A stretch of 64,000 nt of DNA, taken from contig OZ219786.1 in assembly GCA_964291285.2 (NCBI GenBank), positions 128,001-192,000 on the forward strand, in the 5' to 3' direction. Below the pieces are notes generated by a model, which saw nothing but the letters and a program-made list of their open reading frames with translations, searched no databases and had not been told where the DNA came from. The position numbers and the translations under genes are program-made. This DNA is from Alphaproteobacteria bacterium (GTDB lineage Bacteria; Pseudomonadota; Alphaproteobacteria; Bin95). Numbering within the stretch: the first letter of the stretch is position 1; each line of letters starts with the position of its first letter. Of the stretch, positions 1 through 64,000 are shown one piece after another.

Positions 1-85
1 CAGTGGCATCGCATCGCTCCCGTTCGCCGCCCGGCACCGCTATAAAGGCCGGCGGCAAGTGTCTTCTGCGGGAGGAATAACATCG

Positions 86-1717
<1,632 letters not shown>

Positions 1718-1809
1718 CGGGTCGGACCTGCCGGGCGTTGCGCTCCGGTTTCCGTTCCATGCGCTTCCGTCGGGCACGGTCTCGCCGGGCGGCGGGACCC
1801 CCTGCGAAG

Positions 1810-1836
1810 TGTCATGAAGTGTCATGTTCTGTCATG
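1810..1836. repeat. TGTCATG x3 array with 10-bp period (end of dispersed element copy A)
   Basis: GTCATG at 1811, 1821, 1831. Confidence 0.9.
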
Positions 1837-1874
1837 TCCGGGGATGCGCGCGCCTCCCGCCGGCCCCCTTTCCA

Positions 1875-2870
1875 TCATGCCCGGACTCGTTCCTGGCATG
1901 ACGATGTGAGGCCATGGCGGGAAGAGGGCCGGTCCGGCAGGAAGCTGCCGTCGTCGAAGCCGTCCCGCCGGTCCTTACCGTCCTCGTCGAAGGGGTCGTC
2001 GCCGCAGCGCCTCTCTTCCCGTTCGATCCGGTTCCGCCTGCGTTCCTCGACCTCCTCCGGGGCCCAGGGGTCGTAGATGTCGTCGTAGCCGTTGCGGCGC
2101 TGGTAGAGCCAGTCGTGTTCGGCGCTGTCGGCCCGGTCGTCGTCGATCCTGTCCTCGTGGCCGGGCGTGTCGGCGGCGGCCCAGGGGCAGTATTCGTAGG
2201 TCTCCTCGGGCGGGTCGTCGGCCGGCGGCAGGTCGTCCGGGGGCGGTGCGGGCAGCCCGAAGCCGAAGGGCAGGCGGGAGCGCTCCTCGACGGCCGCGGC
2301 GAGCCTGCGGGCGGCCTCCCCGTGCGCGGCCCCGTCGAAACCGTCGCGCGCCTCCATCGCCTCCCGGCAGGCATGGTGGCGTTCGAGCGCGCGTTCGGCC
2401 CGCTCCTGCCCCAGGCGCACGGCTTCGGCGAGCGGCCCCGGCTCGGTGCCGGCTGCGCGCGCCTCGCCCGCTTCGATCTCGCCGAACTCGTCCTCGTGCG
2501 GCATCGGCCAGAGGCGGGCGCGGTTGGCCCCGCCGGGCTTCACCAGGCCGGTAATCTCCGCCTGGAAGCGCAGCACCCGGAGCATGGTGTGGGCCGAGCC
2601 GCTGGCGACGGCGGCGTCCCAGACCTGCTCCAGCCGGGCCAGCAGGATGGCGGCTTCGTCCTTTTCGGTGCGCTTCCACGACAGGCGGATGCGGCGCAGG
2701 CGCTCGACGATGTGAGGGCGCTCCAGCAGGGCGCATCCGGTCTGGCGGGCGGAGCGTTCTGAGTAGCCGGCCCGCCTTGCGGCGTCGGCGGCATTGCCGG
2801 AGACGGCATAGTGGCGGCAGAAGGCCTCCTGACGTGTGGAGAGCGCAATGGCGGGGTCGATGATGGGCAT
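1875..2870 (-). CDS. Protein with N-terminal terminase small subunit-like HTH domain and acidic low-complexity C-terminus
   Basis: RQEAFCRHYAVSGNAADAARRAGYSERSARQTGCALL matches the Terminase_2-type N-terminus (Q.F..EY....NAT.AA..AGYS...A); AAAGGAG upstream of ATG 2870. Confidence 0.7.
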   Translation of the reverse strand: MPIIDPAIALSTRQEAFCRHYAVSGNAADAARRAGYSERSARQTGCALLERPHIVERLRRIRLSWKRTEKDEAAILLARLEQVWDAAVASGSAHTMLRVLRFQAEITGLVKPGGANRARLWPMPHEDEFGEIEAGEARAAGTEPGPLAEAVRLGQERAERALERHHACREAMEARDGFDGAAHGEAARRLAAAVEERSRLPFGFGLPAPPPDDLPPADDPPEETYEYCPWAAADTPGHEDRIDDDRADSAEHDWLYQRRNGYDDIYDPWAPEEVEERRRNRIEREERRCGDDPFDEDGKDRRDGFDDGSFLPDRPSSRHGLTSSCQERVRA

Positions 2871-3127
2871 GGGGCGGCGGCTCCTTTCGTTCCGCTGGCG
2901 TTCGACAAACAAACCCGGCTGCGGTACGGGACCGCGCCGGGCCGGGGGGCGGCGTTGACGGGCAGCACCGCCCCGTCGGGGAGCGACCCTGTTTCGCGCG
3001 TATCGCGTGCGGGCGCGGGCGGGTGTCGGCGCCGGCGCGGTTCGCGCGCCTGATTGCGCGCGCGAGCCGCAGGGCGCACTTCGCCTGTGCGTCGAATCGG
3101 GGTCGTTCCGCGCCGGGCCGGCGCGAA

Positions 3128-3159
3128 GGGAGGCGAAGTCCGCGCGGACTTCGCCTCCC
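3128..3159. repeat. Perfect 32-bp palindrome
   Basis: GGGAGGCGAAGTCCGC|GCGGACTTCGCCTCCC. Confidence 0.9.
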
Positions 3160-3351
3160 CCGGACCTATCTAGGCATAGATTTTCCGGAGGTCAAGTCTT
3201 TTTCAGGAAATGTTTCTGATTTTTTAAACGAACTGAGATTTCAACAACCGGAACACAAGGCAATACCCGTCCCGGCCCTTCCCCGTCATACCCCGTATCG
3301 TCATGCCCGCCAAAGCCGGACCGGGGCGGCGATTGCGGGATTGCACTGCCT

Positions 3352-4257
3352 TCAGCGGTTGTCCCGCGCGCGTTCGGCGTAGCGGTTGTCCACGCAGGCT
3401 TCGTAGGGGATATCGCGGGCGATGAAGCCGCCGGAGATGAGCGCGCCCTTAAGGCGCACGAAACCTTCCAGCGGCAGCACCGGGTCCCGACCCCAGACGC
3501 CACCCGCCCTGTAGCGCGCCAGCGCGCCGGCGAGCCGTGCCGGGGCGAGGTCCGGGAAATAGCCCTGCAGCCGCGCCGCCAGCGCCCTTGCGTCGTGGCC
3601 GTGCAGCCAGCTCAGCGCTTCCATCACGCCGCCGGCGAGCGCGGAGAGCGCATCGGGATTGGCCTCGGCGAAGCCCCGGGAGGTGTAGAGCGTCGTGTAG
3701 GAGGTCGGCCCCCGCGAGGCGGCGGCGTACCAGACATGGCCGGCGCCCTCATGCAGCAGTTCTTCCACGAACGGTTCGAACACCTGGATCGCATCCACCC
3801 TGCCCTCGCGCAGCGCGTCCGCGTTCTCCGCCATGCTGCGGCCCGCCTCCCGGTTCATGGCGGCCGGGTCGAGGCCGGCGCGGCGGATGTCGTCCTGGAG
3901 GCAGAGCCATGGCGTCGGCACTTCCGAAACGCTGGCGAAGCGCGCGTCCATGAGGTCGGCGAAGCGGAAATCCGGATTCGGCTCCCGCCCGACCACATAG
4001 AACGGGTCGCGCGTGACCGCCTCCGCAAACGCCACCACCATCCCGTCCCCGTGCTGCTGCTGATACTGCATCATGCGCATCGGGCCGCCCCAGACGACAT
4101 CGGCGCCGCTGCCGAACAGGCTCGAAGCGGCGTCGTCGGGGCTGTCCGGCCGGCCGAATTCCACCTCGAGGCCGCGCCGGCCGTAAGCGTCCAGTTCGAG
4201 TGCCAGGTAGAAGGGCGCGTAGAAGACGGCCCGAAGCGACTCGAACAGCCTCACCAT
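3352..4257 (-). CDS. ABC transporter substrate-binding protein, NMT1/THI5 (SsuA-like) family
   Basis: FYAPFYLALELDAY..GLEVEF N-terminus, VDAIQVFEPF. Confidence 0.75.
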   Translation of the reverse strand: MVRLFESLRAVFYAPFYLALELDAYGRRGLEVEFGRPDSPDDAASSLFGSGADVVWGGPMRMMQYQQQHGDGMVVAFAEAVTRDPFYVVGREPNPDFRFADLMDARFASVSEVPTPWLCLQDDIRRAGLDPAAMNREAGRSMAENADALREGRVDAIQVFEPFVEELLHEGAGHVWYAAASRGPTSYTTLYTSRGFAEANPDALSALAGGVMEALSWLHGHDARALAARLQGYFPDLAPARLAGALARYRAGGVWGRDPVLPLEGFVRLKGALISGGFIARDIPYEACVDNRYAERARDNR

Positions 4258-4988
4258 GCGTTGTAACCGCCGTCCACCAGCAGGTCGGCGCCGGTCATGT
4301 AGCTGGACTCGTCGCTAGCGAGGAAGAGCGCGGCTTCGGCGATTTCCTCCGGGCGGCCCATGCGGTCCAGCATCGTGAGCGCGCCGTTCTCCCGTTCCGC
4401 CGCCTCCCGTCCTCCGTGCTTGGCGTGGACGCGCGGCGTGCCGATGGGGCCGGGCGAGAGGCTGTTGACGCGGATGCCTTCGCCCGCATGGTCGATCGCC
4501 ATGACCTTGGCCAGCTGGATCAGCGCCCCCTTGGCGGCGTTGTACCAGCAGTGCCCCGGCTTGCCGACCTGGCCCAGTTGCGAGGCCACATGGACGATGC
4601 TGCCGCCGCCGCTCGCCGCGATCAGCGGAACGGCGTATTTGCTCATCAGGAAGGGGCCGGTGAGATTGACCGCCATCGACCGAGTCCAGTCCTCCTCCGC
4701 GACATCGACAACAGTCCCGTAACGCACGAAGACGGCGGCATTGTTGACGAGGACATGCAGTCCGTCGAAACGCTCCTTCGCCAGCTCTGCCGCGGCCCTG
4801 GCGTCGGCGGCGCGGGACACGTCGCAGCGCATCGCAACCGCACCCTCCGGCGCGCGCTCCACAATGTCGGCCGCATTGTCCGCCGCGATGACCTCCGCGC
4901 CCTCGCGCAGGAAGGCGGCGGCGATGGCGTGGCCGATACCGCCGGCCGCGCCGGTGACGATGGCGGCCTTGCCCGCGAGCCGGGCCAC
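4251..4988 (-). CDS. SDR family oxidoreductase
   Basis: TGAAGGIG, NNAA, YNAAK; GTG start overlaps the upstream stop. Confidence 0.9.
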   Translation of the reverse strand: MARLAGKAAIVTGAAGGIGHAIAAAFLREGAEVIAADNAADIVERAPEGAVAMRCDVSRAADARAAAELAKERFDGLHVLVNNAAVFVRYGTVVDVAEEDWTRSMAVNLTGPFLMSKYAVPLIAASGGGSIVHVASQLGQVGKPGHCWYNAAKGALIQLAKVMAIDHAGEGIRVNSLSPGPIGTPRVHAKHGGREAAERENGALTMLDRMGRPEEIAEAALFLASDESSYMTGADLLVDGGYNAW

Positions 4989-5830
4989 TATTCCCAGCGT
5001 CCTTCCGCGTGCCACTCCACCTGCTCGGCATAGCTGGCGCTGTAGGCGGCGCGGTGGCGGCGGTAGCTGTCCCAGTCGAGGCCGTCTTCTTCCGGGCGCG
5101 GTTCGAGCTCGAAATGGCCGTAGCGGTCCTCGCCCCGCACCAGCGTCGCCGGGACGGACATGCTGCCGATATGGCGGACGTTCGCCGGGATGTAGGAAAT
5201 GCCGATGCCGATGCGCCGGTCGCCGGCCCGGTTGGGGCCGGAGGCATGGACCGCGAGCGTGTGGTGGATCGAGAACTCGCCGGGCGAGAGCGGCACCGGC
5301 ACCGCGTCTTCCGTCCGGAAATCGGCCTCGGTGCGCTGGCCGGCGCTGTTGATGCTGTTGGGCGCTACATTCGCGATATGGCGCATCAGCCCGCCCCGGC
5401 TGGTGCCGGGCACGAAGCGCATGCAGCCCGCTTCCTCGGACGCCTCGCTCAGCGCCAGCCAGGCGGTGACATGAAGGTGCGGGCGCAAGCCGAAATAGGT
5501 GGCGTCCTGGTGCCAGATGGTCTGCGCCTTCGTTTTCGCATCCTTGACGAACCAGGTGCTCGTCCAGCACAGGATGTCGGGTCCGAGCAGCGCCTCCACC
5601 GCATCGAGTATGCGCGGGTGGCGCACAAGGTCGGCCGCAAAGGGCAGCAGCAGGTGCGTCTTGAACCGGGTGTCGGGGTCGCCGTCGGTGACGCGGTGGC
5701 CGAGCTCGGCCTCGTAAGCCTCGAATTTGCGGCGGTAATCCTGCGCCTCTTCCGCGGTCATGGCGTAGTAGGGGCCGCCGAAGCCGTTCCGCTCGAAGGC
5801 CCCAACATCGACCTTATGCGCTGCGCCCAT
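4988..5830 (-). CDS. Phytanoyl-CoA dioxygenase family Fe(II)/2OG oxygenase
   Basis: WHQDATY, HHTLAVHASGPN..DRRIG motifs. Confidence 0.88.
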   Translation of the reverse strand: MGAAHKVDVGAFERNGFGGPYYAMTAEEAQDYRRKFEAYEAELGHRVTDGDPDTRFKTHLLLPFAADLVRHPRILDAVEALLGPDILCWTSTWFVKDAKTKAQTIWHQDATYFGLRPHLHVTAWLALSEASEEAGCMRFVPGTSRGGLMRHIANVAPNSINSAGQRTEADFRTEDAVPVPLSPGEFSIHHTLAVHASGPNRAGDRRIGIGISYIPANVRHIGSMSVPATLVRGEDRYGHFELEPRPEEDGLDWDSYRRHRAAYSASYAEQVEWHAEGRWE

Positions 5831-5860
5831 CTTCTTCCTCCCTGCCCGCCTCTCTCCGCC

Positions 5861-7276
5861 TCACAGAACGCGGATCATGTCCTTCATACCGCTCGCCTGA
5901 TGCCCGAGGACATGGCAATGAAACAGCCAGTCGCCGGGATTGTCAGCAAGGAAAGCGATTTCCACCCGTTCGCGCGGGTCCATCAGCACGGTGTCCCGCC
6001 ATTCCCGGTGCGCCGTCGGCCTGCCGTTGCGCGAAAGCACCCGGAAGGCATGGCCGTGCAGATGCATCGGGTGGTGCCAGGCGGTGGCGTTGGTCATGGC
6101 GATGACGCAGCTCCGGCCGCGCCGGAGCGTCAGCATCGGCTCCGGAACGTCTCCCGAAGGGGGTTCGCCATTGACGAACCAGAACGAGCGCGGGCCGACC
6201 GGGCCCATGCGGCCGCCCATCTCGGCCATGACCGCCCCGCCCATCGCGCCGCCGGTGAACATCATCTCGTGGCGGATGGCGCCCCCGACCTCCGGCTCGG
6301 CCAACGGGTTGGGCGGCAGGCCGACCGGCCAGTCGGGCGGCTCTCCGCGCAGCGGCTCGGCCGTATAGGCGAGGTTGAGCAGGCGGTATTCCCGGTTGCG
6401 GTAGAAGGCGTCCACCACGGGCGTCTTCGCCCCCGGCTCCCCGGCCATATCGAGCACGATGTCGGCGCGCATGCCGGGGCCGAGCACGACCTGGCCGCCC
6501 TCCGGCGCATGGGGCGCGACCGGGTGGCCGTCGAGCGCCACGACCTGCGGACGGTGGCCCTCGAACTGCAAGCCGAAGACCCGCGCGTTCGCGGTGTTGA
6601 CGAGGCGGAGGCGTATGCGCTCGCCCCGATGCACGGCGAACTCTCCCGGACTGGAGCCGTTGACGGTGGCCCAATTGCCGAGGCGCCCGGCATGGCTCAT
6701 GTCGTGGGCGTTCCCGAAGCCGGGGGCAAGCTCCGCTTCCTCAGTCATCCGCCAGTCGTCCAGCACCCAGGTGACATCCCGGTCAACCCGAAGCGCCGGC
6801 TCGCGTTCCTCGACGACCAGCACGCCGTAAAGGCCGCGCGCGACCTGTTCGAGGCTGTTGGCATGCGGATGGTACCAGAAGGTCCCGGCATCCACGGCGT
6901 CGAACTCGTAGGCGAAGGTCCCGCCGGGGCGGACCGGCGGCTGCGTCACGCCGGGCACGCCGTCCATGGCGTTGGGCAGCCTGAGCCCGTGCCAGTGGAT
7001 CGTCGTGTCCTCACCGAGGCCGTTGTCGAGCAGGACCCGCAGCCGGTCTCCCTGGCGCACGCGGATTTCGGGGCCGGGCACGCTGCCGCCGTAACACCAG
7101 ACCGCCGTTTCGCCGTACGGCCCGGAGACGAGGCGGACGGACGCGGGCGCGGCCCGCAGCCGCATTTCCGTCACTCCCGCCGCCCGGACCCGGCCGAAGG
7201 GGACGAGCGCGAACCCCGCTCCCGCCGATGCGAGAAACGCGCGGCGCGTCATCGCTGGCACGGGCAATCCGGACAT
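5861..7276 (-). CDS. Tat-exported multicopper oxidase
   Basis: TRRAFL Tat motif; HWHG, WYHPH, HPMHLHGH, HCHVLGH..GM copper motifs. Confidence 0.93.
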   Translation of the reverse strand: MSGLPVPAMTRRAFLASAGAGFALVPFGRVRAAGVTEMRLRAAPASVRLVSGPYGETAVWCYGGSVPGPEIRVRQGDRLRVLLDNGLGEDTTIHWHGLRLPNAMDGVPGVTQPPVRPGGTFAYEFDAVDAGTFWYHPHANSLEQVARGLYGVLVVEEREPALRVDRDVTWVLDDWRMTEEAELAPGFGNAHDMSHAGRLGNWATVNGSSPGEFAVHRGERIRLRLVNTANARVFGLQFEGHRPQVVALDGHPVAPHAPEGGQVVLGPGMRADIVLDMAGEPGAKTPVVDAFYRNREYRLLNLAYTAEPLRGEPPDWPVGLPPNPLAEPEVGGAIRHEMMFTGGAMGGAVMAEMGGRMGPVGPRSFWFVNGEPPSGDVPEPMLTLRRGRSCVIAMTNATAWHHPMHLHGHAFRVLSRNGRPTAHREWRDTVLMDPRERVEIAFLADNPGDWLFHCHVLGHQASGMKDMIRVL

Positions 7277-7296
7277 GGAGGACTCGCCTGGAACTC

Positions 7297-7373
7297 TGGC
7301 GCGCCCGGCACGACTCGAACGTGCGACCTTCTGCTCCGGAGGCAGACGCTCTATCCGACTGAGCTACGGGCGC
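7297..7373 (-). tRNA. tRNA-Arg(CCG)
   Basis: Reverse complement GCGCCCGTAGCTCAGTCGGATAGAGCGTCTGCCT-CCG-GAGCAGAAGGTCGCACGTTCGAGTCGTGCCGGGCGCGCCA; cloverleaf with encoded CCA. Confidence 0.96.
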
Positions 7374-7409
7374 TTGCGCCGGGAGACCATAGATGCGCGG
7401 CCCCGGCTG

Positions 7410-8597
7410 TCAACCGAGATAGGACCCGTCGCGCGCGACGAGCCGCCCGGCCTTGAACACCAGCGCGCGCGGCGGGTGCTGGGCGACGGCCTCGGCGAGC
7501 GTTTCGGCGTGGACCGTGAACAGGTCGGCGGGCGCCCCGGCGGCGATGCCGCGGTCGTCCTGGCGCAGGACCCGGCGCGGGGCGGCCGTCGCGCAATCGA
7601 AGGCGACGGCAAGGTCCTCGTCGGTGCGGAAGCCCGAGCGCCATGACAGCAGCATGGCCCGGATCAACAGGTCCCCATTGCCGTAGGGGCCCCATGTGTC
7701 GCGCACGTCGTCATTGCCGACGAACACCTCGACGCCGCGTTCGCGCAGCTTCTTCACCGGTGGCAGCGGCGAGGCGCCGCCTCCGTGGGTGGCGAGCGAC
7801 AGGCCCGCCCCGGCCATGGCGGCGGCCAGGCGCTCGAAGACATCGTCCGGGCAGGCCCCGAGGCAGAAGCCGTGGCTGACGGTGACGCGGCCTTCCATGC
7901 CGGCTGCGCTCGTGCGTTCGGCCAGCGCGGCGATTTCCAGCAGCCCCGCTTCGCCGGGATCGTGGATGTGGATGTCGATGCCCTTGTCGTGCTTCCCGGC
8001 CAGCCGGAACAGCAGGTCGAGCTGGCCGTCCAGGTCCCCGTCCTGGCCTATCGGGTCGATGCCACCCACAAGGTCCGCGCCCATCGCCAGCGCCTCGTCC
8101 ATAAGCTCGAAAGTGCCCGGCGCGGCGAGCACGCCATATTGCGGGAAGGCGACAATCTGGAAGTCCGCGGCGTCAGCGAAGGCGGCCTTGACCTCGAGCA
8201 GCGCCTCGACGTGCCGCACGCCGATATCGGGTCCGATATCCGCATGGCTGCGGAATGCGGTCGCGCCGAGCGCCACGGCCTGCCGGACGAGGTTGGTCGC
8301 GCGCTCGGCCGGCGGCGGCAGCCCCGCGCGCAGGCCGCGCTCGGTCGCGATGCGGCTCGCCCTGTCCGGCCCGGCCGGATGCGGCATCCAGGGCAGGCCG
8401 GTCAGCGTCTTGTCGAGATGCACATGCCCGTCGATCATGCCCGGCAGGGCGAGCAGCCCGCCGCCGTCGATGCGCCCGGCGCCCGCCGGGTCGAGGCCGG
8501 GTCCGATCGCTTCGATCGCGCCGCCGGCCATGCGGATATCCGCCTTGCTCCCGTCTGCAAGACGCACGTTTGCAAGCAGGGTCGCCTCGTTGCTCAT
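7410..8597 (-). CDS. Amidohydrolase, cytosine deaminase-like
   Basis: [37 protein letters not shown]. Confidence 0.88.
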
Positions 8598-8682
8598 GGC
8601 TGCCGCCTCCCCGTTACCGCCGTCCCGGACACCCGCCAGAGAGCCTGCTATCGTCCGGTATTTCAAGGAGAAAGGGCCGGCA

Positions 8683-9513
8683 ATGGGCAAGGCGTCGGAA
8701 ATTCCGGATCACTACTCGCAGGGCGGCCTGCTCACGCGGCTGGAGGCGAGCTTGCGCGAGGACGGAGTCGATCCGGCGAGCCCTGCTCTGGAAGAGCTCG
8801 CGCCCTACGACCACTTCCACGGCCGCGGGCTGGAGGCGACCGAAGACATGGCGAACCGCCTTCCGGTCTCTGCGGGGGACCGGATCCTGGATATCGGCAG
8901 CGGCCTCGGCGGCCCGGCGCGCTACATGGCGCAGCGCTTCGGCTGCCGGGTCAGCGGCATCGACCTGACGGCGGAGTTCTGCGAGGTCGCGCGGCTCCTG
9001 ACCGCACGGCTCGGGCTGGAAGACCGGGTGTCCTTCGACGAGGGCAATGCGCTGGCGATGCCGTTCGAGGACGGGGCATTCGACGGCGCCTATTCCATGA
9101 ATGTCTCCATGAACATCGCCGACAAGCGCGCCTTCTACCGGGAGGTCCACCGCGTGCTGAGGCCCGGTGCATGGCTCTGCCTGTCCGAGGTCGCACAAGG
9201 GCCGGGCGGCGAACCGGAATACCCGCTGCCCTGGGCGGCGACCGCTTCGTCGAGTTTCCTCGCCACGCCGGAGGACACCTGCGCGGACCTCGAAGCCTCG
9301 GGTTTCAGGGTCGAGAGCCTGCGGGACACGAGCGGCGCGGCGCGGGACTTCGCGGCCCGCTCGCGCGCCATCGTCGAGGCCGGCGGAAAACCGCCGCACC
9401 GCGCCGTCATGCTGGCGCTTGGCGAACGCGCCCGCGAAGCGGTGGCCAACACCGGTCGTGCCGCGAAGGAGCGCCGCACGCTGCCGATCGAGCTCCTCTG
9501 TCGAAAGGCGTAA
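8683..9513 (+). CDS. Class I SAM-dependent methyltransferase
   Basis: [13 protein letters not shown] motif I; AAGGAG upstream. Confidence 0.88.
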
Positions 9514-9590
9514 CCCTGCCCCGCATGTTGCGCGCAGGGGCCGGTTCGCTATCATCCGTCCACCGCCGGACCAGCATGAGGGAAGCGCCG

Positions 9591-9770
9591 ATGGAACCGC
9601 CGGAGACGATTGAGGTCGAGGAGGCCACGATTGCCTGCGACGGCGGCGGCGGCGCGCTCGGCCACCCGCGCGTCTATCTTCATCTGGACAGCGAAGGCAG
9701 GGTGGATTGCCCCTATTGCGGCCGGCGTTTCGTGCTGAAGGACGGAGCCGGCCTCCGCGCGGCGCATTGA
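9591..9770 (+). CDS. zf-CHCC zinc-finger protein (NDUFS6-like)
   Basis: [14 protein letters not shown]...CPYCG. Confidence 0.88.
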
Positions 9771-12484
9771 CGGACGAAGCACCACGCCACGTCTTCCTGG
9801 TCGATGGCTCCGGCTACATTTTCCGCGCCTTCCACGCCCTGCCGCCGATGACGCGGCCGGACGGCACGCCCGTCAACGCCGTCTATGGCTTCACCGCCAT
9901 GCTGATGCGGCTGGTCGAGGACACCGACGCCGACCGCATCGCGGTCGTGTTCGACGTGGCGCGGACGACCTTCCGCAACGACATCTACGCCGACTACAAG
10001 GCGAACCGCCCCGACCCGCCGCCCGAGCTGGTGCCGCAATTCTCGCTGATCCGCGATGCCGTCAAGGCGCTGAACCTTCAGGTTGCCGAACTGCCCGGCT
10101 ATGAAGCGGACGACATCATCGCGACCTATGCCCGCCGTGCGGCGGCGCTGGGCGCGGAGGTCACGATCGTCTCCTCCGACAAGGACCTGATGCAGCTTGT
10201 GGACGAGCGCATCTCGCTCTTCGACCCGGTGAAGCAGCGCCGGATTGGCGGGCCGGAGGTGGTCGAACGCTTCGGCGTGCCGCCGGAAAAAGTGGTGGAC
10301 GTGCAGGCGCTTGCCGGCGATTCCAGCGACAATGTGCCGGGCGTGCCCGGGATTGGCGTCAAGACCGCGGCGCAGCTGATCGAAGAGTATGGCGACCTCG
10401 ATACGCTGTTGGCGCGGGCGGAGGAAATCCGCCAGCCCAAGCGGCGCAGCAATCTCATTGAATTCGCCGAGCAGGCGCGTGTCTCGCGGGAGCTCGTGCT
10501 GCTGCGCGATGATGCACCGGTCACGGAAGACCTGGACGCCTTCGCCGTGCCGGGTCTGGACCCCGCGCGGCTCAGACCCTTCCTGGAAGAGCAAGGCTTC
10601 GCCTCGATCCTTGCCCGGCTCGGCGGCGTCGGCGAGGAAGAGCAGACGGCCGCCCCGGTAGAGGCCGAGTACGAACTCGTCACAGAGGAGGAGACGCTAA
10701 AGCGTTGGGTCGAAGCGGGTTTCGAGGCCGGAATCGTCGCCATCGACACCGAGACGGACAGCCTGGATGCACAGCGCGCGCGCCTCGTGGGCCTGTCGCT
10801 CGCCGTGGCGCCCGGCAGGGCCTGCTACATCCCCGTCGGGCACGACCTGGCGGCGGAACTGCTGGAAGCCGAGGCCCCGCGCCAGCTTTCTCCCGAAACC
10901 GCGCTTGCGATACTGGCCCCGCTGCTCTCCTCCGACGCCGTGCTGAAGGTCGGGCAGAACATAAAATACGACATGGAAGTCCTCGCCAGGCATGGCGTAA
11001 GCGTCACGCCTGTCGATGACACGATGGTGCTGTCCTATGTACTCGACGGTTCGAGCCACGGCCACGGCATGGACGAGCTCGCGCGTCTGCATCTCGGCCA
11101 TGAATGCATCAGCTACGAAAGCGTCTGCGGCAAGGGCAGGAACGCGATCACCTTCGACAGGGTGGCGCTCGACAAGGCGCTCGACTATGCGGCCGAAGAC
11201 GCCGACATCACGCTCAGATTGCATGGAGTGCTGCGCCCGCGGCTCCGCGAGGAGCGCATGGCGGCGGTCTATGAGACCATCGAGCGTCCGCTGATCCCGG
11301 TACTCGCCGACATGGAGAATGCCGGCATCAAGGTCGATGTCGCGGCGCTGAACGCGCTCTCGAAGGACTTTGCGCGCCGCATCGGCGATCTCGAGCAGGA
11401 AATTCACGACCTTGCCGGCCGGTCCTTCAATATCGGTTCGCCCAAGCAGCTCGGCGAAATCCTGTTCGACGAGATGAGCCTTCCCGGCGGAAAGAAGGGC
11501 AAGACCGGGGCCTATGGAACGGGCGCCGAAATCCTCGAGGACCTGCGCGCGCAGGGTCACGACCTGCCGGCGCGGGTGCTCGACTGGCGCCAGCTTTCGA
11601 AGCTGCGCAGCACCTACACGGAAGCACTGGCCGCCGCCGCCCATCCCGGCACGCAGCGCGTCCATACCTCCTTCTCCCAGGCGGTTGCCGGCACGGGCCG
11701 CCTCTCCTCCAACGACCCCAATCTCCAGAACATTCCCGTGCGCACCGAGGAAGGTCGCAAGATCCGCCGCGCCTTCGTGGCGGAACCGGGCCATGTGCTC
11801 GTCAGCGCGGACTACTCGCAGATCGAACTGCGCCTACTCGCCCATGTCGCGGAGATCGAGCCGCTGAGGGACGCGTTCCATGCCGGCCTCGACATTCATG
11901 CGCTCACCGCCTCACAGGTGTTCGGGCAACCGGTCGAAGGCATGGACGCGATGACTCGCCGACGGGCCAAGGCGATCAATTTCGGCATCATTTACGGGAT
12001 TTCGCCCTTCGGCCTCTCGCGCCAGCTTGCGATTCCGCAGGGCGAGGCGCGGGCCTATATCGACGCCTATTTCGAGCGCTATCCCGGCATCCGCGACTAT
12101 ATGGGCCGGGCGCGGGCCTTTGCGCGCAAGCATGGCTACGTGCCGACCATATTCGGGCGGAAATGCCGCACGCCCTATATCGCCGACAAGAATCCCGCCC
12201 GGCGCAGCTTTGGCGAACGCGCCGCGATCAATGCGCCGCTCCAGGGCTCGGCCGCGGACATCATCAAGCGTGCCATGCTGCGCGTGTCTCCGGCGCTTGC
12301 CGAAACGGGCCTGAAGGCGCGCATGATTCTCCAGGTCCATGACGAGCTGCTTTTCGAGGTGCCCCAGGACGAGGTCGAGGAGACTCGCGCCTGTGTCGCC
12401 GGGACGATGGAAAGCGCGGCGGAGCTTGCGATACCGCTGGTGGTCGAGACCGGAGCGGCGGACAACTGGGCCGACTCGCATTAG
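9767..12484 (+). CDS. polA: DNA polymerase I
   Basis: [14 protein letters not shown] 5'-3' exonuclease, DTET 3'-5' exonuclease, [24 protein letters not shown]. Confidence 0.98.
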
Positions 12485-12535
12485 CCCGGCGATTCGCTTG
12501 CCCGGAGCGTGCGCTTCCGTCATAGGTGGCGGGTG

Positions 12536-15055
12536 ATGACCGACCGGCAGGACGACGACCGCGACGATACCGACGAAGCGCTGGGCGACGCCGAACGGCA
12601 GGCCGCCGTATTCACTCATACCCGTCTGGCGCGGCGCAAGGAACTCGCAGAAGACTATGTCGAGCTGATCGACGACCTGATCGAGGCCAATGGCGAGGCC
12701 CGTCTGGTCGAAATCGCGCGGCGCATGGGCGTCACCCACATGACGGCCAGCAAGGCGGTCGCCCGCCTGCAGCGCGACGGGCTGGTGACGACCCGGCCCT
12801 ACCGCTCGATCTTCCTCACCGGGAAAGGCCGCCAGATGGCGCTGCGCTCGCGCCGGCGCCACCAGATCGTGCTCGACTTCCTCAAGACCATCGGAGTCAG
12901 CGACGAGACCGCGCGGCGCGACGCCGAAGGCATCGAGCACCATGTCAGCGAGGAAACATTGCGGGCGTTCACGCGGATCAGCGAGACGGGGAACGCCGCA
13001 AGCCCCCCGCGCGCGGAACGGCGGCCGCTGAGCATCACCCAGCACGGGCAGGAGCGCATCGACCCCTATGCCTGGCTCCGGGCGGGGAACTGGCAGGAGG
13101 CGATGCGAGACCCTTCCGTCCTGCCGGACGACATCCGCGGACATCTGGAGGCCGAGAACGAATACACAAACGCGGTCATGGAGCCGCTGCGCGGCCTGCA
13201 GGAGCGGCTCAGGCAGGAGATGCGTGCCAGGATCAAGGAGGACGACACGACGGCCCCTGCGCCCGACGGCCCGTTCGCCTACTACACCCGGTTCGTGACC
13301 GGCGGCGAGCATCCGCTTTTCTGCCGGCAGGACGGCGGCGGCGAAGAGACGATCCTGCTCGACGGCAACCTGCTGGCGGAGGGCCAGCCCTATTGCCGCA
13401 TCGCCGCCTGCGCCCACAGCCCCGACCACAGGCTCATCGCCTACACCGTCGATCTCTCGGGCTCGGAGGACTACACGCTCGCCTTCCGGGATGCCGGGAG
13501 CGGCGCGGACCTCGAAGACAGGGTCGAACGCACGGCCGGCGGCGTCGTCTGGGCGAACGACAGCCGGACCGTCTTCTACACCGTGCGCGACGACAATGCG
13601 CGGCCGCGCTGGGTTTACCGCCGCAGTCTCGGAGGGCAACCCGAGCTCGTTTACGAGGAGCCCGACCCCGGTTTCTTCCTCAATGTCGGCAAGACCCAGA
13701 GCGGTCGGTTCATCCTCCTGGATTCGCACGACCACACGAGCGGCGAAATCCGGCTGGTCGATGCGGACCGGCCGCAACACCCGCCGCGCCTCGTCGCCGC
13801 CCGGCGCGCGGATGTGGAATATTCGCTGGGAGATCAGGGGGAACGGCTGCTGATCCTCACCAATGACCGCAAGGCCGAGGATTTCCGCATCGCCGCCGCC
13901 CCGCTCGACGCCCCGGACCCCGGAGCATGGGAGGACCTGGTCTCCCACAGGCCGGGATGTCTCATCCTGCAATTACTGCTGTTCCGGGACTGGATCGTGC
14001 GGCTGGAGCGCGAGGACGGCCTGCCGCGGATCGTCGTGCGGGCCCTCGACTCCGGCGAGGAACACGACATCGCCTTCGACGAGGAGGCGTATGCCCTCGG
14101 CATCCTGCCGGGCTTCGAATATGCGAGCGGCACGCTGCGCTTCTCCTATGCCTCGCCGACCACGCCGACGCATGTCTATGACTACGACATGGCGGGCCGG
14201 ACGCGCCGGCTGCTGCGCAAACAGGAAGTGCCGAGCGGCCATGACCCCGGGGATTACCGCACGCGCCGGCTGGCCGCGACCGCGCCGGACGGCGAGCGGG
14301 TGCCCGTTACCCTGCTCTACCGCGCCGACCTCGAATTCTCGCCGCCGCCACCCTGCCTCCTTTACGGCTACGGCGCCTACGGCATATCGATCCCCGCCGC
14401 TTTCTCGACTTCGAGGCTGAGCCTGGTGGACAGGGGATTCGTCTATGCCATCGCCCATATCAGGGGCGGGACGGATCGCGGCTACCGCTGGTACCGGACC
14501 GGCAAGCTCGCAGGCAAGACCAACAGTTTCGACGACTTCACCGCGGCGGGACGCCATTTGATGGCCGAAGGCTGCGCCGGCGGCATCGTCGCCCATGGCG
14601 GCAGCGCCGGCGGCCTGCTTGTCGGCGCGGCGGTCAATCGGGCGCCGGAGTTGTTCACGGCGGTGCTGGCCGAAGTGCCGTTCGTCGATGTGCTCAACAC
14701 CATGTCGGACCCGACTCTGCCGCTGACACCGCCGGAATGGCCGGAATGGGGCAATCCGATCGAGGACGAGGAGGCGTTCCGGCGCATCGCCGCCTACAGC
14801 CCCTACGAGAATATCGCCGCCGCGTCCTATCCCGACATTTTCGCCACGGCGGGCGTGTCGGACCCGCGCGTCACCTATTGGGAGCCGGCGAAATGGATCG
14901 CCGCGCTGCGTGAGACGGTCGAAGGCGACCCCCTGCTACTGCTGCGAACGAACATGACCGCTGGACATGGCGGCGCGTCCGGGCGGTTCGAGACCTTGAA
15001 CGAACTCGCGGAGCTTTACGCCTTCGCGCTGAGCCGTTTCGGGATTACCGACTAG
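12536..15055 (+). CDS. Fusion of an MntR (DtxR-family) regulator with oligopeptidase B (S9A)
   Basis: N-terminal EDYVELIDDLI, RPYRSIFLT, DAEGIEHHVSEETL (MntR); then IDPYAWLR, YGYGAYG, GGSAGG, DPRVTYWEPAKW, AGHGG (PtrB); single continuous frame. Confidence 0.85.
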   Translation: MTDRQDDDRDDTDEALGDAERQAAVFTHTRLARRKELAEDYVELIDDLIEANGEARLVEIARRMGVTHMTASKAVARLQRDGLVTTRPYRSIFLTGKGRQMALRSRRRHQIVLDFLKTIGVSDETARRDAEGIEHHVSEETLRAFTRISETGNAASPPRAERRPLSITQHGQERIDPYAWLRAGNWQEAMRDPSVLPDDIRGHLEAENEYTNAVMEPLRGLQERLRQEMRARIKEDDTTAPAPDGPFAYYTRFVTGGEHPLFCRQDGGGEETILLDGNLLAEGQPYCRIAACAHSPDHRLIAYTVDLSGSEDYTLAFRDAGSGADLEDRVERTAGGVVWANDSRTVFYTVRDDNARPRWVYRRSLGGQPELVYEEPDPGFFLNVGKTQSGRFILLDSHDHTSGEIRLVDADRPQHPPRLVAARRADVEYSLGDQGERLLILTNDRKAEDFRIAAAPLDAPDPGAWEDLVSHRPGCLILQLLLFRDWIVRLEREDGLPRIVVRALDSGEEHDIAFDEEAYALGILPGFEYASGTLRFSYASPTTPTHVYDYDMAGRTRRLLRKQEVPSGHDPGDYRTRRLAATAPDGERVPVTLLYRADLEFSPPPPCLLYGYGAYGISIPAAFSTSRLSLVDRGFVYAIAHIRGGTDRGYRWYRTGKLAGKTNSFDDFTAAGRHLMAEGCAGGIVAHGGSAGGLLVGAAVNRAPELFTAVLAEVPFVDVLNTMSDPTLPLTPPEWPEWGNPIEDEEAFRRIAAYSPYENIAAASYPDIFATAGVSDPRVTYWEPAKWIAALRETVEGDPLLLLRTNMTAGHGGASGRFETLNELAELYAFALSRFGITD

Positions 15056-15582
15056 CGGCGGCTGCCGAGATTGTACTCGAACTGTTCCTTCGTCAGCTGC
15101 ATTCCGACATAGACGCGGTAGGAGGCCAGAGAGGCGTTTTCCCCTGTCGGGATATCCAGAGCCAGACGCTCGGACTTAGCAGCCTCCGTCCCGCTGCCCG
15201 CCAACGAGACCTCCACGGAAAACGGCGTCCGCGCCGCAACGCCGCCGGCAGGGTCGACCACTGCAACGAAATAGTTGAATTGGTGTTCGCCCGCGGCACT
15301 TGCAGGGCCCCGCTGCGTGCGGAACACGATGTCCAGATCGATAGAGCCGACCCTGGTGTCGTCGTCGAAACTGCAGTCCGCCGTGAGGTTCCCGACATGC
15401 ACCTGGAACTCTATATCCGTCAGGTCTCTCCCGGCGCCCTTGAACCTCGTCAGTTGCCTTGCGCCGTCCAGGGCGTCGACCGTCGGACAGGCGACGGAGC
15501 TTCCGCCAAGGCTCGAGCACCCGGCCAGTATCGAAAGCGCCGCGACCGACGCTGCGGCTCCGGCCGCGAATCCTCTCGCCAT
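15052..15582 (-). CDS. Putative lipoprotein
   Basis: Signal peptide with LAGC lipobox; divergent from ispH. Confidence 0.7.
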   Translation of the reverse strand: MARGFAAGAAASVAALSILAGCSSLGGSSVACPTVDALDGARQLTRFKGAGRDLTDIEFQVHVGNLTADCSFDDDTRVGSIDLDIVFRTQRGPASAAGEHQFNYFVAVVDPAGGVAARTPFSVEVSLAGSGTEAAKSERLALDIPTGENASLASYRVYVGMQLTKEQFEYNLGSRR

Positions 15583-15657
15583 CGACTGCCCTCTGGATTA
15601 GGTTCGGCGGTGCGCCAAGCGCGCTGCGGACCTTAGAACGGACCGGAGGTAGGCACA

Positions 15658-16608
15658 ATGACAAGCGAGAAGCCGGCTCTCACGATTCGTCTGGTCGGTC
15701 CGCGCGGATTTTGCGCGGGCGTCGTGCGCGCAATCGAGATCGTCGAAGCCGCTCTCGAACGCTACGGCGCGCCCGTCTATGTGCGCCACGAAATCGTGCA
15801 TAACCGTTTCGTCGTCGAGACGCTCGAGCAAAAGGGCGCGGTGTTCGTCGAAGAGCTGGACGAGGTTCCGGACGAGGTGCCGGTCGTCTTTTCCGCGCAT
15901 GGCGTACCGAAGTCCGTCCCCGCGGAAGCCGGACGGCGCGAGCTGCATTACATCGATGCCACCTGCCCGCTGGTCAGCAAGATCCATCGGGAGGCGGAGC
16001 GGCATTTCGCGACGGACCGGCACATCTTTCTGATCGGCCATGCCGACCACCCGGAGGTCGTGGGCACGATGGGCCAGTTGCCGAAGGGCGCCATCGAGCT
16101 GATCCAGACCGTCGATGACGCGCGGCGGGTCGAGCCGCCGGCCGGGCGCGAACTTGCCTATGTCACGCAGACGACGCTTTCGGTGGACGATACTGCGGAA
16201 ATCATCGAGGCGTTGCGCACGCGGTTTCCCGATCTGAACGAACCGAGACGGGAAGACATCTGCTACGCCACGACCAACCGCCAGGCCGCGGTCAAGGCCG
16301 CCGTGCCCGGCGCAGATGCCGTGCTCGTGATCGGGTGCCGGAATTCGTCGAATTCCAACCGCCTGGTGGAGGTTGCAAGGGCGGCCGGCTGTTTGCGGTC
16401 ATATCTCGTGGACGGCGTGGCCCATGTCGATTGGGCAGCGCTGATGGACATCCGGGTATTGGCCGTCACCGCGGGCGCATCGGCGCCGGAAGTGCTCGTC
16501 GAAGAGGTCGTGCAGGCCTGCCGCGAACGTTTCGATGTGACGGTCGAGGACTGGACGGACACGCTGGAAACCGTGAAGTTCAAACTACCGCGCGAACTGG
16601 TGGCCTGA
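15658..16608 (+). CDS. ispH: 4-hydroxy-3-methylbut-2-enyl diphosphate reductase
   Basis: [29 protein letters not shown]. Confidence 0.97.
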
Positions 16609-16614
16609 CCCCGG

Positions 16615-17532
16615 ATGGCGGTCTATACGCCGGTCGGCGAGACTGCGCTGGAGCGCTTTCTGGCCGGATACCGGATGGACTGCCTGCTGCGGTTCGAGCC
16701 CATAGCCGAGGGAATCGACAACACGAACTATCTGCTCGAAACCGCTTCGGGCCGGTATGTGCTGACGCTCTTCGAGAGCCGGATCGACCCCGCGGACCTG
16801 CCGTTCTTCGTGGACCTGATGGACTACCTTGCCGTTCGCGGCGTGCCCTGCCCTGCCCCGGTGCGCCGCCTCGACGGAGCGAGTCTGGCGCCGTTGGCCG
16901 GACGGACCGCGCTCATCGTGACCTTCCTGGAAGGTGAACGCGATCCCTCCGCATTCGGAGCTATCGGTGAGGCGCTCGCCCGGCTTCACCTGGCCGGCGC
17001 CGGATTTCCTTCGAGGCGTTCCAACGACCTGGGCCCGGAAGGGTGGCGCCGCCTCGCCGCCCTGACATCCGGCCGCGCCGACGAGGTGACTGCGGGCCTG
17101 GCTGATTACATCGCCGAAGTTCTGGGCGAACTGGCGAAGGCCTGGCCGGCGGACCTGCCCGGCGGCGCCATCCATGCCGATCTTTTCCCGGACAACGCGG
17201 TCTTCCGGGATGGCGCCGTATCGGGCATTTACGATTTCTATTTCGCCTGCATGGATGCGTTCGCCTACGACCTTGCCATTACCCAGGTCGCATGGGCCGT
17301 GGATGCGCAAGGGCGCTTCGACGCCCACGCCGCGGCCGAGATGCAGGAAGGCTACGAAGCCGCCCGGCCGCTCGAATCAGCCGAACTGCGCGCCTTGCCG
17401 AAGCTAAGGCGGGGAGCGGCGCTTCGCTTCCTTCTGACCCGGCTGCATGACTGGCTCTACCCGGCCCCCGCCGCACTGATGACTCCCAAGGACCCACTCG
17501 AATACATGCGCAAGCTCCGCGAACTCTCATGA
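16615..17532 (+). CDS. thrB: Homoserine kinase type II
   Basis: [20 protein letters not shown]; ispH-thrB-rnhA gene order. Confidence 0.93.
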
Positions 17533-17972
17533 CCGGTGTCGAAATCTTTACCGACGGCGCCTGTCTCGGAAATCCGGGTCCCGGCGGCTGGGCGGCGCTG
17601 CTGCGCTTTGGAGCGCAGGAATCGGAATTGGCCGGCGGCGCCCCGCATACCACCAATAACCGTATGGAACTGATGGCCGTCATTTCCGGCCTCGAGGCCC
17701 TCACCCGGCCCTGCTCCGTGCGCCTTGTGACCGACAGCCGCTATGTCATGGACGGTATCCGGTCCTGGCTGCCGGTGTGGAAGCGCAATGGCTGGCGCAC
17801 TGCGGCGAAGAAGCCCGTGAAGAATATCGACCTGTGGCAGCGGCTCGACATGGCGGCGGCCCGCCATGAAATCGAATGGCTCTGGGTCCGCGGCCATGCC
17901 GGCCACGCCGAGAACGAGCGCGTTGATGCCCTCGCGCGCCAAGAGGCCGAGCGCGAGGGCGGCGGCTGCTAG
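17529..17972 (+). CDS. rnhA: Ribonuclease HI
   Basis: [34 protein letters not shown]. Confidence 0.97.
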
Positions 17973-18451
17973 AGCTGCTCGAGAATTTTCTCGGCGCTGG
18001 AAACTTCGAAAGCCCCTCCGTCTTCCAGATTCAACTGCGTGACCGTGCCGTCTTCCACGACCATCGAATAGCGGCGCGCACGCACGCCGAGCCCGAGCTT
18101 GCTCAGGTCCAGTTCGACCCCCATTGCCTTGGCCAGGTCGCCATTGCCGTCGGCAAGCATCCGGATCTTGCCGGCCGCGCCGCCCTGTTCTCCCCAGGCG
18201 TTCATGACGAAGGCGTCGTTGACCGCAAGGCAGACAATGTCGTCCACCCCCCTGGCCCGGATCGCGTCCGCCTTTTCAACGAAGCCCGGCAGGTGTTTTG
18301 CCGAACAGGTGGGCGTGAAGGCCCCGGGCACGCAGAAGGCGACAACCTTCCTGCCGCTGAAGAGGTCCGCCGTTTCGACGCTCTGCGGTCCGCCGTCCGT
18401 TACCTCCTTCAAGGTCACGGCCGGAACCTTGTCTCCCTTGGCAATCGTCAT
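17969..18451 (-). CDS. Peroxiredoxin (Prx5 type)
   Basis: [23 protein letters not shown]. Confidence 0.93.
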
Positions 18452-18593
18452 GCCTGCTACTCCTCGTATTGGACAGCCGCACCATAGGAACCCTCGGCCC
18501 CCGGTGCAAAGCGGTGATTTGAGAGCAGGTTGAACTGGACTGTCCGGCAATCCGTCTTCTATAACGGCGGGGTCGAATTGGCCGGAGGCGCTG

Positions 18594-19547
18594 ATGCCGG
18601 ATTCGGTACCGGCGGGCGTAGCTGACCGCGGGAAATTCCAGGATCCCGACCTGACTGCAGACGGCAGCCCCCGTGCGCGGGTCGCGTTGGGCAAGCTGGA
18701 GACGCTCTGGATCAATACCGGGACGCTCTGCAATCTCGCCTGCTGCAATTGCTACATCGAATCGAGCCCCCGCAACGACCGGCTCGCCTATATCCGGGCC
18801 GATGAAGTCGCGGCATATCTGGATGAGATCGCCCGAACGGATGCCGGGACCCGCGTGATCGGGTTTACGGGCGGCGAGCCGTTCTTGAACCCGGATTTCA
18901 CGGCCATGCTGGCGGACGCGCTCGAACGCGGCTTCGAGACATTGACGCTGACCAACGCGATGCGCCCGATGATGAAGCACAGCGGGGCGCTGCTGGAACT
19001 CCGGGCCCGCCACGGCGGCAGGGTCCGCCTTCGGGTCTCCCTGGACCACTACACCGAAGCGTTGCACGAGACGGAACGGGGCGAGCGCAGTTGGGAGCCC
19101 GCGCTCGCCGGACTGTCCTGGCTCGACGCGAACGGCTTTGCGCCGGAAGTCGCAGGCCGCACCTGCTGGGGAGAAGACGAAGCCTCCGCGCGCGCCGGCT
19201 ATGCGCGCCTGTTCGCCGGGCTGGGCCTTGGCTGCAAAGCCGACGACCCGGTTTCCCTGACGCTCTTTCCCGAGATGGATGAAGGCGCCCCCGTGCCCGA
19301 GATCAGCGCCGCCTGCTGGACGGTACTCGGCAAGTCGCCCTCCGACATCATGTGCTCGTCCTCCCGCATGGTCGTGAAGCGCCGGGGCGCGGCGAGACCG
19401 GTTGTCGTTGCCTGCACCCTCCTGCCCTATGATCCGCGTTTCGAGCTCGGCGAAACGCTGTCCGAGGCCGCCGGGTCCGTGCCCCTCAACCATGTGCATT
19501 GCGCGAGGTTCTGCGTGCTCGGCGGGGGAGCCTGCGGCGGCGCGTAA
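18594..19547 (+). CDS. Radical SAM protein of unknown function
   Basis: CNLACCNC CxxxCxxC motif, FTGGEPF, Cys-rich C-terminus. Confidence 0.88.
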   Translation: MPDSVPAGVADRGKFQDPDLTADGSPRARVALGKLETLWINTGTLCNLACCNCYIESSPRNDRLAYIRADEVAAYLDEIARTDAGTRVIGFTGGEPFLNPDFTAMLADALERGFETLTLTNAMRPMMKHSGALLELRARHGGRVRLRVSLDHYTEALHETERGERSWEPALAGLSWLDANGFAPEVAGRTCWGEDEASARAGYARLFAGLGLGCKADDPVSLTLFPEMDEGAPVPEISAACWTVLGKSPSDIMCSSSRMVVKRRGAARPVVVACTLLPYDPRFELGETLSEAAGSVPLNHVHCARFCVLGGGACGGA

Positions 19548-19585
19548 GATTCTGCGTTTTTGCCCCGCTGTTTCGAATTGGTATC

Positions 19586-19641
19586 TTGACTTTAGTTGCC
19601 TGGGCGACCATATCTCTGCATAAAGTCGCCTAGGTAACTAA
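19586..19641 (+). promoter_or_regulatory. Probable marR promoter with two palindromic operator boxes
   Basis: TTGACT-N17-CATATC; near-palindromes GTTGCCTGGGCGAC (19595-19608) and GTCGCCTAGGTAAC (19625-19638). Confidence 0.6.
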
Positions 19642-19659
19642 TTCCGGATTCCCGAACAG

Positions 19660-20139
19660 ATGGAAGACGAACGCTATTTCGGCTTTCTGGTCTCCGACGT
19701 CGCTCGCCTGCTGCGCACCGAGTTCGACCGCCGGGTGCGGGATTTCGGCCTCACGCGCTCTCAATGGCTGGCGCTCACCCGCATTTACCGCCAGCCGGGC
19801 TGCACCCAGTCGGAACTGGCGGAGACCATGGAGATGGAAAAAGGCCCCGCCGGCCGCCTGATCGACCGGCTTGAGGACAACGGCTTCGTCGTGCGCGAGG
19901 CCGACCCCGCGGACCGGCGCGTCAAGCGCATCCACCTTACGCCGGACGCCGAGGCGATCGAACGGACGATGCGCACGATCGCCCTCCAGACGATTCACGA
20001 AGCCCTGAGCGACCTTGACGAGGCCGAGCGCGACAAGGCGGTCGAGGTGCTGATTACGGTCAAGGCCCGTTTGCAGGAAATGCTCCAGAACAGCAACCAG
20101 ACGGCCAGTGCGGCCGACCGACAGATGGCAGCCCAATGA
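19660..20139 (+). CDS. MarR family transcriptional regulator
   Basis: GLTRSQW, RLIDRLEDNGFVVR..DPADRRVKRIHLT. Confidence 0.93.
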   Translation: MEDERYFGFLVSDVARLLRTEFDRRVRDFGLTRSQWLALTRIYRQPGCTQSELAETMEMEKGPAGRLIDRLEDNGFVVREADPADRRVKRIHLTPDAEAIERTMRTIALQTIHEALSDLDEAERDKAVEVLITVKARLQEMLQNSNQTASAADRQMAAQ

Positions 20140-21254
20140 GTTTGCGCCGCGTAAGCCGGGCCCTGACCCGCCTGTTCCTGCTGATCGTGGTGCCGCTCGC
20201 CGCGATAGCGGTCGGGTCCTATGTCTATCTCACGGGCGGGCGTTATGTGACGACCGAGAACGCCTATGTGAAGAACGACATCGTCCAGGTCAGCGCCGAT
20301 ATAGAAGGTCGGGTCGTGGATGTCGCCGTGCGCGACCACGAGGTGGTTCGCGCCGGAGACCTGCTCTTCCGCATCGACCCGGTGCCGGTCGAGATTCGCC
20401 TGGCGCGCGCCGAGGCGGAAATGGGCGTGGTGCGCGACGAGTTGCTCGGATTGCGGGCGGAATACGAAGTCGCGGCGGGTCAGCTGGAAGTAACGGAAGG
20501 CGAATCGCAGGAGGCGCTCGAGGCCGTTCGCTACCACCGGATGCAGGTGAAGCGCCTCCGCGACCTGCAGCGCCGCGGTGCCGCGGCTCGGATCAGGCTG
20601 GAAGCCGCCGAGCACGACCTGGCGGTCGCCCGCCAGCGGACCGAAGTGATCCGCAAGCAGGCGGAAGTGGCCCGGAAGCGGATGAGCCGGGTTCTGGTGC
20701 AGCTGGGGGGCGCGCTGGACACTCCTGTCGAGAAGCATCCGATGTACCGGGAAAAGGAGTCGCTGCGCGATGCGGCCAGGCTCGATCTCGACCGCACGGT
20801 TGTCCGCGCCGCGGTCGGCGGCATCGTCAGCAACGTCAAATTGCAGGCCGGCGAATATGTCGAATCCGGCAAGCCGGTGTTCTCCATCATCGTCGAGCAG
20901 CAGCCCTGGGTGGAAGCCAATCTCAAGGAGACGGAACTGACCCATGTCCGTGTCGGCCAGAAGGCGACGGTTGTGGTCGATGCCTATCCGGACTTCGTGT
21001 GGCAGGCGGTCGTGGATAGCATCAGCCCGGCCACCGGCGCGGAATTCGCCGTGCTTCCGCCGCAGAATGCGACCGGCAACTGGGTCAAGGTGGTGCAGCG
21101 CCTTCCGGTCCGTTTGGTGCTGCAGGACCGGCCCGGCGCGCCTCCGCTGCGCGCAGGCATGACCGTTTCCGCATCGATCGACACGGTGCGCGAGCGCCAT
21201 CTGCTGACCGTCATCAAGGATAGCTGGGCCCGCACCCGGGCCGACGCCGAATAG
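20136..21254 (+). CDS. HlyD/EmrA family membrane fusion protein
   Basis: N-terminal TM helix, TENAYV, ATGAEFAVLPPQNATGNWVKVVQRLPV. Confidence 0.92.
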   Translation: MSLRRVSRALTRLFLLIVVPLAAIAVGSYVYLTGGRYVTTENAYVKNDIVQVSADIEGRVVDVAVRDHEVVRAGDLLFRIDPVPVEIRLARAEAEMGVVRDELLGLRAEYEVAAGQLEVTEGESQEALEAVRYHRMQVKRLRDLQRRGAAARIRLEAAEHDLAVARQRTEVIRKQAEVARKRMSRVLVQLGGALDTPVEKHPMYREKESLRDAARLDLDRTVVRAAVGGIVSNVKLQAGEYVESGKPVFSIIVEQQPWVEANLKETELTHVRVGQKATVVVDAYPDFVWQAVVDSISPATGAEFAVLPPQNATGNWVKVVQRLPVRLVLQDRPGAPPLRAGMTVSASIDTVRERHLLTVIKDSWARTRADAE

Positions 21255-21339
21255 GGTGCCCCATGGACGACACGCCGCCTCATCGTAGATAATCGGGTTC
21301 GGCCTCATCAGAAAAGGCCTCGGCCCCAGGAGCCCGGAT

Positions 21340-24300
21340 ATGGCGCTTGCGCAAGTCAAGCTGGACGACAAATACACACTGGACGAAGGACGGGTTCTGC
21401 TGACCGGGGCCCAGGCCCTGGTGCGGCTGCCGCTGGTGCAGCGCCGCCGCGACCTTGCGGCGGGTCTCAATACCGCCGGCTTCATTTCCGGCTATCGGGG
21501 CTCCCCCCTTGGCGGTTACGACCAGCAACTCTGGGCGGCGCGCAAGCACCTCCAGGACCACCATATCGTCTTCAAGGCGGGCCTCAACGAAGACCTCGCC
21601 GCCACCTCGGTCTGGGGCACGCAGCAGTCGGACTTCTTCGGCGACGCGAAATATGACGGCGTCTTCGGCATCTGGTACGGCAAGGGCCCCGGCGTGGACC
21701 GCACCGGCGACGCACTGAAGCACGCCAACCTGTTCGGCACCCATCCCCATGGCGGCGTCATCGCGCTCGCCGGCGACGACCATGTCGCCAAGAGTTCCAC
21801 CACGGCGCACCAGAGCGAGTTCGCCTTCGTCGATGCGATGGTGCCGATCCTGAACCCGTCGGGGGTGCAGGAGTTCCTCGATTTCGGCCTCTACGGCTTC
21901 GCCCTGTCGCGCTATGCCGGCCTCTGGGCGGGCTTCATCTGCGTCACGGACACGGTCGACTCCACCGCCACGGTCGATATCGACCCCGACCGGGTGCAGG
22001 TCCGGCTGCCGACCGATTTCGAGATGCCGGAGGGCGGCCCGAACATCCGCTGGCCCGATATGTGGCTGGAGCAGGAGCCCCGCCTCCACCATGTCAAGCT
22101 GCCGGCGGCCGTGGCCTTCGTGCGCGCCAACCGGCTCGACCGGGTGACCGTCGGCGGGCCCGGCCGGCGGATCGGCATCGTCACCACGGGCAAGTCCTAC
22201 CTGGATACGCGCCAGGCGCTCTCGGCGCTCGGCATCGACGACGCGACTGCCCGCGAGCTCGGCCTCTCGGTCTACAAGGTGGCGCTCTCCTGGCCGATAG
22301 AGCCGGAAGGGATGCGCGCCTTCTGCGAGGGCCTCGAAGAGGTCATCGTCGTCGAGGAGAAGCGCGGGCTGATCGAGCCGCAGATCAAGGACCTGCTCTA
22401 CAGCACGCCGGCCGACCGCCGCCCCCGCATGGTCGGCAAGACCGACGAGGACGGCCGGCCGTTGCTGCGGACCCACGGGGAGTTGCAGCCGGAGGAAGTC
22501 GCGGAAGTCGTCCTGTCCCGCCTCGGGCGCGTCGCCGACATCGGCCGTTTCGAGTCCCGCCTGGCGGCGATCCGGGAAGTGACGCGCCAGTCGGGCGGCA
22601 ACCAGCCGAGCCTTGTGCGAACGCCCTCCTTCTGCTCGGGCTGCCCGCACAATTCCGGCACCAGGCTGCCGGACGGGTCGCGGGCGTTCTCGGGTATCGG
22701 CTGCCATTTCATGGCGCAGTGGGTCGATCCAGACAAGACCGCCACTTACACCCATATGGGGGCCGAAGGCGCAACCTGGGCCGGACTGCACCATTTCGTC
22801 GAGACGCCGCACATCTTCCAGAATATCGGCGACGGCACCTACTACCATTCCGGCATCCTGGCGGTGCGCGCGGCCGTCGCATCCGGCGCCAACATGACTT
22901 ACAAGGTGCTCTACAACGACGCCGTCGCCATGACCGGCGGGCAGCCGGTGGACGGGCCGCTGTCGCCCGCGATGGTGACGCAGCAGCTTGCCGCCGAGGG
23001 CGTAAAGCCGGTCTATCTCGTCACCGACACGCCGGAGGCCTACGAAAAGGCCCGCGACCTCGCGCCCGGCACGGTGGTCAAGCATCGCTCCGAACTGAAC
23101 CAGGTCCAGATCGAGCTGCGGGAGATCGAGGGCGTATCGGGCCTCGTCTATGTGCAGACCTGCGCGGCGGAGAAGCGCCGGCGGCGCAAGCGCGGCGCCT
23201 TCCCGAATCCGCCCAAGCGCATGTTCATAAACCCGGCCGTGTGCGAAGGCTGCGGCGATTGCGGCGTCAAGTCGAATTGCGTCTCCGTCATCCCGGTCGA
23301 GACCGAGTTCGGCCGCAAGCGGATGATCGACCAGTCCGCGTGCAACAAGGATTATTCCTGCCTGAACGGCTTCTGCCCGAGCTTCGTCACCGTCTATGAC
23401 GCCGAGCCGCGCAAGGGCAAGCCCGCCGGCCAGGCGCCGGGGCCGCTGGAAGTTCTGCCGGAACCGGATATTCCGGCGACCGACGAGCCCTACTCCATCA
23501 TGATCGACGGCATCGGAGGCACGGGCGTCATCACCGTGGGCGCGCTGCTTGCCATGGCGGCGCATCTGGAGGGCAAGGCCGCCACCGTGATGGACATGAC
23601 GGGCCTCGCCCAGAAAGGCGGCGCCGTCTGGAGCCATCTCAGGATCGCCGACAATCCGGAGGACCTGCACAGCGTGCGTATCGGTCTCGGCGGCGGACGC
23701 GCGCTCATCGGCTGCGACCTTGTGACCTCCAGCCAGATCGACACGCTCTCCAGACTGTCGCGCGGGACCAGCCGGGCGGTCATCAACACCTATCGCACCT
23801 ACACCAACGAGTTCGCCCGCAATCCGGACATGTCCTTCCCGGAGGACGAACTGCGCACCCGGATCGAGGCGGCGCTCGGGGGCGATGCCGTGGAAATGAT
23901 CGACGCCACACGCCTCGCCACGGCGCTCTTGGGCGACGCCATCGGCTCCAACCTGTTCATGGCCGGCTTCGCCTATCAGAGGGGCCTGGTCCCGGTCTGC
24001 GCCGAGGCCATCGAACGCGCCATCGAGCTCAACGGCGTTGCCGTCGAGATGAACAAGACCGCGTTCGACTGGGGCCGGCGGGCGGCGCATGATCTCGCCT
24101 TTGTCGAACGGATCGCCTACCCGGCGGACGCAAGGCAGGAGCGTTCCGTTCTCGAAAGCCTGGACGACATGGTCGCCCGCAGGACCGCGTTCCTGACCGG
24201 CTACCAGAACGCCGCCTATGCCGGGCGCTACAGGGCCCTGGTGGACCGGGTGCGCGAGACCGAGGGCGTGGAGGGCGGCGGGCCGCTTTCCCATGCGGTC

Positions 24301-24813
24301 GCGCGCTACTACTTCAAGCTGCTGGCCTACAAGGACGAATATGAGGTTGCCCGGCTACATGCCTCGGGGGATTTCCGCAAGCAGATCGAGCGCCAGTTCG
24401 AGGGGGGCTACCGGCTGGAGTTCAACCTGGCCCCGCCGCTCTTCGCCCGGAAGGACCCGGTGACCGGCGAGCCGCGCAAGATGCGCTTCGGCTCGTGGAT
24501 GCTGCATGTCTTCCGGCTGCTCGCCGCCATGCGCGGGCTGCGCGGCACGGCCTTCGACCCCTTCGGGCGGACGGAGGAGCGCCGCCGCGAGCGCGCGCTG
24601 ATCGTGCAATACGAGGCCGATGTGGAGGAAATCCTGAGCCGCTTCGCTCCTGAGACCAGCGCGGCCGCCGTCGGCCTGGCGAGCGTGCCGGAGCATATCC
24701 GTGGCTATGGCCATGTGAAGCTGCGTCATCTCGAAGCCGCGGAGAAGCAGCGCGACGCGCATCTCGAAGCGCTTCGCAATCCTGGCAAACACACTGTAGC
24801 CGCCGCCGAATAG
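21340..24813 (+). CDS. Indolepyruvate ferredoxin oxidoreductase family protein (fused alpha/beta)
   Basis: GYRGSPLGG, FCSGCPHN, GDGTYYHSG, CEGCGDC, GLAQKGG, YKDEYEVARL. Confidence 0.93.
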   Translation: MALAQVKLDDKYTLDEGRVLLTGAQALVRLPLVQRRRDLAAGLNTAGFISGYRGSPLGGYDQQLWAARKHLQDHHIVFKAGLNEDLAATSVWGTQQSDFFGDAKYDGVFGIWYGKGPGVDRTGDALKHANLFGTHPHGGVIALAGDDHVAKSSTTAHQSEFAFVDAMVPILNPSGVQEFLDFGLYGFALSRYAGLWAGFICVTDTVDSTATVDIDPDRVQVRLPTDFEMPEGGPNIRWPDMWLEQEPRLHHVKLPAAVAFVRANRLDRVTVGGPGRRIGIVTTGKSYLDTRQALSALGIDDATARELGLSVYKVALSWPIEPEGMRAFCEGLEEVIVVEEKRGLIEPQIKDLLYSTPADRRPRMVGKTDEDGRPLLRTHGELQPEEVAEVVLSRLGRVADIGRFESRLAAIREVTRQSGGNQPSLVRTPSFCSGCPHNSGTRLPDGSRAFSGIGCHFMAQWVDPDKTATYTHMGAEGATWAGLHHFVETPHIFQNIGDGTYYHSGILAVRAAVASGANMTYKVLYNDAVAMTGGQPVDGPLSPAMVTQQLAAEGVKPVYLVTDTPEAYEKARDLAPGTVVKHRSELNQVQIELREIEGVSGLVYVQTCAAEKRRRRKRGAFPNPPKRMFINPAVCEGCGDCGVKSNCVSVIPVETEFGRKRMIDQSACNKDYSCLNGFCPSFVTVYDAEPRKGKPAGQAPGPLEVLPEPDIPATDEPYSIMIDGIGGTGVITVGALLAMAAHLEGKAATVMDMTGLAQKGGAVWSHLRIADNPEDLHSVRIGLGGGRALIGCDLVTSSQIDTLSRLSRGTSRAVINTYRTYTNEFARNPDMSFPEDELRTRIEAALGGDAVEMIDATRLATALLGDAIGSNLFMAGFAYQRGLVPVCAEAIERAIELNGVAVEMNKTAFDWGRRAAHDLAFVERIAYPADARQERSVLESLDDMVARRTAFLTGYQNAAYAGRYRALVDRVRETEGVEGGGPLSHAVARYYFKLLAYKDEYEVARLHASGDFRKQIERQFEGGYRLEFNLAPPLFARKDPVTGEPRKMRFGSWMLHVFRLLAAMRGLRGTAFDPFGRTEERRRERALIVQYEADVEEILSRFAPETSAAAVGLASVPEHIRGYGHVKLRHLEAAEKQRDAHLEALRNPGKHTVAAAE

Positions 24814-24826
24814 GAGCATTCCCGAT

Positions 24827-25519
24827 ATGAGTGGGACGGAAACCGCGATCATTGTCGGGGTGGGGCCCGGCCTTGGCGCCTCGCTTGGGCGCATTTTCTC
24901 TCGCGCCGGCATGAAGGTTGCGCTGGCCGCGCGTACGCCGGCGAAGCTGGAGCCGGTCGCCGCCGAACTGGGCGACTCCGTCAGCCTCCACGCCTGCGAC
25001 GCCACCGACGATGCAAGCGTCAAGGCGCTGTTCGCTGCGGCGCCGGAGCCGGACATCGTGGTCTTCAACGCTTCGGGCCGCGTTCGCGCCAGTGTCGTGG
25101 ACATCGAGACCGAAGCGTTCGAGCAGGCGTGGCGGCAGGCCTGCCTCGGTGGCTTCATCGTCGGCCGGGAGGCCGCGCGAGCCATGCTGCCGCGCGGTTC
25201 GGGCAGCATCTTCTTCACCGGCGCCACGGCTTCCGTGAAGGGCTATGCCATGTCGGCCGGTTTCGCGGTCGGCAAGTTCGGCCTGCGCGCGCTGGCGCAG
25301 TCCATGGCGCGGGACTACGGGCCGAAAGGCATCCATATCGCGCATTTCGTCATCGACGGCGGCATTCTGGGGCCGCACCACGCTCCCGACCCCGGCCTGC
25401 CGGAAGACCACCTCCTGGTCCCCGATTCGATTGCGGAGACCTATCTGCACGTCCACCGCCAGCATCGCTCGGCCTGGGCGCATGAGGTCGATCTCAGGCC
25501 GTGGACGGAGTCCTTCTGA
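24827..25519 (+). CDS. SDR family oxidoreductase
   Basis: [27 protein letters not shown]. Confidence 0.88.
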
Positions 25520-25547
25520 GGCGTCGCCGCGACTAGCGAGGATGAGC

Positions 25548-26003
25548 ATGGCAAAGCGCGTGCTGGTTCTGAACGGGCCGAATCTCAACATGCTCGGCCA
25601 GCGCCAGCCCGAGATTTACGGGCGCACGACCCTTGCGGAGATCGACGCGGACGCGAAGACGGCTGCGGGCGAACTCGGCATGGAGGCCGTCTGCCGGCAG
25701 AGCAACCACGAGGGCGAGCTCGTCACCTGGATACAGGAAGCGCGGGGCGACTTCGACGCCATCGTCATCAACGCCGCTGCCTTCACCCACACTTCGGTCG
25801 CGCTGCTCGATGCGCTCACGCTCTTCGAGGGCCCGGTCGTCGAGGTCCATCTCTCGAACATCCACCGGCGCGAGGCCTTCCGCCATCATTCCTACATATC
25901 GGGCGCCGCGCTCGGCATGATCGCGGGCTTCGGCCCGGTCGGATACCGGCTGGCGCTGCTGGCCCTGGCCGACCGCTGGCGCGCGGACGGAGATACGCCG
26001 TGA
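25548..26003 (+). CDS. aroQ: Type II 3-dehydroquinate dehydratase
   Basis: [30 protein letters not shown]. Confidence 0.96.
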
Positions 26004-26461
26004 GCGGCTTTCCCATCGACGAGGAAGCCGTCCGCCGGCTCGCGGCGCTGCTCGATGAAACCGGCGTCGGCGAAATCGAATACCGGGACGGGGACCGGAG
26101 TCTCAGAATCTCCGCCCGCGGCGCGGCGCCGATCTCCGCACCCGTCGCAGCGGCGGCAGCGCCCGTGCCGGAAACCTCGCCCGCCGGTGCTGCTTCGCCT
26201 CCACAACAGGCGCCCGCAGGCGTGGAGGGCACGCCCGTCACGGCTCCGATCGTGGGCACGGTTTATCTTCAACCGGAGCCGGGACAGCCGGCATTCGTGC
26301 AGGTCGGCGACCGCGTTCAGGCGGGCCAGACCCTGCTGATCATTGAGGCGATGAAGGTGTACAACCAGATTCCCGCCCCCTCGGACGGCATCGTCCGGCA
26401 GGTTCTCGTCTCCAGCGGCGACCCGGTCGAATACGGCGAGACCCTGATGATTCTCGGCTGA
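26000..26461 (+). CDS. accB: Acetyl-CoA carboxylase biotin carboxyl carrier protein
   Basis: IEAMK biotinylation motif, Ala/Pro linker. Confidence 0.95.
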
Positions 26462-26465
26462 GCCG

Positions 26466-27806
26466 GTGTTCGAAAAGGTTCTGATCGCCAATCGCGGCGA
26501 GATCGCGCTTCGCATCATCCGCGCCTGCCGGGACCTCGGCATCCGCACCGTCGCGGTCCATTCCACCATCGACTCCGACGCCATGCATGTGCGCCTTGCG
26601 GACGAGAGCGTGTGCATCGGCCCGCCCGCGCCGCGCGACAGCTATCTCAGCATGGCCGCGCTGGTCTCGGCCGCTAGCGTGGCCGGCGCCGACGCCATTC
26701 ATCCCGGCCTGGGCTTCCTTGCAGAGAACGCCACCTTCGCCCAGGTCGTGACCGACCACGGCTTCACCTTCATCGGCCCGAGCCCGGACCATATTGCGAC
26801 GATGGGCGACAAGATCGCTGCCAAGGCGGCCATGGCGGAGGTCGGCATTTCCGGCGTGCCGGGCAGCGATGCCGCAGTCGACGATGACGCGGAAGCCGCG
26901 CGGATCGCCGACGGGATCGGCTATCCGGTGCTGGTCAAGGCGGCAGCGGGCGGCGGCGGGCGCGGCATGCAGATCGCCCGCACGCCGGCGAACCTTGCGC
27001 CTGCGCTCGGACTCGCCCGGCGCGAGGCCGCCGGCGCATTCGGCGATTCGCGCGTGTTCATCGAGAAGTTCATCGAGAACCCGCGCCATATCGAGGTCCA
27101 GGTGCTGGCGGACTCCCACGGCAATGCCGTTCATCTCGGCGAGCGCGACTGCTCCATCCAGCGCCGCCACCAGAAGGTCATCGAGGAGGCGCCCTCCCCT
27201 GCCCTCGACGATGCCCAGCGGGCCGCGGTCGGCGAGCGGGCCGCAAGCGCGGTCGCCCGGCTCGGCTATCTGGGCGCAGGCACGCTCGAGTTCCTGTTCG
27301 ACGGCCGGGACTTCCACTTCATCGAGATGAACACGCGCCTCCAAGTCGAGCATCCGGTCACGGAAATGGTGACGGGCGTCGATATCGTGCGGGAGCAGCT
27401 GGCGGTCGCTGCAGGCGGCAGGCTGTCCTTCGGCCAGGACGATGTGCGTTTCGACGGCCATGCCATCGAATGCCGGGTCAATGCCGAGGACGCCCGCACC
27501 TTCGTGCCTTCGCCCGGACGGGTCCGCGAATACCACCCGCCGGGGGGGCCGGGGGTCCGCGTCGATTCTGCGCTCTTCGCCGGTTGTGTCGTGCCGCCGC
27601 ATTACGACAGCCTGGTCGCCAAGCTGGTCGTCCACGGCCCGGACCGGAGCACGGCGGTTGCCCGCCTCGCCCGCGCGCTCGACGAGTATGTCATCGAAGG
27701 CATAGACACCAATCTCGACCTGCACCGGCATATCGCGGGCAACCGGGACTTCAACAGCGGCGCCTGCGACATTCACTGGCTGGAACGCTGGATGGACGGC
27801 GCTTGA
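26466..27806 (+). CDS. accC: Acetyl-CoA carboxylase biotin carboxylase
   Basis: LIANRGEIA, ERDCSIQRRHQK, EMNTRLQVEHPVTE. Confidence 0.97.
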   Translation: MFEKVLIANRGEIALRIIRACRDLGIRTVAVHSTIDSDAMHVRLADESVCIGPPAPRDSYLSMAALVSAASVAGADAIHPGLGFLAENATFAQVVTDHGFTFIGPSPDHIATMGDKIAAKAAMAEVGISGVPGSDAAVDDDAEAARIADGIGYPVLVKAAAGGGGRGMQIARTPANLAPALGLARREAAGAFGDSRVFIEKFIENPRHIEVQVLADSHGNAVHLGERDCSIQRRHQKVIEEAPSPALDDAQRAAVGERAASAVARLGYLGAGTLEFLFDGRDFHFIEMNTRLQVEHPVTEMVTGVDIVREQLAVAAGGRLSFGQDDVRFDGHAIECRVNAEDARTFVPSPGRVREYHPPGGPGVRVDSALFAGCVVPPHYDSLVAKLVVHGPDRSTAVARLARALDEYVIEGIDTNLDLHRHIAGNRDFNSGACDIHWLERWMDGA

Positions 27807-28069
27807 AGCGGATTTCGGCGGAAATGCTGCTGACCGCCTACCGGCTGGGGCTTTTCCCCATGGCGGACGGGCGCAGTTCGGACACGCTTTACTGGCTGGA
27901 CCCGCGCCGGCGGGGCGTCATTCCGCTCGACGGCTTCCATGTACCGCGGCGCCTCGCCCGCACCGTCCGCCAGGGCCGGTTCGAAGTTGTGGTCGACGGC
28001 GATTTCGACGCGGTGATCGCGGCCTGCGCCGAGCCGCGTGCGGATGACGGCGACACCTGGATCAATGAC

Positions 28070-29765
28070 CCTAAATCCGGCATTTGAGGATGGCGTGGCC
28101 TTGCCGAATCCCTTGTAGTCTGCGGATATGAGCGGCTTTTCAGGGGCCGAAGAGGCTCACCCTGTGGGTGATTATCCTGGCGCTGTGCGGGATGTCGCCC
28201 GAGCGTCGGTGAAGGTGGACACCTTCGGCGGCGCGGTTCATGTGGAATGGGACCCTGATGCGGCGGTAACGCCGCTGGGCCATCTGGCGTTTTTCGCGGA
28301 ATAGCTGAAGGTGAGCGGTCGCTTTGACGCTTTGGTTGCGGACTGCCCGCTGCGGTACACGAGCCCGAACGCGCCGTCGAAGCGGGATGTCCTGGGGACG
28401 GTTCTTCTGTCGGTTCTGGCGGGGCAATCGCGGTATGCGCACATCACGTCGCTGCGCGGCGACGGGGTGAACCCTGCGCTGCTGGGTATGGACAAGGTTG
28501 CGAGCGAGGATTCGGTGCGGCGCGGTCTGGAGCGGATCGGTGCGGAGGCCGGCACATCGTGGCTTCAGGGCCATCTGGACGAGGTGGTCCGTCCGCTGCT
28601 GAGGGAGCCGTGGGTTCTGGACTGCGACACGACGATCAAGGCGCTTTACGGTCGTCAGGAGGGAGCGGTTGTGAGCTACAACCCGAAGAAGCCGGGCCGC
28701 CCCTCGCATGCCTGCCATGCGTTCCTGATGGCGGGCACGCGGCTTGTTCTTGATGTCGAGGTGGCGCCGGGCAACCATCACCATTCGAGGCGCGCGGCGC
28801 CGTCCTTGTGGGCGTTGCTCGACCGTCTTGGGCGGGATCGCTGGCCGCGTCTGGTGCGGGGCGACAAGGACTGGGGCAGCGAGGCCAACATGGCGTCGTG
28901 CGAGGCTGCGGGTCCGGACTATCTGTTCAAGCTGCGCCTGACGAAGGGGGCGCGCCGGCTTGCCGGGCGGCTGATGGCGCGGGACGGCTGGGAGGATGCG
29001 GGCCAGGGCTGGTCGGGGATCGGGGCCGATCTGCGTCTGCAGGGCTGGAGCCGGACGCGCCGGGTTGTGGTGCTGCGCCGGCGGCTTCCTGCGACGCTGG
29101 CGCTGACGCGTGGCGACAAGGCCCGGGGCGAGCTGTTCCGGACCGGGGCGCAGCCCGGCACCGGGGTGTGGGAGTTCGCGGTGCTGGCGACCTCGCTGGA
29201 CCTGGAGATACGCTCGCTGGCCCGGCTCTACCGCGACCGGGCGGACGCGGAGAACGGCTTCGACGAGTTGAAGAACCAGTGGGGCTGGGGCGGCTTCACC
29301 ACGCGCGACCTGACGCGCTGCCGGCACATGGCCCGGCTGGTCGCGCTCATCTGCAACTGGTGGAGCCTGTTCGTGCGCCTCGCCGACCCCGACCATCACC
29401 GCGAGGCGATCACCAGCCGGCCGCTGCTCCTGCACGGGGTTGCCCGCCAGACCCACCACGCCGGCCAGACCCGGCTGACGGTGACCTCCCATCACGGGCG
29501 TCGCAAGACGGTGATGGCGGCGCTGCGCCGGATCGCCGGCTTCTTCCGGTCGCTGACGCAAACTGCGGAGCAGTTGAGCGCCGGGGATCGCTGGCGCCGC
29601 ATCCTCGCCGAGGCGCTCAGGAAATACCTCCATGGCCGCGAACCGGGGCGTCAACCCTGGCTGCCGCCACCCAGGGCCGCGACCGCGTGCTGAAATCCAC
29701 GCCCAAATCCGGCCGTTCACACTACCCCGAGACAGCGATCAAGCCCGTCAAATGCCGGATTTAGG
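28070..29765 (+). mobile_element. IS1380-family insertion sequence
   Basis: 18-bp perfect terminal IR CCTAAATCCGGCATTTGA; 5-bp target duplication ATGAC at 28065-28069 and 29766-29770; 1696 bp. Confidence 0.9.
28128..29693 (+). pseudogene. IS1380-family DDE transposase with an in-frame TAG
   Basis: VDTFGGAVHVEWDPDAAVTPLG upstream, TAG at 28302-28304 (FFAE*LKVSG), then LDCDTTIKALYGRQEG, RGD, YRDRADAENGFDELKNQWGWGGF. Confidence 0.82.
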
Positions 29766-30143
29766 ATGACGACATCCTGCGGCTATACCGGGAGCTCCAC
29801 CGGAAAGGCGCGGCGCACAGCGTGGAATGCCGGCTGGAAGGGCGGCTGGCGGGCGGCCTTTACGGCGTGGCCATCGACGGCGCCTTCTTCGGGGAGAGCA
29901 TGTTCTCGCGGGCCAGGGATGCGAGCAAGGTAGCGCTGGTCCACCTCGCGGCCCGCCTCCGGATCGGCGGCTACCGCCTTCTGGACACGCAATTCTTCAC
30001 CGAACACCTGGCGACCTTCGGCGCGGTGGAAGTCAGCCGCACGGACTATCGCCTCCGCCTCAAGGCCGCACTGGAGGTGGAGGCCGAGCTGCCGCGCGAC
30101 CTGCCGGAAGGACAGCTGGAGCGGTTCCTTGCTTCGGCGCGGG

Positions 30144-31187
30144 TCAGGCCGCTTCCAGAGGCACAACAGGCACCGCGTCCTTGACCACGATGCCGCCCCG
30201 GTCGCCCGGCCGGACGCTGCCGTAGCGGGCGGCAAAGGCCTCCGGAAGCCTGCGTCCCTCGGGCGGGCACAACCAGAGCCGCAACAGGTGGCGGCGGCGC
30301 TCCGGCTCCGGCCAGTCCTCGAAGGCGGTCCGGTCGTGCAGGATAACGTGGTTGCAGAGGAACTGCATGTCGCCGGCCTCGAACGCCATGTCGAGCCGGA
30401 ATTCACCGCTGTTACAGAGCGAGTCGAACAGGTCGAGGGCTTCTACCTGTTTCGGCGTCAGCGCCGGAACCTCCGGGAAGCGGCGCGCGGACTCGATGTA
30501 GCGCCGCGTGTAGATCGTGGTCAGCTCGTCGCCGATCCGGTTGAAGACGGGCAGCGCGAACCAGGGCTTCATGCCCTCCGGCACCTCGCCGCGCCGGTCG
30601 ACAATGAACGGCTCGTAGAGCTCGGCCGCAAGGTCCGGGCGCCGCCGCGCCATCTCGTTGTGGACGGCAACCGAACTCACGATGGAGCTCAGGCCGCCGG
30701 AGCGCGCCGGGTGCAGGCACATCAGCGCAACGATGTCCACTGAATCGGTGTGGAAAAGCTGGCGTTCGCGGGTCTGGTACACGCGGACATTGGGATCGCT
30801 GCTGTGCAGGCCCACATCCTTCACATGGCCCATCAGGTGGCCCCTGGCGTTCTGCGAGCGGGCGCTGCCGAAATGCGCGCCGATGCCCCAGAAGGCGGCC
30901 ACGGCCTCTTCCCGGCTCATTCGCCCGACCGGCAGGCCGCGCAGCAGGAAGAACCCCCTGCCCTCCAGCAGTTCGCGCCTGAGCCCGGCGAGCTTCGGAC
31001 CCAGCACCGGCAGCGGGAATGCCGCCTTGTCCACCTCGATCAGGGGCCGGTCGATGGCCGCGACCGCGCGGTCGATTTCCCCGATCTCGGCATCGGAGAG
31101 GCGAAGCTCCCATCCGCTCCCGGCGCACATCTCCGGGCCGCGCCAGGCTGCCGGGCTGTCGAGGACTTCTGGAGAAACTGTCGTCAT
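30144..31187 (-). CDS. TauD/TfdA family dioxygenase
   Basis: [33 protein letters not shown]. Confidence 0.88.
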
Positions 31188-31273
31188 GCCATGCTCGTCC
31201 GGTCGATTTCACTGCCGGAGACTATAACCCCGATGCTGCCCCCGGAATCAATGGCGCCGGAGCGCCCGGCCCC

Positions 31274-32683
31274 GTGACGCCCGAGGAATTCAGGGCCCAC
31301 GCCCACCGCCTCGTGGACTGGATGGCCGACTACATGGCGGAGGTGGAGCGCCTGCCCGTCCGCGCGCAGACCCGCCCGGGCGAGATCGCGTCCGCCCTGC
31401 CTCCGTCGCCGCCCGAGGCCGGCGAAGGCATGGAAACCGTGTTCGCTGATTTCGAGCGCATCGTCATGCCCGGCATGACCCATTGGCAGCATCCGCGCTT
31501 CTTCGCCTATTTCCCGGCCAACTCCAGCCCGCCCTCGGTGCTGGCGGAGATGCTGACGGCCGCGCTCGGCGCGCAATGCATGCTGTGGCAGACCTCGCCC
31601 GCCGCCACCGAGATGGAAACCCGCATGCTGGACTGGCTGCGTCAGGCCATCGGCCTCCCGGAAGGCTTCTCGGGCGTCATACAGGATTCGGCATCGTCGG
31701 CCATATTGTGCGCCCTGCTGACGGCGCGCGAACGGGCGACCGGAGGCGCTGCGAACGAGCAGGGCCTCGCCGGAGCCGGGGCAGCGCCCGTCGTTTACAC
31801 CTCGGACCAGGCCCATTCGGCTACCGAGAAGGGAGCGAAGATCGCCGGCTACGGACGCCGCCATGTCCGGCTGGTCGAAACCGGCAGCGACTTCGCCATG
31901 AGGGCGGATGCGCTGGATGCGGCGATTTGCGCGGACAGGGCGGCCGGCCTCAGGCCCGCCTGCATCGTCGCGAGCCTCGGCACGACCGGCGTCGGCGCCA
32001 TCGACCGGCTGGATGAAATCGGCGCCGTCGCCCGCGCCCATGACATCTTCCTCCATGTCGATGCCGCATGGGCCGGCAGCGCGCTCATCTGCGAGGAGCA
32101 CCGCTGGATGCTGCAGGGCATCGAGGCCGTGGACAGCCTCGTCTTCAATCCGCACAAATGGCTGCTCACCAATTTCGACTGCTCGGCGCATTTCGTTCGC
32201 GATCCGGACGCGCTGATCCGCACCTTTTCGATCCTCCCCGCCTATCTGCAAAGCCGGGAGGGGGATGCCGTCATTGACTACCGCGACTGGAGCGTGCCGC
32301 TCGGCCGGCGTTTCCGCGCGCTCAAGCTCTGGTTCGTGCTGCGCAGCTACGGCCTTGCCGGCCTGCGCGACCTGGTGCGGCGGCATATCGCGCTGGCCGA
32401 ATGGCTCGAAGGCGAGATCGCAGCGCATCCGGATTTCGAGCTTATGGCCCCCAGATCCTTGGCATTGCTGAATTTCCGCTACGCCCCTCAGGGGAACGCA
32501 GCGCTTGACGACCTCAACGAGCGGCTGCTGCACGTGATCAATGACGAAGGGCGCATCTACCTGACGCAAGGCAGCGTGAACGGGGCCTATGCGATTCGCG
32601 TCTCCATCGGACAGACCGGCACCGAGCGCATCCATGTCGAGCAGGCGTGGGAGGCAATCCGCTCCGCCGCCGCCCGACTTTAG
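31274..32683 (+). CDS. PLP-dependent aromatic L-amino acid decarboxylase (group II)
   Basis: THWQHPRFFAYFP, HVDAAWAG, FNPHKW, GRRFRALKLWFV. Confidence 0.92.
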   Translation: MTPEEFRAHAHRLVDWMADYMAEVERLPVRAQTRPGEIASALPPSPPEAGEGMETVFADFERIVMPGMTHWQHPRFFAYFPANSSPPSVLAEMLTAALGAQCMLWQTSPAATEMETRMLDWLRQAIGLPEGFSGVIQDSASSAILCALLTARERATGGAANEQGLAGAGAAPVVYTSDQAHSATEKGAKIAGYGRRHVRLVETGSDFAMRADALDAAICADRAAGLRPACIVASLGTTGVGAIDRLDEIGAVARAHDIFLHVDAAWAGSALICEEHRWMLQGIEAVDSLVFNPHKWLLTNFDCSAHFVRDPDALIRTFSILPAYLQSREGDAVIDYRDWSVPLGRRFRALKLWFVLRSYGLAGLRDLVRRHIALAEWLEGEIAAHPDFELMAPRSLALLNFRYAPQGNAALDDLNERLLHVINDEGRIYLTQGSVNGAYAIRVSIGQTGTERIHVEQAWEAIRSAAARL

Positions 32684-32694
32684 GCATTGCCGGC

Positions 32695-33165
32695 AGGATG
32701 CTTCAAATATGAAAAAAATCTAATTAATCTGATTTTTGTTTCATATTTGATCTTGACATCTGGCGGATTGTGGTATGATGGTCCCCAAGGAAGCGGAATC
32801 CGGAGCCGCGTCCCCGGGTGCCGCGCGGCCGAGCGGCGCCGGTTTCTGAAAACCCGTGAGAAGCCGACGGGAGACGTGCGTCCTGCGTCTCGCGCGCGCA
32901 ATCAGGCGCGCGAACCGCGCCGGCGCCGACACGCGCACAGGCGCCCGCGCAGGATACGCGCGGAAAAGGGACCCGCTCCCCGTCGGAGCAAGGAGGAACG
33001 ATGAAGGCAACCCACCCTCGCCCCGGTCATGTCGAACCGCTGCCCCTTTTTCTCCTCGCACCCGGCAGGAGGTCAAAAAGCGGAGAGCCTTATGCCCGAA
33101 CCGGCTACAGAACATACGCCCCGCGCATGGGAAACATGACAGATCATGACATCCCATGACATACC
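32695..33165 (+). repeat. Dispersed element copy B (short form); boundaries approximate
   Basis: AT-rich end with TTGACA at 32753; core GCGCGCAATCAGGCGCGCGA 32894-32913 and GATACGCGCG 32953-32962; CATGAC at 33135, 33145, 33155. Confidence 0.82.
33001..33159 (+). CDS. Putative 52-aa small ORF within element B
   Basis: AAGGAGGAACG immediately before ATG; ends ..RMGNMTDHDIP* inside the CATGAC array. Confidence 0.3.
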   Translation: MKATHPRPGHVEPLPLFLLAPGRRSKSGEPYARTGYRTYAPRMGNMTDHDIP

Positions 33166-33190
33166 GCGCGGGGTCTGCGCCGGCGGGAGC

Positions 33191-33415
33191 CTATCCGGCT
33201 CTGGCGATCACGAACCGATAGGGCGCGTCCGCCTCCTGGGCTTCAACGATGTCATGGCCTTCCGTGGCGCAGAAATGGCGCATGTCGATGGGCGAGGCCG
33301 GGTCGTCGGTCAGCACCTCCAGCCGGTCGCCCGGCGCCATCGCCCTGAGGCGCTTGCGGGCCCGCAGGACCGGAATCGGACAGCGCAGGCCCGTGGCGTC
33401 GAGCAGGTCGGCCAT
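33191..33415 (-). CDS. TusA family sulfurtransferase
   Basis: LDATGLRCPIPVL, TDDPASPIDM. Confidence 0.9.
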   Translation of the reverse strand: MADLLDATGLRCPIPVLRARKRLRAMAPGDRLEVLTDDPASPIDMRHFCATEGHDIVEAQEADAPYRFVIARAG

Positions 33416-33418
33416 GGG

Positions 33419-34285
33419 TCAGAAGGCGTTGAGCGGGATCTTGAGATAGGCGCGGCCGTTGCTTTCCGGCTCCGGCAGGTCGCCGCCGCGCATGTTCACC
33501 TGGATCGAAGGCAGCAGCAGCGCCGGCACATCCAGCACCTTGTCCCGCTCGGTGCGCATGGCGACGAAGGCCTGCTCGTCGATGCCGTCGCGCACATGCC
33601 GGTTCGCCCTGCGCTCCTCTTCCACCGTCGTCTCCCACGCGACCTCCCGTCCGCCCGGCGCGTAGTCGTGCCCGACGAAGACGCGCGTTTCGGGCGGCAG
33701 CGACAGGATGCGGCGCGCCGAGCGGTAGAGCGCCGCCGCGTCGCCGCCGGGAAAGTCGCAGCGCGCGGTGCCGAAATCCGGCATGAAGACGGTGTCGCCC
33801 GTGAACGCGGCATCGCCGATGACATAGGTGACGCAGGCAGGCGTGTGGCCCGGCGTGTGCAGCACCCGCGCCGGCACCCGCCCCAGCCGGAACTGCTCCT
33901 CGTCGTCGAACAGCCGGTCGAACTGAGAGCCGTCGGTCAGGAATTCCGGCGGCAGATTGTAGATGTCCTTGAAGACCGCCTGCACATCGACGATGTGGCC
34001 GCCGATGGCCGTCCTGCCTCCGAGCGCCTGCTTCAGGAAGGCGCCGGCGCTCAGATGGTCGGCATGCACATGGGTTTCGAGGATCCACTCAACGCTGAGG
34101 CCGCGCTCGCGAACCCGCGCGACAAGCCGCTCGGCGAACGCCGTTTCGGTCCGTCCGGAGTAGATGTCGTAGTCGAGCACCGGATCGACGACGGCGGCCC
34201 GGCCGGTCCCGGGGCAGGCCACGATATAGCTCACCGTGGAGCTCGGCTCGTGAAACAGCGCCTCAACCAGCGGTCGTTCGGCCAT
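33419..34285 (-). CDS. MBL-fold persulfide dioxygenase (Sdo/Blh-like)
   Basis: ILETHVHADH, TPGHT, GTARCDFPGG, GHDY. Confidence 0.88.
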   Translation of the reverse strand: MAERPLVEALFHEPSSTVSYIVACPGTGRAAVVDPVLDYDIYSGRTETAFAERLVARVRERGLSVEWILETHVHADHLSAGAFLKQALGGRTAIGGHIVDVQAVFKDIYNLPPEFLTDGSQFDRLFDDEEQFRLGRVPARVLHTPGHTPACVTYVIGDAAFTGDTVFMPDFGTARCDFPGGDAAALYRSARRILSLPPETRVFVGHDYAPGGREVAWETTVEEERRANRHVRDGIDEQAFVAMRTERDKVLDVPALLLPSIQVNMRGGDLPEPESNGRAYLKIPLNAF

Positions 34286-34349
34286 GAGTCGCCCTCCCTC
34301 GCGGGGAAACGCTATCCTATACCGGATTCACAAACGGGAGAACGCATCC

Positions 34350-35102
34350 GTGAACGCGCCGCTGATCGACTACCACTCCGAGGACGGTATCGCAACGATT
34401 ACCCTCAACCGGCCCGACAAGATGAATGCCCTGTCGAACGGGCTCGTCGCCGAGCTGATCCAGGCCTTCGAGCGCCTGCAGGACAGCGATGACCGCGTCG
34501 CGATCCTGACCGGCGCGGGCGAGCGCGCCTTCTCGGTCGGCGCAGACCTGCGCGACCCGCCCCGCGACCCGGAGCTCTGGGAGTGCATGCCGGGCGTCGG
34601 CGTGATGGTGGACAAGCCGATCATCGCCGCCGTGCACGGCTACTGCGTGGGCGGCGCCTTCTGCCTGGTGGAGTTCTGCGACCTTGCCGTGGCCGACGAA
34701 ACCGCGGACTTCTTCTATCCCGAGGCGCAGATCGGGTTCTGCGGCGGGCTCATCGCCGGCCTCGCGGCGCGCATACCGCACAAGCTCGCGATGGAGTTCA
34801 TGATGACCGGAAAGCATTTCGACGGCGAACGCGCCGCCGAGATCGGCATGGTCAACCGTGCCGTGCCGCGGGGCGAGCTGATGGCCGCGGCAAGGGACTA
34901 CGCGACCATCCTCAGGGACAGCGCGCCGCTCGTGCTGCGAACGGTCAAGCGTTTCGTGCGCGATACCGTGGTCGCGCGCGGCCCCTCGGAACTCCAGGCG
35001 CTGGCCCGGCGGGAGTTGCTCTCGATCAGCCGCAGCGAGGACCAGAAGGAAGGCGGGCGGGCGTTCCGCGAGAAGCGCAAGCCCATGTTCACCGGCCGAT
35101 GA
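34350..35102 (+). CDS. Enoyl-CoA hydratase/isomerase family protein
   Basis: LNRPDKMNAL, FSVGADL, AVHGYCVGG. Confidence 0.88.
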   Translation: MNAPLIDYHSEDGIATITLNRPDKMNALSNGLVAELIQAFERLQDSDDRVAILTGAGERAFSVGADLRDPPRDPELWECMPGVGVMVDKPIIAAVHGYCVGGAFCLVEFCDLAVADETADFFYPEAQIGFCGGLIAGLAARIPHKLAMEFMMTGKHFDGERAAEIGMVNRAVPRGELMAAARDYATILRDSAPLVLRTVKRFVRDTVVARGPSELQALARRELLSISRSEDQKEGGRAFREKRKPMFTGR

Positions 35103-35887
35103 GCGCGGAAATCGTCTTCGAGGTCCGGGACAGGGTCGGCCTCATCCGCCTCAACCGGCCGGAAAAGCTCAACGCCTTCACCAACTCCATGCTCGAAGAC
35201 TGGCTGGAGGCGCTGGACGAGGCGGAAGCCCGCGAGGATGTGCGCTGCCTCGTCATCACCGGCACGGGGCGCGGCTTCACCACCGGCGGCGATGTCTCGA
35301 CGATGGGAGGCGGGCAGGACAACAGCCCGAAGACCACGAAGGACCGCATCTGGGAGACGATCCAGGCGGTGCCGAAGCGGCTCGCCGGCATGGACACGCC
35401 AACGATCGCCGCCGTCAACGGCGTCGCCACGGGCGGCGGAGTGGATGTCGCGCTCGCCTGCGACATAAGGGTCTGCGCCGCCTCGGCGCGTTTTGCCGAG
35501 ACCTATGCCCGGCTGGGCCTCATTCCCGGCGCGGGCGGGGCCTATTTCCTGCCCCGCGCCGTGGGCGTGGCCCGCGCGCTGGAGCTGCTCTGGACAGCGG
35601 AGTTCATCGACGCGGAGACGGCCGAGCGCATCGGGCTCGTGAACCATGTCTATCCGGACGAGAGCTTCCTCGACGACGCGATGGCGCTTGCCGGGCGCAT
35701 CGTTGCCGCCGCGCCGCTCTCGGTGCGCTACATCAAGCGGACGGTCTATCGCTCGCTCGCCACCGACATGCTCACCAGCTTCGACCTCGTGTCCTCGCAC
35801 ATGACAGTCGTGCGCTCGTCCGAGGACCATGTCGAGGCCGTCGCGGCTTTCCGCGAGAAACGCACGCCCGACTTCAAGGGCCGTTGA
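35099..35887 (+). CDS. Enoyl-CoA hydratase/isomerase family protein
   Basis: LNRPEKLNAF, AVNGVATGGG, AFREKRTPDFKGR. Confidence 0.9.
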   Translation: MSAEIVFEVRDRVGLIRLNRPEKLNAFTNSMLEDWLEALDEAEAREDVRCLVITGTGRGFTTGGDVSTMGGGQDNSPKTTKDRIWETIQAVPKRLAGMDTPTIAAVNGVATGGGVDVALACDIRVCAASARFAETYARLGLIPGAGGAYFLPRAVGVARALELLWTAEFIDAETAERIGLVNHVYPDESFLDDAMALAGRIVAAAPLSVRYIKRTVYRSLATDMLTSFDLVSSHMTVVRSSEDHVEAVAAFREKRTPDFKGR

Positions 35888-35919
35888 CATCCCCTGCCCC
35901 GCCTGCGGCCGCACCGGAA

Positions 35920-35955
35920 CATGACACTTCATGACATCCCATGACACTTCATGAC
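35920..35955. repeat. Solo CATGAC x4 array with 10-bp period
   Basis: CATGAC at 35920, 35930, 35940, 35950. Confidence 0.9.
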
Positions 35956-36033
35956 GCTCCTGCCCTTCCGGCGTTCTCCGGCGCGGGGCATATTGGCCGC
36001 TCCGATTGCCGCTTCCATCAGGAGACCTGAACC

Positions 36034-36741
36034 TTGCCCAAGTTAACCGAACAGGACCTTGCGGCGCTGCGCGCGCTCAACACGCCCACGATCTGCAACG
36101 CGCTGGAGGTCGTGGCCGGCAGCCGGCTGAACACCGGCTTCACCGTCGAGCCGCTGGTCTGCCCCTTCCCGGACCTACCGCCTATCGTCGGCTATGCGCG
36201 CACCGGCACCATACGCTCACAATTCCCGAGCGCCGTGGGCGGCAACGATGCCGCGAAGCTGCGCGTTTCCTACTACGACTATGTCGCCCATGGCGGCCCC
36301 GCGCCGCAGATCGTGGTGCTGCAGGACCTCGACGGCCCGCGCGCCGGCTTCGGCGCCTTCTGGGGCGAGGTGAACTCCAACATCCACAAGGCGCTCGGCT
36401 GCCTCGGCGTCGTCACGGACGGCTGCATCCGGGACATTCCGGACTGGGCGGACGGCTTCCAGGCCGTGGCCGGCTCGATCAAGCCCGCGCACGCCCATGT
36501 GCATGTGGTCGATTTCGGCGGACAGATCAGCGTCGCCGGCATGGTCGTCAACAGCGGCGACCTCGTGCATGCCGACCAGCACGGCGCGGCGGTCATTCCC
36601 ATCGACCAGGCGCGCGAGGTGCCGAAGGCGGCGGCCGAGGTAGCGGCCAAGGAAAAGGTCGTGCTGGACGTCTGCCGCGGCTCCGGTTTCACCTTCGAGA
36701 AGCTGAAACGCGCCATGCTCGGCCCCGAAGACGTGCACTGA
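36034..36741 (+). CDS. RraA/HMG aldolase family protein
   Basis: WGEVN, VTDGCIRD, GDLVHADQHG. Confidence 0.85.
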   Translation: MPKLTEQDLAALRALNTPTICNALEVVAGSRLNTGFTVEPLVCPFPDLPPIVGYARTGTIRSQFPSAVGGNDAAKLRVSYYDYVAHGGPAPQIVVLQDLDGPRAGFGAFWGEVNSNIHKALGCLGVVTDGCIRDIPDWADGFQAVAGSIKPAHAHVHVVDFGGQISVAGMVVNSGDLVHADQHGAAVIPIDQAREVPKAAAEVAAKEKVVLDVCRGSGFTFEKLKRAMLGPEDVH

Positions 36742-36753
36742 CACTTCTGCGCC

Positions 36754-37272
36754 ATGCGTCTCCCCCTCCTGCCGCTGGCCGCGATGGCCGGGCTGGTCGC
36801 GCTCTCCAACGTGCTCGTCCAGTATCCGATCAATGACTGGCTGACCTGGGGCGCGTTCACCTATCCGGTCTGCTTCCTGGTCACGGACCTCACCAACCGG
36901 ATGCACGGCGCGGCGACGGCGCGGCGGGTCGTCTATGTCGGCTTCGCCGCGGCCGTCGTGCTGTCCATCGTTTTGGCGACGCCGCGAATCGCGGTCGCCT
37001 CGGGCCTGGCCTTCCTGGTCGCCCAGCTTCTGGACGTGACGGTGTTCGACCGGATGCGGCAGCGGGCATGGTGGCAGGCGCCGCTGGTCTCCTCGATGCT
37101 CGGCTCGGCCGTCGATACGGCGCTGTTCTTCTCGATCGCCTTCTACGGCACCGGGATTCCCTGGGTCACGCTCGGGATCGGGGACTTCCTCTGGAAGGTC
37201 GCCTTCGCGCTCGCCATGCTGATTCCGTTCCGGCTGCTGATGCCGGCGACGGCCGGGCGGGCCGCTCAGTAG
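36754..37272 (+). CDS. VUT family (YhhQ-like) queuosine precursor transporter
   Basis: SNVLVQ, TWGAFTYP..FLVTDL, AQLLDVTVFD. Confidence 0.85.
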   Translation: MRLPLLPLAAMAGLVALSNVLVQYPINDWLTWGAFTYPVCFLVTDLTNRMHGAATARRVVYVGFAAAVVLSIVLATPRIAVASGLAFLVAQLLDVTVFDRMRQRAWWQAPLVSSMLGSAVDTALFFSIAFYGTGIPWVTLGIGDFLWKVAFALAMLIPFRLLMPATAGRAAQ

Positions 37273-38024
37273 TGGGAGACGCCGCCCTCCGCCGGGATCA
37301 CCGCGCCATTGACCATGCGGGACTCGTCCGACGCCAGGAAGAGCCCGATATTGGCGATGTCCTCCGGCGGACCGATGCTGAACGGATAGCTCTCGAAGAT
37401 CGCGAACGGCCCCTCCTGCCGGCGTTCCCCGTCCGGCCCCGGATAGCGCGCAAGGATGCGTTCGGTCAGGATGAGTCCGGGGCAGATGACATTGGCCCGC
37501 ACGCCCTCGTCGGAATAGGAGCCGGCGAGCGAGCGGGTGAAGGAGATCAGCCCGCCCTTCGCCGCGGAATAGACATGGCTGGGAACGAAACCGCGCAAAG
37601 CTGCGACGGAGGAGATGTTGATGACGGCCCCGCCGCCGCCCGCGATCATGTGGGGCACGACATGGCGGCACATCAGCATCGGGCCCTTGAGGTCGAGCGG
37701 GATCGTGCGGTCCCAGACGGCGAGATCGACCTCGTGGATCTTCGAGTCCTCGGGAACCGAGCCGCCCGCGCAGTTGAACAGGATGTCGATACGCCCGAAC
37801 TCGGCCATCGCCGCCGCCGCGCAGGCCGCTGCAGAAGCGTCATCGGTCACATCGGTGCGGTGGAAGACGGCGCCGTTCTCGGCTGCCGTTGCGGACCCGG
37901 CCGCTTCGTTGATTTCCGCCACCATCACCTTCGCGCCCTCGCGAATGAAAATGCCCGTGGCCGCCCTGGCGATTCCGGTTCCAGCCCCGGTAATCACCGC
38001 GGTCTTGCCTTCGAGCCGTCCCAT
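37266..38024 (-). CDS. SDR family oxidoreductase (tandem paralog 2)
   Basis: TGAGTGI, YSAAKGG. Confidence 0.9.
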   Translation of the reverse strand: MGRLEGKTAVITGAGTGIARAATGIFIREGAKVMVAEINEAAGSATAAENGAVFHRTDVTDDASAAACAAAAMAEFGRIDILFNCAGGSVPEDSKIHEVDLAVWDRTIPLDLKGPMLMCRHVVPHMIAGGGGAVINISSVAALRGFVPSHVYSAAKGGLISFTRSLAGSYSDEGVRANVICPGLILTERILARYPGPDGERRQEGPFAIFESYPFSIGPPEDIANIGLFLASDESRMVNGAVIPAEGGVSHY

Positions 38025-38054
38025 ATCCTGCACTCCTCTCCTTGCCGCCGCCCG

Positions 38055-38813
38055 TCAATAGGCGGAGATGCCGCCTTCTCCCGGGATGACCGCGCCGTTC
38101 ACCATGCGCGACTCGTCCGACGCCAGGAAGAGCGCGATATTGGCGATGTCCTCGGGCTGGCCGACGCCGAACGGATATTGTTCGAAGGTGCCGATCGAGC
38201 CTTCGCGCGGGCGCTCCTCGTTCGGCTGTCGGTAGCGGGCGCGGACGCGCTCGGTCAGGATGAGCCCCGGACAGATCACGTTGGCGCGCACGCCCCGGTC
38301 CGAATAGGAGCCGGCCAGCGAGCGCGTGAAGGAGATCAGCCCGCCCTTCGCCGCCGAATAGATATGCGCCGGATGGTTGCCGCGCAGCGCCACGACGGAA
38401 GAGACGTTGACGACGGCGCCGCCGCCGCCCGCGATCATGTGCGGCACGACATGGCGGCACATCAGCATCGGGCCCTTGAGATCGAGCGGGATCGTGCGGT
38501 CCCAGACACCGAGATCGACATCATGGATCGCCGTGTCCTCGATCACCGACCCACCGGCGCAGTTGAACAGAATGTCTATGCGACCGAACTCGGCCATCGC
38601 CGCCGCCGCGCAGGCGGCCGCCGAGGCATCGTCAGTCACGTCGGTGCGGTGGAAGGCGGCGCCCGTCTCCGCCGCCGCAGCAGCGCCCGCCGCCTCGTCG
38701 ATCTCCGCCACCATCACCTTCGCGCCTTCGCGGATGAAGATTCCGGTGGCTGCCCTGGCGATCCCGGATCCGGCGCCGGTAATGATCGCAGTCTTGCCTT
38801 CCAGGCGTCCCAT
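38055..38813 (-). CDS. SDR family oxidoreductase (tandem paralog 1)
   Basis: TGAGSGI, YSAAKGG. Confidence 0.9.
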   Translation of the reverse strand: MGRLEGKTAIITGAGSGIARAATGIFIREGAKVMVAEIDEAAGAAAAAETGAAFHRTDVTDDASAAACAAAAMAEFGRIDILFNCAGGSVIEDTAIHDVDLGVWDRTIPLDLKGPMLMCRHVVPHMIAGGGGAVVNVSSVVALRGNHPAHIYSAAKGGLISFTRSLAGSYSDRGVRANVICPGLILTERVRARYRQPNEERPREGSIGTFEQYPFGVGQPEDIANIALFLASDESRMVNGAVIPGEGGISAY

Positions 38814-38853
38814 CTCTTGCTTTCCTCCCGATCCGGGCGCTAGGGTCGCGCCC

Positions 38854-40500
38854 ATGGCACAAGAGCTTATCAACCCCTGCGGCATCTACCAGCGCAATAG
38901 CGGCGCGCTGGCGCCGCGGCGATCCCTGGAAGACGTTAAGACCGTCGGCCTGTTCTCCAATCTCAAGGCGAATGCAGACCTTTACCTGGAAGAGGTGTCG
39001 CACCGGTTGAAGGCGCGCTACCCGCATCTGGAGTTCGAACTCTTCCAGAAGATTGCGAGCGAGCCCGCAAATTTCTCCCAGCCCTGGCTTGACCGGGTCC
39101 ACGCCGTGGCCGCCGCTTTCGGGGACTGAGGTTCCTGCACGTCGTGGTGTATCCATGACGCGATCAAGCTTGAAGAACGCGGCATTCCCGTGGCCGTCAC
39201 CTGCACCGACGAGTTCTTTGCCCTTGGAAAAGCGGAAGCCGAATGCCTCGGCATGGCGGGCCTGCCGATTGCGGTCGTCCCGCATCCGGTGGCGAAACTG
39301 CCTCCGGTCGGTGTGGCGGAAATCGCCGATGAGGCGATAGACCAGATCGTCCACATGCTGGAAGCAGACGCGGCGGCACTCGCGGAGGAATGCCGCAACC
39401 GTCCCCTGCCGAAGCGCGGCCGGATGCGCTACCGCTCGCTGTTCGAGGGCGACTTCAACGCGCCCGGCGCGCCGGAGCGGATTTCAGGTCCTGACTCGCC
39501 GGAGGCGCTGAACCGCGTCTTCTACCAGCGCGGCTGGACTGACGGCCTGCCTTTCGTTCCGCCGACGCCCGACCGCTGGGAGGCGATGCTGGGCGGACGC
39601 GATCCCGATGAGGAAATCGGGTTCATCGAACCGCGCCTCGGCCTCGCGACGGTCGGCAAGGTCGCCGCCAATGCCGTTATGGCCGGGGCGACGCCCGCCA
39701 TGATGCCGGTCGTCCTTGCCGCGACGCGTGCGATGACCGCCGAGCGGCTGAACCTGAAGGCGCTCCAGTCCACGACCCACCCCTGCGGCCTGCTGACCGT
39801 CGTGCATGGTCCGATGGCGGAAGACCTAGATATCGCCTCCGGCACGAACTGCATGGGCCAGGGCGCCCACGCCAATGCCGCGATCGGGCGCGCCGTCCGG
39901 CTCGTACTCACCAATATCGGCGGCGCCCAGCCCGGCGTGCTCGACCGCGCGACGATGGGCACGCCCGCCAAATACAGCTACTGCTTCGCGGAGAACGGCG
40001 AGGCCAATCCCTGGGCGCCTTTCCAGGCCGAGCGGGGCTTCGGCGCGGAGGAAAACGCAGTCACGGTCTGCGGCGTCGAGGGCCCACACAATGTCAACGA
40101 TCACTACAGCGAAACGGCCGAAGACGTTCTGCTGACGATCTGCGGCACCATGGCGACGCCGGGCTGCAACAACTCCTATTTCCACGGCGAATATCTCGTG
40201 GTGATCGGCCCGGAACACGCCGAGGTGATCGCGCGCGAGGGCTGGTCGAAGGAAGATGTCGAGCGCTTCATCATCGAGCGCGCGATCATTCCGCGCTGGC
40301 ATGTCGGCAAGGCGCAGATGGCGCTCTACCGCCAGCAGGTGCCGGAGCGGTTCGTCGGCCCGGACGGCAGGGACGGCGTGCGCATCGTCAGCGAGCGGGA
40401 GCAACTCATGGTCATGGTCGCCGGCGGGGCGGGACGCCACTCCTGCGTCATCCCGTCCTTCGGCAGTACGCTCTCCGTAACCGAGGCGATCCGGGACTAG
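38854..40500 (+). CDS. UGSC-family selenoprotein fused to a C-terminal WTDGLP..PPT domain (548 aa, Sec92)
   Basis: In-frame TGA at 39127-39129 reads AFGD-U-GSCTSWCIHD..LEERGIP; the frame runs on into the 39190-40500 ORF. Confidence 0.82.
39140..39160 (+). promoter_or_regulatory. Bacterial SECIS-like hairpin
   Basis: CGTCGTGG-TGTAT-CCATGACG stem-loop; the G-containing loop begins 18 nt after the TGA. Confidence 0.65.
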
Positions 40501-40504
40501 CCGG

Positions 40505-41485
40505 TCATCCTCTCAGGTCGGCGAGGAGCGGCATGACGTCGCCGGCGAAGCGTTCGATCTGCTCCGAACGCCGGTCGTAAGGACCGACAAGATCGACAAC
40601 GATGTGCCTTGCGCCTGCCCGGTGGAAGTCGCGGATTCGCCCGGCAACCTGCTTGCTGGTGCCGAGCGCAGCGTAGCGCGCCGCCGCCTTGCGGAAGTCC
40701 ATCGCATAGCGGAGGGACAGCGACTCGGTAGCGGTGTCGAGGGCGCGCTCATAGTTGTCGTCGATGCGGGTGAACAGCAGGTGACCGGTGCCGAACGGCA
40801 CATCGCCGCGCCCCGCCGCCTCGGCCGCCTGCCCTATCTCGCCCAGGGCCTGCGCGAACATATCCGGCGTCACGACATATGAGACATAGCCATTCGCGAG
40901 CCTGCCCGCGCGCCGCAGTGCCGGCGAACGCCGTCCGCCGCACCAGATCGGCGGGCCGCCCGATTGCCTGGGCGGCGGCAGCATCGGCACATCCTCGAAG
41001 GAGAAATGGCGCCCGCAATAGCTTGCCGGCCTTCCTGACCAAAGCGCGCGGACCGCCTCGATACTCTCGGTCAGCCGGCGGCCCCGTTCCTCCCGGGACA
41101 CGCCGCATACCTCGTATTCCTTCGGGAACTCGCCCCCGACGCCGACGCCGAAGATGAAACGCCCTTCGCTCAGATGGTCGAGCGTGGCCGTCATCTTTGC
41201 CACCGGCCCCGGATGGCGCAGCGGCAGCAGATAGACGCCTGTGCCGAAGACCAGCCGCCGGCTCGCTACCGCCGCCTGCGCGATCATCAGCAGAGGATCG
41301 AGGAACGGAATGGCGAAGGAAACATGGTCGCCCAGCCAGATTTCGTCGAAGCCCTTTCTGTCCACATCCTCGACAAAGGCCACGAGGTCGTCGATGCGCG
41401 GAAGCCAGGGGCCGGTTTCGAAATCCCCCTGGCGATGGATCGTCTGGATACCGAGTTTCAGTCCCTCTTCAAGCCGGAGCGCCAT
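40505..41485 (-). CDS. LLM class flavin-dependent oxidoreductase
   Basis: WLGDHV, LLPLRHPGPVAK..ATLDHLSEGRFIFGVG, PPIWCGG. Confidence 0.9.
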   Translation of the reverse strand: MALRLEEGLKLGIQTIHRQGDFETGPWLPRIDDLVAFVEDVDRKGFDEIWLGDHVSFAIPFLDPLLMIAQAAVASRRLVFGTGVYLLPLRHPGPVAKMTATLDHLSEGRFIFGVGVGGEFPKEYEVCGVSREERGRRLTESIEAVRALWSGRPASYCGRHFSFEDVPMLPPPRQSGGPPIWCGGRRSPALRRAGRLANGYVSYVVTPDMFAQALGEIGQAAEAAGRGDVPFGTGHLLFTRIDDNYERALDTATESLSLRYAMDFRKAAARYAALGTSKQVAGRIRDFHRAGARHIVVDLVGPYDRRSEQIERFAGDVMPLLADLRG

Positions 41486-41551
41486 GCGCCTCCCTCCCCG
41501 CGGCTGGCGTTTTGCGGTATAGAGCGTCATCCGCAGGGGAGACGCAATGCG

Positions 41552-42874
41552 ATGAGCGCCTTTGCATCGCTCGTGGACGACCGCGCCGGCGACGGCGTCT
41601 TCAGGGTGGACCGGGCCGTCTATACAGACCCGGAGGTTTTTGCCGCCGAGATCGAGACGATCTTCGAGGGCAACTGGATCTATCTGGCGCATGAGAGCCA
41701 GATTGCGGCGCCCGGCGACTACCTCGCCGTGTGGATGGGCCGCCAGCCGGTGATCGTCAACCGGCGAGCCGACGGCTCCGTCGGCGCCATGCTGAACGCC
41801 TGCGCCCATCGCGGCGCGCGCCTGACGCCCACCCGGCAGGGCAAGGCGACGACGTTCGTGTGCCGCTATCACGGCTGGTGCTACGACACGTTCGGCGCCT
41901 GCACGAAGATCAAGGACGAGCGCACCTCCGCACTGCCGCCCGGCTCGTCGCGTGCGGATTTCGGCCTCAAGACGGTGCCTTTGGTCGAGAGCTACAAGGG
42001 CTTCATCTTCGGCTCGCTCAACCCCGACGCGCCGCCGCTCGCCGAGCATCTGGGCGAGGCGCTTCCGGTCATCGACCTGCTCGCGGACCAGTCGCCCGAC
42101 GGCATGGAGGTCGTTCCGGGACAGGCAAGCTACGTCGTGGACGGAAACTGGAAGCTCCAGACCGAAAACGGCGTCGACGGCTACCACGTCTCCACCGTGC
42201 ACCGGAACTTCGTCACCACCATTCAGCGCCGCGACCTGCAATCAGGCGCGACCGGCGCCGGGCGGACGGACAACAGCCGCTTCATGGGCGCGACCCGCAA
42301 CGGCTGCTACGACCTCGGCAATGGCCACAACCTGATCTGGACCGAGCGCGGGATGCCGGAATCGGCGCCGCTCTGGGAAGCGCGCGAGCGCCTGCTGCCG
42401 CTTGTCGGCGAGCGCAGATGGACCTGGATGTGTGCGCGGGGGCGCAACCTGCTGCTCTTCCCGAACGTCTTCCTCATGGACCAGTCGTCAACCCAGATCC
42501 GCGTCATCCGCCCGATTTCGCCGAGCCGCACGGAAGTCACGGTCCATTGTATCGCGCCGAAGGGCGAGAGCCGCGCCGCCCGTGCGGCAAGATTGTCGAA
42601 GTTCCGCGACTTCTTCCTGATGAGCGGGCTCGCGACTCCGGACGATTCGGCGGCTCTGGAGGACACCCAGGCCGGATGCGAGGGCCGGCTCGACCGCTGG
42701 AACGACCTGTCGCGGGGCATTGCCGCCATGCAGCATGGCGGCGACGACGCTGCCTCCGATCTCGGCATACAGCCGGTTTCGACCAGCCCGCGTTGGGACC
42801 ACGAAACGCTTTACCACGGGCAATACCGCCAGTGGCGCCGCCTCATGGCGCGCGCCGACAGGGCTGCCGCGTGA
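41552..42874 (+). CDS. Rieske aromatic ring-hydroxylating dioxygenase alpha subunit (BenA/AntA-like)
   Basis: NACAHRG..CRYHGW Rieske motif; ENGVDGYHVSTVH mononuclear Fe motif. Confidence 0.93.
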   Translation: MSAFASLVDDRAGDGVFRVDRAVYTDPEVFAAEIETIFEGNWIYLAHESQIAAPGDYLAVWMGRQPVIVNRRADGSVGAMLNACAHRGARLTPTRQGKATTFVCRYHGWCYDTFGACTKIKDERTSALPPGSSRADFGLKTVPLVESYKGFIFGSLNPDAPPLAEHLGEALPVIDLLADQSPDGMEVVPGQASYVVDGNWKLQTENGVDGYHVSTVHRNFVTTIQRRDLQSGATGAGRTDNSRFMGATRNGCYDLGNGHNLIWTERGMPESAPLWEARERLLPLVGERRWTWMCARGRNLLLFPNVFLMDQSSTQIRVIRPISPSRTEVTVHCIAPKGESRAARAARLSKFRDFFLMSGLATPDDSAALEDTQAGCEGRLDRWNDLSRGIAAMQHGGDDAASDLGIQPVSTSPRWDHETLYHGQYRQWRRLMARADRAAA

Positions 42875-43371
42875 AGATCGACCCGGACCTGCAGCTTGCC
42901 ATCGAGCGCGTAATCCATCTCGACGCATGGCTCCTGGACGAACGACGCTTCGAGGAATGGCTGGCGCTGTTCACCGAGGATGTGGCCTTCTGGGTGCCCG
43001 CCTGGACCGGCGAGGAAACGCTTGCCCGCGATCCGGAGACCGAACTCGCGCTTATCTACATCCAGGGCAAGGCAGGCCTCGACGACCGGGTGTTCCGCAT
43101 CGGCACGCGCGACAGTTACGCCTCCCTGCCCCTGCCGCGCTCATGCCATGTGGTCGGCAATGTGCTGATCCTTTCCGCCGGCGACAGCGAAGTCGAGGCC
43201 GTCGCGTCCTGGACGGTGCATCAATATGCCTCGCTCAAGGGCGCGCGCGTGCATGGGGGGCGTTACCGCTACCGGCTCCGCCTCGAGGACGGCGAATGGC
43301 GGATCGCCGCCAAGACCGTGATTTTCCTGAACGATGGAGTCGATGTGGCTCTGGATATCTACAATGTCTGA
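42871..43371 (+). CDS. Aromatic ring-hydroxylating dioxygenase beta subunit
   Basis: LLDERRFEEWLALF, LDDRVFRI, RSCHVVGNV; GTGA overlap with alpha. Confidence 0.9.
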   Translation: MKIDPDLQLAIERVIHLDAWLLDERRFEEWLALFTEDVAFWVPAWTGEETLARDPETELALIYIQGKAGLDDRVFRIGTRDSYASLPLPRSCHVVGNVLILSAGDSEVEAVASWTVHQYASLKGARVHGGRYRYRLRLEDGEWRIAAKTVIFLNDGVDVALDIYNV

Positions 43372-43936
43372 ACCGAACGCATCGCCGAAGGGCCTTCGCT
43401 TTGCGGTGGACTACGGCCCGCTGCTGGTCTTCTTCGTCACTTACTACGCAGCCGGCATCATGTGGGCTACGGCGGCGATCATGGCGGCGACATCCGTCAT
43501 GCTGGCCGTCTCCTGGTATTTCGAACGGCGCCTGGCGCCCCTGCCGCTGGTGACGGCGGGGCTGGTCGCGGTGTTCGGCGGGCTGACCCTGCTGCTCGCG
43601 GACGAGACCTTCATCAAGATGAAGCCGACCATCGTGAAGGCGTTCATCGCCGCCGTGCTGCTCGGCGGCCTCGCCTTTGGAAAGCCGCTGCTGAAGCCGC
43701 TGTTCGGCGCGGTCTGGAAGATCGATGACGACGGATGGCGCAAGCTGACCTTGCGTTTCGGGCTGTTCTTCATTGCCATGGCGCTGCTGAACGAGATCGT
43801 CTGGCGCACGCAGTCCACGGATTTCTGGGTCAACTACAAGCTGTTCGGCACGATCGGCCTCACATTCGCCTTCTCCCTGACTCAGATACCGGTATTCCGG
43901 CGTCACTGGGTCGAGGAACCCGCGGAGAGCGGCTAG
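43364..43936 (+). CDS. yciB: Inner membrane protein YciB (septation protein A)
   Basis: DYGPLLVFF, FIKMKPTI, WVNYKLFG. Confidence 0.9.
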   Translation: MSEPNASPKGLRFAVDYGPLLVFFVTYYAAGIMWATAAIMAATSVMLAVSWYFERRLAPLPLVTAGLVAVFGGLTLLLADETFIKMKPTIVKAFIAAVLLGGLAFGKPLLKPLFGAVWKIDDDGWRKLTLRFGLFFIAMALLNEIVWRTQSTDFWVNYKLFGTIGLTFAFSLTQIPVFRRHWVEEPAESG

Positions 43937-43947
43937 CCGTCCCGATT

Positions 43948-45279
43948 TCAGGCGGCCCTCTGTGCTGTCTCAAGTAAATCGTTAACAACACGCTCTAAAT
44001 GATTGAATGTGTTGCATTCACGCAGGAGGTCACAATAGGGCCGGTAGCGGCGCATCTCGCTGTCTCCCGTACCCCAGAGCGGCGGCGGCTCCGGGTTGAG
44101 CCAGATGAGCCGCTTGCAGCGTTCGTGCATTTCCTTCAGGTATTCGGCCTTCGGATCGGTGTTGTTCGACCGCGCGTCGCCGAGAATGATGATCGTGGTG
44201 TTCCGGTCCACGTCGGCCAGGAAGCTCTCGCGGAAATTGGTGAGCGATTCGCCGTAGTCCGTCGGCATGTAGCCGACCTTCTGCATCACCTTGTCGGCAG
44301 CCTCGTCCGCCACGTTGTCCTTGAAGTGCTCGGAGACTTCGATGAGGTAGCCGGAAAAGGCGAAGCTGCGAATGTCGTGCAGGAGTTCGTGCAACTCATA
44401 GAGGAATTGCAACAGGAACCGCGCGACGCTCGCCACGGAGCCGCTGACATCGCAGATCGCCATGACGCGCGGGCGGTCGAGCTTGCGCTTCTTCCACTCC
44501 AGCTCGAACAGCACGCCGTCATTGCCGTAATTGCGGCGCATGGTGCGGCGGATGTCCAGCTGGCCCCGGTTCTTCATCTTGCGCCGCCGGGAATGGAGCG
44601 CCACCAGCCGGCGGCAGATCTTCTCCACGATGCGGCGCATCTGCTCGCGGTCGCGGCGGTCCAGATTGCCGAGCCGGGAACGCCGCAGCCGGTCCTCGCG
44701 AAGCTCCTGCGAAGTCGCCGCGCCCTGGAGCGAAAGCTGTTGCTCGACATAGTTGCGCACCTGCTCGAACAGCCAGGCCCGGCTTTCCTGGAGGGCCTGC
44801 CCGGCGCTGCCGCCGCCGCCCTGCCCGCCCATTGCCTGGATCTGCGCATCCACGCCCTCGACGCCCATCTGCTGGAGCACGCGCTGGGTATAGAGGCCGC
44901 GCTGGGTGAAGAAGCGGATGTTCTCGACGCCGACCTCCACTGCCGCCTCCTGCATGGCGAGCGCAAGCGCGGCGCGGTCGCCGGCTTCCAGCATGGCCAG
45001 CAGGTCTCCGCCGTCCGCCTGCCCGTTCTCCTCCGTCTCCTCCCCGTCCCGGCGGTCGTGGAAGCTTTCGAAGGCGAAAAATTCGTCGAAGATACGGGTG
45101 AAGCCGGTCTTTTCCTCGGGCGTCTTGGCCAGCGCCATGGCGAGGGCGTCGTGCAGGCTTTGCCGGTCCGACCAGCCCATCAGCCGCGCCGTTTCCATTG
45201 CATCCAGCGTCTCGGCAACCGAAACGCGGATATCGGCCCCGCGCAGAGCGGACAGGAAATTGGTGAAGGTGCGTTCCAT
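43948..45279 (-). CDS. VWA domain protein, CoxE-like
   Basis: CDVSGSV MIDAS motif, ILGDARSN, WLNPEP..WGTGDS. Confidence 0.88.
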   Translation of the reverse strand: MERTFTNFLSALRGADIRVSVAETLDAMETARLMGWSDRQSLHDALAMALAKTPEEKTGFTRIFDEFFAFESFHDRRDGEETEENGQADGGDLLAMLEAGDRAALALAMQEAAVEVGVENIRFFTQRGLYTQRVLQQMGVEGVDAQIQAMGGQGGGGSAGQALQESRAWLFEQVRNYVEQQLSLQGAATSQELREDRLRRSRLGNLDRRDREQMRRIVEKICRRLVALHSRRRKMKNRGQLDIRRTMRRNYGNDGVLFELEWKKRKLDRPRVMAICDVSGSVASVARFLLQFLYELHELLHDIRSFAFSGYLIEVSEHFKDNVADEAADKVMQKVGYMPTDYGESLTNFRESFLADVDRNTTIIILGDARSNNTDPKAEYLKEMHERCKRLIWLNPEPPPLWGTGDSEMRRYRPYCDLLRECNTFNHLERVVNDLLETAQRAA

Positions 45280-46235
45280 CAGGCGCGCGCGCCGTCAGCC
45301 TTCTTCGCCTGGCGGGTGAACCCGTAGAGTTCCGCATCGACCGACTGGATGTCCTCCTCGAATTTGAGGAAGACATTGAGCGTTTCCCGAACCATGTCCG
45401 CTTCGAGTTCGTCGGCATGCAGCAGCAGCAGCACGCGCGCCCAGTCGATGGATTCGCTGACCGAGGGCTGCTTCTTCAGGTCCAGATCGCGTACCTGCTG
45501 CACGAAGGAAACGAGCTGGTACTTCAGGTTGCGGGGAATCTCCGGAATGCGGGCCTGGATGATCTCCCGTTCGAGCGGCGCATCGGGAAACGGCACATAG
45601 AGATGCAGGCAGCGCCGCTTGAGCGCGTCGCTCATCTCGCGGGTGTTGTTGGAGGTCAGGAACACCACCGGACGCCGTCCGGCCTTGATCGTCCCGAGTT
45701 CCGGGATCGAGACCTGGAATTCGGACAGGATTTCCAGAAGGAAAGCCTCGAACTCGTGGTCCGACTTGTCCACCTCGTCGATCAGCAGCACCGCGCCGCC
45801 GGGTTCCCGCAGCGCCTTGAGCAAGGGCCGCGGCGCAAGGAAGCGCTCGGAGAAGAACACATCCGCATGGGCATGCAGCCGGTCCATCGATTCCTTGAGC
45901 CCCTGGGCCTCGCCCAGCACCTCGCCCAGCTTGTCCCGCAGGATTTGCGTGTAGAGGAGCTGCTTGGCGTAGCGCCACTCGTAGAGCGCCTTGGCCTCGT
46001 CCAGGCCTTCGTAGCATTGCAGCCGGATGAGCGGCAGGTCGAGATAGGCGGCCGTCGTGTTCGCAAGCTCTGTCTTGCCGACGCCGGCGGGACCCTCGAC
46101 GAGAACCGGCTTGCCCAGATGCCCGGCCACATAGATCGCCGTTGCAATCTGGCGCGAACAGATATAGCCGAGTTCCGCATAGCCTTCGCGGACGCGCTCG
46201 ATGGACTCCAGCTTTTCCAGTTGTTCAGGGGTCAT
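45279..46235 (-). CDS. MoxR family AAA+ ATPase, CoxD-like
   Basis: EGPAGVGKT, RLQCYEGLD, LLIDEVDK, DALKRRC. Confidence 0.92.
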   Translation of the reverse strand: MTPEQLEKLESIERVREGYAELGYICSRQIATAIYVAGHLGKPVLVEGPAGVGKTELANTTAAYLDLPLIRLQCYEGLDEAKALYEWRYAKQLLYTQILRDKLGEVLGEAQGLKESMDRLHAHADVFFSERFLAPRPLLKALREPGGAVLLIDEVDKSDHEFEAFLLEILSEFQVSIPELGTIKAGRRPVVFLTSNNTREMSDALKRRCLHLYVPFPDAPLEREIIQARIPEIPRNLKYQLVSFVQQVRDLDLKKQPSVSESIDWARVLLLLHADELEADMVRETLNVFLKFEEDIQSVDAELYGFTRQAKKADGARA

Positions 46236-46360
46236 ATCTTGTCCGGGGAATAGAGAGCGCCGGATATTGCCCGCTGCTTCCGGGCGACACAACCGAACCG
46301 GGTCGTGCGAAACCGCCGCATGAGCCTCCTCCATCCCCGCTCTGCACAGCGTCGATTTCA

Positions 46361-47233
46361 ATGAGGCCCGACCGGCCGGGGCGCGGCATTGCGTTGATGA
46401 TCGTGGCGATGGCAATGCTGGCGGGCCTCGACGCGGTCGGCAAGCTCGCGACCCAGACCTACCCCGTCTCGCAGGTGCTGTTCCTGCGGTTCGCCATGTT
46501 TCTCGCGTTTGCGCTGGCGCTTGCAGCCCGGCGCGGCGGTGTCGGTGCCATGCTGCGGACGCGGAACTGGCGCCTTCAACTGTTTCGGTCCTTCGTGCTG
46601 GCGTTCGAGATGTGGCTGTTCGTCTATGCGATCTCGAAGCTGCCGCTTGCGGACGTCCATGCGGTGGCAGCAGCCTCGCCGCTCATTGCCACCGCCCTCG
46701 CCGTTCCCCTGCTGGGCGAGCGCGTGGGCCCCTGGAGGTGGGCCGCGGTAATGCTGGGATTTGCCGGCACGCTGGTCGTCATTCGACCGGGCGTCGGCGT
46801 CTTCGACCCCCTGACCCTTCTGCCGCTCGTCGCTGCGTTCGGCTGGGCCTATTACCAGCTTCTGCTGCGCCGCCTGCGCGAAGACCGGCCCGAGACGACC
46901 CTGCTCTACACGGCCGTCATCGGGTTCGCCGTCTGGAGCGCGTCGGTTCCCTTCACCTGGGAGCCTCCCGACGCTTACGGATGGACGCTTCTCGGCGCGG
47001 TCGGGGTGCTCGGAATTGTCACGCACAGCCTGCTGATTCTGGCAGCGAGAGAGGCGCCGGCGGCCGTTTTGCAGCCGTTCAACTACACCCTGCTCGTCTG
47101 GGCGACGCTTTGGGGATGGGTCGGTTTCGGCGCCTTCCCCGATTCCTGGACGATCATCGGCGCCGCGGTGGTGGTCTCGAGCGGGCTCTTCGCCATCTGG
47201 CGCGAACACCGTCAGGTTCTGCACCGTCGGTAG
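46361..47233 (+). CDS. DMT (EamA) family transporter
   Basis: About 10 hydrophobic segments; LLGERVGPWRW. Confidence 0.88.
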   Translation: MRPDRPGRGIALMIVAMAMLAGLDAVGKLATQTYPVSQVLFLRFAMFLAFALALAARRGGVGAMLRTRNWRLQLFRSFVLAFEMWLFVYAISKLPLADVHAVAAASPLIATALAVPLLGERVGPWRWAAVMLGFAGTLVVIRPGVGVFDPLTLLPLVAAFGWAYYQLLLRRLREDRPETTLLYTAVIGFAVWSASVPFTWEPPDAYGWTLLGAVGVLGIVTHSLLILAAREAPAAVLQPFNYTLLVWATLWGWVGFGAFPDSWTIIGAAVVVSSGLFAIWREHRQVLHRR

Positions 47234-47305
47234 CAGGTTGTCACTCCGGCCGCGCCGGGCATTTCGTGCATAATGCCGGCAACGCAAATCGGGGGATTGC
47301 TTTCC

Positions 47306-48316
47306 ATGCAGTTCGTTCTGGCGATCCGGGGCCAGTTTCCGCCCGGGGACGATATGAGTGCGCGCTTCGAAGAGCTGATGGAGCAGGTCCGCCTGGCGAA
47401 ACGGCTGGGCTTCACGGGCATCGCCAAGTCCTGCCACTACAGCTCCTCGCCCTGGCAGGAAATCCAGCAGATTCCCTTCCTCGCCCGCGCGGCGGCGGAA
47501 GCGCCGGGCCTCACCTTCATCACCTCCATCGTGCTGCTGCCCCTGCACAAGCCGCTGGAGATCGCCGAGCAGACGGCGGCGCTCGACCTGTTCACCGGCG
47601 GGCGCTTCATCCTCGGCGTCGGCATCGGCTACCGCGATGTCGAGTTCAAGGCCTTCGGCACCACCCGCCGGGAGCGGGTGCCGCGCATGGTCGAGAATAT
47701 CCAGGCGATCAGGCGCTTGTGGACCGAAGACGAGGTGACGATGAAGGGCTCGCATTTCGAGCTCGACGGCGCGGTCTGCTCGCTCAGGCCGCGGCGTCCG
47801 CCGCCCATCTGGATCGGCGCCAATGCCGACCCGGCAATCCGCCGCGCAGCGCATATCGCCGACAGCTGGATGATCAACCCGCACAACCGCATCGACACGA
47901 TCCTGCGCCAGATCGAGGTTTACAAGCAGGGCCTCGACGAAGCGGGCAAGCCCTGGCCGGAAACCCTGCCGCTGGCGCGGGAGATGTTCGTGGCCCGCAC
48001 CCGCGCCGAGGCGATCCGGCTGGCCCGGCCCTATCTGGAAGCCAAATACAAGGCGTATCACGACTGGGGCCAGGACAAGGCGATGCCCGAGGGCGACAAC
48101 GATCTCGGCCAGGAGTTCGACGAACTCGCCCGCGACCGCTTCCTCTTCGGCTCCGCCGACGAGGTGGCCGAACAGATCGTGGGCATGATGAAGGCGACCG
48201 GCGCCAACCAGCTTTCCCTGCCGATCCAGTGGCCGGGAATGCCCCAGCAACTCGTTCTGGAGCAGATGCATGTGATGGCGGAAGAGGTCGTCCCCCTCGT
48301 GGAGCAGGGACTGTAG
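47306..48316 (+). CDS. LLM class flavin-dependent oxidoreductase (paralog 1)
   Basis: LLPLHKPLEIAEQ, GIGYRDVEF, PPIWIGAN. Confidence 0.9.
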   Translation: MQFVLAIRGQFPPGDDMSARFEELMEQVRLAKRLGFTGIAKSCHYSSSPWQEIQQIPFLARAAAEAPGLTFITSIVLLPLHKPLEIAEQTAALDLFTGGRFILGVGIGYRDVEFKAFGTTRRERVPRMVENIQAIRRLWTEDEVTMKGSHFELDGAVCSLRPRRPPPIWIGANADPAIRRAAHIADSWMINPHNRIDTILRQIEVYKQGLDEAGKPWPETLPLAREMFVARTRAEAIRLARPYLEAKYKAYHDWGQDKAMPEGDNDLGQEFDELARDRFLFGSADEVAEQIVGMMKATGANQLSLPIQWPGMPQQLVLEQMHVMAEEVVPLVEQGL

Positions 48317-48319
48317 GCC

Positions 48320-49336
48320 ATGCAGTTCGGCTTGATGACGCGCGGCCAGTACGAGCTTGGCGACGACATGCAGCGCCGCTTCGCGGAGCTTGCGGAGCAG
48401 GTGCGGCTGGCGGACCGCCTCGGGTTCGCGTCCCTTACCAAGGGTTCCCACTACAGCGCCTGGCCCTATCAGGACTTCCAGCAACTGCCCTATCTCACCC
48501 GGATGATGGCTGAGGCGCCCAACCTGCGGCTCAATGCCGGCATCATCCTGCTGCCGCTGCACAAGCCGCTCGATCTGGCCGAGCAATTGGCCACCATGGA
48601 CGTGATGTCGAGCGGGCGGGTAATCGCCGGCGTCGGGCTCGGCTACCGCGATGTCGAGCTGGACGGGTTCGGCACCGCCAGGGCGGACCGGATACGCCGG
48701 TTCGAGGAGAATCTCGAAGCCATCAAGCGGCTCTGGACGGAAGACAAAGTCACCATGGAAGGCTCGCACTTCACGTTGCGGGAGGCGTCCTGCCCGACCA
48801 AACCGGTCCAGAAGCCGCATCCGCCGTTCTGGATCGGCGCCAATGCCGACGCTGCCATCCGCCGCGCGGCCCGGCTCGGGACCTGCTGGTACATCAATCC
48901 CCACAACCGGATTTCGACGATCCTGGAGCAACTGGAGGTCTATCGCCGGGCGCTCGATGACCTCGACAGGCCCATGCCCGAAGAACTGCCGATCCGCCGC
49001 GAAGTATTCGTCGCCGACAGCCGCGAGGACGCGATCCGGCTGTGCGGCCCGCATCTCGCGGGCAAATACGCCGTCTATGCTTCCTGGGGGCAGGACAAGG
49101 CGATGCCGGCGGGCGACTCCGACCTGACCGCCGCCTTCGAGGACCTCGCCCGCGACCGCTTCCTCGTCGGCTCGGCGGACGAGGTGGCCGAGCAGATGAT
49201 CGCGCTGGCGCGGGCCACCGGCGTCAACCACATCGTCATGAGCGTCCAGTGGTCGGGCATGCCGCAGAGCCTCGCGCTGGAAACCCTGCAACGCCTTGCC
49301 GAGGACGTGTTCCCCAGGGTGCGCCAGGGACTGTGA
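48320..49336 (+). CDS. LLM class flavin-dependent oxidoreductase (paralog 2)
   Basis: LLPLHKPLDLAEQ, GLGYRDVEL, PPFWIGAN. Confidence 0.9.
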   Translation: MQFGLMTRGQYELGDDMQRRFAELAEQVRLADRLGFASLTKGSHYSAWPYQDFQQLPYLTRMMAEAPNLRLNAGIILLPLHKPLDLAEQLATMDVMSSGRVIAGVGLGYRDVELDGFGTARADRIRRFEENLEAIKRLWTEDKVTMEGSHFTLREASCPTKPVQKPHPPFWIGANADAAIRRAARLGTCWYINPHNRISTILEQLEVYRRALDDLDRPMPEELPIRREVFVADSREDAIRLCGPHLAGKYAVYASWGQDKAMPAGDSDLTAAFEDLARDRFLVGSADEVAEQMIALARATGVNHIVMSVQWSGMPQSLALETLQRLAEDVFPRVRQGL

Positions 49337-49359
49337 CGGCCGCAGACACCGCCCGGGCT

Positions 49360-49870
49360 GCGGGCGTGTCATGGGATGTCATGTTTTGTCATGAGGACCG
49401 GCGGGACAGCGTTCGATATGTCATGAGATGTCATGTTCTGCATGCGCACGGCGCATGTCCCGTGGCCGGTTCCGGCATGAGGTAGTCGTTTCGGGCGGGG
49501 TTCCGGGTATTCCATCCCGTTTCCCGGCTTCCGCATCTTCGGCATGCGTTCCTCCTCTCGAACCGTCTTCGTTCCATTCTCTCCGCTGCCCGGTTCCTCC
49601 GTGCGGCGGGACCCTAATTCGCGCGTATCCTGCGCGGGCGCCCGCGCGCGTTTCGCGGCGGCGCGAATCGCGCGCCTGATTGCGCGCACAAGACGCGGGA
49701 CACACTTCTCCTGTCAGCTTCCCGGGTTCTTTTTTTCGCGCCGGCGCGAAACAGGAAAGAGAGCGGCCCCGCGCGGATGCCGCCTCCTTCCTCTGGCCTG
49801 ATCCGGGTATTCTATACTACCTGTCAAGCCCATAGTCAGAATTATTTCAAATCATAAGAACAAGAAATTT
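49360..49870 (-). repeat. Dispersed element copy C (short form); boundaries approximate
   Basis: GTCATG at 49368, 49378, 49388 and 49420, 49430; core 20-mer at 49668-49687; CGCGCGTATC at 49620-49629; AT-rich end with TGTCAAG near 49822. Confidence 0.82.
49369..49545 (-). CDS. Putative 58-aa small ORF within element C
   Basis: GAGGAGGAACGC before ATG; ends ..RMQNMTSHDI..MTKHDIP* inside the CATGAC arrays. Confidence 0.3.
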   Translation of the reverse strand: MPKMRKPGNGMEYPEPRPKRLPHAGTGHGTCAVRMQNMTSHDISNAVPPVLMTKHDIP

Positions 49871-49970
49871 GTATCAGCCGTGCGCCGACTCATGGCCCGA
49901 GGCTCAAGGCCGGCGCCGCCGTTGCATGACGGGGCCGTCGCAGACCGCTTCAACCCCAACAGGTCATGCT

Positions 49971-51002
49971 CTAGAAACTGTATCTCAACGAGAGGGCGGC
50001 CCTGGTTTCTTCGATGTCCAGCAGCGTGACTCCATCCAGCGGCGCGCGAGCCCTGGCATGGTTGAGGCCCAGATTTGCCGACAGACCCCGCGCGATATCG
50101 TATTGGCCGCCGAGCGCCACGGATGCCTCGTCCTTGCCCTCGACACGGCCGATATGGCCTTCGAGGGAAAAGGAGAATGCTCCCGTTTTCGTGCGAATGC
50201 CGGCGGAAACATACCGCCGGTCGATATCCAGCCCCTTCGACGAAAGGCGTTCATAGCCGGCGCCTGCATCGATGGTCGTGCTGCCGTAGATGACCTCGCC
50301 GACGAGGCTGAGCCCCCTTGTGTCGAACCGCCGCCCGCCGCGCGAAGCAAAGGCGCCCTCTGCCGCCCTGAGCGCCATACGCCAGTCCCTGGTGCCGGCC
50401 GGGCGCTGGAAGACCGCGCCCAGGTCGGGATTGCCGTCTTCATCGACGACGGCACCGACGATCCAGGGACCGAAGCGTCCGGTATAGCCGCCGCTCCTGT
50501 CCTCCGGCATGCCGAGGAAGTCGTCGAACGCCAGCGCGGCATTGCCGACACCGCGCAGGCGCCGTGTCAATTCGCGCACGATGCCCGAGACATTCCCGCC
50601 CGACACCGTGCCCCAATAGCTGCCGACAGACAGCGCCGCATTGTCCGTATAGCCGTCGCCGGTCCCGAACGGGGTCGTCGGGTCGGAGGCATGCTGGCCG
50701 AAATAGGAGAGATCGACCCGCCAGCGGTTTCCCAGCTGTGTCAGCGCGTTTGCCTGGAAATTCCCGACCAGGCCGGTATCGGTGTCATTGCTTCCCTCCG
50801 TATCGACACTCCAGCGCGTATCGACGAGACCGGTCAGGATGAAGGTAACGTCGGCGACCTCAACGGCGAGCGGCTCCTCCATGGACGACAGGCTTTCGTA
50901 GTTCAGGGAAAGCGGCTCGGCCGAAGCGGAGCCGCCCCCGGCCATACCGGCAAGCACGATCGCGGCGGAAAGCAGGGTCTGCCGAACCCGGTTCGCTGCC
51001 AT
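49971..51002 (-). CDS. Putative outer membrane beta-barrel (porin-like)
   Basis: Signal peptide (ASA-E), amphipathic beta pattern, C-terminal LSLRYSF. Confidence 0.7.
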   Translation of the reverse strand: MAANRVRQTLLSAAIVLAGMAGGGSASAEPLSLNYESLSSMEEPLAVEVADVTFILTGLVDTRWSVDTEGSNDTDTGLVGNFQANALTQLGNRWRVDLSYFGQHASDPTTPFGTGDGYTDNAALSVGSYWGTVSGGNVSGIVRELTRRLRGVGNAALAFDDFLGMPEDRSGGYTGRFGPWIVGAVVDEDGNPDLGAVFQRPAGTRDWRMALRAAEGAFASRGGRRFDTRGLSLVGEVIYGSTTIDAGAGYERLSSKGLDIDRRYVSAGIRTKTGAFSFSLEGHIGRVEGKDEASVALGGQYDIARGLSANLGLNHARARAPLDGVTLLDIEETRAALSLRYSF

Positions 51003-51385
51003 AGCTTCAGGCCTTCGCCGGAAAGGTGGAATTGAAGGCGTGCCTGGCGAGCGCGCGCCCGGATTTCAGCCCCTGCTCATTGTCTATCGCCCAGTGGACG
51101 CCGCCATAGAGGCGGCTCAACCCGTTTTCGTCCGCCATATGGCTCAGGCTGGTCCAGCTTCGGGTTACGCCCTGCAATTGCGGCCACAGCACCTCATCCG
51201 GCGAGCGCCCCGAAAAGGCCACATCGTCCCGGCCGAGGAGCAAGGCAATCATTTCCGCTGCGGCGGCGCCGAAAGTGGAATGACCGGATGTGTAGGCGGG
51301 AAATTCCGGCGTCGGGATGTAGCTCTGCCAGCCGGATTCGAGCACCACGCGCCGATCCGGATTCCGGAATGCGGGGGCCCGGACG

Positions 51386-52837
51386 GGTCGTGTCCCCAGG
51401 GGTGGTGTAGGAGCTGAAGCTTCCGGTGGTAGCTGTGGGTAAGTGGCCCGCCGCCGCGACCGTCTGGAGTCAGGCGGCGGCGGGCCACTTACCCACAGCG
51501 GAGGCCATCGCGGTGCCGGTTAGGGTTGGGCTGTCACAGTCCACCTGACCGGAGGAGTACCACGATGACCACCACCGACATGATGACCCTGCGGGCGCTG
51601 TTGGAGAAGAGTTCCGACGCCGACCTGCTTCGCGAGATGATCGGGTTCACGGCCGCGCGTCTGATGGCGCTTGAGGTTGAGGGCCTTGCGGGCGCCGCGC
51701 ACGGCGAGCGCTCGCCGGACCGGATCACGCAGCGCAACGGCTACCGGGACCGGGTCTGGGAGACGCGGGCCGGCACGGTCGAACTGAAGATCCCGAAGCT
51801 GCGCAAGGGGAGCTACTTCCCGGGCTTCCTTGAACCGCGGCGGATGGCGGAGAAGGCGCTGACGGCGGTGATCCAGGAGGCCTACATCAAGGGCGTATCG
51901 ACCCGCTCGGTGGACGACCTGGTGCAGGCGATGGGCATGTCGGGCATCTCCAAGAGCCAGGTGTCGCGGCTGTGCGGCGAGATCGACGACAAGATCCGCG
52001 ACTTCCTCGACCGGCCGCTGGAGGGCGACTGGCCGTATCTCTGGCTTGACGCGACCTATGTGAAGATGCGCGAGGCCGGGCGCGTCGTCTCGGTCGCGGT
52101 CACCATCGCGGTGGCGGTCAACGATCAGGGCCGGCGCGAGGTGCTCGGCATGGCGATCGGCGCGTCCGAGGCCGAGACCTTCTGGACCGACTTCCTGCGC
52201 TCGCTCGCCCGCCGCGGCCTGCGCGGCGTCAAGCTGGTGATCTCCGACGACCACAAGGGCCTGAAGGCCGCCGCCACCCGCATCTTCGGCGCCACCTGGC
52301 AGAGATGCCGCGTCCACTTCATGCGCAACCTGCTCGCCCATGCCGGCAAGCAGGGCCGGCGCGTCGTCTCCGCCTTCGTCACTACCGCCTTCGCCCAGGA
52401 GGATGCAGACAGCGCCTCCGCCCAGTGGCGCCAGGTCGCCGACCAGCTCAGGCCCAAGGCGCCAAAGCTCGCCGCCATCATGGACGAGGCCGAGCACGAT
52501 GTTCTCGCCTACATGACCTTCCCGGCCGCGCACCGCGCCAAGCTGCACTCGACAAACCCGCTCGAACGCCTCCACGGCGAGATCAAGCGGCGCACAAACA
52601 CCGTCGGCATCTTCCCCAACGAGGACGCCATCACCCGGCTGATCGGCGCAATCCTGCTCGAGCAGAACGATGAATGGGCAGTCCAGAGAGCCAGATACAT
52701 GACGCTGGAATCCATCGCTCCCGTGAGCGACAATACAACCGTCAAGTTGCCCGCCGTGGCAGCCTGAGCGTTCCGGCCCTACCCGCCGGACACCGCTACG
52801 GACGCCAGGCTCTTACACCACCCGCGGGGGCACGATC
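51386..52837 (+). mobile_element. IS256-family insertion sequence
   Basis: Imperfect terminal IRs (GGTCGTGTCCCC..GGTGGTGTA / TACACCACC..GGGGCACGATC); 8-bp target duplication CCCGGACG at 51378-51385 and 52838-52845. Confidence 0.93.
51565..52767 (+). CDS. IS256 family transposase
   Basis: [46 protein letters not shown]. Confidence 0.96.
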
Positions 52838-54039
52838 CCCGGACGCGAATCGCGCTTTCGGGGCGAACGACGTCGTAATGGTATTTATTGTCCCAGGCGC
52901 AGATCGACGCATCGCATTGGGTCATGCCGATCAACGCGAAGGCGCGGGCCAGCTCGATGAAGGAGAGGCCCCGGTCCTGCAGAAGCTGCATGGCAATGTA
53001 GATCATGTGCCCCGGTGGGGTGATGCCCCAGGGGCCGTCTTCCCAGAAAAGCGCGATCTCCGATTCGTCGGCGGTCCTGATACTGCTGTCCATGCCTCCG
53101 AGGCGGCGGATGGTGTCGAACTCTTCGGCAAACTCCGGGCTTGCGGCGTCGTAGAATCCGGCCACCCGGAATTGCGCCCCGCTTGTCATCGTCCATGGCT
53201 TGATCTTGCCGTGGCCGGGATAGAGGCAACGGTCGAAGGAAGCGAATGCGGGCCCGGGCGACGCGCCATAGAACGGGCCTGTCGGGCTCCATCGCAATGA
53301 ATCCGCTCGACGAAGGTAACGTCCGAGATAGTAGTTGACCTCGCTCGGCTCCGAGCCGTCATCCGTGCGCATGTCGAGCACCCGGCGGCCCGCGGCACGG
53401 CCCCACTCAACGCCGAGCGACTTCGCCTCGCCGTCGGGAAACCGGCTCAGAAAACCGATGCGCTCGAACAGGAACGGCTGCTGAAACGCCTCGGCCGCCG
53501 CTGTGGCGAAGGCGACGCCGTAGGCCACCTCCGGATTGGCCCCGCGCGGACCCTGTCCGATGCCGAAGGGCTTGTCGTAAGCCTGGACGATGCCGTTGGC
53601 AGCCAGGAAGCCGGCGGCAGTGGCCAGCCCGTAATTGTACGCAGCGCGAGGGGTCAGAACCCTCTGGTCCCGGATCTGCTGCAAGGCGGTGTCCACCCAC
53701 AGGAAAACCGTGTTCCGGTTCTGCGGCTTCAGGATCTGGCTCGTATAGGACGAGCGATGCCCCTGCGAGGCTACATGCGGGCCGGCGCAGCCCGCCATGG
53801 ACAAGGTGGAGGCCGCAGCGGCGGCGGCAGTGAGAAACTGCCGTCTGGTGTGGCTCATGACAGTCCTTTCGGTTCTGAACTGGACAGACGGGAACGGATG
53901 CGCAGCCGGATGCTGCGCCCTGCCGGAAAAAGGGGCTGAAGAAGCGGCGCCGGGCCGCCGGCTTATGCGACCGCGGGCACCGAAAGAACGAGCGTCATGC
54001 CGAAGAGGAGTGCGGCTCCGGCTTCGTTCCGACGCCGCA

Positions 54040-54370
54040 CGGCACTCCGAATTCGATCAGAGCGCTCGGGATAAAGTTAATGTTAAGGTGGATGATGAAA
54101 ACCTTGTGAACAAAAATTGGTCATTTCTGCAAAAATAATAAAGGAGAATGACGAAATTTTATTCACGAAGCCACGGTCACCGGAACCAGTGCAATAACGC
54201 AACAGTTCGTCTGGCCTGTCTGCTTTTTCCCTCATTATGATTTTGCCCAACTGGTATCGTTCTATCGCACCGACAATGTCAGTGCATTGCTTGATATTAT
54301 GTATCATAAAAGAAAGCAATATTATCTATATAGCAATTCATGGCGACATTTTGGCGCTCTATTGTTTACG
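54040..54370. promoter_or_regulatory. AT-rich upstream region of the haloperoxidase-porin operon
   Basis: Strong AT enrichment against the background; inverted repeat ATTGCTT..AAGCAAT at about 54286-54320. Confidence 0.45.
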
Positions 54371-54495
54371 CGAGTTTTCCCGGGCATGCGCATTGGCGCA
54401 ACCGGGGCTGGACATACAGGCCGCAGCCCTGCGGTCCGCCCTGCGCAGCTTATCTGCAAACCGGAAATCGCGGCCCCGTCGGACCGGATGCAGGG

Positions 54496-54876
54496 TTACT
54501 CGACGGCGATGAGCGCGGCAGCGACGCGGCGGTCTTCCGCCATCAGCACATTGAAGGTGCGGCATGCCGCGCCGGTGTCCATGGCGTCGGCGACCATGCC
54601 CTCGGCCCGGATCGCGTCGCGCAGCGCCCGGGGCAGGAGTTCCGCCCGGCCGCCGCAGCCGATCAGCAGGATTTCCGGGATGTCCTCCCCTTCGGTCAGC
54701 GGCATCAGGCTTTCCAGCGTGAGGTCCCGGAACTCCGCCACGGGCCAGGGCAGGACCGCGTCGGGGCGGAGCAGCACGGAACCCGTCCAGACGGCGCCGG
54801 AAATCCGGAAGCGCCCGCCCCCGTAGCCTTCGACGACCTGCCGGCCTTGCGGGACGACAGGGCTGATGTCGGTCAT
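54496..54876 (-). CDS. Mth938-like (DUF498) protein
   Basis: YGGGRFRI, MDTGAACRTFNVL..EDRRVAAALI; downstream of secF. Confidence 0.9.
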   Translation of the reverse strand: MTDISPVVPQGRQVVEGYGGGRFRISGAVWTGSVLLRPDAVLPWPVAEFRDLTLESLMPLTEGEDIPEILLIGCGGRAELLPRALRDAIRAEGMVADAMDTGAACRTFNVLMAEDRRVAAALIAVE

Positions 54877-55823
54877 CGGTCGCCGAGCGTGCGGGCGACT
54901 TCGGCGTCGTCGGGCAGGTCGTCCGTCGCGCTCGGGCGCACGCCCATCCACAACAGCGTGGCCGATGCGATCCAGACTGAGGAATAGGTGCCGATGATGA
55001 CGCCCCAGATCATCGCGAAGGCGAAATCGCGGATGACCTCGCCGCCGAGGAAGAACAGGGAAAGCAGCGCCAGCAGCGTGGTCACGGAGGTCATGACCGT
55101 GCGCGACAGGGTTTCGTTGACCGAGCGGTTCAGGAGGTCGGTCATCGGCAGGGTCTTGTAGCGGCGCAGGTTCTCGCGCACCCGGTCGAACACGACCACC
55201 GTGTCGTTGATCGAGTAGCCGGCAATGGTCAGCACCGCGGCCACTGTCGAGAGGTTGAACTCCAACTGGAGGATGGAGAAGATGCCCACCGTCGTGACGA
55301 CATCGTGGGCGAGCGCCAGCACCGCGCCCACGCCGAACTGCCATTCGAACCGGAACCAGATGTAGGCCATGATCGCAAGCAGCGCGAGCGCCACTGAAAT
55401 CGCGCCCGCCTCGATCAGCTCGCCGCCGACCTTGGGCCCGACGACCTCGACCCGCCGGTATTCCTCGACGCTGTCGCCGAGTGCCTCCTTCACGGCGGCG
55501 ACCGTGGCCTGCTGGGCCGCGTCGCCGCCCGGCTGCTGCTGTATGCGGATCAGCACGTCGGTCGGCTGTCCGAATTCCTGGAGGCCGACCTCGCCCCTGT
55601 CCAGTGCGGAGAGCGTCTGACGCATGGCCGAGATATCGGCCGGCCCCTTGGTGCGCACCTCGATCAGGGTGCCGCCGACGAAGTCGATGCCGAAATTCAG
55701 GCTCTGCACTGCGAGCGACGCCACCGCAGCCAGGATCAGCAGGATGGAGATGACATAGGCGCGCTTGCGCAGCGCGATGAACTGGAAACTGGTGTCGGGG
55801 GGAATCAGCCGTAACGGTCGCAT
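54873..55823 (-). CDS. secF: Protein translocase subunit SecF
   Basis: GIDFVGG, VGPKVGGEL, GYSINDTVVVFDRVRE. Confidence 0.97.
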   Translation of the reverse strand: MRPLRLIPPDTSFQFIALRKRAYVISILLILAAVASLAVQSLNFGIDFVGGTLIEVRTKGPADISAMRQTLSALDRGEVGLQEFGQPTDVLIRIQQQPGGDAAQQATVAAVKEALGDSVEEYRRVEVVGPKVGGELIEAGAISVALALLAIMAYIWFRFEWQFGVGAVLALAHDVVTTVGIFSILQLEFNLSTVAAVLTIAGYSINDTVVVFDRVRENLRRYKTLPMTDLLNRSVNETLSRTVMTSVTTLLALLSLFFLGGEVIRDFAFAMIWGVIIGTYSSVWIASATLLWMGVRPSATDDLPDDAEVARTLGDR

Positions 55824-55839
55824 CGTTCCTGCCCGCCCC

Positions 55840-57402
55840 TCAGATCGGCAACATTTGCGGGCGCCGGCGGCGGACCCAGAGGACGACCATCAGCCGCGTG
55901 ACCCAGATCGCCGTGAACATGGAGGTCATGATGCCGATGGCGAGCGTGACGGCGAACCCCTTGACCGGCCCGGAGCCGAACCAGAACAGCAGCGCTGCGG
56001 CGATCAGGGTGGTCAGGTTCGCATCGATGATGGTCTTGAGTGCGCGGTCGTAGCCGGCGTCTATCGCCCCGATCACGCCGCGCCCGACCCGCGCCTCCTC
56101 GCGGATGCGCTCGAAGATCAGCACATTGGCGTCCACCGCCATGCCGATGGTCAGCACGATGCCGGCAATGCCGGGAAGCGTGAGCGTCGCCTGAAGCAGC
56201 GACAGCGCGCCGAAAATGAGCGCCATGTTGAACACGAGCGCAACATTCGCCATGAGGCCGAAGAGGCCGTAGATCACCACCATGAACACCAGCACGGCGA
56301 CCATGCCGATGATGCTCGCCGCCTTGCCGGCGTCGATGGAGTCCTGCCCGAGACCGGGTCCGACCGTGCGCTCCTCCAGATAGACCAGCGGCGCGGGCAA
56401 CGCGCCGGCGCGCAGCAGCAGCGCGAGGTTCTGCGCCTCGGTGAGCGAGAAAGACCCCGAAATGATGCCGGAGCCGCCCAGGATCGGCTCGTTGATCCGG
56501 GGCGCGCTGATGACCTCGTTGTCGAGCACGATGGCCAGCGGCCGCCCGACATGCTCGCCCGTGGTGCGGCCGAACTGGCGCGCGCCCACCGAATCGAAGC
56601 GGAAGCTCACCACGGGCTGACCGTCCTGGAAGGTCTGCTGCGCGTCGACCAGGCGCTCGCCCGAAACCCGCACCCGCTTTTCGACGAGATAGTCGATGAC
56701 CTGCCCGAGCGGGTCCGTGCCTTTGTGCCAGCGCGCGCCCGGCGGCGCGGCGGCGGCCGGGTCCGCATTGCGCTGGTCCAGTAGGTGGAAGGTTAGCTTC
56801 GCCGTCTGGGTGAGCAGGTCCTTGATCGTGTCCGGGTCGTCCACGCCCGGAAGCTGCACGATGATGCGGTCCAGGCCATGGCGCTGGATCGTCGGCTCGC
56901 GAAGGCCGAGCTCGTTCAGCCGGATACGCAGGATTTCCAGCGTCTGTTCGACCGCCGCGCTCTCGACATCGACGACTACTTCCGGGGGATATTCCAGCCG
57001 GGCCGCCCCGGAATCGTCGATCTCGACCGTCACGAGGCTGTCGCGCTCGGCCACGAGCTGCCGGGCGCGTCCGATATCGCCGGCGTCGCGCAATGCGAAC
57101 ACCACGGCCCTGTCGCGCACGCCGAGCCCGCGATAGCCGATGCGCGCATCACGCAGGCTGCGGCGCACATTGTCTTCCACCGCCTCCAGGCGTTCCTTCA
57201 GCACGGCGCCCGTCTGCACCTCGATCAGCAGGTGCGCGCCACCCTGGAGGTCAAGGCCGAGATTGACGGTCTTGTGCGGAATCCAGCTCGGCAGGTTCGT
57301 GCCGAGATTGTCCGACCGCCAGAAATTAGGCGATGCGTAAACCAGGCCGAGCGCGCAAATCGCCAGGATGACGACGATCTTCCACCTGGCGAAGTAGAGC
57401 AT
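55840..57402 (-). CDS. secD: Protein translocase subunit SecD
   Basis: LGLDLQGG, LRAGALPA, GMAVDANVLIFERIREE. Confidence 0.97.
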   Translation of the reverse strand: MLYFARWKIVVILAICALGLVYASPNFWRSDNLGTNLPSWIPHKTVNLGLDLQGGAHLLIEVQTGAVLKERLEAVEDNVRRSLRDARIGYRGLGVRDRAVVFALRDAGDIGRARQLVAERDSLVTVEIDDSGAARLEYPPEVVVDVESAAVEQTLEILRIRLNELGLREPTIQRHGLDRIIVQLPGVDDPDTIKDLLTQTAKLTFHLLDQRNADPAAAAPPGARWHKGTDPLGQVIDYLVEKRVRVSGERLVDAQQTFQDGQPVVSFRFDSVGARQFGRTTGEHVGRPLAIVLDNEVISAPRINEPILGGSGIISGSFSLTEAQNLALLLRAGALPAPLVYLEERTVGPGLGQDSIDAGKAASIIGMVAVLVFMVVIYGLFGLMANVALVFNMALIFGALSLLQATLTLPGIAGIVLTIGMAVDANVLIFERIREEARVGRGVIGAIDAGYDRALKTIIDANLTTLIAAALLFWFGSGPVKGFAVTLAIGIMTSMFTAIWVTRLMVVLWVRRRRPQMLPI

Positions 57403-57408
57403 TGCCGG

Positions 57409-57795
57409 TTAGTTGCCCCTGCGGCCGAACAGTCCGCCGAGAAGGCTGCCGCCCCCGGCCGGACCGGCCGGCGCGGCAGCCTGGGCCTGACCGGGCTTGC
57501 TCAGCACATCGGTGATCTGCGAGCGGACCATGCGCACCCGCACGCCTTCCGCTATCTCCACCAGCACTTCATGCTCGTTGCTGACGCGGGCGACCACGCC
57601 CATGATCCCGCCGGCGGTCACAACCCTGTCACCGCGCCGGAGTGCGGCCACGAGTTCGCGATGCGCCCTGGCCTTCTTCTGCTGCGGGCGGATCAGCAGG
57701 AAGTAGAACACGACGAAGATGAGGATGATCGGCAACAGGCCGGTCAGCATGTCGCCGCCGCCGCCCGACTGCGCGTAGGCCGGTGAGATCAGCAT
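57409..57795 (-). CDS. yajC: Preprotein translocase subunit YajC
   Basis: FYFLLIRPQQK, GDRVVTAGGI. Confidence 0.96.
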   Translation of the reverse strand: MLISPAYAQSGGGGDMLTGLLPIILIFVVFYFLLIRPQQKKARAHRELVAALRRGDRVVTAGGIMGVVARVSNEHEVLVEIAEGVRVRMVRSQITDVLSKPGQAQAAAPAGPAGGGSLLGGLFGRRGN

Positions 57796-57862
57796 GGAAG
57801 GTCCCTCCGAAAGGACGCGCGACTATAGCCGCAGAAGCCGCCTGCGCAAGGGTTGACCCGGA

Positions 57863-58669
57863 TCAGGCCGAGGGCTCGGCGCCGAGGTCGAGCACGATGC
57901 CTTCGAGCTCGGCGCTCGGGGCGGGATAACGCGCCGTCACCAGCTTGTCGTGGCCGGGAACCAGCCGCTCGAGCGAGCCCGCAAGCGCCAGGCAGCGCCG
58001 ATAGCCTTCCACCATCTTCGCGAGGTCGTAGAAGATCGCAAACGGCCGCTCGTCCGTGACTTCCTCGAACAGATGGACGGCATCGGAGGCGAGCAGGATC
58101 CAGCCCCGCCTGCTGTGGACGCGGAGCACCGTCTGGCCGCGCGCGTGGCCGCCGATCAGGTGCGATTCGAGGCCAGGCGCGATTTCGACCACCGGATCGG
58201 TGTCGAAGCGCAGCCGGTCTTCATAGACGAGCTGCACCAGCGCCTGGGTGTCGCGCAAATGGTTGGCGTGGCGGAAGGCCGGATGCGTCATGTCCGGCCC
58301 GGTGATCGAAGTCATCTCCTCGGCATGCATGCGGAAGGAAGCCGCCGGGTAATCGGCGAGATTGCCGACATGGTCGAAATGCGCGTGGGTCAACAAAACG
58401 TCGGACGCCGTCTTCGCATCGACGCCGAGCCGGGCCAGCACGGCCGCCGGGTCGTGCCGGAACATGCGGCCGCCCTCGCCGGAAATGTCGGCTTTGAAGC
58501 CGGTATCGACGATCCAGGTCCGCCCGGCCCCGGTGATGACATAGGTGAAGAAGTCGAGGCCCGGGATCATCTTCGCCGGGTCGCCGCCCATGAAGGTCGA
58601 GCCTTCGGGGCGCTCTTTCTGTTCGCCATAGCGGATTGCGAAGACATCGTAGGACGGCAGGCCGGTCAT
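57863..58669 (-). CDS. MBL-fold hydrolase, N-acyl homoserine lactonase family
   Basis: VDTG, THAHFDHVG, GGHARG, LASDA, PGHD. Confidence 0.82.
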   Translation of the reverse strand: MTGLPSYDVFAIRYGEQKERPEGSTFMGGDPAKMIPGLDFFTYVITGAGRTWIVDTGFKADISGEGGRMFRHDPAAVLARLGVDAKTASDVLLTHAHFDHVGNLADYPAASFRMHAEEMTSITGPDMTHPAFRHANHLRDTQALVQLVYEDRLRFDTDPVVEIAPGLESHLIGGHARGQTVLRVHSRRGWILLASDAVHLFEEVTDERPFAIFYDLAKMVEGYRRCLALAGSLERLVPGHDKLVTARYPAPSAELEGIVLDLGAEPSA

Positions 58670-58707
58670 GCGGGCTTTCTCCGATACTGCTAATGTGCCG
58701 CGCCCCG

Positions 58708-59544
58708 ATGGAGGACGGCTCCCTGGCGCCCAGTCTAGCACCGACCGTCAGTATTCTGGTCCCATGTTTCGAGGCCGCCGAAACGATCGGCAAGGCGGTC
58801 GAAAGCGCGCTCGCCCAGACGTTCGACGACCTCGAGGTGGTGCTCGCCTCCGACGACGGCGAGGACTATGCGGCCATGCTGGACTGCGCGGACCCGCGCC
58901 TCCGGCAGGTCTCCACGGGACGGACCGGCAGCGGCGACGGGCCCGCCCGCAATGCCGCGCTTGCTGCGGCGAGGGGACGGTTCGTCGCCAATCTGGACGC
59001 CGACGACGCCATGCGCCCGGAGCGCATGGCCTTCATGCTGCCCTTCGCCGAGCGCCACGGCGCCGCAGTGGACAACACGGCGCTTTGGATCGAGGGGCGC
59101 CTCGCCAAGACGGCGTTCCCGCCGACCCCGGCCGATTTCCGGCTGACGGCTGAAGCCGTCCTCGCCCCGCGCCTGCCGATGAACGCGCTCGTCCGTCGCG
59201 AGGTCGCCGGCGGGGGCTGGCGCGCCTTCGACTTCTGCAGCGATGTTGTATTCAACCTCGAAGTGCTGAGCCGCTGCCCGGAATTCCGCGGCCTCGCGCG
59301 GACCGGCTACGACTACATCAAGCGCGACGGCTCGATCACCCAGTCGCCGGACACGGCCGATCGGGCAGCGCGCGGCTATGCCGCAATCGTCGCCGCCATA
59401 GATGCGGGCGGTCTCGACCTCACTCCCGAAATCGCTGCAGCGGCCCGCGCGGAATTCGCCGCCAACGCCGGCGCCAACGAGACGTTCCGGGCGGCCCGGG
59501 ACGCCGGCGAAGTCGAGAATCTGGAAGCCTGGCTGGCGTCATGA
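58708..59544 (+). CDS. Glycosyltransferase family 2
   Basis: VSILVPCFEA, ARNAAL, NLDADD. Confidence 0.85.
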   Translation: MEDGSLAPSLAPTVSILVPCFEAAETIGKAVESALAQTFDDLEVVLASDDGEDYAAMLDCADPRLRQVSTGRTGSGDGPARNAALAAARGRFVANLDADDAMRPERMAFMLPFAERHGAAVDNTALWIEGRLAKTAFPPTPADFRLTAEAVLAPRLPMNALVRREVAGGGWRAFDFCSDVVFNLEVLSRCPEFRGLARTGYDYIKRDGSITQSPDTADRAARGYAAIVAAIDAGGLDLTPEIAAAARAEFAANAGANETFRAARDAGEVENLEAWLAS

Positions 59545-60275
59545 CGGTGGTGCTGGTGACGGGCGCGGCGCGGCGGATCGGCCGTCATCTGGCGCTCGGC
59601 TTCGGGCAGGCGGGCTGTTGCGTTGGCATCCACTACAACGGCTCGCGGCGGGACGCGGAGACGCTTGCGGCGCGAATCGAGCGGACGGCCCTGCTTCCCG
59701 CCGACCTTTCCGAATGGAATGCCGCGGAGGCCCTGATCGCCGGTTGCGAGGCTGCGCTCGGGCCGGTGGACGTGCTCATCAACTGTGCATCCACCTTCGA
59801 GTATGACGACATGGAAACGCTGGAGGCCGGGACCTGGGGGCGCAATATCGCCGTCAATCTGGCGGCCCCGGTCAATCTCATCCGAGCCATTGCCGCACGC
59901 GGACGACCGGCCGTGGCCGTCAATTTCCTCGATTTCAAAGTCTGGCGGCCAAGTGCGTCCTTCCTGTCCTACACGCTTGCCAAGACAGCACTCCAGAATG
60001 CAACGACGATGCTGGCGCAGGCGCTGGCGCCGAACGTGCGCGTCAACGCGGTGGCGCCCGGCGTGGTGCTGCCGAGCGGCGGGCAGAGCGCCGACGAATA
60101 TCGGGCCGTCGTCCGCTCCACCCTGCTTGAGCGCGAGATTGCGCTGGACGACCTGTTCCGGGCCGTGCGCTACCTGGTCGAGACCGAAAGCGTGACCGGG
60201 GAAACGCTTTATGTTGACGCCGGATTCCGCTTTCAGGACTATGAGGACGTCGAGACGGCGATGATCGAGGAATGA
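59541..60275 (+). CDS. SDR, pteridine reductase/FolM-like
   Basis: TGAARRIG, IHYNGS, NCASTF, SYTLAK; adjacent to folB. Confidence 0.82.
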   Translation: MTVVLVTGAARRIGRHLALGFGQAGCCVGIHYNGSRRDAETLAARIERTALLPADLSEWNAAEALIAGCEAALGPVDVLINCASTFEYDDMETLEAGTWGRNIAVNLAAPVNLIRAIAARGRPAVAVNFLDFKVWRPSASFLSYTLAKTALQNATTMLAQALAPNVRVNAVAPGVVLPSGGQSADEYRAVVRSTLLEREIALDDLFRAVRYLVETESVTGETLYVDAGFRFQDYEDVETAMIEE

Positions 60276-60637
60276 CGCGGACCTGGCAGCGTGTAGCCCT
60301 CGAAGGCATTGCGGTCGAGGCAAGGGTGGGCATTGCAGACTGGGAACGCCACCCCGACAGGCGCCAGCGCCTGCTCGTCGACGTCGAGATGACGCGGCCC
60401 GAATGGGAAACGGCCCGGAGTATCGAGGACTGCATCGATTACGACCGTGTCTATCGGCATGTGACCTCCGAGTGGCCCGACCGCCCGCACACCGACCTGC
60501 TGGAGACGCTGGTGGACGAGCTTCTGGAGCTTTGTCTGCAGGATCCGAGGGTCGCCTGGTGCCGCGTCCGGGTGCGCAAGCCGGACGTCTATAACGGACG
60601 CGCCGTGCCGCTTGTCGAGGCTGCGCGCGAGCGATGA
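60272..60637 (+). CDS. folB: Dihydroneopterin aldolase
   Basis: VGIADWER..QRLLVDV, IDYD, LLETL, VRKPD. Confidence 0.82.
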   Translation: MTRTWQRVALEGIAVEARVGIADWERHPDRRQRLLVDVEMTRPEWETARSIEDCIDYDRVYRHVTSEWPDRPHTDLLETLVDELLELCLQDPRVAWCRVRVRKPDVYNGRAVPLVEAARER

Positions 60638-62196
60638 TTTCCGAAGCGGTCCGGACCGCTCGCACGCTGCCCGGCCTGCTGAACGCTCTTGCGGAGAGCG
60701 CGCCCGGGCACGAGTTCCTGGTCTATCGCGACGAACGATGGACCTACGGCGCCTTCCGCGAAGAAGTCGCTCGGATCGCCGCCGGGCTCCATGCGCGCGG
60801 CATCCGCCGGGGCGATAATGTCGGCGTTCTGATGGGCAATTGTGCGGAGTGGCTCACGGTCATGTTCGCGGCGCTTTCACTCGGCGCACGGGTCGTGGCC
60901 GTCAATACCTGGTTCCGCACCCACGAGCTTCGCCATGTCTTCACCAGGGCGGACATCAGGCTTCTGGTCGCCTCCGACCGCTATCTCCGCCAGGACTATC
61001 CCGCCCTGCTCCGCGAGGCCGGCGCGTTCGGAAAGGTGGAAACCGTCGTCATTCTGGGCGATACGCCGCCCGACGCCTTGCCCTATTCCGCGCTGCGCCG
61101 CGAGCCTGGTGTCTTCCCGGACCCGGAGCCGGACGATGTGGCGCAAATCCTCTTCACCTCCGGCACGACGGCCATGCCGAAGGGTGCGCAGCTCACCCAT
61201 CGCGGAATCATCGAGAACATGCGCGCCATCGGCGAGCGGATGCGCCTCGGGCCCGAGGACCGGGTCTGGCTCGCAATCAATCTCTTCTGGAGCTTCGCCG
61301 CCGCCAACGCCCTCGGGGCTGCTCTTACCCACGGGGCGACCATAGTCCTCCAGCACGCCTTCGAGCCGGGCGAGGCGATGGCGCTAATCGAACGGGAACG
61401 CTGCTCCGTCTTCTACGGCATGCCCAACATGGCGTACGCGATGTGGGAGCATCCCGACCGGCCGGGGCGGGACCTTTCGTCCCTGCGGACCGGGCTCTCC
61501 ATCGGCACGCCCGGCGACATGGCGCTTATCGAACGGCTCGGGGTCAAGCGAATCCTTCAGGTTTACGGCCTGACAGAAGCCTATGGGAATTCAACAGTTT
61601 GCGACTATGACGACCCCCTGGAAATTCGGCACACGACATGCGGGCAGCCGTTGCCGGGGCAGGAGTTCCGTCTCGTCGACCCCGAAACGGGTCGCGACGG
61701 CGAGCGGGGCGAAATCTGGCTGCGCGGGCGGAATACACCCGGCTATTTCAACGATGCGGAACGCGCTTCCGAAATCTTCACCGCGGACGGCTGGATGAAG
61801 ACAGGAGACCTTGCGGCCTGGGACGAAGGGGGCCGCCTGCTTTTCCTCGGGCGCCTCAAGGAAATGCTGAAATCGGGCGGCATCAACATCGCGCCGCGCG
61901 AAATCGAGACATTCCTGCAGAACCGGCCCGGAGTCGCGGAAGCCTATGTCGTCGGCCTGCCGGACCCCGTGAAGGGCGAGGTGCCCGTGGCCGTCGTAGT
62001 CGCAGAACCGGGCGCGTCCCTCGATACGGATATTCTGAGACGGGCCTGCCGGGCGGAACTCGCCGCCTACAAGACGCCGCAGCGCATCGAGATCATCGAG
62101 CGCGCAGCCTTGCCGGTCACCGCGACCGGCAAGGTCCGCAAGCTCGACCTCGCCGAGCGGCTGGCCCGGCAGCCGTCGTCGGGCCAGTCTGCATGA
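60634..62196 (+). CDS. AMP-binding acyl-CoA synthetase
   Basis: FTSGTTAMPKG, YGLTE, TGDL, GRLKEMLKSGG. Confidence 0.9.
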   Translation: MISEAVRTARTLPGLLNALAESAPGHEFLVYRDERWTYGAFREEVARIAAGLHARGIRRGDNVGVLMGNCAEWLTVMFAALSLGARVVAVNTWFRTHELRHVFTRADIRLLVASDRYLRQDYPALLREAGAFGKVETVVILGDTPPDALPYSALRREPGVFPDPEPDDVAQILFTSGTTAMPKGAQLTHRGIIENMRAIGERMRLGPEDRVWLAINLFWSFAAANALGAALTHGATIVLQHAFEPGEAMALIERERCSVFYGMPNMAYAMWEHPDRPGRDLSSLRTGLSIGTPGDMALIERLGVKRILQVYGLTEAYGNSTVCDYDDPLEIRHTTCGQPLPGQEFRLVDPETGRDGERGEIWLRGRNTPGYFNDAERASEIFTADGWMKTGDLAAWDEGGRLLFLGRLKEMLKSGGINIAPREIETFLQNRPGVAEAYVVGLPDPVKGEVPVAVVVAEPGASLDTDILRRACRAELAAYKTPQRIEIIERAALPVTATGKVRKLDLAERLARQPSSGQSA

Positions 62197-62206
62197 AGGC
62201 CGTAAA

Positions 62207-63085
62207 CTAGCGCGGCAGGTTGCCCAGCCAGTCGGAGAGCGCCTTGCCGATCCCGTCGGGCGAATCTTCCTGAATGAAGTGGCTTCCCTTGACCTTCGCG
62301 ACGGTCTGGTTCGGCCAACCCAGGCAGAATTCCCTTTGCGGACCGGTCAGGATGGCGCCGGGCTCTGCATCGATGAAGAGCTTGGCGACATCCGAGGCGG
62401 CCAGCCACTCGGAATAGGCGCGCACGATCTCGACGACGTCCGTGGGCTCGCCGGAGATCGGGATTTCGCGCGGCCATGTCAGGGTCGGGCGGCGGTCCTC
62501 GCCCGGCGTCGCGAAAGGCCGCCGGTAAACCGCCATTTCCTCTTCGGATATCTTCCGAAGGATCGAGCCGGGCAGCACGCGCTCGACGAACACGTTCTTC
62601 TCCAGCACCATCCCTTCGCCCGCCGGCGAGCGGAAGCCCTGGAACACGGCCTTTGCCGCCTCGGGCCACTCCTCCCAGGTAACCGGCCGGACGAGCGCCT
62701 CCATGTAGCAGAAGCCCCGCACCCGGTCGCGGTGCCGGTTGCCCCAGTCGAAGCCAAGCGCCGAGCCCCAGTCGTGGATGACAAAGACGGCGTTGCCGCC
62801 GAGGCCGACAGCATCGAGGAAACCATCCAGATATTCGCGGTGTTCGACGAAGCGGTAGCTGCCGGGTCCGGGGTCGTCGATCTTGTCGCTGTCGCCCATG
62901 CCGATCAGGTCCGGCGCCAGGCACCGGGCCTGCCCCGCGACATGCGGCATGATGTTGCGCCAGAGGTAGGACGAGGTCGGATTGCCGTGAAGGAAGACGA
63001 CAGGGTCGCCCTCGCCCATCTCCACATAGGCCATGCGCTTGCCCTTCACCTCGACGAAGGACTTCGGCGGTTCGGCGGCATTCAT
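62207..63085 (-). CDS. Haloalkane dehalogenase (LinB/DhaA type)
   Basis: FLHGNPTSSYLWRN, IHDWGSALG, YMEA, TWPREIP, HFIQED. Confidence 0.93.
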   Translation of the reverse strand: MNAAEPPKSFVEVKGKRMAYVEMGEGDPVVFLHGNPTSSYLWRNIMPHVAGQARCLAPDLIGMGDSDKIDDPGPGSYRFVEHREYLDGFLDAVGLGGNAVFVIHDWGSALGFDWGNRHRDRVRGFCYMEALVRPVTWEEWPEAAKAVFQGFRSPAGEGMVLEKNVFVERVLPGSILRKISEEEMAVYRRPFATPGEDRRPTLTWPREIPISGEPTDVVEIVRAYSEWLAASDVAKLFIDAEPGAILTGPQREFCLGWPNQTVAKVKGSHFIQEDSPDGIGKALSDWLGNLPR

Positions 63086-63091
63086 CGGCGG

Positions 63092-63880
63092 TTATTCCCC
63101 AGTGAAGTTCGGTTTGCGTTTCTCGGCGAAGGCGCCCACGCCCTCGCGCCCGTCGGCGCTGGAAGCGCGGGCGGCGATGGAGCGGGATTCCAGCTCCATC
63201 TGCGTTTCGAGACCGTTCTGGAAGCTCTCCATCATCAGACGCTTGACCGCGCCATAGGCTCCCGTCGGCCCGTCGGCGAAGGCGCGCGCCTGTTTCTCCG
63301 CCTCCGCCATCAGGTCGGCGTCCGGAACCACGCGGTCCACGATGCCGATCTCCATGGCCTCAGCCGCGCTCAGCATCCGGTTGGTCAGCGCCAGCTCCTT
63401 GGCGCGGCGGAAGCCCGTCAACCGGGGCAGGAACCATGTCGAGCTGCCGTCCGGCGACAGCGCGGCGGCCGTATAGGCCATGGTGAACCGGGCGCTCTCG
63501 CCCGCAAAGACGACATCGCCGGTCATCGCGAGCGACATCCCGCCGCCCGCCGCCATGCCGTTGACCGCGATGACGACCGGGGCGTCCATCCGGTTCATCA
63601 CGGCAATCGCCGTGTGCAGGCTCGCGGTCATCTCGGACAGCACCGACTCCACCCTGTCGCCGGCCTGGAGGAAGAATTTGAGGTCGCCGCCGGCGCTGAA
63701 CATCCTGCCCGCGCCGGTCATCAGCACAGCCCGCACCGCCCTGTTCTTGTCGCAGTCGATCATGATGCGGTGGAACGCCCGGACGAACTCCAGGTCGAAG
63801 GCGTTGGCGGCATCCGGCCGATTGAGCGTCACATGGGCGAGGCCGTCGCGAACCTCGTAAAGGATCGGGTCTTCGGACAT
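63092..63880 (-). CDS. Enoyl-CoA hydratase/isomerase family protein
   Basis: LNRPDAANA, FSAGGDL, VNGMAAGGG, PDGSST. Confidence 0.9.
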   Translation of the reverse strand: MSEDPILYEVRDGLAHVTLNRPDAANAFDLEFVRAFHRIMIDCDKNRAVRAVLMTGAGRMFSAGGDLKFFLQAGDRVESVLSEMTASLHTAIAVMNRMDAPVVIAVNGMAAGGGMSLAMTGDVVFAGESARFTMAYTAAALSPDGSSTWFLPRLTGFRRAKELALTNRMLSAAEAMEIGIVDRVVPDADLMAEAEKQARAFADGPTGAYGAVKRLMMESFQNGLETQMELESRSIAARASSADGREGVGAFAEKRKPNFTGE

Positions 63881-63887
63881 GGCGCGG

Positions 63888-64000
63888 CTACTCCACCAGC
63901 AGGACCGTGGACCCCGTGGTCCTGCGGCCTTCCAGGTCCTCATGCGCCTTCCTGGCGTCCGCCAGCGCATAGGTCTGGTTCACCTCGATCCTGACCCTGC
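63888..64000 (-). CDS. 3' end of a quinone oxidoreductase (Qor-like), cut by the window edge
   Basis: RIEVNQTYALADARKAHEDLEGRRTTGSTVLLVE*. Confidence 0.75.
   Translation of the reverse strand, partial: RVRIEVNQTYALADARKAHEDLEGRRTTGSTVLLVE

Follow-up and report, generated by a model that had tools for sequence, protein, structure and literature searches.

A modular intergenic cassette family with a TerS-like cargo protein in an uncultured marine alphaproteobacterial genus

Within a stretch of 64,000 nucleotides of alphaproteobacterial DNA (hereafter the window), three intergenic copies of one ordered sequence layout raise the question of which kind of genetic element they represent and by which means it may have spread. 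The host is an uncultured marine alphaproteobacterium with a 100%-complete genome of 6.13 Mb in 5 contigs (labelled G000 in the genome comparisons), and its genus occurs with sponges and other marine hosts. The explanation favored here, to which about an even chance is given, is an undescribed modular mobile cassette, the ends of which would be marked by a TerS-like protein encoded by the cassette itself. No paper on this family was found in the result listings of a full-text literature search.

The alignment of copies A, B and C confirmed the layout proposed in the initial annotation, including the invariance of GCGCGCAATCAGGCGCGCGA and GATACGCGCG and the 44-nt run that is identical in A and B. 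The copies are oriented and feature two unlike ends, with an AT-rich stretch followed by a TTGACA/extended -10 promoter-like site, a hairpin leader of ~215 nt, a ribosome-binding site, a cargo ORF and, as the last part, an array in which 2-4 CATGACA-N3 units are phased. Cassettes measure 0.35-1.5 kb, the long form of ~1.45 kb containing a single ORF. The following features were located in the window:

1810-3245, minus strand: copy A, aligned in family order
3196-3245, minus strand: AT-rich left end of copy A (GTTCG ... GAAACATTTC motifs), upstream of the promoter-like site
3167-3195, minus strand: putative promoter-like site of copy A (TTGACC, 17 nt, TAGATA), read from the sequence
3128-3159, minus strand: first leader hairpin of copy A, a perfect 16+16 palindrome (inverted-repeat search)
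2984-3103, minus strand: GC-rich leader core of copy A with the invariant 20-mer at 3042-3061 (nhmmer match C2:131103-130984)
1875-2870, minus strand: TerS-like gene of copy A, 331 aa, with AAAGGAG ahead (Pfam, phrog_51 and PDB matches)
1810-1836, minus strand: right-end array of copy A, 3 x CATGACA with a 10-nt period (pattern search)
32703-33161, plus strand: copy B, aligned in family order
32703-32752, plus strand: AT-rich left end of copy B, where the similarity among 17 near-identical copies begins
32753-32779, plus strand: promoter-like site of copy B (TTGACA, 15 nt, TG-G-TATGAT extended -10), read likewise
32848-32977, plus strand: leader core of copy B with the 20-mer at 32894-32913 (nhmmer)
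32990-33091, plus strand: AAGGAGG and decayed second-cargo remnant of copy B (MKATHPRP...), class 'cargo2 start only'
33092-33139, plus strand: 15-codon micro-ORF module of copy B, a recurrent module, with its TGA inside the first array unit
33135-33161, plus strand: array of copy B, 3 units (pattern search)
49367-49875, minus strand: copy C, aligned in family order
49828-49875, minus strand: AT-rich left end of copy C (TTGTTC ... GAAATAATTC), from the motif layout
49822-49827, minus strand: TTGACA of copy C (-35-like), with a weak -10, read likewise
49606-49733, minus strand: core of copy C with the 20-mer at 49668-49687 (nhmmer)
49431-49478, minus strand: micro-ORF module of copy C, the same recurrent module
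49367-49435, minus strand: arrays of copy C, one of 2 units (49419-49435), a spacer and one of 3 units (49367-49393) (pattern search)
35920-35956, plus strand: solo array of 4 units (the last one CATGACG) between two same-strand genes, without an upstream core

The 2+3 array arrangement of copy C recurs in many copies. The conserved segment with GAACCGGC, previously noticed in copies B and C, belongs to a recurrent 48-nt module (ATGCC.GAACCGGC...GCGCATG) ahead of 33 arrays genome-wide. The micro-ORF is likewise present at 33 arrays, and its flat codon-position entropy (0.73/0.79/0.81) leaves the reading as a coding peptide unsupported. Moreover, GGGTCCCGCC recurs after the core and also lies 8-10 nt past 14 of the 168 arrays found genome-wide, and within 25 nt of 16.

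The high genome-wide copy number suspected from the window proved real. Iterated nhmmer searches yielded 98 copies of the GC-rich core, distributed over all five contigs, besides the 168 CATGAC arrays with at least two exact units each. Among the 283 intervals between CATGAC units in the genome, 275 measure exactly 10 nt, with ~7 expected by chance (arithmetic from the density of 5,198 sites). The core and array ends belong together, because 84 of the 98 cores are followed on the same strand by an array within 1,148 nt downstream; conversely, a core accompanies 137 of the 168 arrays. The two ends therefore do not occur independently, and the solo array noted in the window is one of 31 in the genome. 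Within the window, CATGACA-N3-CATGACA gave 10 matches including the solo array (0 in 100 shuffles), and GCGCGCAATCAGGCGCGCGA matched exactly three times, in copies A, B and C (shuffle mean 0.11, no shuffle reaching 3). The convergent gene setting, noted for the three copies, is not general: crude gene calls around the 98 copies gave 28 convergent, 24 divergent and 46 tandem arrangements, with copy A as the in-window check. A PhoB/OmpR-type reading of the TGTCATG repeats was dropped, since such repeats show an 11-nt period with a -10 following, whereas the period here is 10 nt and no -10 follows.

The cassettes occur only in a single genus of uncultured Alphaproteobacteria. The element-free genomes G003 and G013 contain no array pairs, while eight element-bearing genomes contain 23-319. 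No simple relation was found between array counts and TerS-like gene counts across the genus genomes. G009 features 264 array pairs yet only a TerS-like fragment; as its assembly consists of 280 contigs, TerS-like copies may have remained unassembled. Short-read assemblies break at these repeats, with DNA Logan contigs ending at the core, and the Logan contigs of sequencing runs provided no usable joints across the element. In the single metatranscriptome (X23, contigs only), the core-to-flank depth ratio was the same as in DNA runs.

The left end resembles a promoter region. The layout TGTTC-N~12-GAAATAATTC-N~11-TTGAC occurs in ~33 copies, and the 60 nt upstream of the -35 have a median A+T content of 62% compared to 32% in the genome; this AT-rich stretch may be UP-like. 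A -35-like pentamer stands in register in 77 of 93 copies (TTGAC[ACT] in 44), of which 59 feature a -10 matching in at least 4 of 6 positions and 46 a TG at -15/-14; the hexamers are separated by a 15-nt spacer in 42 copies. The sequence between the hexamers varies by subfamily and the layout is constant. A strict sigma-70 consensus scanner (16-18-nt spacer) reported no promoter in copies A and B. Judged from these motifs, the TTGACA/-10 site would probably be active as a promoter.

Two native cargo families were recognized. The protein of copy A matches Pfam Terminase_2 (E 4.5e-13, residues 11-84, profile positions 2-75 of 141), phrog_51 (E 5.7e-15) and the PDB entries 4zc3/2cmp/3zqp, with the SF6/SPP1-type TerS DNA-binding domain at residues 10-58. 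Residues 11-60 of the predicted model have a pLDDT of at least 90 and superpose on the SF6 DNA-binding domain with TM 0.82, rmsd 0.8 A and 42% identity over 50 columns; Pfam, PHROG, PDB and structure superposition thus agree on an N-terminal HTH DNA-binding domain of the small-terminase type. Foldseek aligned 144 columns with 3zqq_C at an rmsd of 16 A. The model is all-helical without an enzyme fold, and its confidence is low beyond residue 110. The C-terminal two thirds, which are long, conserved, helical and acidic, are unlike known TerS, and their scores in the ESM Atlas (at most 0.84) were at chance level. The genome contains 10 intact paralogues with dN/dS values of 0.11-0.53 (45 pairs), and the TerS-like protein is under purifying selection. 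Public data hold at least 120 clusters of homologues at 66-83% identity. In 8 of the 10 copies of this genome and in most of 32 aligned homologues, the end of the ORF (...DHD(K/R/I)(T/S) and stop codon) lies inside the array.

The second cargo is a protein of 190-210 aa, for which no Pfam or PHROG family and no Foldseek match at E <=0.001 were found; VIA-align returned generic helical hairpins (Z <=6.8, residues 1-82), with the beta-hairpin repeats barely covered. Of its copies, 4 are full, 5 partial and 14 limited to the start, and the TerS-like remnants comprise 7 partial genes and one internally deleted gene. Decaying cargo remnants occur in 41 of the 98 copies, and most copies are internal-deletion derivatives retaining both ends. 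The initial annotation regarded A as the long form and B and C as its derivatives. A is indeed a long form and TerS-like remnants do occur in short copies, but B descends from the second cargo type, as its remnant ORF matches this protein, which is intact (205 aa) at the orthologous site of G012, and C contains no recognizable remnant of either cargo. Additionally, TerS-like copies that are 96-99% alike internally carry four different promoter types.

The comparison of orthologous loci revealed the expected presence/absence differences, most clearly at site A. This site is filled in G000 and its closest relative G002 only and empty (10-26 nt) in six species (G016, G010, G014, G006, G015, and G008). 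In G004, it harbors a second-cargo element on the opposite strand, which is an independent insertion. The term 'mobile' is backed by one clear insertion difference and one independent insertion at the same spot. Sites B and C, in contrast, are occupied in the majority of species of the genus: an element is present at site B in 9 of the 11 other genomes with both flanks found, and the site-C core in 9 of 15 genomes. Copies at orthologous sites persist across species with flanks that are 5-15% different; new sites are colonized rarely and old copies persist. Moreover, the site-B leader of G000 is nearest to paralogues of the same genome (distance 0.04-0.07) and not to site B of G006 or G007, and in G015 the leader closest to that of site B is that of site C, and vice versa. 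Gene conversion appears to keep the copies of at least two genomes similar; concerted evolution is shown for these two only, as the leader tree took paralogues of G000 only. Many site-B and site-C leaders group by site in this tree.

According to the favored explanation, the TerS-like protein would be oligomeric and recognize the element's own DNA, the target being the phased array that overlaps the stop codon of its gene and/or the bendable AT-rich promoter end. Such an end recognition would be analogous to that of SPP1-type TerS at pac. Once bound to its array or AT-rich end, the protein may tag the boundaries of the cassette for an enzyme of recombination, repair or packaging provided in trans, and the deletion derivatives would depend on the ~ten full-length copies. 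Points against this explanation are the lack of a Y1 transposase gene, of terminal inverted repeats, of target duplications and of convincing paralogous empty sites, as described below, the helical model without an enzyme fold, and genome G009 with its many array pairs and only a TerS-like fragment.

A somewhat unlikely alternative is a host-domesticated regulon that is no longer mobile, in which the TerS-like proteins would be ordinary transcription factors, the arrays at the 3' ends of strong promoter cassettes would act as operators or transcription road-blocks, and the copies would be kept for setting the expression of neighboring genes. The persistence at orthologous sites despite diverged flanks and the purifying selection on the protein are consistent with it, as are the 57 of 98 copies aimed at a same-strand downstream gene (crude gene calls) and copy E18, the core and array of which, judged by eye, enclose what looks like a common enzyme gene. 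In addition, PMC4737164 proposes SF6 TerS as a transcription/packaging switch at its own promoter. Nevertheless, the lineage-specific insertion at site A and the independent one at the same spot in G004 argue for mobility, the decaying cargo remnants fit selfish turnover better, no bias toward one gene orientation exists, and the operators would be situated at the 3' end of the unit instead of at the promoter.

It is unlikely that the copies are dispersed pac-like signals, in which case the TerS-like protein and the array or AT-rich end would form the site where an infecting phage's large terminase initiates packaging. The host DNA beside ~100 sites would then be packaged, as hitch-hiking transduction or as a decoy spoiling phage packaging. 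True TerS homology covers the DNA-binding domain and may reach into the first oligomerization helices, as in SPP1/SF6 TerS (PDB 3zqq, 2cmp, 4zc3) with their N-terminal HTH and subsequent helices, and copies lie on every contig. The phased repeats abut the terS-like gene with an AT-rich promoter region ahead, which resembles SPP1, where direct repeats and an AT-rich promoter region are described at the gene of TerS itself in PMC4737164. Still, the cassette repeats are placed at the 3' end of the gene, and the 330-aa protein carries a helical, acidic C-terminal part not seen in TerS. The ten orphan copies per genome are flanked by host genes, without adjacent large terminase or capsid genes, and the complete genome gave no match to the large terminase families PF04466, PF03237 and PF03354 (Terminase_3, Terminase_6N and TerL_ATPase). 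Likewise, GTA_TIM (PF13547) was found in 0 of 17 genus genomes, with a positive control in Caulobacter. The core 20-mer has no match in IMG/VR, the nearest viral TerS of which are 31-35% identical and only at the N-terminus (residues 9-92), and the arrival of copies at new sites would be left unexplained. A megablast search of PLSDB with copy A returned no match. Ten IMG/VR contigs of 25-65% GC with CATGACA x3 were read as unrelated tandem repeats because the core and both cargoes are absent from them. Phage satellites of the SaPI/PICI type are chromosomal and encode their own TerS-like specificity protein, and the cassette resembles them in placing such a protein next to a presumed recognition site. 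In contrast to them, it does not exceed 1.5 kb, the long form carries one gene without integrase, replication or regulatory modules, and most of the ~100 copies lack the gene.

Very unlikely is an RNA-level element, in which the conserved leader would be functional as a small, cis-regulatory or retro-mobile RNA and the DNA features would be secondary. The core is the most conserved part of the unit and the hairpins are retained: 86.1% of leader cells are paired, compared to 25-57% with partners slid, and 104 cells are changed on both sides, compared to 58 +/- 5.7 in shuffles (0 of 500 reaching 104), these statistics referring to related sequences and to a structure derived on the same alignment. 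One-sided changes are often G-U on the sense strand (for example, CG 33 / UG 27 and CG 49 / UG 23), and helix 1 of the family contains 4 pairs with both-side changes. The core helices, however, give no covariation evidence because they are invariant, and the fold z-score of a single leader sequence is only -1.7. Rfam offered no family: at the gathering threshold, the tRNA at 7300-7373 was the only match in the window, and at E up to 5 copy B obtained three chance-level rows (10.7-17 bits). Copying through RNA is further argued against by the promoter and AT-rich end, which lie upstream of any transcript and are nevertheless part of the repeated unit.

The view of the family as unlike IS and MITE, with conserved ends and variable cargo, was upheld. 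In none of the three copies of the window are the two ends linked by an inverted pair, and the left-end TGTTC and the right-end CATGACA have only the letters TGT.C in common. For target duplications, 5-7-mers to the right of the array were sought in the left boundary zone of 82 elements and showed no excess over shuffled pairings there (0-18 observed, shuffled means 1.8-23.4). One pair (empty in G005, filled in G009) permits a CGGCG repeat, but the same CGGCGC follows 7 arrays; none of the paralogous empty sites was convincing. The only ORF of the long form encodes the TerS-like protein, leaving full-length members without a transposase, and the Y1 transposase (PF01797) had 0 matches in the genome, the control being positive in 6 of 14 genomes. 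Active IS are abundant in the genome, among them one of 2,021 bp with 44 near-identical copies, and the element attracts an active IS. It is highly improbable that the family consists of ordinary MITE, REP or IS derivatives mobilized by a known transposase from another locus of the genome, as the high copy number, intergenic location, deletion derivatives and abundant IS that speak for it are opposed by the missing terminal repeats, target duplication, transposase and Y1_Tnp/RAYT gene, by the 2,021-bp IS inserting into the element without common ends, and by the finding that no IS with ends matching TGTTC... and ...CATGACA was seen.

Among known repeats, the Correia repeat-enclosed elements of Neisseria, ERIC, RIME and BIME are small, intergenic, mosaic and genus-confined, with about a hundred copies per genome, promoter-like sequences and hairpins. 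The cassettes share these features and differ by two unlike ends without terminal inverted repeats or target duplication, by the phased 10-nt array at one end and by full-length members that encode proteins. REP/RAYT systems (REPINs) are likewise high-copy, GC-rich hairpin repeats in intergenic positions and conserved within a genus, as is the family; the cassette unit, however, is 10 times longer and directional, in a genome without a Y1 transposase gene. Integron cassettes and Xer-site (pdif) modules hold variable cargo between conserved boundary sequences, which the family also does, with GGGTCCCGCC recurring as described. In contrast, each cassette has its own promoter-like site, no attC-like or Xer-like site was recognized, and the copies are dispersed rather than arrayed.

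Dispersed promoter-carrying repeats are able to rewire gene expression at many loci simultaneously and, to our knowledge, have until now been traced to transposase-driven elements. The present family comprises ~100 copies per genome across an uncultured genus, and the proteins specific to it number two, a terminase-type DNA-recognition protein and the second cargo protein. Spread or packaging driven by the TerS-like protein would amount to a new path of mobility, either intragenomic or phage-assisted; otherwise, the family would constitute a new regulon of large size, the leader of which would be a new structured RNA. Should the packaging reading be true, the orphan TerS-like genes, ~ten in number, and their roughly one hundred recognition sites, distributed over every replicon, would recruit the large terminase of a phage to host DNA. 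The elements and their neighborhoods would then be spread by transduction, or phage packaging would be wrecked as a defense, and the host would possess a self-marking DNA-packaging system with a logic comparable to that of DNA uptake sequences.

The cassette family is represented in the window by three copies and by one repeat array lying apart from them:

1810-3245, minus strand: copy A
32703-33161, plus strand: copy B
35920-35956: solo array, four units of CATGACA without a core
49367-49875, minus strand: copy C

On alignment, with A and C read on the minus strand, the three copies follow one order, and the invariance of the 20-mer GCGCGCAATCAGGCGCGCGA (exact match in all three) and of GATACGCGCG, the 44-base identical run common to A and B and the 10-bp period of the CATGAC repeats, all proposed in the initial annotation, were recovered; CATGACA-N3-CATGACA gave 10 matches in the window compared with 0 in 100 shuffles. 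The high copy number predicted for the genome (6.13 Mb, five contigs, 68% G+C; the window lies on contig 2) is borne out by iterated nhmmer searches of the whole genome, which returned 98 cores, the GC-rich part of the cassette leader, on both strands and all five contigs. With arrays defined as exact CATGAC units spaced 9-11 nt, 168 were found genome-wide, 104 of them with at least three units, and 275 of 283 unit intervals measured exactly 10 nt, about 7 being expected by chance as calculated from motif density. Since a same-strand array follows within 1,148 nt downstream of 84 of the 98 cores and 137 of the 168 arrays can be assigned to a core, the possibility raised at the outset that the two ends occur independently across the genome does not hold. 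In the majority of the 31 solo arrays the 3' module is retained; a few others are fortuitous pairs within genes. In the window, the solo array precedes the next same-strand gene by ~80 nt. Elsewhere in the window, an ORF at 5861-7276 (minus strand) is at the DNA level 68-72% identical to plasmid multicopper oxidase genes of marine Alphaproteobacteria, and a tRNA gene at 7300-7373 (minus strand) is the sole Rfam match at gathering threshold.

The left boundary of the cassette is a passage from the GC-rich flank into an AT-rich stretch that starts close to a TGTTC motif; GAAATAATTC often comes next, with a -35-like hexamer ~11 nt further on; alternatively, TGTTC stands 10-11 nt ahead of the -35. 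A -35-like pentamer was found in register in 77 of 93 copies (TTGAC(A/C/T) in 44), 59 of the 77 also featuring a -10 with at least four of the six positions of TATAAT. The spacer is 15 nt long in 42 copies, TG is present at -15/-14 in 46, and the inter-hexamer sequence varies by subfamily with the layout remaining constant. As a strict promoter scanner (16-18-nt spacer) made no call in copies A or B, a promoter function of this end is something that we infer from sequence. A domesticated regulon is one rival reading of the cassette family.

The ORF of copy A comprises 331 aa and is preceded by AAAGGAG; its first 85 residues correspond to a small-terminase DNA-binding domain (Pfam Terminase_2, E 4.5e-13; phrog_51; SF6/SPP1-type TerS in the PDB). 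The AlphaFold model of this TerS-like protein shows a pLDDT of at least 90 at residues 11-60, a helical remainder of low confidence and no enzyme-like domain. Ten intact copies (329-336 aa; pairwise dN/dS 0.11-0.53, dS 0.013-0.40) are accompanied in this genome by seven partial remnants and one internally deleted one, and eight of the ten, like most aligned homologues, have an ORF that terminates within the array with ...DHD(K/R/I)(T/S) and stop. Public relatives form at least 120 clusters (66-83% identity), the few named ones being annotated as terminase small subunit from uncultured Alphaproteobacteria. In copy A, a palindromic REP-like unit TCATGCCCGGACTCGTTCCTGGCATGA (1876-1912) in the 3' end of the ORF provides a private C-terminus, a ~60-nt stretch absent from the other nine copies; units of similar type (GTCATGCCCGG) are present at site A, the fadD/NMT1 locus of copy A, in G007 and G009, two other genomes of the genus. 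A second cargo gene (190-210 aa, N-terminus MTATDPRP), present as four full, five partial and 14 start-only copies, has 175 relatives in public data; neither a Pfam nor a PHROG family covers it, and fold comparison gave nothing convincing. Copy B, initially regarded as a derivative of the A type, is instead a decayed member of this second group, and G012 has the intact gene at the same site. No recognisable cargo or IS was present in 48 of the 98 copies, a further eight have an IS only, and one copy (E18) carries an enzyme-like gene, judged by eye, between core and array.

The arrays sit 3' of the cargo, frequently in the layout of a 48-nt module, two units, a ~25-nt spacer and three units, with the 15-codon ORF of the module ending within the first array unit. 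The post-array tails are of three recurrent kinds, one of which repeats GGGTCCCGCC, the sequence found 3' of the core. The cassette family is a mosaic of modules. Besides, a 2,021-bp IS with an IS4/IS1634-like transposase (by eye; outside the window, e.g., C2:676624-678644 on contig 2) is present in 44 near-full copies of 99.9-100% identity and, inserted in either orientation, interrupts 10 of the 98 cassettes. In most cases the insertion point falls precisely at the 3' edge of the core, with ...GATACGCGCGAA(T/A) on one side and GGGTCCCGCC on the other, suggesting a target preference of this IS for the cassette.

Among the 16 other genus genomes, 13 contain the core and 12 the TerS-like protein. 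Outside the genus, the core was missing from all 24 genomes searched (eight belonging to the same family and 16 to the same class), and the protein from all 20 genomes representing the order's two other genera. In GTDB representatives, the 20-mer occurs at more than 106 places; among the 80 matches listed, 67 contain the whole core, 64 of these labelled merely 'MAG: Alphaproteobacteria bacterium', and 13 are the bare 20-mer in unrelated taxa. One full core (L214, 83.8 bits) lies on a contig from a MAG that bears the label Bryobacterales, possibly through a binning error rather than cross-phylum spread. The complete genome G008 has cores, no TerS-like gene and 23 adjacent CATGACA pairs, compared with 103-319 in seven other element-bearing genomes, a hint from a single genome that the family decays without the TerS-like protein. 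In G009, 264 pairs and a TerS-like fragment only were found, and copies may be unassembled because the assembly consists of 280 contigs.

The presence/absence differences at orthologous loci foreseen in the initial annotation were encountered. Site A carries the TerS-like element in the window's genome and in G002, the relative whose flank is closest (95%), and is empty in six species, with the genes 10-26 nt apart and neither core nor array; G004 carries, in reverse orientation, an element of the second-cargo type, and other species have short unrelated inserts. Site B is filled in nine of the 11 other genomes in which both flanks were found, with an empty site in G005 (55 nt) and unrelated content in G003, and site C contains a core in nine of 15 other genomes. 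Going by this occupancy across species, cassette copies are seldom gained and, once gained, persist. The fadD/NMT1 intergenic site (L049 in G002, L051 in G004, L056 in G012) is an insertion hot spot also used by a separate MITE-like repeat, ~130 nt long and bounded by the inverted ends GTCACCCCGGCC...GGCCGGGGTGAC; G007, G012, and G011 have a short antitoxin-like ORF (by eye) there instead. In a leader tree with paralogues from the window's genome only, its copy B falls among these paralogues (distance 0.04-0.07), apart from the site-B copies of G006 and G007, and in G015 the leaders of sites B and C are mutual nearest neighbours; the other site-B and site-C leaders cluster by site. Moreover, nine TerS-like copies are 96-99% alike internally, yet have four promoter types. 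Tree and promoter mix together point to gene conversion among cassette copies.

The second rival sees in the cassettes dispersed pac signals used by an infecting phage. Large terminases of three Pfam families were absent from the complete genome, a GTA marker was found in none of 17 genomes, and IMG/VR holds no close relative of the cassette. Three CATGACA units at a 10-nt period do occur in ten unrelated IMG/VR viral contigs (L085-L094, 25-65% G+C), one having two inverted copies near the contig end; the core and both cargo genes are absent from all ten. An RNA-level element, the third rival, concerns the ~215-nt leader downstream of the promoter-like site, in which a variable first hairpin, a second GC hairpin and an invariant CGCGCGC-AAUCAG-GCGCGCG hairpin are followed by the GCGCCGGCGC palindrome, a CGCGC-AGGAUAC-GCGCG hairpin and a last hairpin ahead of the Shine-Dalgarno site. 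Paired cells amount to 86.1% over 80 copies versus 25-57% with partners slid, and cells changed on both sides to 104 versus 58 +/- 5.7 in shuffles (0 of 500 reaching 104), with related input sequences and a structure taken from the same alignment it was tested on. Where one side alone has changed, the outcome is in many cases a G-U pair on the sense strand; the single-copy fold gains only modestly over shuffles (z -1.7), and no Rfam family matches leader or cassette. An ordinary MITE is the weakest rival: neither terminal inverted repeats nor a target duplication were found at the cassette, as already noted from the three copies, nor a paralogous empty site, nor a Y1 transposase in this genome.

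The best-supported reading is an undescribed modular cassette family, mobile now or recently, with a DNA-recognition protein of the TerS type encoded by its full-length members. Following the SPP1 analogy, this protein may bind the cassette's own phased array and/or its AT-rich end, and the cutting or copying of the cassette would then be done by another enzyme.

Follow-up and report, generated by a model that had tools for sequence, protein, structure and literature searches.

Terminase-small-subunit-like genes in a dispersed repeat cassette, and a candidate gene transfer agent, in an alphaproteobacterial genome

The TerS-like gene and its cassette

The window, by which we mean the whole 64,000-nucleotide stretch of DNA that was analysed, contains on its minus strand at 1875..2870 a gene for a protein of 331 aa, payload A, composed of an HTH (aa 12-49), a helical hairpin (aa 52-107) and an acidic tail. 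The earlier note had read this gene as encoding a terminase small subunit (TerS)-type N-terminal HTH followed by helical segments and an acidic tail, and had suggested a Pfam search; the domain and the architecture are both borne out. Terminase_2 (PF03592) spans aa 11-84 (E 4.5e-13; 50.5 bits against a cut-off of 26.1), the phrog_51 terS profile matches with E 5.7e-15, and a search of phage records returns 151 matches, with the majority of the 25 listed annotated as terminase small subunit. In an AlphaFold2 model based on 47 sequences, the HTH is formed by three confidently predicted helices and the hairpin by helices 52-90 and 93-107 (pLDDT 86-93), while the acidic tail is mostly of low confidence. 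The top four rows of a Foldseek search with payload A are all SF6 TerS (3zqq, E 0.016), although none of the rows reaches E 0.001, and Foldseek superposes the model on 4zc3 with an rmsd of 0.8 Å over 50 columns. An N-terminal HTH and a central helical-hairpin core, the features of a Terminase_2/SF6-type TerS, are thus both present in the predicted structure. No cognate TerL in a phage head module lies beside the gene, which has host genes on either side, and an SPP1-type TerL (PF04466; Terminase_3) was detected in 0 of 17 genus genomes. Judged from its sequence, payload A is a TerS by domain, yet its context is not that of a phage gene.

The other elements of the cassette lie on the same strand. 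An AT-rich promoter-like block (3168..3250, with TTGACC at 3195-3190 and CTAGAT at 3173-3168), aligned over 88 copies, is followed by a conserved GC-rich leader, or core (2980..3167), that includes a first hairpin (3128-3159) and a near-invariant motif (3033-3057), and by a ribosome-binding site, AAAGGAG (2881..2887), that is kept among copies. Downstream of the gene are three CATGAC(A) boxes with a 10-bp period (1810..1836; boxes at 1836-1831, 1826-1821 and 1816-1811), a phased array that the earlier note had recognised and that is a candidate binding or packaging site. In the window copy, a short palindrome overlapping the stop codon (1872..1905) sits between stop and array, while the ORF of each of the nine remaining full copies terminates inside the array; we take this palindrome to resemble REP-type repeats. 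The cassette is flanked by two converging host genes, presumably an acyl-CoA synthetase-like gene and a gene for a substrate-binding protein, and its promoter contains no LexA box within 1 mismatch.

Two further cassette copies are found in the window, one at 32723..33160 (plus strand) with a core, a short ORF whose start by eye resembles that of a second payload (payload B, described below) and a three-box array, and one at 49368..49852 (minus strand) with a core, a short ORF and two arrays. A motif scan also located a four-box array without a detectable core (35920..35955, plus strand), and the window contains CATGAC 69 times, where shuffled sequence has it 29.7 times on average and 44 times at most. 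Two transposase genes are present at 28332-29693 and 51565-52767, the former interrupting a gene that spans 27824-30184 and that we assume to be leucyl/phenylalanyl-tRNA-protein transferase-like. A tRNA-like gene (7297-7373, minus strand) was spotted by eye upstream of a multicopper oxidase gene.

The gene had also been called an orphan with no phage context. The first description, in the sense of a single gene without partners, does not stand, as the genome holds ten full copies and, on contig C1, a T7-like head cluster with a TerL. The second is right for the window, in which the gene calls, read by eye, include no phage structural gene, but not beyond it: the C1 cluster lies elsewhere in the genome, and a satellite-like element is found about 33 kb to the left of the gene. 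This element (C2:85332-96896; L015, L016) encodes a portal, protease, capsid, phrog_9 TerL and integrase, along with a primase-like gene split by an insertion sequence, and presumably resembles a capsid-forming PICI. A tie between it and the cassette finds no support: its TerL is phrog_9-type, and 8 kb separate it from the closest cassette.

The cassette family in the genome

The cassette layout in this genome (G000) comprises the promoter-like block, the GC-rich leader, the payload and the 10-bp-phased CATGAC array, in about 1.4 kb. A tblastn search with payload A finds 18 places, consisting of 10 full copies (329-336 aa), 7 N-terminal remnants and 1 C-terminal piece; the nine other full copies are 81.5-83.3% identical to the window copy. 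With a profile of promoter and leader, 100 places are found, and the core of the leader is strongly conserved among copies. A two-box array lies downstream on the same strand within 3 kb of 90 of the 100 cores (84 within 1.2 kb), and none of the cores has an array on the opposite strand or within 300 nt upstream. The payload of these cassettes is a full A in 10, an A remnant in 8, a long B in 6, a B remnant in 16 and neither in 60. Cassettes are spaced about 55 kb apart on the three large contigs, with the two strands equally used. There are 164 arrays in the genome, in which CATGAC recurs at a spacing of 10 on 275 occasions and at any other spacing under 40 nt on at most 31.

In 43 of the 88 copies, the cassette promoter reads TTG..TAnnnT with a spacer of 15 nt (1.3 when shuffled, maximum 5), whereas the spacer in host upstream regions peaks at 17 nt. 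A canonical sigma-70 promoter with a 16-18 nt spacer was rejected, being present in 7/88, which is chance level. The host LexA box (GAAC-N7-GAAC / GTTC-N7-GTTC) is perfect at lexA and has 1 mismatch at recA; boxes of this type within 1 mismatch are found in 17 of 88 cassette promoters, compared with 4.9 in shuffled sequence (maximum 10). The leader has 0 matches in Rfam at E up to 1, and Alifold analysis of 36 rows places covariation in the first hairpin only, where two pairs have both sides changed in 12/32 and 6/32 rows.

Perfect LexA boxes also precede a multi-copy family of small HTH ORFs, possibly parts of SOS-controlled transposases (e.g., C1:1068193, C2:26397, C2:815282, C3:1818595, C3:2039052 and C5:113545). 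By eye, a TAGGA(A) motif is seen between -35 and -10 in the C1 cluster promoter (L124:2870-3045), in several cassette promoters and in the TerS promoters of a genome from another family (G033, L112-L118), and may possibly be a shared operator.

Each cassette is a single ORF with its flanking elements; integrase, replication genes and att sites are absent, and a comparison of filled with empty sites gave no consistent att-like repeat. Neither a cassette transposase nor a terminal inverted repeat nor a consistent target duplication was found, and the two ends are unlike each other; a possible 22-nt target duplication is present at one of the four sites printed, and none at the window site. A crude motif scan of the genome, too weak to exclude a helper enzyme, returned 0 Y1/RAYT proteins and one RT. 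The genome is rich in insertion sequences, and some cassettes contain them. They recur at two fixed cassette points (e.g., C2:1256600, C2:1109900, C1:257955 and C3:941317): an end that directly follows the array, which we take to be IS3-like, and an element at the leader end, which we take to be IS1634-like. An assembly artefact was considered for the window copy and rejected, as read contigs from three runs span both of its junctions without differences. Contig depth, a rough measure, is about 8-10x that of the flank over the payload A ORF and >100x over the core, and a viral-metagenome run (X17) contains short pieces of relatives only.

Distribution among relatives

Payload A matches are found in 12 of 16 genus genomes (7-17 each), in 2 of 8 other genomes of the family (one each) and in 2 of 16 more distant genomes. 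Among the 80 related loci, 77 were examined and 3 lack a start; the core was scored in 75, and the array in the 59 with enough flank. Whether homologues keep company with the repeats had been proposed as a check on the earlier reading, and within the genus they do (core upstream in 61/75, array downstream in 47/59). Beyond the genus the association lapses: the distant homologues in G033 (another family; 9 matches, of which the 8 viewed lack leader and CATGAC array) and G021 (1 match) are without both. Prophage remnants, which the note had named as speaking against its reading if they surrounded the homologues, were rejected as an explanation of the loci, since the 25 largest clusters of the 292 flanking proteins are, by eye, host genes, transposase and one integrase-like cluster of 4.

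In the more distant carriers of payload A, the promoter is short and in some of them includes a perfect LexA box, and phased repeats are either related or absent. In G033, the orphan TerS genes at loci L112-L119 are close relatives of one another, directly preceded by a short promoter and surrounded by palindromic repeats. In G041 (L082, L084-L086, L090 and L092), a phased repeat is found also inside the TerS-like ORF, where it is translated as repeated short peptides.

Of the 17 genus genomes, 14 have triple arrays (9-171 each), and these are precisely the genomes that contain cassette payloads; G001, G003 and G013 have zero. A reversed-motif control is zero in every genome. G011 contains payload A and no B, G008 contains at least 40 cores with one B and no A, and payload B was not found in G041-G044.

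A head cluster as a gene transfer agent candidate

Profile matches and gene order identify a T7-like head/short-tail cluster at C1:991737-1003907 (L124). It comprises a divergent S24 repressor, two small ORFs, a portal (PF12236, E 6.5e-117), a scaffold-like gene, a capsid (PF19821), tail tubes, an internal virion protein, a T7-type TerL (NF033889, E 2.7e-106) and GTA_holin_3TM, with an insertion sequence between the scaffold and capsid genes and a perfect LexA box in the promoter; no replication gene was found in the cluster. One copy of the cassette is located 1.5 kb left of the cluster. A single copy of the cluster TerL is present in 14 of 16 genus relatives, in 4 of 4 genomes of genus g2 and in G026 and G033, and gene order is conserved in the 6 full clusters viewed. 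In the TerL tree, G013 is basal, followed by G003 and then by the cassette-bearing genomes. Among the 20 phage records listed, no TerL is more than 31% identical to that of C1. The profiles PF03237 and PF17289 miss the C1 TerL, and negatives obtained with them are therefore weak.

Single copy, host inheritance and a head and packaging cluster without replication genes are features expected of a gene transfer agent (GTA), and the C1 cluster shows them; judged from its genes, it is an intact GTA candidate. PMC9254644 and 10.1101/2022.06.10.494566 treat RcGTA- and BaGTA-type clusters, and a literature search, outside which most subscription papers and supplements lay, found no description of the cassette or of the T7-like cluster. 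In G002 (95% complete, 550 contigs), which has 93 triple arrays and both payloads, the cluster capsid and TerL were not found, and in G041, which has several payload A homologues, the cluster TerL, capsid and Terminase_6C were not found. G003 has the whole cluster and no cassette, payload B, gene in the slot before TerL or detectable TerS.

Payload B, a relocated TerL-adjacent gene

When the first 85 aa of payload B are used as the query, the matches besides the cassettes are single genes directly before TerL in G013, G021 and G026, that of G013 being 57% identical (E 2e-18). In the 15 genus clusters, this slot gene is kept in 1 (G013) and lacking in 11, with insertions in 2 and a rearrangement in 1, while it is kept in 6 of 6 outgroup clusters; G033 keeps it in its cluster. 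A membrane ORF adjoins TerL in 11 of the 15 genus clusters, including G000, where it is 59 aa long and membrane-like. The B cassettes are the only detected source of the slot gene in most genus genomes. Because the cassette copies of B form a clade (bootstrap 91) that is sister to the G013 native gene (93 versus the outgroups), G013 is basal and 11 of the 15 genus clusters lack the gene in the slot, the sequences indicate that it moved out of the cluster and into the cassette within this lineage. Its cassette copies are under purifying selection, with a dN/dS of 0.41 over the first 80 aa (11 copies).

The native gene encodes 93-110 aa without an HTH, and the G013 protein is modelled as a two-helix hairpin (helices 5-31 and 42-71; pLDDT 87.6). 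Modelled in four copies, it gives an ipSAE of 0.61, against 0.01 for the best control, with contacts that agree to at least 83% and a partner pLDDT of at least 72. Among solved homo-pairs, 20 of 30 attained that mark, as did 1 of 23 single chains, which is a rough guide because this calibration used two copies. The predicted interface sets one face against a different face in a ring-like manner, and native B is predicted to form a homo-oligomer, face to back. Position, size, helicity and a missing HTH are criteria by which GTA TerS genes were predicted (PMC6854486). As modelled, native B fits this GTA-type TerS profile: it lies directly before TerL, has about 90-115 aa, is an all-helical hairpin, lacks an HTH and is predicted to oligomerise; the cassette copies do not lie directly before TerL. 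A third helix-like segment is present in the outgroup natives, short in G013 and replaced by an acidic proline-rich tail in cassette B. In the RcGTA TerS, the third helix binds TerL, according to the same source.

The payload B family comprises 678 protein clusters at E 0.001, and 118 of 122 aligned members match phrog_31793, a family of unknown function, with no common Pfam; a structure search with the B fold finds generic hairpins only. Payload B has no match in phage records or viral contigs, and an ESM Atlas search made alongside gave a best score of 0.87, a lead only. Between payloads A and B no homology was found in heads or tails (hhalign probability 0.1%), and at the level of sequence one cassette family carries two unrelated TerS-like genes.

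Selection, homogenisation and rearrangement

Purifying selection acts on the HTH of payload A: across 50 ORFs from 9 genomes, comparisons within and between genomes give a dN/dS of 0.09 and 0.14, respectively, for aa 10-60 and of 0.24 and 0.33 overall, against 0.32-0.52 in the tail. In the payload A tree, copies cluster by genome, with the exception of the window copy, which joins the copies of another genome; mean within-genome identity is 94%. Six pairs of copies that share a site show no greater similarity than other pairs from different genomes (e.g., 79.1% versus 78.5%), suggesting concerted evolution or repeated insertion. Cassette sites differ between species. Of 16 relatives, 6 have nothing inserted at the window site; G007 has another insert there, G002 an A cassette and G004 a reversed B cassette, and in the remaining 7 the site is rearranged or cut short.

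Cassette copies often mark rearrangements. In 35 of 40 copies from relatives, both flanks map to G000, in 12 of them together and in 23 far apart (hand count). Across 40 separate stretches of 20 kb, taken from four genomes, breaks in synteny fall at 12 of 17 junctions that hold a cassette, at 13 of 42 with a cassette in G000 only and at 40 of 424 without one (p 8e-9). An excess is also seen against cassette-free gaps of at least 300 nt (25/73, p 0.012), but it is gone against gaps of at least 1 kb (12/17 versus 17/34, p 0.23).

Interpretation

We favour, as a real possibility if one somewhat short of probable, that the cassette is a selfish module that steers the terminase of the GTA candidate to its own sites, because its two TerS-like payloads are unrelated and one of them comes from the resident cluster. 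Payload A would assemble into a TerS ring, with its HTHs contacting the 10-bp-phased CATGAC boxes along one helix face, and payload B, as the HTH-less TerS that belongs to the cluster, would act with TerL in trans. With both at work, packaging would begin at cassettes rather than at random, cassette DNA would become over-represented in particles, and breaks at arrays would be mended by recombination between cassettes, leading to homogenisation, payload swapping and rearrangements. Every step from array binding onward is one that we infer. The random packaging ascribed to GTAs is put down to small terminases that have no DNA-binding domain (PMC11841831). It is conceivable, and we put this forward tentatively, that the repeat family has taken over the DNA selection of a GTA by capturing its TerS, adding one of the HTH type and scattering about 100 start sites; random transfer would have become self-favouring, site-directed transfer, with chromosome reshuffling as a by-product.

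Several findings count against such a hijack. Payload A is of the SF6/SPP1 type, which is no known partner of a T7-type TerL, and cassette B is without the third helix that in the RcGTA TerS binds TerL (PMC6854486). G011 lacks B, G008 lacks A and the A-like copies of G033 lack arrays, while G003 has the cluster without a cassette and G002 and G041 have cassette genes without a detectable cluster. The last two genomes would equally suit a self-contained selfish repeat with no packaging role, in which payload A would pair or protect copies by binding the array of its own cassette, B was caught by chance, and spread would rely on recombination or on an enzyme borrowed in trans. Such a repeat would be consistent with copies that group by genome and not by site, with their 94% within-genome identity, with the state of the window site (empty in 6/16 relatives, an A cassette in G002, a reversed B cassette in G004) and with a genome rich in insertion sequences. 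We nevertheless consider it rather doubtful: a transposase, terminal inverted repeats and a consistent target duplication are all missing, selection on B is purifying (dN/dS 0.41), and the second long payload is a TerL-adjacent gene gone from its native slot, which chance capture would not predict.

Both payloads keep an oligomerisation core and carry long, fast-evolving acidic tails, and cassette B is without the third helix of the outgroup natives, as might be expected of decoy terminases, whose tail-altered TerS cores would poison the packaging of incoming phages or damp the resident cluster, with the arrays as operator or titration sites. The enrichment of LexA-type boxes in cassette promoters (17/88) and their perfect form in some distant homologues also agree with this, and defence by terminase blocking has been published (10.1101/2025.02.27.640495). 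We think this explanation unlikely, given that 0 of 3 proteins have a PADLOC match, that defence needs no ~100 copies, 60 of them without a trace of A or B, and that the native slot is empty, leaving B cassettes as the sole detected source of the gene in most genus genomes. More improbable still is a domesticated host system in which payload A, acting via the ~160 arrays, organises the chromosome or regulates transcription, with the leader as a regulatory RNA. The 164 arrays, the cassettes placed about every 55 kb on three large contigs with strands equal, the strongly conserved leader core and the fixed, unusual 15-nt promoter spacer would all accord with a host function, whereas three genus genomes are without arrays, counts vary from 9 to 171, cassette sites shift between species and covariation in the leader is confined to the first hairpin.

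Why cells keep GTAs is an open question, for which this repeat family offers a natural test. If the cassette does steer the GTA candidate, it would be a parasite of a GTA, or part of a GTA with addressable start sites; the phrog_31793 family, with its 678 protein clusters, would gain a first function, and there would be a minimal route to steer phage-like packaging toward chosen bacterial loci. Even without a packaging role, a 100-copy, concertedly evolving element without a transposase fits no class that we found.

Comparison with known systems

Payload A resembles G1P of the SF6/SPP1 pac phages (Terminase_2, phrog_51; 3ZQQ, 4ZC3, 2CMP) in its N-terminal HTH and helical hairpin, and also in that a candidate site is located at, or next to, the end of the gene itself. 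Unlike G1P, it is 331 aa long with a 220-aa extension, phage TerS being about 15-21 kDa (PMC9611059), and it is present in ten chromosomal copies with no adjacent TerL and no Terminase_3 TerL found in the genus. Native B is similar to RcGTA gp1 in lying directly before TerL, in its size of about 100 aa, in being all helical without an HTH and in its predicted oligomer. The C1 cluster differs from RcGTA in that it is T7-like and that B has moved to dispersed cassettes and acquired a new tail.

We considered and rejected the cassette as a PICI or as an IS/MITE, as hallmark features of both are missing; each nonetheless offers a parallel. PICIs and SaPIs redirect the terminase of a helper with their own TerS, and a cassette TerS acting in trans beside a candidate site could do likewise, carrying flanking host DNA. 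Unlike these satellites, the cassette is about 1.4 kb long and present in about 100 copies, has no integrase, replication module or att sites, and would have as its candidate helper a resident chromosomal cluster. MITE/IS and REP/REPIN-RAYT families are made up of few coding copies and many deleted ones, which are intergenic and homogenised within genomes. The cassette family is like them in having few coding and many deleted copies, in its intergenic location and in its homogenisation within the genome; it differs in that it has no transposase, inverted ends or consistent duplication and instead combines an asymmetric promoter-to-array layout with terminase-like proteins.
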